A stretch of 64,000 bases of DNA. Source: Eledone cirrhosa. Lineage: Eukaryota. The stretch spans positions 80,104,001-80,168,000 of the forward strand of contig OZ024746.1 of the NCBI GenBank assembly GCA_964016885.1, read 5' to 3'. This document shows positions 1 to 64,000 of this stretch, one piece after another. Each line of letters starts with the position of its first letter. Within the stretch, counting starts at the first letter, position 1. A program made the position numbers and the translations under genes. The notes under the pieces were generated by a model. It saw only the letters and a list, made by a program, of their open reading frames with translations. It was not told the origin of the DNA and searched no databases.

Positions 1-27
1 GGTCTTTTTTTTTATATATCACTCTTA

Positions 28-540
28 CCACCACCACTACTGTCACCATCACCGTCACTACCAACCCCATCATCCCCATCCATCACCACCACCACCACCA
101 CTGTGAACACTAACTCCCACTACTGTTACCATCACCACCACCACCACCATGACAAACATGAACAACACAACACTACCACCGTCACCACTAAGGCTACTTC
201 TGCCATCATCTATTACCACCACCACCACCACCATTGTCACCTCTACCGCCAACACTACCACCACTACCACCACTACCACTACCACCATTACCACTACCAA
301 CACTACCACTACCACCACTACAACCACCATAACAACAACAACAACCACTCTCGCCACCCCTCCCCCACAACTACTACCACTGCCACGACCATTACCACCA
401 CTACCACCACTACAACCACCATAACAACAACAACCACTCTCGCCACCCCTCCCCCACAACTACTACCACTGCCACAACCACTACCACCACTACCACTATC
501 ACCACCACCACAACAACAACAACCAACAACCAACAACTAC
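28..540. repeat. (CAC/TAC/CAA)n trinucleotide low-complexity block
   Basis: Degenerate ACC/ACT/ACA triplets; source of the poly-T/H/P ORFs. Confidence 0.9.
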
Positions 541-704
541 AAAATCAAGGCTAGAATGCTTTTGATCATATCTGACCTGGGGCTAAACAAATACAGCAGC
601 AACAACGCCCAAGGGAGTCTGTATGCGGTCGTTTGGCCAGCAACTAAATCTCTCTACTAATCTTGCCCTGTTGTCCGAATAAATGACATATTAGATAATG
701 GAAT

Positions 705-845
705 GGATCTCCGTTGGTTTCAACGATGAGTGTTCCAGTGATTCAATCAACGAAACAGCTTACTCATGAAATGAACTTATATAGAGAGATTCAGCTTTAC
801 ACAGTGTATGCCAAGGCTGACCCTTTGTATTACAGGTACAGTCCA
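705..845 (-). mobile_element. SINE family 2, partial 3' part
   Basis: Similar to 1470-1640 and 51455-51620 (cgatgagtgttcca...acagtgt). Confidence 0.6.
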
Positions 846-997
846 TCTGACGGGCTTCCGAACAGTTTCCATCCACCCAGTTTCACTAACAAGGCTATGG
901 TAAATGGCATTTGCCTAAGATGCCATGCAATGGGATCAAACCCCGGACCTCATATAATTGCGAAGCAAACTTCTTAACCATTCAGCTATGTTGTGTC
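845..997 (-). mobile_element. tRNA-derived SINE family 3 (CORE-like)
   Basis: Minus strand atagctgaatggttaagaagtttgcttcgc...gggtttgatccc has A/B-box-like head; similar to 61086-61250. Confidence 0.65.
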
Positions 998-1264
998 CAC
1001 TCATTAGATAACGTACCGTTAGATACAACTAAAACATGGGCTAGGTATAGCTAGAAGGCCTTAGAGTTATAGTTATGCTTCATCATTGATTATACAACAA
1101 AAGGTAGGATGGTCACAGTTAGAATATCTCTTCATTTATCTCTCACAAGTGGCTATACAACAACAGCAACAAGAAAAACTACACACTTAAAGCAGCAGCA
1201 GTAGCAACAGCAGTAGCAATAGCAACAGTAACAGCAACAAAAACAGCAGCAATCATGCACCAAT

Positions 1265-1420
1265 GAAAGAATCTCGACATGGTCACCAGATCCACTAGAA
1301 ATAGTAGCCATGTCTCTCTCACAAATCATCGACTAACCATCTTTAAAAATGAAGGATTACACAACACATCTAATGTCTGATTTTAAGATGGGATGGTCAT
1401 GATTGGAATGCCTTCGATTA
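1265..1420 (+). mobile_element. Old dispersed repeat with CAA tail (other copies about 545-700, 7370-7560, 7805-7975, 36540-36660, and 51870-52040 on minus)
   Basis: Shared motifs ctagaaatagtagcc and gatggtcatg/cacgg.tggaatgc.tt.gatc across diverged copies. Confidence 0.55.
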
Positions 1421-1462
1421 CAACCAACATCACTTTCAGACTACTCGGTGGATATTGTGTAT

Positions 1463-1785
1463 TGGACCACTAATGGTTTCGACGATGAGTGTTCCATTTG
1501 ATTGATCAACGAAATAGCCTGTTTATGAAATTAACGTACAAGTGTCTGAGCATTCCATAATCACGTGTACCTTTAACGTAATCCTCTAGAGAATTCGGCG
1601 TGACACAGTGTGTGACAAGACTGGTCATTTGAATTAGTTAAGACACATTTTTTGCCAGTTGTGTGGACTGAAGTAACGTGAAATGAAATGTCTTGCTCAA
1701 GGACACAACGCGCGCCGCAAGGAATCGAACTCACGACCTCGCGATCGTATGCCCGAATACCCTAACCACTAAGTTGTGAACCTTC
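1463..1785 (-). mobile_element. tRNA-derived SINE family 2
   Basis: Minus head aacttagtggttagg...gagttcgattcc, then ttgtgtccttgagcaagac; homologous to 43805-44030. Confidence 0.8.
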
Positions 1786-1811
1786 AGAAACTACCCCGAT
1801 ACTGCCAATAT

Positions 1812-2006
1812 AATTTGGCAGTATCTGTAGAGGGTCAGACGCCATGCTTTGCTGCATAGAGCTATGGCCCTTTATGATCTGAGTTCAAATCCAGCCGAGG
1901 TTAGCTTTGCCTTTCATCCTTACGAGGGTCGGTCGATAAAATAAAGTACCAGTAATACACTCGGATATCATTGCTGGCCTTGTGCCAAAAAGTAGAAACA
2001 ATTATA
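1812..2006 (+). mobile_element. tRNA-derived SINE family 1
   Basis: A box tggcagtatc.g, B box gagttcaaatcc, body ctttgcctttcatccttacg...gataaaataaagtaccag, end ggccttgtgccaaaagtagaaacaatt. Confidence 0.9.
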
Positions 2007-2582
2007 ATTAACTACCATCACCACCATCGCCATCAGCACCACCGACCATACAACATAAACATCACCACCACCACTAACAGCACCATGACACACCAACACC
2101 ACCATCATCCACTATTACCATCACCATCACCATCACTATAGTCATCATCCACAGATATTCTCCCTACCCCGACTCCCTTTCTTATTCTCACATGCCCCCC
2201 CTCACCCCTCTTTTTAAGAATATAACCCTCCTCACACCTCACCACCGGCTCCAACTCCTTCAACGAATCCATTGTCTTTCCATTATATGACGTGATCTCT
2301 CAGACACGGCATTTACTTGCCCTCCCTCCTCCTCTACCTCTCTATTTCTCTCTCTCACTCACACCCTCAATCATCACCCAACCACCCAACTCATCATCCT
2401 CAGGCTACTCCACCCTGTAATCGAATTAGTTCTCCCCCCCCCCCCCTTGTCGTCGTCCCCCCACCCACACACATACACACTTCTCACTTTTATACTCCGG
2501 CGCGTGTTCAATTCCTCCTCTCTTCACCCTCTACCAACCGCCCCCTTCATACCACACGTACACACACACGCGCGCACTCACG

Positions 2583-2595
<13 letters not shown>

Positions 2596-2674
<79 letters not shown>

Positions 2675-2723
2675 TATATATACACATTCATATATATATA
2701 TATACAGTATATATATATATATA

Positions 2724-2759
<36 letters not shown>

Positions 2760-2778
2760 CAGTATATATATATATATA

Positions 2779-2819
<41 letters not shown>

Positions 2820-2900
2820 TCATATATATATATATATATATATGTGTGTGTATATATATGTATATAGATATATATACATATATTTATATATATATATATA

Positions 2901-2943
<43 letters not shown>

Positions 2944-2978
2944 TGTATATATATATATATATATATATACATATACAG

Positions 2979-3076
<98 letters not shown>

Positions 3077-3340
3077 TGTATATATATATATACTGTATAT
3101 ATATATATATACATATACAGATATGTATATATATATATATATATACACACACACATATATATGTCTATATATATATACACACACACATATATATGTCTAT
3201 ATATATATATATACACACACACACATATATATGTCTATATATATATATACACACATATATATATATACACACATATATATATATACACACATATATATGA
3301 CTATATATATGACTATATATGACTATATATATATATATAA
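2596..3340. repeat. (TA)n/(CA)n compound microsatellite
   Basis: Direct inspection. Confidence 0.95.
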
Positions 3341-3649
3341 TATGAGCAAATGTACATTTTAAACACATTCATGCAAACATTTTGACGCAGACAACACATA
3401 CATTCATACGCACACATAGACATAAGCTCATACACATACACATGCACCCTCCTTCATACGACAATCACGTACACACACACATATGTGTGTTTCAGTATAT
3501 ACATATATATGTGTGTGTGTGTGTATGTGTGTGTGTGTGTGTGTTTAGCTACCTAATTATATATATGTCTATCTACCAATCTGTCCATTTATCCTTGTAA
3601 CAATTTATCCATTTATGTCTATAGATCTTCCTTCTCTATTTTCTTCACT

Positions 3650-3729
3650 TTCTCTCTCCTACTCTTCCCTACTCTCCCCCACTCTCTCTCTCTCCCTTCT
3701 AGATTTCCATCTTGCTCTCTCCCTCTCTC

Positions 3730-3775
<46 letters not shown>

Positions 3776-3893
3776 CCACTCTCTCTCTCTCTCTTCTCTA
3801 TCTCCATCTTGCTCTCTCTCTTTCTCACTATCTCTCTCTCCCCTCTTCCCCACCCTCTCTCTCTCTCTCTCCCTTCTAGATTTCCATCTTGCT

Positions 3894-3948
<55 letters not shown>

Positions 3949-4151
3949 ATCTCCATCTTGCTCTCTCTCTCTTCTCTATCTCCATCTTGCTCTCTCTCTT
4001 TCTCACTATCTCTCTCTCCCCTCTTCCCCACTCTCTCTCTCCCTTCTCTATCTCTATCTTTGCTCCCTCTCTCTTGCTCACTCTCTCTCTCCCCTCTTCC
4101 CCACTCTCTCTCTCTCTCTCTGCCTTCTCTATCTCCATATTGTTCTCTCTT

Positions 4152-4190
<39 letters not shown>

Positions 4191-4231
4191 TCTCTCTCTA
4201 TATATATATATATAAATATATATATATATAT

Positions 4232-4329
<98 letters not shown>

Positions 4330-4370
4330 TCTCTCTCTCTATATATATATATATATAAATATTCTCTCTC
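3650..4370. repeat. (CT)n composite repeat with recurring ctccatcttgct and cctcttccccactc modules, then (CT)n(TA)n
   Basis: Direct inspection. Confidence 0.85.
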
Positions 4371-4397
4371 TCGTTATCTATCTATCAATCATTCGGA

Positions 4398-4517
4398 CTG
4401 AGTTCAAATCCCGCCGAGGTTAACTTTGCCTTTCATCCTTACGGGGTCGATAAAATAAAGTACCAGTAATGCACTGGGTAATTTGCTGGCCTTGTGCCAA
4501 AAAGTAGAAACAATTAT
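4398..4517 (+). mobile_element. SINE family 1, 5'-truncated
   Basis: Starts at the B box; matches family consensus. Confidence 0.9.
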
Positions 4518-4528
4518 ATATATATAAG

Positions 4529-4720
4529 GGGCGGTGGATTGGCAGTATCGGTAGAGGCTCGGACGCCATGCTTTGACGCATAGAGTTACGGCCCTTGTCA
4601 TTCTGAGTTCAAATCCCGTCGATGTTAACTTTACCTTTCATCCTTACAGGGTCGATAAAATAAAGTACCGTAATGCACTGGAATAATTGCTGGCCTTGTG
4701 CCAAAAGTATAAGCAATTAT
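4529..4720 (+). mobile_element. SINE family 1, full length
   Basis: ggcggtggattggcagtatcgg head through ccaaaagta.aa.caatt end. Confidence 0.9.
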
Positions 4721-4735
4721 ATATATATATATATA

Positions 4736-4812
4736 CAGGGTGGCCCCAAAATATATACACTCTTCAACAGTATTCTAATCAAAGTGTGTATACATGTTTG
4801 TGGGACACCCTG
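4736..4812. mobile_element. Tc1/mariner-type MITE (about 77 bp)
   Basis: Imperfect TIRs cagggtggccccaaaa / tttgtgggacaccctg, preceded by TA inside a TA tract. Confidence 0.65.
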
Positions 4813-4881
4813 TCTATATATATAATATATAATATATACACAGTAAATAGTGTGTTTAGAATTACAAGGGTAGTAAGACCA

Positions 4882-4921
<40 letters not shown>

Positions 4922-5235
4922 TGGTCTTACTAACACTTTCCCCCCGTATCTTTCTCCCAGACTTACCTTCACCCTTTCTTTTTCATTAACCCCCTTTCTT
5001 TCTTGCACTTAATCATTTTTCTTTTTCTCTTTTTCTCAAATTCTTAACGTCTTTTTCTACCCCCACCCCCCCACCCCTCCCCACTCATACATCACTTTCT
5101 CTCTCTTTTTTCTCCCCCTTTCTCTCTTTCCTTCCCACACGTTTCTTCTATCTATCTTTCTCTGCCTCTTCTCTTTCTCAGTTATTTTCCCTACCACTCG
5201 TTCTCTTTTTCTTCCCCTCTTTCTCTTTATCATTC

Positions 5236-5930
5236 TTCTCTCCCTATTTCCCTCTCTCCCTATTCTCCTCTCTCCCTATTTCCTCTCTCCCTATTTCCCT
5301 CTCTCCCTATTCCCCTCTCTCCCTATTCCCCTCTCTCCCTATTTCCCTCTCTCTCTATTCCCCTCTCTCCTTATTCCCCTCTCTCCCTATTTCCCTCTCT
5401 CCCTATTCCCCTCTCTCCCTATTTCCCTCTCTCCCTATTCCCCTCTCTCCCTATTCCCCTCTCTCCCTATTTCCCTCTCTCTCTATTCCCCTCTCTCCTT
5501 ATTCCCCTCTCTCCCTATTTCCCTCTCTCCCTATTCCCCTCTCTCCCTATTTCCCTCTCTCTCTATTCCCCTCTCTCCTTATTCCCCTCTCTCCCTATTT
5601 CCCTCTCTCCCTATTTCCCTCTCTCCATATTCCCCTCTCTCCCTATTCCCTCTCTCCCTATTTCCCTCTCTCCATATTCCCCTCTCTCCCTATTTCCCTC
5701 TCTCCATATTCCCCTCTCTCCCTATTCCCCTCTCTCCCTATTCCCTCTCTCCCTATTCCCCTCTCTCCCTATTCCCTCTCTCCCTATTCCCTCTCTCCCT
5801 ATTCCCTTCTCTCCTTATTCCTTCTCTCCCTATTTCCCTCTCTCACTATTTCCCTCTCTCCCTATTTCCCTCTCTCTCTATTCCCCCTCTCTCCCTATTC
5901 CCCTCTCTCCCTATTCCCCCTCTCCATATC
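5236..5930. repeat. 16-bp minisatellite (CCCTATTYCCCTCTCT)n
   Basis: About 43 tandem units, strongly polypyrimidine. Confidence 0.95.
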
Positions 5931-6609
5931 CATATTCCTCTGTCTTTTCCTCTCTGACTTCTTCCTCGTTACCATATCTGATTTTCCCATCTCTGTCTCT
6001 CTCTCTGCCTCTTTCTCCCTCTCCCTCTCTCTCGCGCTCTCTCTCTCTCTCTCTCTCATATTCTCTCTCTTTCTCTCTCCCTTTCTTTATTTGATTCTCC
6101 CTTTCTAATTCTCGTGCTCTCCTCTTCCCCTCTCTCCTCTCTCTCTCCACTCTCTCTCTCACCTCTCTCACCCTCTATCTCTCCCCCATTTCTCTCTCTC
6201 CCCTCTCTTTCCCTATTCCCCTCTCCCCCCATCTCTCCCCCCCTCTCTCTCTCCCCCGCCCCATCACCCTCTCTCCCTCTCTCTCTCTCTCCCTCTATCC
6301 GTTCACCTTCCTCTCTGCACCATTACATTTGTACTTACAGTTTAATACTCTTCCTCTAACTCAGTCCATCACACTTATCTCAGCCATGCTCCTACCATTG
6401 CCATCATATCGGCCATATTTCACAGCCTCACACCCAGCGGCACACCCAGCCTCCCACCCAGCGGCACACACTCCACACACGCTCCTCTTCTATATTTTCT
6501 TATTCTTATTCTTCTTTTTTTTTGTATTTCTTGTATTTCTTCTTCATCTTCTTTATTTTCTTTCTTAATCGCATCAATAACGGTTTCTATCCTCCACCGT
6601 CAAAACAAA

Positions 6610-7010
6610 CACATCATCACCACCACCACCCTCAACACCACCTCCACCACCACCTCCTCCACCACCACCACCACCTCCGCCACCACGACCACCTCCACCA
6701 CCACCACCACCACCACGACCACCAACAACAACAAGAACAACACCACCTACACCACCACCACCATCACCACCTCCATCACCTCCACCAGCACCTCCACCAC
6801 CACGACCACTACCACCACCATCACCACCTACATCACCTCCACCACCACCTCCACCACCACCATCACCACCTCCACCAACAACAACAACACCTACACCACC
6901 ACCACTACGACCACCACCACCACCATCACCACCTACATCACCTCCACCACCACCTCCACCATCACGACCACCACCACCACCATCACCACCTCCACCGACA
7001 ACAACAACCG
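6610..7010. repeat. (CAC)n-derived low-complexity block
   Basis: Direct inspection. Confidence 0.9.
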
Positions 7011-8710
7011 CCTTAAACAACACGTTTGCTAGTAACTACACCAATCTCTTTACATCAATCTCTACCATCAAATTGGTCACCACAGCCGGCCCCATCACCA
7101 CTCTACCACTCCATTAATATCATTCCATCCACTAAAAACACCACCAACATCTCTATCACCTTCACCAATCGATTCCCCAACTTCATATCAATCTGAACTA
7201 CTCAGCTAAATTTTCATCAACCCCCTTCTCCATCCCACCACCACCATCTTCTCACAATCACCACTATTACCAATATCACCTCAAGCATCACCGCCACACT
7301 TTCATCATCGGTACCATCATTCAAATCTTTGACAACGGTGCCATCAACCATAGTAACCATCAACAGATAAAAATAGCAGTCAAATTCTCTGTTCTCTGAA
7401 ATAACACTTTATTGTCTTAAAAAAAGTAGGCCATATTGGTGAATATAGTTCAGGATATATATAAAAATAAACGGGAATGGCACGGATAGAACACATTGGA
7501 TCACAGTGCTGTCCTATCTACATCGATTTTGATATAAACATTAGTAGCAACAACAACAATAGTAGCAACAATAAAAAGCATCACTTGCAAACAAGCACGA
7601 TATAGCGTCGGATTAAAACGCTAAACCCATTCATTTATCTCGGTCTTCCTACGGTCAGAGATAAAATCCCTCTAAAGTCGAACAGTACGTCTCATTCCAA
7701 AACACGTAACAGAAGTATACAGCAAGAGAAGTACCAGTAATAAACTGAGGTGTCATCACAAATTACTATCACCACCACAAGCCAATGAAGATTCTTCTTG
7801 GTGGATGCTTAAACTGTTAAAAATAACAGCTAAATTTCCCCCTAACCACACTCTAGCATCTTGGAAACGAGCACATCGTGTAATGAAATCCAAGATGTTC
7901 TGCATTTGAGAAAAAGACGGGTGAGATGGTCGTGGCTGGGATGCTTTCGATCAGGACGAAACAGCAACAACAATCACACACATCCAGCAGCACTATTAAA
8001 ATGATTATTGATGTTGTTGTCGTATTGGTTATTATTGTTGTCATCGTCGTCGTCATTGTTGTTGCTGCTGATATCTTTATTATTATTATTATTATTGCTA
8101 CTGCTATTATTGTTGGTGGTAATTGTATTTATTTATGTATTTATTTATTCATTCATTCATTTTAAACGTTCCATCTCCAACAACTCAGAACTCTCTTTAC
8201 ACTTTATTTGCCCCGAAGGCCAACAACACAAGACCATATACAGTTACGTCCCCTTCCTTTTCCATCTCATATCGACCTTCAACAACACAGATGCCAGCCA
8301 GGGCGAAGTAAGTGGGTTGTTCCCTTTTACATGCTACTTCATATTTAAGTGGGTAGGGAATGGAACATTGTAGGTGGTGTGTTGAGTGCCTTGCAGTGTT
8401 TTTAGTTTGTGTGCAGAGGGAGCGGGGTACTTTTGTGGGTGCGGCTTCCGAAAAATTACTACTGGCCAGCCAACCAACCAACCACACCCACTCTATAACT
8501 CAAACGAGTGCACAAGGAAATCTCCATTTTGTCTTTTTTTTTTATTTGTTTTGTTGGGGGTTTGGGGGAGGTTTTTTGGCAGCTATCACCTTTATCGCCA
8601 CCTATCCACCACATTCACCTCCACCCATGCTACAGCCCCTACTTCTACCAACACGATACTCACTATTAGTTGAACAATATAAATAGAGACAAATGTATAA
8701 ATGAATAATA

Positions 8711-8741
<31 letters not shown>

Positions 8742-8811
8742 ATATGTCACCGTTACCGACACGCTGAGCCATTTTCGTTAGAAGACAAGCTGGTGTTCTG
8801 ACGCACACACA

Positions 8812-9324
<513 letters not shown>

Positions 9325-9756
9325 ATGGAAAGTTATATTTAAAATTGTTGGGTTACAACTAGTAAATATTTATAACTGATATAAAAGCACTCGACAAATA
9401 TTTGGAGTATATTTACAATATTAAATAAATGGAAACTATATTTATAAAACCATATTTATTTCATTATATATATTTCGGGGATATCATATTAACAATATGC
9501 TATGCCTTCCTCAGACAAAATACAATATAAACAGTTTTATATATAAATAGATTCGACATACCGTTATAACACCGACTTGCATTTGAAGAGGTTAAGCTGG
9601 CATTTGAAGAGGTTAAACTGCCAGCTTAACCTCTTCAAATGCAAGTCGGTGTTATAACGGTATGTCGAATCTATTTATCTATAAAACTGTTTATATTGTA
9701 TTTTGTCTGAGGAAGGCATAGCATATTGTTAATATGATATCCCCGAAATATATATA
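9325..9756. mobile_element. Penelope-like pLTR fragment, family A, fold-back
   Basis: Near-perfect inverted arms 9465-9602 / 9619-9756; homologous to 32450-32635 and 41620-41822; embedded in TA; contains hammerhead motifs. Confidence 0.7.
9457..9522 (-). ncRNA. Type I minimal hammerhead ribozyme motif (family A)
   Basis: TATTTTGT-CTGAGGA-stem II(...CATATT gtt AATATG...)-GAAA-TATATA-TA/ATGAAATA; stem I pairs with G.U; A.C at 10.1/11.1. Confidence 0.65.
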
Positions 9757-9779
9757 TTGTATATATATTTATATATATT

Positions 9780-9810
<31 letters not shown>

Positions 9811-10350
9811 ATATATATAAATATATATATATATTTATATATATATATATGAATGTGTGTGTGTGTGTGTATGCATGCATGTATGTTTCTCTGTATGTTT
9901 GTATGTATGTATGTGTGTATGTTTGTATATTTGCATGTATATTGGAAAATGACAGGACTGTTGGAGTGGCTTCAGAGGTTTTAACAAGAATTGTGGTCGT
10001 TCCTGGTAGTTTATGTGTTTGGTGGAGAGGACAATTTATTGTTGTTGCAAATGACTTCAATGTTGTCAAGTCTTTTTTAAAAAGCATTAACGATTCTTTA
10101 AGATTCTGTATATTTTAAATGAATTTATGGCGTTTTGAGGCAAAAGGAACAATATTCGGATATTATCAGATGTCGTAATGTTTCGGGTAGTTTCCAGTAG
10201 TTTCGGGTTGGTTTTGGCAACATTACAACTCCCTAGAGTCTTCCAGTTATTAAAACGGATTGGTGAATCTCTAGATGTGTCATATGTATGTATGAAACAG
10301 TTCTAGTCCTGTAAAGGCCATTTCTATATTAAATTTGTTATATATACATA

Positions 10351-10402
<52 letters not shown>

Positions 10403-10408
<6 letters not shown>

Positions 10409-10458
10409 TAATATGTCCAATAAATTCCTTTCGTCGCAACACTGATTCTCTTTTTTCT

Positions 10459-10462
<4 letters not shown>
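10403..10462 (+). mobile_element. Family J 3' fragment in TA tract
   Basis: Reverse-complement match to 56017-56075. Confidence 0.65.
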
Positions 10463-10519
<57 letters not shown>

Positions 10520-10681
10520 CAAGGAGACTACAAACTGATTTACAAAATGTTTTATTAATTTCACGCTTTATATTAAAAAAAGGAAAGAAAGTTCGATGTA
10601 TCTGACTTAATCCCTTTTTCAGGAATATAAAATAGAGACAGCATCGCAAAGGAGGAACAGAAAAAAGGTCCTAGTAAATAA

Positions 10682-10726
<45 letters not shown>

Positions 10727-10760
10727 TGTATGTATATATATATATAGAGAGAGAGAGAGA

Positions 10761-11130
10761 GAATTCACAAGAATCAAAGTTATGTTCAAATCATTTATTC
10801 ACTTACAATTGTTTCATCCAAACCTAGGCTTGGAGTCTTCGGAGCATTTTTCAATGTTTGTACACATAATTGACCTCCTTTCCAACGCAAGAGACATATA
10901 GATACATATATATATATATATTGATGTACAGTGGAGTGGCATATATTATACTATACTGTTTTTGTACAGCAATTCGAACATAACAGCAATTTGAACTTAA
11001 CTTTGATTCTTGTGAATTCTATGTAACTGCTCAGTAGAACAACTGATGTTATTACATTGAGCTATTTATCTTACTGGTAATAAGGTAGTAATAAATTACT
11101 GAGCTTCACTGTTTATGGTTTAAAATATAC
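10761..11130. mobile_element. Family I pLTR-like fragment with inverted segment
   Basis: 10761-10791 is inverted relative to 10989-11019; hammerhead motif on minus strand. Confidence 0.55.
10800..10846 (-). ncRNA. Minimal hammerhead motif, U4C variant
   Basis: TGCT-CCGAAGA-C-TCCAAGCC ta GGTTTGGA-T-GAAA-CAATTG-TA/AGTG, followed by AATAAA. Confidence 0.55.
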
Positions 11131-11237
11131 ATAACTCTAAAAAGTTTTAATATATACATAACCATAAATAGTATCCCTAATATTATATATATATATATAT
11201 ATGTATATACATATACATATATATACATATATATACA

Positions 11238-11244
<7 letters not shown>

Positions 11245-11273
<29 letters not shown>

Positions 11274-11327
11274 TGTATGTATGTATGTATGTATGTATGT
11301 ATGTATGTATGTATGTATGTATGTATG
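11245..11327. repeat. (ATGT)n tetranucleotide
   Basis: Direct inspection. Confidence 0.95.
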
Positions 11328-12099
11328 AATATCCTATGTATGTGCGCGTGAATGACAGAATATGACTATATATATAGTTGTAGTATCCCAAATAGACATA
11401 CATGCTCTTCATTCAAATTAGCTTTCAAATTTGTTTTGAGATTTAACTATTGCTATCAAGACATTATTGCTTTCTCAATTATCTTTATCTTTCTCTTTAT
11501 AGTTTTATAACATTTTGAAATCTATTAAACCATTAACCCCCAAATTTTACACGGTTATTATTATCGCTAAAAACTATTATCATCTTTAAATATCAGACTC
11601 ATACTTAAGTATTTTTAAATTACGTCAAATCATCTGTACGCTAATTTATATATAATTTTATATATATAAATTAGACATGTATTTATAATTTATTTACATG
11701 TATTTATAATGTATTTACGGCTCCTATGTTCATTAGTAGAGCTTCTTATGTTGAAAGGATTCGGCTATTATTTCTAGCTGTAGATAACCCTATCCACGCC
11801 ACTGGCTTGATGGCGGGGCGATGTGTGTTTTTTTAAACCACATGTGCTTTTTCACCGTTATCCCCTGATTTGCTCGAGTGTGTAATCATAGATAGTTAAA
11901 TATTCTCCTTTGCCGAAGATCCCAGATTTGACATCTGTGAGTCACTGATTAATGGTGAAATATGTTTCTCCAATGGAATATATACAAAGGAGATTAATCA
12001 TTATTGCAACGTATCTATATTCATGGTTCTTATTTAATGTTTAACATGTTACCTCCGTACATATTATCCCCTGTAATTGTTTGATGTGTTTATTTTATA

Positions 12100-12599
12100 T
12101 ATATATATATACATATATATAGTTGTATTCCTGTCTGTTTGTTCACGAACTACTCCTATGGTTTTGGAGATAGACCCCCATAACCATATATATTCTGAAA
12201 CTATAGTGCCCAGGGTACTTGGATAAGTATATTTCATTTTAACCAAAGGGTTCCCGGGAGCACAAAACCCCCGCTGAAAATGTTTTCCCTTCAATTTATA
12301 TGAAATTTAAACCATAGGTAAATGACAAGATATGATGCTTATTCACAAAAATTGTGAATTGATATTTTGAAAACAGTTATTTACAAGAAACAAATAAGAA
12401 TAAGATTTAATAATGTCATTTTGATTTGATATAATACAAATAATAATGTTTTTTAATTTTTCATGCATTACATTTTACATTGAGTAATATTAAAATGCAG
12501 AGTTTTTCTCCATAAATTATATTACTGATTTAAAATCAATCATCATTTTCTTACAAAAAAAATGTGTGAAACGCAGCAAGGCGCGGGTAATTCGGCTAG
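12100..12599 (+). mobile_element. Non-autonomous Helitron-like element
   Basis: 3' end acgcagcaaggcgcgggtaattcggCTAG then T (imperfect GC hairpin plus CTAG); 5' TA-rich start then ctgtctgtttgtt; 5' boundary uncertain. Confidence 0.55.
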
Positions 12600-12867
12600 T
12601 ATATATATGTCATCCTACTTTTAATTTAATTATATAATTTATATAAATTTATACATTTATAATTTGTATATTCAGTTACGAGTTTGTTCATTTTTAATAT
12701 TGACTTTTTGTTGTTTAAGTTACACAATAGTGTCGTTTGTTTAGTTGTTTCTGCTGTTGTTGTTGATGATGCTGTTGTTATATATTTATGTTACTGCTGT
12801 TGTTGATGATGTTGTTGCTACCATTATTGTTATTATAGTTTACCGTTATTTTTGTTATAATAATAAT

Positions 12868-13007
12868 AATTGTTTCTACTTTTGGCACAAGGCCGGCAAT
12901 CTCCCAGTGCATTACTGGTACTTTATTTTATCGAATCCGTAAGGGTGAACGGCAAAGTGTTAACCTGGCGGGATTTCAACTCAGGGCGTAAAGGGCCATA
13001 ACTCTAT
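12868..13007 (-). mobile_element. SINE family 1, partial
   Basis: Reverse complement of the family body. Confidence 0.85.
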
Positions 13008-13234
13008 TGTTATAATAATGATAATAATGATTTCTTATATAAGCACAAGGCCAGCAATTTTGGGGGAGGGGAAGTCGATTATCGACCTCATAAAGTACCA
13101 GCAATGCACTGGCATAATTGCTGGCCTTGTGACAAAAATAGAAACGATATGACCTTATTGTAAACCCCCACTGTCCCTGTCTTTGTATTGTCCCCTACAT
13201 GTCGGCCCTTGTGGCTAATAAACGATATCAGCAT

Positions 13235-13422
13235 GGTGGATTGGCAGTATCGGTAGAGGGTCAGACGCCATGCTTTGACATATTGAGTTACGGCCCTTGC
13301 CATTCTGAGTTCAAATCCCGCCGAGGTTGACTTTGCTTTTCATCCTTACGGGGTCGATAAAATAAAGTACCAGTAATACACTGGGTAATTGCTGGCCTTG
13401 TGCCAAAAGTAGAAACAATTAT
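13235..13422 (+). mobile_element. SINE family 1, full length
   Basis: Consensus head and end, (att)n tail. Confidence 0.9.
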
Positions 13423-13555
13423 TATTATCATTATTGCCGTTCTTGTATTTTCTTGTGTGTGTGTGTGGGGGGGGGGGGGGGGTTAAATAATCTTCTTGTT
13501 CTTTTTCCTATGTTTTTATTTGTGTTTGCTTGTTTGTTTTTCTCATTTGTTAATT

Positions 13556-13571
13556 CTGCTGCTGCTGCTGC

Positions 13572-13646
<75 letters not shown>

Positions 13647-13940
13647 AAGCATTGCTCTACGTTGTGTATACTGTTTTGTATTGATCTTTTTTGTCATCAT
13701 CATCGTCGTCATTGTCGTCGTCACCATCAACATCACGCCATCATCACCATCATCATCATCGTCATCATCACCATCATCATCAACATCATCACCACCATCA
13801 CCATCATCATCGATCATCAGCATCAATGTGTATCATCACCACCGTCACCACCATCATCATCCTCATCACCATCATCATCATCACCATCATCATCATCACC
13901 ATCATCACCATCATCATCATCATCATCACCACCATCACAG
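13556..13940. repeat. (GCT)/(GTT)n and (CAT/CAC)n microsatellites
   Basis: Direct inspection. Confidence 0.9.
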
Positions 13941-14052
13941 TGGAGTTACTTACGATAGACTTCTCTTTTACAAGTTTGTAAGTTTCTGAAAAAAATATAA
14001 GATTACTTTCTAAATTGGATTTTCTTTTTTGTTTTATTTGTTGCTTTAGTAT

Positions 14053-14168
14053 CGTACTTGTATGTACCATGTACCCCTTGTATGTGCTTGTATGTACCAT
14101 GTACCCCTTGTATGTACTTGTATGTATCATGTACCCCTTGTAGGTACTTGTAAGTACCATGTACCCCT
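14053..14168. repeat. 30-bp tandem repeat, 4 copies (gtacttgtatgtaccatgtaccccttgtat)
   Basis: Direct inspection. Confidence 0.9.
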
Positions 14169-42276: not shown

Positions 42277-42888
42277 ATATTTCTTCGTGAAAGATTGTTT
42301 AGTTATTTATAATTTATTTTCATTCATATCGTTTATTTCCATACATTTGTTTTGTTTTGTTTTGTTTTTTCTTTTATTTCATTAATTTATTTTCTCCTTA
42401 TTCATTTTTATTTCACCTTGATTGGTTTTATCTAATTTTATTTTTTGTTTCTTTCTTCAATTTTTCTTCAATTTTTTTTTTCTTAATTTTATATTGAATA
42501 TAATTCTATTTTTATTTGTCTAATTTTTATAATTTTAAAATTTATTGTATGTTTTCGATGATTTTATGATTTTAATTTTATTTTATTTTATATATTCTTC
42601 TATTTATTTTATATATTCTTCCAGTTTTCGTGTTTTTTGTTGTTGCTTTTTTTAAAATATTTCTATTTAATTTACATTCTAAAATTTATTTCACTCTGTA
42701 TCGCTCTATCTCTTTCCATTGTAAATTTTATATTTTCGTTTTCTATTGGGGTTTTGTGTTGTTGATTTTTTTCCAAAATATATTTTTGTCTTGTTATTTT
42801 CTGTCGAAATGAAATGGCAGACAACACTCTATCAATAGCGTTAGCTGTTTTACAGATTGAATACTCAGATAAACAACTGCAGTTCTTC

Positions 42889-42926
<38 letters not shown>

Positions 42927-43332
42927 TAATAATAATAATGACCGATAGAAAAGGAAATAATAATAATAGTAATAATAGTAAATGTCAAGAATGTTAAACT
43001 CACGATTTTTCAGAAATAGCGCCATTGTTGTTCGCTCATCTTTACCTCTCATTTTTTATGTCTTTCTCTCTCTCCCACTAACACTCTCTCTCTCTCAAAC
43101 ACACACACACACAATCTCTCTCTCTCTTTCTCTCTTTCTCTCTCTCTTTCTCTCTCTCTTTCACTCCCTCTTTCTCTCTGTATGTGTATATACACACACA
43201 TGCAGACAAACACCCACTCACACACCTACATACACACATATATAAATATATACTTTTACATATACATACATATAAATTTATATGTATAAATTTATACCAC
43301 CTACACACATATATATATAGGTGGTATGAATT

Positions 43333-43441
<109 letters not shown>

Positions 43442-43804
43442 GTATATATGGATAGATAGATACACGCACATATATATATTTCATATACATACATACACAA
43501 ATTCAATATGAATTTGCATGTATATGTATCTACGGGTATGTGTGTGTATGTGTCTATCTGTCTGTGACTCATTGATACAATTGGACATGTTTTCTGCTGT
43601 GTCTCAACTCCAACACTATATCCAAACGTCCACTGACACTACTCGTTCTTTGGCGCGTTGAAGGAGGTAGCGGGTTCTTAACATTACAAAACAAAGCTTC
43701 ACTTTATGCTATAGATATTTCATTAAAATTTATCGCCACGCTAGTGTCAGTAGCCGAGGAGTAATTGATGATTCTGGTTTTAGTAGATATACTAGTGTTC
43801 GTCT

Positions 43805-44030
43805 TTGAAGTCGCGTAGCTTAGTGGTTAGTGTGCTTGGCTCATGATTGTAAGGTAGTGAGATCGATTCCAGGTGATGTGTTGTGTCCTTGAGCATGACG
43901 TTTTATTGACAAGATAAATCGTGCCTGTAATGTAAAGGGATACACTGTGTCACGCTGAATGCTTAGCCACTTGTATGTTAATATCCTAAGCAGGCTCTAC
44001 GAACAGATGGAGCACTCTCAACAGGTTCAA
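43805..44030 (+). mobile_element. tRNA-derived SINE family 2, internally deleted
   Basis: gcgtagcttagtggttag...gagatcgattcc...ttgtgtccttgagc. Confidence 0.75.
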
Positions 44031-44281
44031 CACTCTCTATCGCTCTTTCCACCACCAGCTCTTCTCTTTCTCTTTCTCTCTCTCTCTATATATATATATG
44101 CCCGAAATAGGCGATCGAATTTTCGCTGTGTGGATGATTAGTTTAACCACCATCTCAGTGTGTTTGGCCTTTAACGTAAGTTGTAAGCTCTAATTCATAT
44201 GAATTATCGAGCGCTTGCCACACAACTCGGAAGTGATTTTCGTTAATTCCTGAGCTGAAATTCGATTCTCGCTAATTTTTA

Positions 44282-44367
<86 letters not shown>

Positions 44368-44435
44368 TCTCTTTCTTTCTTTCCATCCTCACAGTTTTCG
44401 TCATATTGGGGGTGGATGTCTTAATAGTAACAATC

Positions 44436-44568
44436 TAGTGGTTCTTATTTTGTAGCCCCAGGTTAGACTTAATGAGCGAAAGAATACGATCGTGAATACA
44501 AGCGGTGGAAATGGGGTTCCCCTGAAAGGTCTTTGGAGTATCGTAACTCAGAGATCAGAGAACCGCTC
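44436..44568. mobile_element. Possible degenerate hAT-type MITE
   Basis: Ends tagtggttctt / gagaaccgct resemble CAGTGGTTCTC TIRs. Confidence 0.3.
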
Positions 44569-44635
44569 CAGGTAGAGTGTCTACTTCTCCAAAGAGAGAG
44601 ATGAAAGCAACAACCAGAAATCACTAAAACAACGA

Positions 44636-44652
44636 GAACAACAACAACAACA

Positions 44653-44727
<75 letters not shown>

Positions 44728-44800
44728 GCCACTACTACTACTACTACTACTGCTGCTACAACCACCACTACTACGACTACCACTATTACTACTACTATTA

Positions 44801-44839
<39 letters not shown>

Positions 44840-45050
44840 TTACTACTACTACTACCACTACTACTACTACTACCAGTACTACTACTACCACTACTACCAC
44901 TACTACTACTACTACTACTACAACTACCACTAGTACGACTACCACTATTACTACTACTACTACTACTAGTAGTAGTACCACTACTACTACCAGTACTACT
45001 ACTACTACCAATACTACTACTACTACTACCAATACTACTACTACTACCAA

Positions 45051-45110
<60 letters not shown>

Positions 45111-45260
45111 AGTAGCATCAACTACAACTACAAAGCCTACAACACCTACAACAACTACAAGCCCTAAAACAACAACAACTACAATACTACAAGAACTAAA
45201 AACAACTACAACGATTAAACCGTCTATGACGTCGACAAGGAGAACACCACCACCACCACC

Positions 45261-45310
<50 letters not shown>

Positions 45311-45325
45311 CTATAAACAACAACT
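44636..45325. repeat. (ACT)n/(ACA)n/(ACC)n microsatellite
   Basis: Direct inspection. Confidence 0.95.
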
Positions 45326-45716
45326 ACAAAGACCTTTAACGATGACAGCAACAATAATAACAACAAATGCAGCAAACGACATCTCTTTGAAGATAATGAA
45401 CAGGTCGATTACATCACGTGGTACCAACTCAGCTTTACTAATTAACATCAAACAGTAAATGAAGAGGCAAAGAAAATCAGCAACAATGGATGAAACTAAT
45501 ATCTGCTACTTTCAGTTTTACTTTCAATACTGTCTTTTGTTCCTCTTTCAATTGTTTTTTTCAATTTATTGGTTGTTTGTTAGTTTGTTTGTTTGTTGTG
45601 TTTGTTTGTTTGTTTGTTTGTTTGTTGTTTTAACATAAGCCATTGAGCGGAGGAGGGGGGGGGTGTAGCGAGCGCGCTTTCTCTCATGGGGTAGAGCGGA
45701 CATTTGCTTGCGATCT

Positions 45717-45750
<34 letters not shown>

Positions 45751-45806
45751 CACACACACACAAACACACACACATATATACATACACGCATACACAGATA
45801 TAGGTG

Positions 45807-45851
<45 letters not shown>

Positions 45852-45909
45852 CTATACATATATATACATATATGTATATATATGTATGTGTGTGTGTTTG
45901 CGTGTCTAT

Positions 45910-45976
<67 letters not shown>

Positions 45977-46099
45977 TATATATATATATTCATTTCTTTT
46001 GTTTCTATGTTTCTATTTTTTTAATCATTCTTTCGTGTGTTTTTTCCTCCATAAACCTAATGACAGGATAACATTGAGGACAACGAGAATGAACGTGAA

Positions 46100-46110
46100 A
46101 ATGATGATGG

Positions 46111-46145
<35 letters not shown>

Positions 46146-46188
46146 GTGATGATGATGGTGATGATATTGATGGTGGTGGTGGTGGTGG

Positions 46189-46220
<32 letters not shown>

Positions 46221-46548
46221 GTGATGATGATGGTGATGATATTGATGGTGGTGGTGGTGGTGGTGATGATGATGATGATGATGATGATGATGGTGATGAT
46301 GATGGTGATGATATTGATGGTGGTGGTGGTGGTGGTGGTGGTGATGATGATGATGATGATGGTGGTGGTGATGATGATGGTAGTGATGATATTGATGGTG
46401 GTGATGGTGGTGATGATGATGATGATGATGGTGGTGGTGATGATGATGATGATGATGATGATGAAGGTGGTGGTGGTGGTGGTGCGGTGGTGGTGGTGGT
46501 GGTGGTGGCGGCGGCGGCGGCGATGGTATGGTGGTGGTGGTGACGATA

Positions 46549-46593
<45 letters not shown>

Positions 46594-46621
46594 GTGATGG
46601 TGGTGGTGGTGGTGGTGGTGG

Positions 46622-46652
<31 letters not shown>

Positions 46653-46742
46653 GCTGGTGCCGGTGGTGCTGGTGCCGGTGGTGCTGGTGGTGCTGGTGGT
46701 GGTGGTGGTATGGTATGGTGGTGGTGACGATGGTAATGGGTA

Positions 46743-46792
<50 letters not shown>

Positions 46793-46880
46793 GGTGGTGG
46801 TGGTGATGATGATGTTGGTTCTGGTAGCGGTGGCGGTATGGTGGTGGTGACGATGATAATGATGACGATGATGATGATGC
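46100..46880. repeat. (ATG)n/(GTG)n microsatellite
   Basis: Direct inspection. Confidence 0.95.
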
Positions 46881-46954
46881 CTTATTAAGTTGACAGCGCC
46901 CAACATTTCCTCACAATGTTTTGTCTTACGACACTTGAGACGCCACCAATATAC

Positions 46955-47241
46955 AATTGTTTCTACTTTTGGCACAAGGCCAGCAATTACCCAGTGTATT
47001 ACTGGTACTTTATTTTATCGACCCCGTAAGGATGAAAGGCAAAGTCAACATCGGCGGGATTTGAACTCAGAATGACAAGGGCCGTAACTCTATGCGTCAA
47101 AGCATGGCGTCCGACCCTCTACCGATACTGCCAGTCCACCAATATATAATTGTTTCTACTATTGGCACAAGGCCAGCAATTACCCAGTACATTACTGGTA
47201 CTTTATTTTATCGACCCCGTAAGGATGAAAGGCAAAGTTAA
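46955..47241 (-). mobile_element. SINE family 1, full copy plus tandem partial copy
   Basis: 46955-47140 full and 47148-47241 partial; ccaccaatata occurs three times at the junctions. Confidence 0.9.
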
Positions 47242-47518
47242 GTCCACCAATATATAATGTTAGACTATACGACAGAGCATCTGTTTAGAGATACTTCTAT
47301 CTATCTATTTATCTATCTACTTATATCATATACATACACACAAGTGCGCATGTTCATATACGTCTTTATATGTCTGTGTGTGCGTCTCTATATACATATA
47401 TACTCACACATATTACGTTACTTGAATTTATTCTTCCGATAACCTATATACACTCACTACACGTGCTTTTTGCTTTGTACACTTAGCCCTCGTAACATAC
47501 ATAACATTTGTGTGTGTG

Positions 47519-47607
<89 letters not shown>

Positions 47608-47609
47608 GC

Positions 47610-47649
<40 letters not shown>

Positions 47650-47708
47650 GTGTGTGTGTCAAACAACGCATTAGAATAATACCATGTTAGTTTAACGCTT
47701 CAAAGAAG

Positions 47709-47738
<30 letters not shown>

Positions 47739-47742
<4 letters not shown>

Positions 47743-47930
47743 TTTAGAAATGTAAGGGAAATACAAAAATAAAACAATCCCCTCTTCAGTTGTCTACTGT
47801 GGGTCTCTGATATTTCGGTGCATCGAGACTCACAGCAGACAACTGAAGAGGAGAATTGTCTTATGTTTGTGTTTCCCTTACATTTCTAAACACTCTTTAT
47901 TAGTAACCACACACCACCTTGTCTCTTTTA

Positions 47931-47940
<10 letters not shown>
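47739..47940. mobile_element. Family D fold-back element in TA tract
   Basis: Inverted arms 47739-47807 / 47825-47894. Confidence 0.6.
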
Positions 47941-47972
<32 letters not shown>

Positions 47973-47978
<6 letters not shown>

Positions 47979-48450
47979 AGATTAAAAGATGGTTAAAAGA
48001 GTTCCAATAAAGCAATGCAAATATCGGATAAGTAGCACTCTACAGTTTGTAGGACTGGAGTATAAATAATATAAGATCAAAAGATGGTTAAAAGAGTTCC
48101 AAGTATTTTATTATGCGCATTTCAAAAACAAATATCATCATGGGATGATATCTGCGTTCTCATCATATGTGAATAGTGAAGTTATAAATCAACATATGTT
48201 GATTATAACTTCACTATTCACAAGTGTTTTTTAACCTTCATATCATGTATCCCTATTTTATATTATGAGAACGCAGATATCATCCCAAGATCATATTTGT
48301 TTTTGAAATGCGCATAATAAAATACTTGGAACTCTTTTAACCATCTTTTGATCTTATATTATTTATACTCCAGTCCTACAAACTGTAGAGTGCTACTTAT
48401 CCGATATTTGCATTGCTTTATTGTGCTACAATAAATCTTACCTCCTACAT
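47973..48450. mobile_element. Family E fold-back element with degenerate hammerheads
   Basis: Arms about 48005-48163 / 48265-48423; inner palindrome 48169-48221; direct repeat 47973-48005 / 48068-48101. Confidence 0.7.
48254..48324 (+). ncRNA. Hammerhead-fold motif with mutated core (mirror copy 48104-48170 on minus)
   Basis: TATTTTAT-ATTATGA (minus copy ATGATGA)-long stem II-GAAA-TGCGCA-TA/ATAAAATA. Confidence 0.5.
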
Positions 48451-48464
48451 ATATATATATAGAG

Positions 48465-48516
<52 letters not shown>

Positions 48517-49089
48517 AGAAAGAGAGATGGAAAGAGTGATAGAGAGGGGGCGAGAAAGTGAGGAAGAGAAAAAGAAAGAGACAAAAACGGGGAAGAGTGA
48601 GTGGGGCACTCATATGAACAATGCTTGTCTCGTTTTGGTTCCTCCTCCAGTCACTAGATGCAACTGTCATAGATATAGTTTGTTGTAGTTGCATCGTCTT
48701 AATATCTATGTATGTTTCGAGTTGGTAGCCATCGTCCCCAACACTACCACTACCATCACCACCACTAACATTACCACTACTACTTCTACTACCACCATTA
48801 TCATCACTACCAGCATTACCACCACCAATACCACTACCATCGCCATCCACACAATAACCACTATACCACAATAACCACTACAACACCACCACTACAAACA
48901 CTGCCTCCTCAGCTATATTCTTCATCATTAGTGAATGAATAGGCTATCTAGGTATGTATATATGAATATATATATATATATACATACATATATATACATA
49001 TATATATATGTGTGTGTGTATGTATATATATACATGTATATATATCTTTATATATATATGTGTGTGTGTGTGTGTGAGTTTGTGCGACT

Positions 49090-49180
<91 letters not shown>

Positions 49181-49840
49181 AATATATATATATATATATC
49201 TATGTAAGTACACACACATAGACACACCTTAGTACTTATTTATGTATCTATATCCATCCCCTCTTCACTTTGAGACTTTTTCCCAGAAGCTTTACCCCAG
49301 CACCCTTAAAAATGTCGTCTGATTCCTTCATGTTATTGATATCGTAGTTGCTGTTTTCGTTTTTAGTTTTACTGTAAATGCTGTAGAGCGAACTTTGCAG
49401 AGTAGCAGAAGCTACTTACTGCTTTACGATTGATAATCGTAGGAAACTGCATGAATCGCACACAATCTCATTTCTCCTTCTAATACGCTATTAACTGCTT
49501 TGTTTGTTTAAGAAACTATTACACAAGATCTACTGGAAAGTAAGAGCGTGTCTATGTAGAGTATATAGAGTAAGTGTATAAGCGCTGCCGAGAAAGTTGG
49601 CGAATTGGTAGAGTCGTTTTGTGTCAGATAGAATGGTTTGTGACCTTTCGTTTCCGCTTTCAGCCCTATGAGTTCAAATACTACTAATGTCAGCTTTACC
49701 TTACGGGTAAAACAGGGGTGATAATTTTATTAAAGCAAGAAGAAAAATTCATGCAAAGAAAGCAAAAAGATTAACAAATCAACAATAGTCAAATTATTTT
49801 CCAGCTAGAGGCAGCATATTATACATATATATATATATAC

Positions 49841-49873
<33 letters not shown>

Positions 49874-49874
49874 C

Positions 49875-50100
49875 TTTCGGTCTATTTTTTTTACTAAAGA
49901 AATTTTTATCTTGATAGTGGGGTTTAAAACCCTTTAAAATATGGAAAAAGATGAGTATTGATGTACGTCAATACTCATCTTTTTTCCATTTCTTAGAGGG
50001 TTCTAAATCCCACTATCAAGCTAAAATGTTTTTAGTAAGAAAAATACGGCGAAAGCTTCTATTTCTAATTTCAAACTCGCTCGCTGTTACAAAAACATAC
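49875..50100. mobile_element. Family L fold-back element
   Basis: Inverted about 49963; single copy at 55361-55514. Confidence 0.6.
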
Positions 50101-50101
50101 T

Positions 50102-50190
<89 letters not shown>

Positions 50191-50399
50191 GGTAAACAGA
50201 AATAACAACACAACCGGTACAGAATGTGGGAGGAATATATTAGGTTAACGCTTGATATATGTGCGTGTGTTTCTGTGTTGTATATTTATAATATACAGAG
50301 ACATAGCGACATTTGATGTATGTATTTCGTTGAATCCCTGATGGTTTTACAGACAGACAAGTACACATATACACAGAAAGGATCAGAGAAACGTCAATT

Positions 50400-50730
50400 C
50401 ATTTTATCTTAGCCGATCTTCCGATCGAACCAGGGAAACATTGTTAATCCAGATGTCTTGATCCAGTATTACTGTTCGTATTTCCGATATATTCTTCTAT
50501 CCGGTGGGTTTCTGAGGTATGTCAATGAAGCTTGTGTATCATTTGTCGCGATTAATCCGCCCATGTGTTGACTACCGTGGCATTAGAATTGAAGTTATTT
50601 CTTCAGGTTGTCACATACAGTGACTTGCCAATCACAATCTTGCTGTTGATCTATCTATACTGGTAACTTTGGCAAACTATCATAAGGTTCTATGTTGGAG
50701 ATGTGGCTCTTTCAATAGATGACATAAACA
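50400..50730 (-). mobile_element. Ancient RTE LINE 3' ORF remnant
   Basis: HISNIEPYDSLPK, LASHCM*QPEEITSIL, THGRINR and SFIDIPQKPTG resemble the RTE C-terminus. Confidence 0.6.
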
Positions 50731-50949
50731 TCATACTTGCAATACGTGACTTCTGAACTAGATGATTCTTCTTGTGAAAAGAGAAGAAACATTTTAGAAA
50801 TTCATTAATGAGAGAAATTAAATCACTCAAGGCAAATATAACCTACAAACTTAAAATTCTAAAATTAAGTTTCAATTCTAAAGATACAATCGTTCTTTTC
50901 TCTTTATCTTTCTATCTCTCTTAATACACACACATCTATATATATATAT

Positions 50950-51007
<58 letters not shown>

Positions 51008-51451
51008 GATGCACGTGTCTGTGGTGTTTTGTTAGCACATTTTCCTTGCCCGAATTATATACGCTTGGCCTTGCTACACATACTAAATTGGTATACTACG
51101 TATAATTTACTCTGTGGTTGTCTTATTTTTAGCGACTAATTCAATAATGTCCCTAAACGATAAACAATTAATTGTGGTTGCGTTTGTCTCGGTGAAAGAG
51201 AGAAAGAGAGTAATACAGTGAGACAGTGAGGCAGTAAATGTGGAATGGTTGTTAGACAGGCAAACAGTCAGACTGATAGAAGTAGAAAGAAGAATAAACA
51301 TAGTCACAGAGAAAAGAATGAACAAAATGAGAGAGGGGGAGATAGAGAAAGATAGAAAGTAGGGGGCGTGAGAAAGAGAGCGGAGCAGGAGGTGGGGGGG
51401 GGGGGGAGACAGATATTTTCGCGTAGACAGAAGGAAAGATATGTAAGTGTT

Positions 51452-51690
51452 AGCCCTCCGTCGGTTCCTACGTTGAGTGTTCTAGTTTTTCGAACAACGA
51501 AATAACCTGCTCGTGAAATTAACGAGCAAGTGACTGAGCATTCCCCAGACACGTGCACCCTTAACGTACTTCTCAGGGAAATTCAATGTGACACTGTATG
51601 GGACAATACTGATCCTTAGAAATTCAGACATAACTTATATTTGCAATCTTGTACTGGGGCAACAATGAAATATAGTTTCATGCTCAAGGA
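51452..51690 (-). mobile_element. SINE family 2, headless
   Basis: Similar to 1470-1710. Confidence 0.7.
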
Positions 51691-52954
51691 CAGACGGGAG
51701 GGAAGGATATAGAGTCAGACAAACTGATAAAATGAGACAAACAGAAAAATTAAGATATATATAAAAATCACGCAAACAAGATGCCGACATGATCCTGGTG
51801 GATATCATAAAGAAGATGAAGATTTATCATTCAATGAACTAACCTTCATTTATTAAGGGACAGTGTAACTGTTGGTGTTTAACTCCCAGATCAGCTCTGA
51901 TCCAGCAGACTTATCATCAAAGGCGTTCCATTCACGGCTATCCCATGTTCTATTTCTTTTTTTTTTTTTCAGACATAGTTTATCTAGTATTTGATCTTTT
52001 AATGTGTCTATTCTCCGTCATTAAAGCTATTTCTAGCAGATCGAGAGATTCAAACACAAATCACAACTAGCCAGAACGAATCCGACGCTCTAACGACTTT
52101 GCAAATTCGCTCCCTTTACTGTTAATTGAAAGATGTCATAGAAAGTCCTATATCGTTAAGTAAAATGTTTTGGACAGCCATTTCCAAGCCATTTCAAATC
52201 TCCGACATCATAACTTTGTAAACTCACCTCAAAATACTTCCCATCCTACACAATAAAAGAGAATTAGACATAAAACAGGTTTTCACTAAAACAATTTCGC
52301 GAAAATAGTGAAACCATAAAATACGAATCTTTAACAATTAATCTCAGTATTCACTCAAAATCCAATTACAACATTTCAGTTTAATTGATTTAACAAAATT
52401 GACGAACTTTGCCCAATGCTAGCAATTTTTCAATTCAATAATCATTTAACAATTAAAATTACAAACTGCTTCACTGTTTAGCTAATTATTAGTTTTATGA
52501 ATTCAAATTCAACCAAAGCTGTGTTTACCATATCATCTTTCGATTGGATTCCAGATTTTACCTTAAAATAGCTACCGCGGTTTGAATCAGTTGACTGGAT
52601 TCTACATGTCTGCAACAATATGGGAAATGATTTAAGTTTATTTAAGGGTATCAATGACTAGGTCATAGATGTATGACGGAATAGTTTGATATATGGATTT
52701 CTGCGAGAATAGTTGACTTCACGTAAAATTTAATAAAAGATTTATTGTTATTTTCACCTGAATAAATATTATCTCTAAGTAATTATTGATTTCATCAATG
52801 CTTTAGTAAAATTAGGATTGTGAAAATATAGGCGTATTCCGCAATTTGGGAAAATCGTATAAGGGAATTGAAACAAAACGTATTTGAGGTTTACTGGTCT
52901 AGAGTAAGGGCCTGTGCCTATGGGGATAGCGAGACTAATGAGATCGACGTGGTT

Positions 52955-53110
52955 ATTGAATAGTTTTGCAGAATCGTTAGAGCGTCCTTAGAATTTCTTG
53001 CGGTATGCGTTCCAGTTCTTTGAATTCTAAGTTCAAATGCTATCGAGGTCGACCTTGCCATTTATCCTAACGGGATCGATAAATAAAGTATAAATGCAGT
53101 ACTGAGGTTG
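52955..53110 (+). mobile_element. Old SINE family 1 relative (others: 49595-49710 +, 56690-56855 -, 60200-60355 -, 63093-63190 -)
   Basis: agttcaaat...gaggtcgaccttgccatttatcc...gatcgataaataaagta. Confidence 0.65.
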
Positions 53111-53886
53111 ATTCTTCTCTTTCTTTCAGTATTTTATACGTAATGTTGGAGGGGTTGGTATGATGTTGGTGGTGGTGATGGTGGTGGTGGTGGTGGTGGA
53201 GCTGGCGGTGGAGGTGGTGGTGGTGCTGGTGGTGGTGGTAGTGAGGTGGAGGTGGTAGTGGTGATGGTGATGGAGATAGTGGTAGTGCTGGTGGTACTAT
53301 TGATGTTACTGGCGGGGCAATAGAGGCGGTGACTGTAAACGTGTTGTTTGAGACTGATGGTAATGACGTTGGTAATACTGGTGATGGTGGTTGCGAAGTG
53401 ACATTGCAGTATAGTGCGAATTACAGTCAAATGTTGACATATCGAGTAAAGAAAAGCAATGATGTCTTTGAGTGCAAGAGACTAAGAGAGAAACAATGCA
53501 AGTGACTAAAATCTGTTTGTTTTTGCTTACTTAACGATATGTACGTCGAACCAGTAGAGATAATGGTATCAGTTGAGTAAATATTGACACAATATTATCT
53601 TTATGAGAGAATAACATGTCTCCCCAGCTCTCATTCTCTCTTCTCTCTCTCTCTCTCTCTCTCTCTCCCCTTCTTCTCACTCACTTCCCCCTCCCCTTTC
53701 TCTCCCTCTATCCGCCCTCTCTCTCCTCTTCTCTTTCTCTCTCCCCTTCTCTCTCGCCTTTTCTCTCCCCTCTCTCTCTATCTTCTGCGCTCTCTCCTTT
53801 TCTCCCTCTCCCCTTCTCTCTCTCTCTCCCCTTCTCTCTCTCCCCTCTCTCTCTATCTTCTGCGCTCTCTCCTTTTCTCCCTCTCC

Positions 53887-54041
<155 letters not shown>

Positions 54042-54206
54042 TGCAAAATGTATTAACATCATATTGATCATCGATGCATGTTTATAAATGTGGATCAGCG
54101 CCATGTATAATTTTACACACACATATGTATTTATATATGTATATGTATATATATATATATGTATGCGTACATATATATATACATATACGATACCACGTTT
54201 ACTTCA

Positions 54207-54294
<88 letters not shown>

Positions 54295-54561
54295 GGAAAA
54301 AATGAAACGTAATTTCATTTCTCACTCTTAGTACGGCTGTTACTTAAATATAAGTATGTACACGTACATACTTATATGTATACAGACGTACAGTAGTATG
54401 TATATATATATACATACATGCACACACATATATATATATGTACGTATGGATTCACCGAACATTTATTATAATGCTCGGTGTGTTTGTAAACAAACATCCC
54501 GAATTAAGCCGTACAGTGTCTAGCAACCATCGTTGCTCATTTGTTCAACACTGACAAAGGA

Positions 54562-54604
54562 ACGCTGTACTAGTTTCAAGCTTATTAGGTATCGTCAGCA
54601 ACGT
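54562..54604 (-). ncRNA. Minimal hammerhead motif (family F, mirror copy)
   Basis: Same as 54997-55039 with one stem II mismatch. Confidence 0.6.
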
Positions 54605-54996
54605 ATACCTTCCTGTCAGATGGTTGAACGTCTGAAATTATAAACTTTCCTTATGCATATTAACGGCTGAGCAGCCTAATTTGCATATCGAGTGAGTTAA
54701 TCGGCCGGGGTACCGAAAACGATAAACGGAAAAAATGAAACGAAATTTCATTTCTCACTCTTAGTACGGCTGTTACTTAAATATAAGTATGTATACGTAC
54801 ATACATATATGTATACAGACGTACAGTAGTATGTATATATATATATACATACATGCACACACATATATATATGTAGTATCGTTTTCGTTACCCCGGCCGA
54901 TTAACTCACTCGATATGCAAATTAGGCTGCTCAGCCGTTAATATACATAAGGAAAGTTTATACTTTCAGACGTTCAACCATCTGGCAGGAAGGTAT

Positions 54997-55039
54997 ACGT
55001 TGCTGACGATAGCTAATAAGCTTGAAACTAGTACAGCGT
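54997..55039 (+). ncRNA. Type I minimal hammerhead ribozyme motif (family F)
   Basis: ACGTTG-CTGACGA-T-AGCT aata AGCT-T-GAAA-CTAG-TA/CAGCGT. Confidence 0.72.
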
Positions 55040-55246
55040 TCCTTTGTCAGTGTTGAACAAATGAGCAACGATGGCTGCTAGACACTGTACGGCTTAATTC
55101 GGGATGTTTGTTTACAAACACACCGAGCATTATAATAAATGTTCGGTGAATCCATACGTATATATATATATATGTGTGCATGTATGTATATATATATATA
55201 CATACTACTGTACGTCTGTATACATATATGTATGTACGTATACATA

Positions 55247-55320
<74 letters not shown>

Positions 55321-55510
55321 ATATATATATATATTTATATACACATATATATATATATATACGTAAGAATATTTTCGAAACAGCGAGCGGGTTTGAAATT
55401 ATTATAAATGTAAGCTATCGCCGTATTTTGACTAAAGAAATTAAAGAAATTATTTAGCCTGATAGTGGGGTTATGAACCCTCGCAGAAATGGAAAAAGAT
55501 GAGTATTGAC

Positions 55511-55584
<74 letters not shown>

Positions 55585-55627
55585 ATGGTGTAGGACAGAC
55601 AAAGGGGAAACATAAAATAAAAACCTA

Positions 55628-55669
55628 GTCACTGAGGAATCACAAAATGTGTGACGAAAGAACTTTGAC
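55628..55669 (+). ncRNA. Minimal hammerhead motif
   Basis: GTCA-CTGAGGA-A-TCACA aaatg TGTGA-C-GAAA-GAAC-TT/TGAC. Confidence 0.6.
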
Positions 55670-55907
55670 AATATATAAACAACTTTCCGGTTATCGAACC
55701 AACCAACCAAACAACCGGAAACTTATAATAGATTGAAGTGAAAACAATAGGTGCGTGTGTTTTTATTGGCAGCATGACCTTGCCAACGTATAACAATATC
55801 TGTTTCAACACACGTTTTTAGATAAGAAATCTCGCAAAACAAATTCAGAAACGGATTATATACATAAAAATTTATATTTATACATATACATATGCTTATA
55901 TATATAT

Positions 55908-56211
<304 letters not shown>

Positions 56212-56264
56212 CGTGTATACATATAAATATATACATACACACACACACACACATAAAGGGGCCA

Positions 56265-56472
56265 GAAGTTCAGTGTAGTAGATATAGAGATAGGGGGGAG
56301 AGTTTAGTGTTAATTAATACAGAGAGGGGGATTGGAAGATAGTTCCGTGTAGTAGATATAGAGAGGGTGAGAGTTTGGGTTTATTTAACACAGAGAGGGG
56401 ATGGAAGAGAGTTCTGTGTAGTAGATATAGAGAGGGGGAGAGTTCGGTGTTAATTGATATAGAGAGGGTGAT
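56265..56472. repeat. About 70-bp tandem repeat, 3 copies
   Basis: gtgtagtagatatagagag...agagttt..tgttaatt..acagagagggg recurs. Confidence 0.8.
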
Positions 56473-58299
56473 TCCTTATTTTTGTATTTCTTTCAGAACT
56501 TTCTTGTATTTATAATGCACTCAAAGCGAAACACTATACCTGAAAGCGAAACCATGCGTTTCTCTGCTTGACGTCAAAGATTATTCACTAAAATATTGTG
56601 TATAAGGTAAATGGGGCCTTTAATACCCGATGGAGCATGTCTCTCTTCAGGTCGAAACATAGCGGATTTCGTGACAGAGATAAAGATACAAAATCAGAAC
56701 CCAATTACTGGATTGATATTTTATTTTATCGTCCTCGAAAGGATGATAGGCAAAATTGACTTCGGGAGGAGTTGAACTCAGAATGCTGTAAATCAGAACA
56801 AATACCGAGGCATTCTTAATCCGACGCTCTAATGACACTGCCAATTCGTCGCCTTCATTAAAAAGGTGTTTGATTTACAATCAAACAGCGGAATGTAGTA
56901 TGATTGGTTTTCAAATAAATGTTTCTAAACGGATACTGCAGGATAACTCTCAGATAATCTATAGTAAGTACTACGTCAATTCATTAAACGGGAGTATATT
57001 TTCGTCATTGTTGTTATTACACTGTATCATTCGTCTTGAGTACAAGTTAATAAATATTGTTGTTAACTCTGTATCACCCTTGATCGAATAAATGTTCTGA
57101 CTCTGACTAGAGTAAATATCAAAGTAGAGTAATGTAAAAGAAAAACAAAACAAACGGTAGTTTACATTTTTTTAAACATACATCTCATAATATTTCGAGG
57201 TTAGGACTCTTTTTCAAAAAAATAAATAAATTGAATGTGGGATTGGTAATGGGCGTCGCTCTGCTACTTGTTGATTTCGAGTGAAAGTAAACTCTACAAC
57301 TGTAAAGATTCTATGTCGTATTGACTCCAGCAAATATAATTTCAAAGGCGGTATTGGGCGGAGTGGAAGGTGGCTATTACTTTTGTAACTCGACAGCAGT
57401 GAATTACAAACAAAACGTTGAACCTTACCTACACTAAGTACAAAGTCAATTGAACTACTAACTTACAGTTTTGTTGCCACTCGCCAAAACAACAAAAATA
57501 TTTATTTTATTTTATGCTTTTATTTTATATTTTATTTTATATTTTTTTAATTTTTCGGTGGATTGTCTTGCCGTCGTTTGATGTTTTCAAACTATACAAG
57601 AACCAATCGCTAACACACGTTTAATTAATTGGAGCTTTTCATAAAGAGAACAAAAGGAAGAATAAAAGCTGCCACTGATACTCATGGTACGTTTTATTCT
57701 TATTCTTGTTATAATTCTTATTATTTTGGTCATTGATATAGCTTTTACTGTTGTGCTTATAATTGTTGCTGTTGTTATAACTATAATTGTTGTTATTGCC
57801 ACTGTTATTGTTATTATTATTGTTGCTATTACAGCTAAGGCCACACAAGAAGCAACTGTTGACCTATTATTCTGCTTGAGCCTACGCAGGTGTTTATCTT
57901 TATTATTCCGCCAGAAAATAACATGTTAACTTCTCTCCAACGGTGTCGGAGTCGGCAATAGAACAGAGAAACATATTTCACAGCGCAACCTTCACCCAAT
58001 TTATTTATTTATTTTCAAGCTGTTAGACAAGATTGAAAACTTGTTTAATTATTAACCATGCACTCTCAGCTTACGGGCTATATTTTGTTTTATATATTTT
58101 GATTTTATATATTTCTTTTTCCAGTTCAAACATTCTTTTTTTTCTCTCCTTCTAATTTCTTTTCTTTATATATTCATTTATTTCTTTGTTTATACATTCC
58201 TCTATCTATTTACCAATCGACCAATTTTAGTGCATATATATATTTATATTTATACACCCACACATACACATACACACACATACACACACACTCACATAC

Positions 58300-58945
<646 letters not shown>

Positions 58946-59210
58946 TGTGTGTGTATGTGTATGTGTGTGTTTATGTATGTCTTTGGGTGTGTGAATTAAG
59001 ACTCCCATATCCTCATAGTAACACGTTCCGATATGTCTACCTTGAGGTATACAAACACAAAAGAGGTCCATGAACACATTTAACGATAGCTTAAAATGTT
59101 CAGAGCTTCAACAATTGGCCACATGATTAATTCAGAATACAAAATGTCACAGAAAGCAAACATATGTGTATATATATATATATGTGTTTGTATATATGTA
59201 TGTATATATG

Positions 59211-59293
<83 letters not shown>

Positions 59294-59329
59294 AGAGAGA
59301 GAGAGAGAGAGATATATATAGATATAGAT

Positions 59330-59388
<59 letters not shown>

Positions 59389-59391
<3 letters not shown>

Positions 59392-59494
59392 CGAAGGAAA
59401 TGTGGTAAGGAACCAGATGGACCATAACGCACCAAAGTACTCAATACTTAGGGTAGTAGAGTGGGTAATAGGAACGAGTAGGACCCCCGACGTT

Positions 59495-59500
<6 letters not shown>
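59389..59500 (-). mobile_element. Family C copy
   Basis: Nearly identical to 17258-17355. Confidence 0.75.
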
Positions 59501-59545
<45 letters not shown>

Positions 59546-59585
59546 AGTCAGTTAGTTCACCATATATATATATATATATATTTAT

Positions 59586-59637
<52 letters not shown>

Positions 59638-59645
59638 GTGTGTGT

Positions 59646-59677
<32 letters not shown>

Positions 59678-60590
59678 TCCAATAAACAGTATTTTGCGAT
59701 TCAGTAATTATATATAATTTTTTTCCTTGATGGTTAGTGGATTGATTGACAGAATTGGTAGATCATCGGACAAGATGCCTCGTGGTATTGGAACAGTGAA
59801 GTGAGAGAATCGGTAAAGTAACGTCTGGTAGTATTGGAACAGTAACTTGTTTAAATCGATTGAGAGTCAGACGAAATGCTTTATGGCATTTGAACAGTAG
59901 ATTGTCAGAATGGGCAGAACATTGGACAAAATGACTTGTGCTATTTACGTCCTTTTATGTTGCGTTTAAATGTTGCTGTTGTCTACGTTGCCTATCATGC
60001 TTTCGGAGACGATTAAATTACAGCACTAGTCAAGTAAATGTAAACTTAAAAGGGCTTTTAACTTCTGCTGGTGTCGTAGCGGGTGCTTTCTGACATACAG
60101 CATGTCTTGGATATGTTAAACATGGCAGGACCCAAACTTGCCCAGGTTGGTACACAGCCGGTTTCTTCCAGAGGAGAGAAAGAGAGAGAGGTGAAAGGAG
60201 AATCGATCTAACTACTGGACTGGTACTTTATTTATCGACCTCAAGAGACTGAAAGGCAAAGTTGACCTCGGTGGATTTGGAACTCAGGGCGCAGTAAGAC
60301 GGAGCAAATACCAAGTTATTTTTAATCTGACGCTCTAACGATTTTGCTAATTCCCTTTCCTAGCCAGCTAATTAACCATTTAATATATTATTTGTTGAAT
60401 ATTACTTAAAATATCATTTCAATGATATAACACTTGTTTTCTGTGACATTTTGTCCCAATAAAAATCGTGATTACTATTTTCCAGACTTTAACTATATTT
60501 CCGTTTACTGATATAACAACAATACAAAGCAACCGTAATGGAATAATTTGACGAACGAAACAGGTATGTATATAAGTATATATATGTAGG

Positions 60591-60643
<53 letters not shown>

Positions 60644-60724
60644 ATAATAATAAATTTGAAGACTAAAATCCAAAGAGGGCTCGATAAGGATAAATATATA
60701 TCAAATATATAAATTGACTTTGTT

Positions 60725-60775
60725 AGTTTCAGAAGATCCCGTTAAGGGTGAAAGCAGCGATTCTTTGCTTAAACT
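60725..60775 (+). ncRNA. Hammerhead motif, U4A variant
   Basis: AGTTT-CAGAAGA-T-CCC gttaa GGG-T-GAAA-GCA gcgattctt TGC-TT/AAACT. Confidence 0.55.
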
Positions 60776-60790
60776 TTAATCTGTTATTTT

Positions 60791-60826
<36 letters not shown>

Positions 60827-61085
60827 TAGATCAGAGCAAACATCACGGACGCTCTATCTCAAAATTATTTTTGAAAAGCATTAGAAATGCGCAACCGGTA
60901 AAACTTAAAACCAAAACTGAATACTAACCAATACAATTACTAATTCTCACTTATTCCTAATTAAACTATTTTTCACTGTGAACAATTTGTCAGCACTTTC
61001 TATTCCGTTTACCAATATATATGGACTGAAATAGCCGTCGAAACGGCTTGAGCTCTGCCGCCGGCGTTATATATATATATATATA

Positions 61086-61250
61086 CGACGGATTTTTGCA
61101 TTTTTCTTCTACCAAATTTCACTCACGAAGCATTGGTCAACTCGAGACTATAACAGAAAACACTTGCCCATTGTGTCACACCGTGGGATTGAACCTGAAT
61201 TCACGTGGTTGCGAAGCATACTCCTAAACCACACATCCATACCTGTGCCA
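61086..61250 (-). mobile_element. tRNA-derived SINE family 3
   Basis: Minus strand ggatgtgtggtttaggagtatgcttcgc...ggttcaatcccac...gggcaagtg. Confidence 0.7.
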
Positions 61251-61697
61251 ATAGCTTCGTATTGTTCATATGTCTGTTCGATGAAGACTGACCTTTGGCT
61301 AGATAATAACAACAACTACAACAACGACAACAATAACGTCGGTGACAACGACGATGGCGATGGGGATAATTTAAATTTAGGTGTGTGTGCGGTGGGGGTG
61401 GAGTGTGGAGGGAGGGGTTATTTAAATTTACGCAATCCTAACAGTTATATCACAATACAAGAAACAGTGAAGTTATATACAGTTATTTGAAGCGGTAGTA
61501 GTAGTAACAACATTAACCATTATTAATTAAATGTCATGCAAGTGGTAACTATTTGCTTCCTGCTTCTGCATTATTAAAACCACTTTATTAGCTATAGATG
61601 ATTAATTCAATTAAGCAGAATGGGAATCATTAAAGTAAAGTAGAGAAGTGATCTAGTTCACTAAACAAAGTCACTCTCTTTCCTTTTTTCTTTCCTT

Positions 61698-61840
61698 CTA
61701 TGTTTCTCTGTCTCTATCTATCTCTCTCACTCCCTGTCTTACTATGTTTCTCTGTCTCTATCTCTCTCTCTCACTCCCTGTCTTACTATGTTTCTCTGTC
61801 TCTATCTCTCTCTCTCACTCCCTGTCTTACTATGTTTATT
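61698..61840. repeat. About 44-bp CT-rich tandem repeat, 3 copies
   Basis: tcactccctgtcttactatgttt recurs. Confidence 0.85.
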
Positions 61841-62468
61841 TCTATCGCTACTCCTCTCCATATGTCTTTCTCTCTCGCTCTCTTTTAACTTCACACTAGT
61901 CATATGGTCTACTTACCTCCCTTTTATTTTGAATTCTTCTTTCTTCTATATATTTTACTCTGTCTATTTCTCTGCTTGATCTCTGTTTCTTCCTCATTTT
62001 TCGATTTCCCTCTTTCTCATTTTCCCCACTCACTCTTCCCCTCTCTCTCTCTCTCTCTCACACACACATACACCCTCTCACTCTTTCACACTCACACATA
62101 TACCCTCCACCCTCACTCTCTCTCTCTCTCTGACACGATCTATCTATCTATTTATTTGTCTAACTACTCTGTCGTCTTTCTCTGAAACTTGTCTTTATAA
62201 TTCTTCATTGCTCTCTCTTACTTTGATGTATGTGTCTATACATGTAATTTAGTGGAAGTCCGTCTCTCTTCTTTTTTATGTGTGGGGGAGGGAGGGGATT
62301 CTTTTACTGGTGTCAGTCATTGTATTATCTACCCTAATGCTTATTTCACTCTTGTGGTTTTAAGGTAACAGCTAAGTTGCGGGATAGAAAAAGACATATA
62401 CAACCCCAACATCTAAAACAGTCTTAACAAGTACACACACATACACAAACACACACACCTACACACAA

Positions 62469-62504
<36 letters not shown>

Positions 62505-62879
62505 CGTGTGTGTGTAAAGAGGGGACCACATGACAAATACAACGGAAAAAAAAAGGATACTCCCTTCTCTTCAGTCAACTTCTGGAAATCCGATGAACTT
62601 ATATCTGTAAACCAATACTTATAGGTATACAGTATGTTCTTAAGAATGTAAAAAATGTTAGTGTCAAATGTAAATTCTAAGTGACGTCGTTGCTGCAAAC
62701 GCTTTGTTGTCAGCCTATGACGTTAGCACTTTTCGTATGATATGCCATGGGCTTTTCACGCCTGACGAAGTCGTAGGGGCGTTGTTGTTATATCGGCGTG
62801 TTAGGAATGTTAAACCTAGTGGAGTCTATCGGTCTATAGCCGACTTCTTTCAGAGAAATAAAAAGATCGAAAACGAGAA

Positions 62880-63068
62880 GGGTGGATTGGCAGTAGCGGT
62901 AGAGGGTCGGACGCCATGCTTTGCAGCAAAGAGTTACGTTCATTTACGGTCTGAGTTCAAATCCCGCCGAGGTTAACTTTGCCTTTTATCCTTACGGGGT
63001 CGATAAAATAAAGTACCAGTAATACACTGGGATAATTGCTGGCCTTGTGCCAAAAGTAAAAACAATTA
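62880..63068 (+). mobile_element. SINE family 1
   Basis: Consensus match. Confidence 0.9.
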
Positions 63069-63538
63069 TATTTATCGATAGGCTAGAGACGAGAGGCAAA
63101 GTTGACCTCGACAGGATTTGAATTCAGAGAGCCGGAACAAATGCCACGAAATATTCTATCCGGTGTTCCAACGACTCTGCCAATTCGCCATCTTTTTACT
63201 TCGTTGTGCACATACAAATACAATTTTGCAGTCCTGAATACTGCAATTGAGAAGAAAAAAAATGCAATCAACTGAACTTATCCCCACAATTTCATAGCCG
63301 AAATTTCCTTTAGAAGTGCTTGAATAATGAGAATCAAGCAAAAGAGAGAAATCCTGTAGCTTGAGCTGACCCCGTGCTCTATCTACTATCCATTTCACTT
63401 ACATGGCTTAGGACCTAAAGTTGCTCATGACTCGCTTAGCTCAACCTAGGAATGTAGTAGAGCAAACTTCACGAAGTGGCAACGAACTTGGGACTGTTAT
63501 ATTTTGTCAGACACTCGCACTAGTCTGACATGAATAAT

Positions 63539-63726
63539 AATTGTTTCTACTTTTGGCACAAGGCCATCAATTACCCAGTACATTACTGGTACTTTATTTT
63601 ATCGACCCCGTAAGGATGAAAGGCAAAGTTAACCTCGGCGGGATTTGAACTCAGACCGCAAAGGGACGTAACTATGCTGGAAAGCATGGCATCCGACTCT
63701 CTACCGATACTGCCAATCCACCGCCC
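63539..63726 (-). mobile_element. SINE family 1 with 16-bp TSD
   Basis: tgacatgaataataat at 63526-63541 and 63728-63743. Confidence 0.92.
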
Positions 63727-63814
63727 TTGACATGAATAATAATGGGTTCTAATTTTAGTTCAAAGCCAGCAATTACCCCAATTAGCCCCATAAATCTAAG
63801 GCTAGCATTTTAGT

Positions 63815-64000
63815 ATAGGCACAAGGTCAGCAATTTTGGGTGAGGGGAAAGTCGATTAAATCGACTCCAGTGCGTGACTGGTACTTTATTTTCTCGACCC
63901 CGTAAGGATGAAAGGCAAAGTTAACCTCGGCGGGATTTGAACTCAGATCATAAAGGGTCGTAACTCTATGCTGCAAAGCATGGCGTCCGACCCGATACTG
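63815..64000 (-). mobile_element. SINE family 1 variant with a longer 3' segment, running off the window
   Basis: Extra ttttgggtgaggggaaagtcgattaaatcgac segment. Confidence 0.85.

Follow-up and report, generated by a model that had tools for sequence, protein, structure and literature searches.

The 64,000-nt window analyzed here (Eledone cirrhosa, contig OZ024746.1, positions 80,104,001 to 80,168,000) contains, in self-comparison, a direct repeat spaced by 433 nt and an inverted repeat of 380 nt at 96% identity. This raises the question of what kind of element left this layout and by which machinery it was copied. In our best explanation, to which we assign a probability of about 0.82, the locus belongs to a non-coding, hammerhead-bearing 433-nt repeat that was likely copied into (TA)n in trans by the RT/GIY-YIG endonuclease of a coding Penelope-type element (PLE). 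The ends of the repeat match Penelope-type ends, and it therefore likely spreads via their enzyme.

An initial annotation had described a retrozyme-like 433-bp unit in partial tandem with an inverted copy, a terminal redundancy of about 150 bp, one hammerhead per unit, and no ORF. The alignments in Table 1 bear out the layout and the redundancy. The hammerhead motif indeed recurs in each arm, the minus-strand copy carrying a stem II change that is private to it and failing the motif scan. The longest ATG frames on the two strands of a natural unit, when reading continues over its junction, span 49 and 53 codons, in agreement with the stated absence of an ORF. No match to any of 25 PLE proteins from the same genome and no ORF for RT or GIY-YIG were found in the window. 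A 117-codon stop-to-stop frame at 53067-53420 (minus strand), rich in Pro and His, lies over a trinucleotide repeat and is probably no gene.

Table 1. Features of the insertion and its flanks (window positions; q, unit numbering)
Feature	Position	Strand	Description	Basis
Full unit	54291..54723	-	433 nt, q1-433; stops at long 3' end	BLAST of unit on window
Partial tandem	54724..54872	-	q287-433, 149 nt, 96.6%; 5'-truncated upstream copy, pseudo-LTR-like	BLAST
Joint	54873..54877	.	between two 5' ends	
Head-to-head arm	54878..55256	+	q1-379, 379 nt, 96.3%; short 3' end merging into (TA)n	BLAST
Tail	54291..54344	-	54 nt between both fixed 3' ends; with 18-nt near-palindrome	
Tail, second copy	54724-54777	-		
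Unit-internal TA/CA-rich tract	54345..54447	-		
Unit-internal TA/CA-rich tract, plus-arm copy	55154-55256	+		
Hammerhead, type I	54972..55058	+	extended helix I; intact	motif scan, fold, covariation
Hammerhead core	55003-55009	+	motif span 55003-55033	
Stems II and III		+	stem II 3 bp, closed by U.U; GAAA at 55024-55027; stem III palindromic	
Cleavage triplet GUA	55031-55033	+	predicted cleavage after A55033	
Second hammerhead	54543..54629	-	one stem II pair lost through G>C at 54589; predicted cleavage after 54568	
ATGCAAAT word	54915..54922	+	present in both subfamilies; candidate promoter element	sequence
Left flank	54211..54290	.	(TA)n followed by (GA)n; likely target tract	
Right flank	55257..55316	.	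(TA)n; likely target tract	

Units are numbered q1 to q433 in the hammerhead sense, which for the full unit of the window is the minus strand, from 54723 down to 54291. Because this sense is minus in the tandem part and plus in the inverted arm, both outer ends of the insertion are 3' ends, and two 5' ends meet in its center. The candidate promoter word in the plus arm is one which we take to be octamer-like. The long end in the window adjoins (GA)n (54258-54290) rather than (TA)n directly, in which it differs from nearly all other sampled long ends.

The repeat is abundant. A 34-nt core occurs in 5,665 exact copies in the 3.0-Gb genome (reversed control, 0), and a looser pattern, with matches to this core removed, hit a further 12,634 sites; of the 100 such sites listed, almost all belong to a sister subfamily of 466-502 nt with about 75% identity. 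Three samples of loci were examined: the best BLAST hits and, from the start of contig 1, the earliest matches to the core and to the tail, respectively. Units measure 420-433 nt (38% GC in one unit), their 5' truncation points are scattered, and tandem arrays of 10 and about 50 units are present. Units deviate from the column majority by approximately 2%, which indicates a young family. The unit and its variants are also represented in contigs from four sequencing runs whose type is not recorded, which are uninformative on expression. Searches of an open-access library turned up no published account of the family or of such a tail footprint in any retrozyme, which does not prove absence.

Further arrangements and repeats were noted. 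One complex cluster (L203:3072-6829) consists of alternating direct and inverted units that recur at a spacing of about 1,460 nt. A separate 310-nt tandem hammerhead family (L108:1640-2260, L060, L144, and L145) lies beside the 433-nt family in TA tracts; its loop II and U.U closure are as in the 433-nt unit, and the letters of stems II and III differ. Another short TA-flanked element (L047 and L086:5300-5660) has a terminal hairpin resembling the near-palindrome in the tail of the 433-nt family.

Among 160 arms, 129 have their 3' end at q373-380 or at q423-433, two sites about 55 nt apart, and TA lies directly beyond 105 of these 129 canonical ends. Exact junctions of the long end with (TA)n number 3,946. 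Head-to-head pairs numbered 58 in a first sample, in which two loci were counted twice, and 38 in a further sample; 27 pairs with a non-canonical end (17/58 and 10/38) were excluded. One long and one short end were combined in 38 of the 41 remaining two-armed insertions of the first sample and in 25 of the 28 further pairs, giving 63/69 (p=2e-13 against 50:50), with 6/69 breaking the rule. The window insertion obeys it. Single arms ended at the long site in 20 cases, at the short site in 19, and elsewhere in 7. Published accounts of PLE insertions describe a partial tandem, a truncated copy lying next to it in inverted orientation, and a tail on one of the ends (PMC8557442; PMC3846280), and both a 5'-truncated partial tandem and an adjacent inverted 5'-truncated copy are present here.

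The coding PLEs of the same genome leave a comparable footprint. From 10,597 GIY-YIG candidates, 150 were scored and 35 fetched, and six coding families that combine an RT with a GIY-YIG domain at the C terminus were recognized, five of them with the cysteine linker described for Neptune and Nematis. In families A, B, and C, too, copies stop at two sites and run into (TA)n, with spacings of about 63, 50, and 41 nt, respectively; when opposite-strand pairs were inspected by eye, 11 of 13 combined a long and a short end, L088 and L092 having been set aside as unclear. The unique part of the 433-nt unit has no sequence match in the six coding families sampled, pLTR included; family B comes nearest to it in hammerhead shape and tail length, again without a sequence match. 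Several loci proposed as partners (L086, L087, L256, L247, and L239) were rejected as neighbors on TA-rich ground or as separated from the repeat by unrelated sequence. Copies of the 433-nt repeat stand tail to tail with coding-PLE ends in the same (TA)n tract at L003, L110, L125, L215, L239, L247, and L255. The 3' regions of families A, C, and D (L076, L081, L092, and L093) carry hammerhead-like sequences with U3-A8 replacing C3-G8 and a palindromic stem III. One family A copy (L076:4309-7122, minus strand) retains a 938-codon open frame, and has an upstream pLTR with a tail that continues into the 5' part of the ORF.

In vitro work offers a biochemical counterpart. As reported for a purified lizard PLE protein, reverse transcription begins at two internal sites bracketing the tail, and in AT-rich DNA the protein nicks both strands and extends them (PMC11167929). 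This two-site priming would account for the 3' ends of the 433-nt family. The same report states for PAc that unprocessed RNA is preferred, that insertion proceeds without a need for cleavage, and that start sites in vitro do not differ between the strands (PMC11167929). The near-strict long/short pairing in the octopod genome suggests a coupling of the two priming events, one that was not seen in the in vitro study. We propose that tandem loci are transcribed across the unit junction, that the PLE protein introduces a nick in a (TA)n tract and starts cDNA within the RNA at either of the two sites bracketing the tail, and that, where both target strands are used, one is primed at the long site and the other at the short site. 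Joining of the two truncated cDNAs head to head would then have given the insertion in the window.

The initial annotation had read the circularly permuted unit as a sign of a circular or tandem RNA. The permuted unit is confirmed; a circle is not required, since the coding families leave the same permutation and inverted arm, an ordinary PLE insertion footprint. It had further proposed that the unit may seed TA/CA repeats. This is borne out in part: between anchors the internal tract mostly measures 36-46 nt, and in 21 of 313 copies it is longer than 60 nt. The (TA)n tracts of the flanks, on the other hand, are more likely targets than products, because unrelated PLE families also end in (TA)n.

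The hammerhead assignment is based on motif, fold, and covariation, given that Rfam yielded no hammerhead match in 54880-55150 at E<=10; for the window, the Rfam matches listed comprised only low-complexity microRNA, with one chance snoRNA match locally. The motif scan produced 0 or 1 match per shuffled window in 20 shuffles. A hammerhead-compatible fold lies 1.4 kcal/mol above the minimum, with helix I reaching about 24 pairs. Over 64 copies, 96% of cells are paired, a level reached in 0 of 500 shuffles, and the pair q123:q159 is U.G in 56 units, G.U in 33, and A-U in 13 (102/107 in total). Double changes occur at only 2 of 29 pairs and the copies are related, so that the covariation amounts to a few events. 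Columns of the catalytic core vary less (23/1346, 1.7%) than columns elsewhere (773/29475, 2.6%; p=0.018), and sequence variation provides modest evidence that the hammerhead is under selection in source copies. A palindromic stem III is described as typical of hammerheads thought to act as dimers (PMC4209133), and the present hammerhead would likely cleave only as a dimer via its palindromic stem III. At least two hammerhead regions are spanned by 11 of 152 tail-selected arms. The window locus has one hammerhead per arm, not two consecutive complete ones, and, being unable to release a monomer, is probably a dead-end copy and probably not a source copy; Li et al. call retrozymes "active" when two consecutive units carry complete hammerheads (10.64898/2026.07.22.740005). 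Four further type I hammerhead motifs, at 9465-9514 (minus), 32536-32585 (plus), 41671-41719 (minus), and 55632-55665 (plus), belong to other repeat families, with relatives in 6, 14, 32, and 16 sampled locus records, respectively.

What served as template is best approached through arm lengths and haplotypes. A cleaved linear monomer as the main template was rejected: 54 of 152 tail-selected arms are longer than one unit, and the cleavage site is not enriched for 5' ends (3/152 at q156-162 against about 2.5 expected if uniform; among TA-joined 5' ends, 9 there compared to 16 at a control position). A transcription start at q119-130, hinted at by 11 of 160 ends in a partly hammerhead-selected sample, was likewise rejected, with only 5 of 152 tail-selected ends there. 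At polymorphic columns, 50 of 511 cells (10%) differ within inverted pairs, compared to 45% between loci, and both arms of the window carry the same 1% allele, which points to one molecule or one source locus. The template thus exceeded one cleaved monomer; a tandem transcript that had not been cleaved is most likely, and a circle is possible. The latter would correspond to the classical retrozyme cycle, in which RNA cleaved by the hammerhead is ligated into a 433-nt circle whose rolling reverse transcription supplies most new copies, a variant of our explanation that differs in the template and that we consider possible though less probable. Arms longer than one unit and a haplotype mostly common to the units of one insertion are in its favor, as are an extended helix I that would hold the cleaved ends together, a circular fold with z=-6.7 (partly owing to the TA/CA tract), and the circRNA reported for mussel retrozymes of 350-390 nt (PMC7229834); dimer-dependent cleavage would, in the model, free monomers able to circularize. 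Yet the haplotype mosaics seen in some insertions (L058, L116, and L124) are impossible from one monomer circle, coding PLEs leave the same layout, and PAc inserts without cleavage, as cited above. The 2- and 4-unit higher-order repeats of the long arrays also speak against it, and a rolling-circle origin of these arrays is disfavored, as equivalent higher-order units differ by 0-6 letters and neighbors by 10-24; the arrays likely grew later through local DNA duplication. An uncleaved tandem transcript explains sharing, mosaics, and arrays, and circles may contribute.

Two further readings dispense with an independent retroelement. That all copies are mere truncated ends (pLTRs) of a coding PLE outside our sample had been named beforehand as a refutation of the initial annotation, and this reading is now largely refuted and very improbable. 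The order of the unit, upstream region, hammerhead, and tail, is that of a pLTR, for Xenopus retrozymes pLTR matches are reported in 24 of 57 families (10.64898/2026.07.22.740005), and the coding families were sampled in part (150/10,597 candidates scored). Against this, the tail leads into q1 in 5,196 exact copies of the q433/q1 junction. In 19 places of the genome, q1 is not preceded by the letter usually found upstream; all of these are mutated junctions, inverted arms, or TA tracts, and none has PLE coding sequence upstream of q1. PLE protein matches were found in 15 of 240 family locus records (overlapping records included), and the eight on the same strand upstream are 373-2,871 nt away and belong to several different families. 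The abundance of the q433/q1 junction also disposes of locus-specific slippage as the source of the redundancy. The other reading, a satellite or microsatellite-linked repeat spread by DNA-level recombination with the hammerhead as a relic, appears to us the least credible. The higher-order repeats do reflect amplification at the DNA level, and the hammerhead motif is still intact in only 66 of 119 tail-selected units; most copies, however, are dispersed and 5'-truncated, end at two fixed 3' sites, and follow the long/short rule, and helix I covaries between the subfamilies. The proposal of a non-autonomous hammerhead retroelement is thereby upheld, with thousands of copies and none of those sampled joined to a coding PLE.

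By sequence criteria, the best reading of the family is a non-autonomous PLE-type element that is a non-LTR retrozyme, with copying in trans likely proceeding through target-primed reverse transcription. Non-LTR retrozymes have been delimited as low-GC tandem repeats of 150-450 bp (PMC7229834; 10.64898/2026.07.22.740005), a range that includes the 433-nt unit. They are further described as having neither a primer-binding site nor a polypurine tract, and longer TSDs where TSDs occur. In the published descriptions of metazoan non-LTR retrozymes (PMC7229834; preprint 10.64898/2026.07.22.740005), a non-coding unit of a few hundred nucleotides with low GC and a type I hammerhead likewise occurs in dimers to long arrays and thousands of copies, together with PLEs in the same genome. 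Unlike those elements as described, copies of the 433-nt family are mostly short and dispersed, with inverted arms and a tail, its stem II has 3 bp and is closed by U.U instead of G-C, and it shows no pLTR match among the six coding families sampled, whereas some retrozymes are reported to resemble pLTRs. With endonuclease-bearing PLEs, as characterized in PMC8557442 and PMC3846280, it shares the partial tandem, the inverted 5'-truncated copy, the tail at one end, the two 3' ends, the AT-rich or (TA)n targets, and a hammerhead that lies upstream of the tail and has a palindromic stem III. It differs from these accounts in lacking an RT or GIY-YIG ORF, in a tail of about 54-57 nt compared to 30-40 bp, and in that its tail is followed by its own q1 start, not by an ORF. 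Chlamys MRC1 (PMC8557442) is described as similarly non-coding and pLTR-forming, with head-to-tail insertions and a dependence on coding PLEs, which for the 433-nt unit is our inference; MRC1-type elements share 3' sequence with an autonomous family, for which no counterpart was found here, and in their description lack the hammerhead that the 433-nt unit carries. An origin from or mobilization by PLEs has already been proposed for animal retrozymes from co-occurrence, hammerhead type, and pLTR similarity (10.64898/2026.07.22.740005; PMC7229834). Hence, the 433-nt family joins a known group and defines no new class. What it adds is a PLE-specific tail footprint on retrozyme copies, common to the coding families of the same genome and present in countable numbers, and a short natural RNA for testing PLE mobilization of retrozymes and coupled priming.

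It is tempting to go further and regard the family as an independent ribozyme parasite holding no sequence of a living PLE, copied by the PLE protein through structure alone, with the two strands always primed one per site on a single RNA or an RNA dimer, although we consider this bolder claim doubtful. If true, the insertions would provide, for the first time, direct evidence from footprints that animal retrozymes are moved through target-primed reverse transcription by PLEs, and the 433-nt RNA would offer a minimal substrate for work on the second-strand step.
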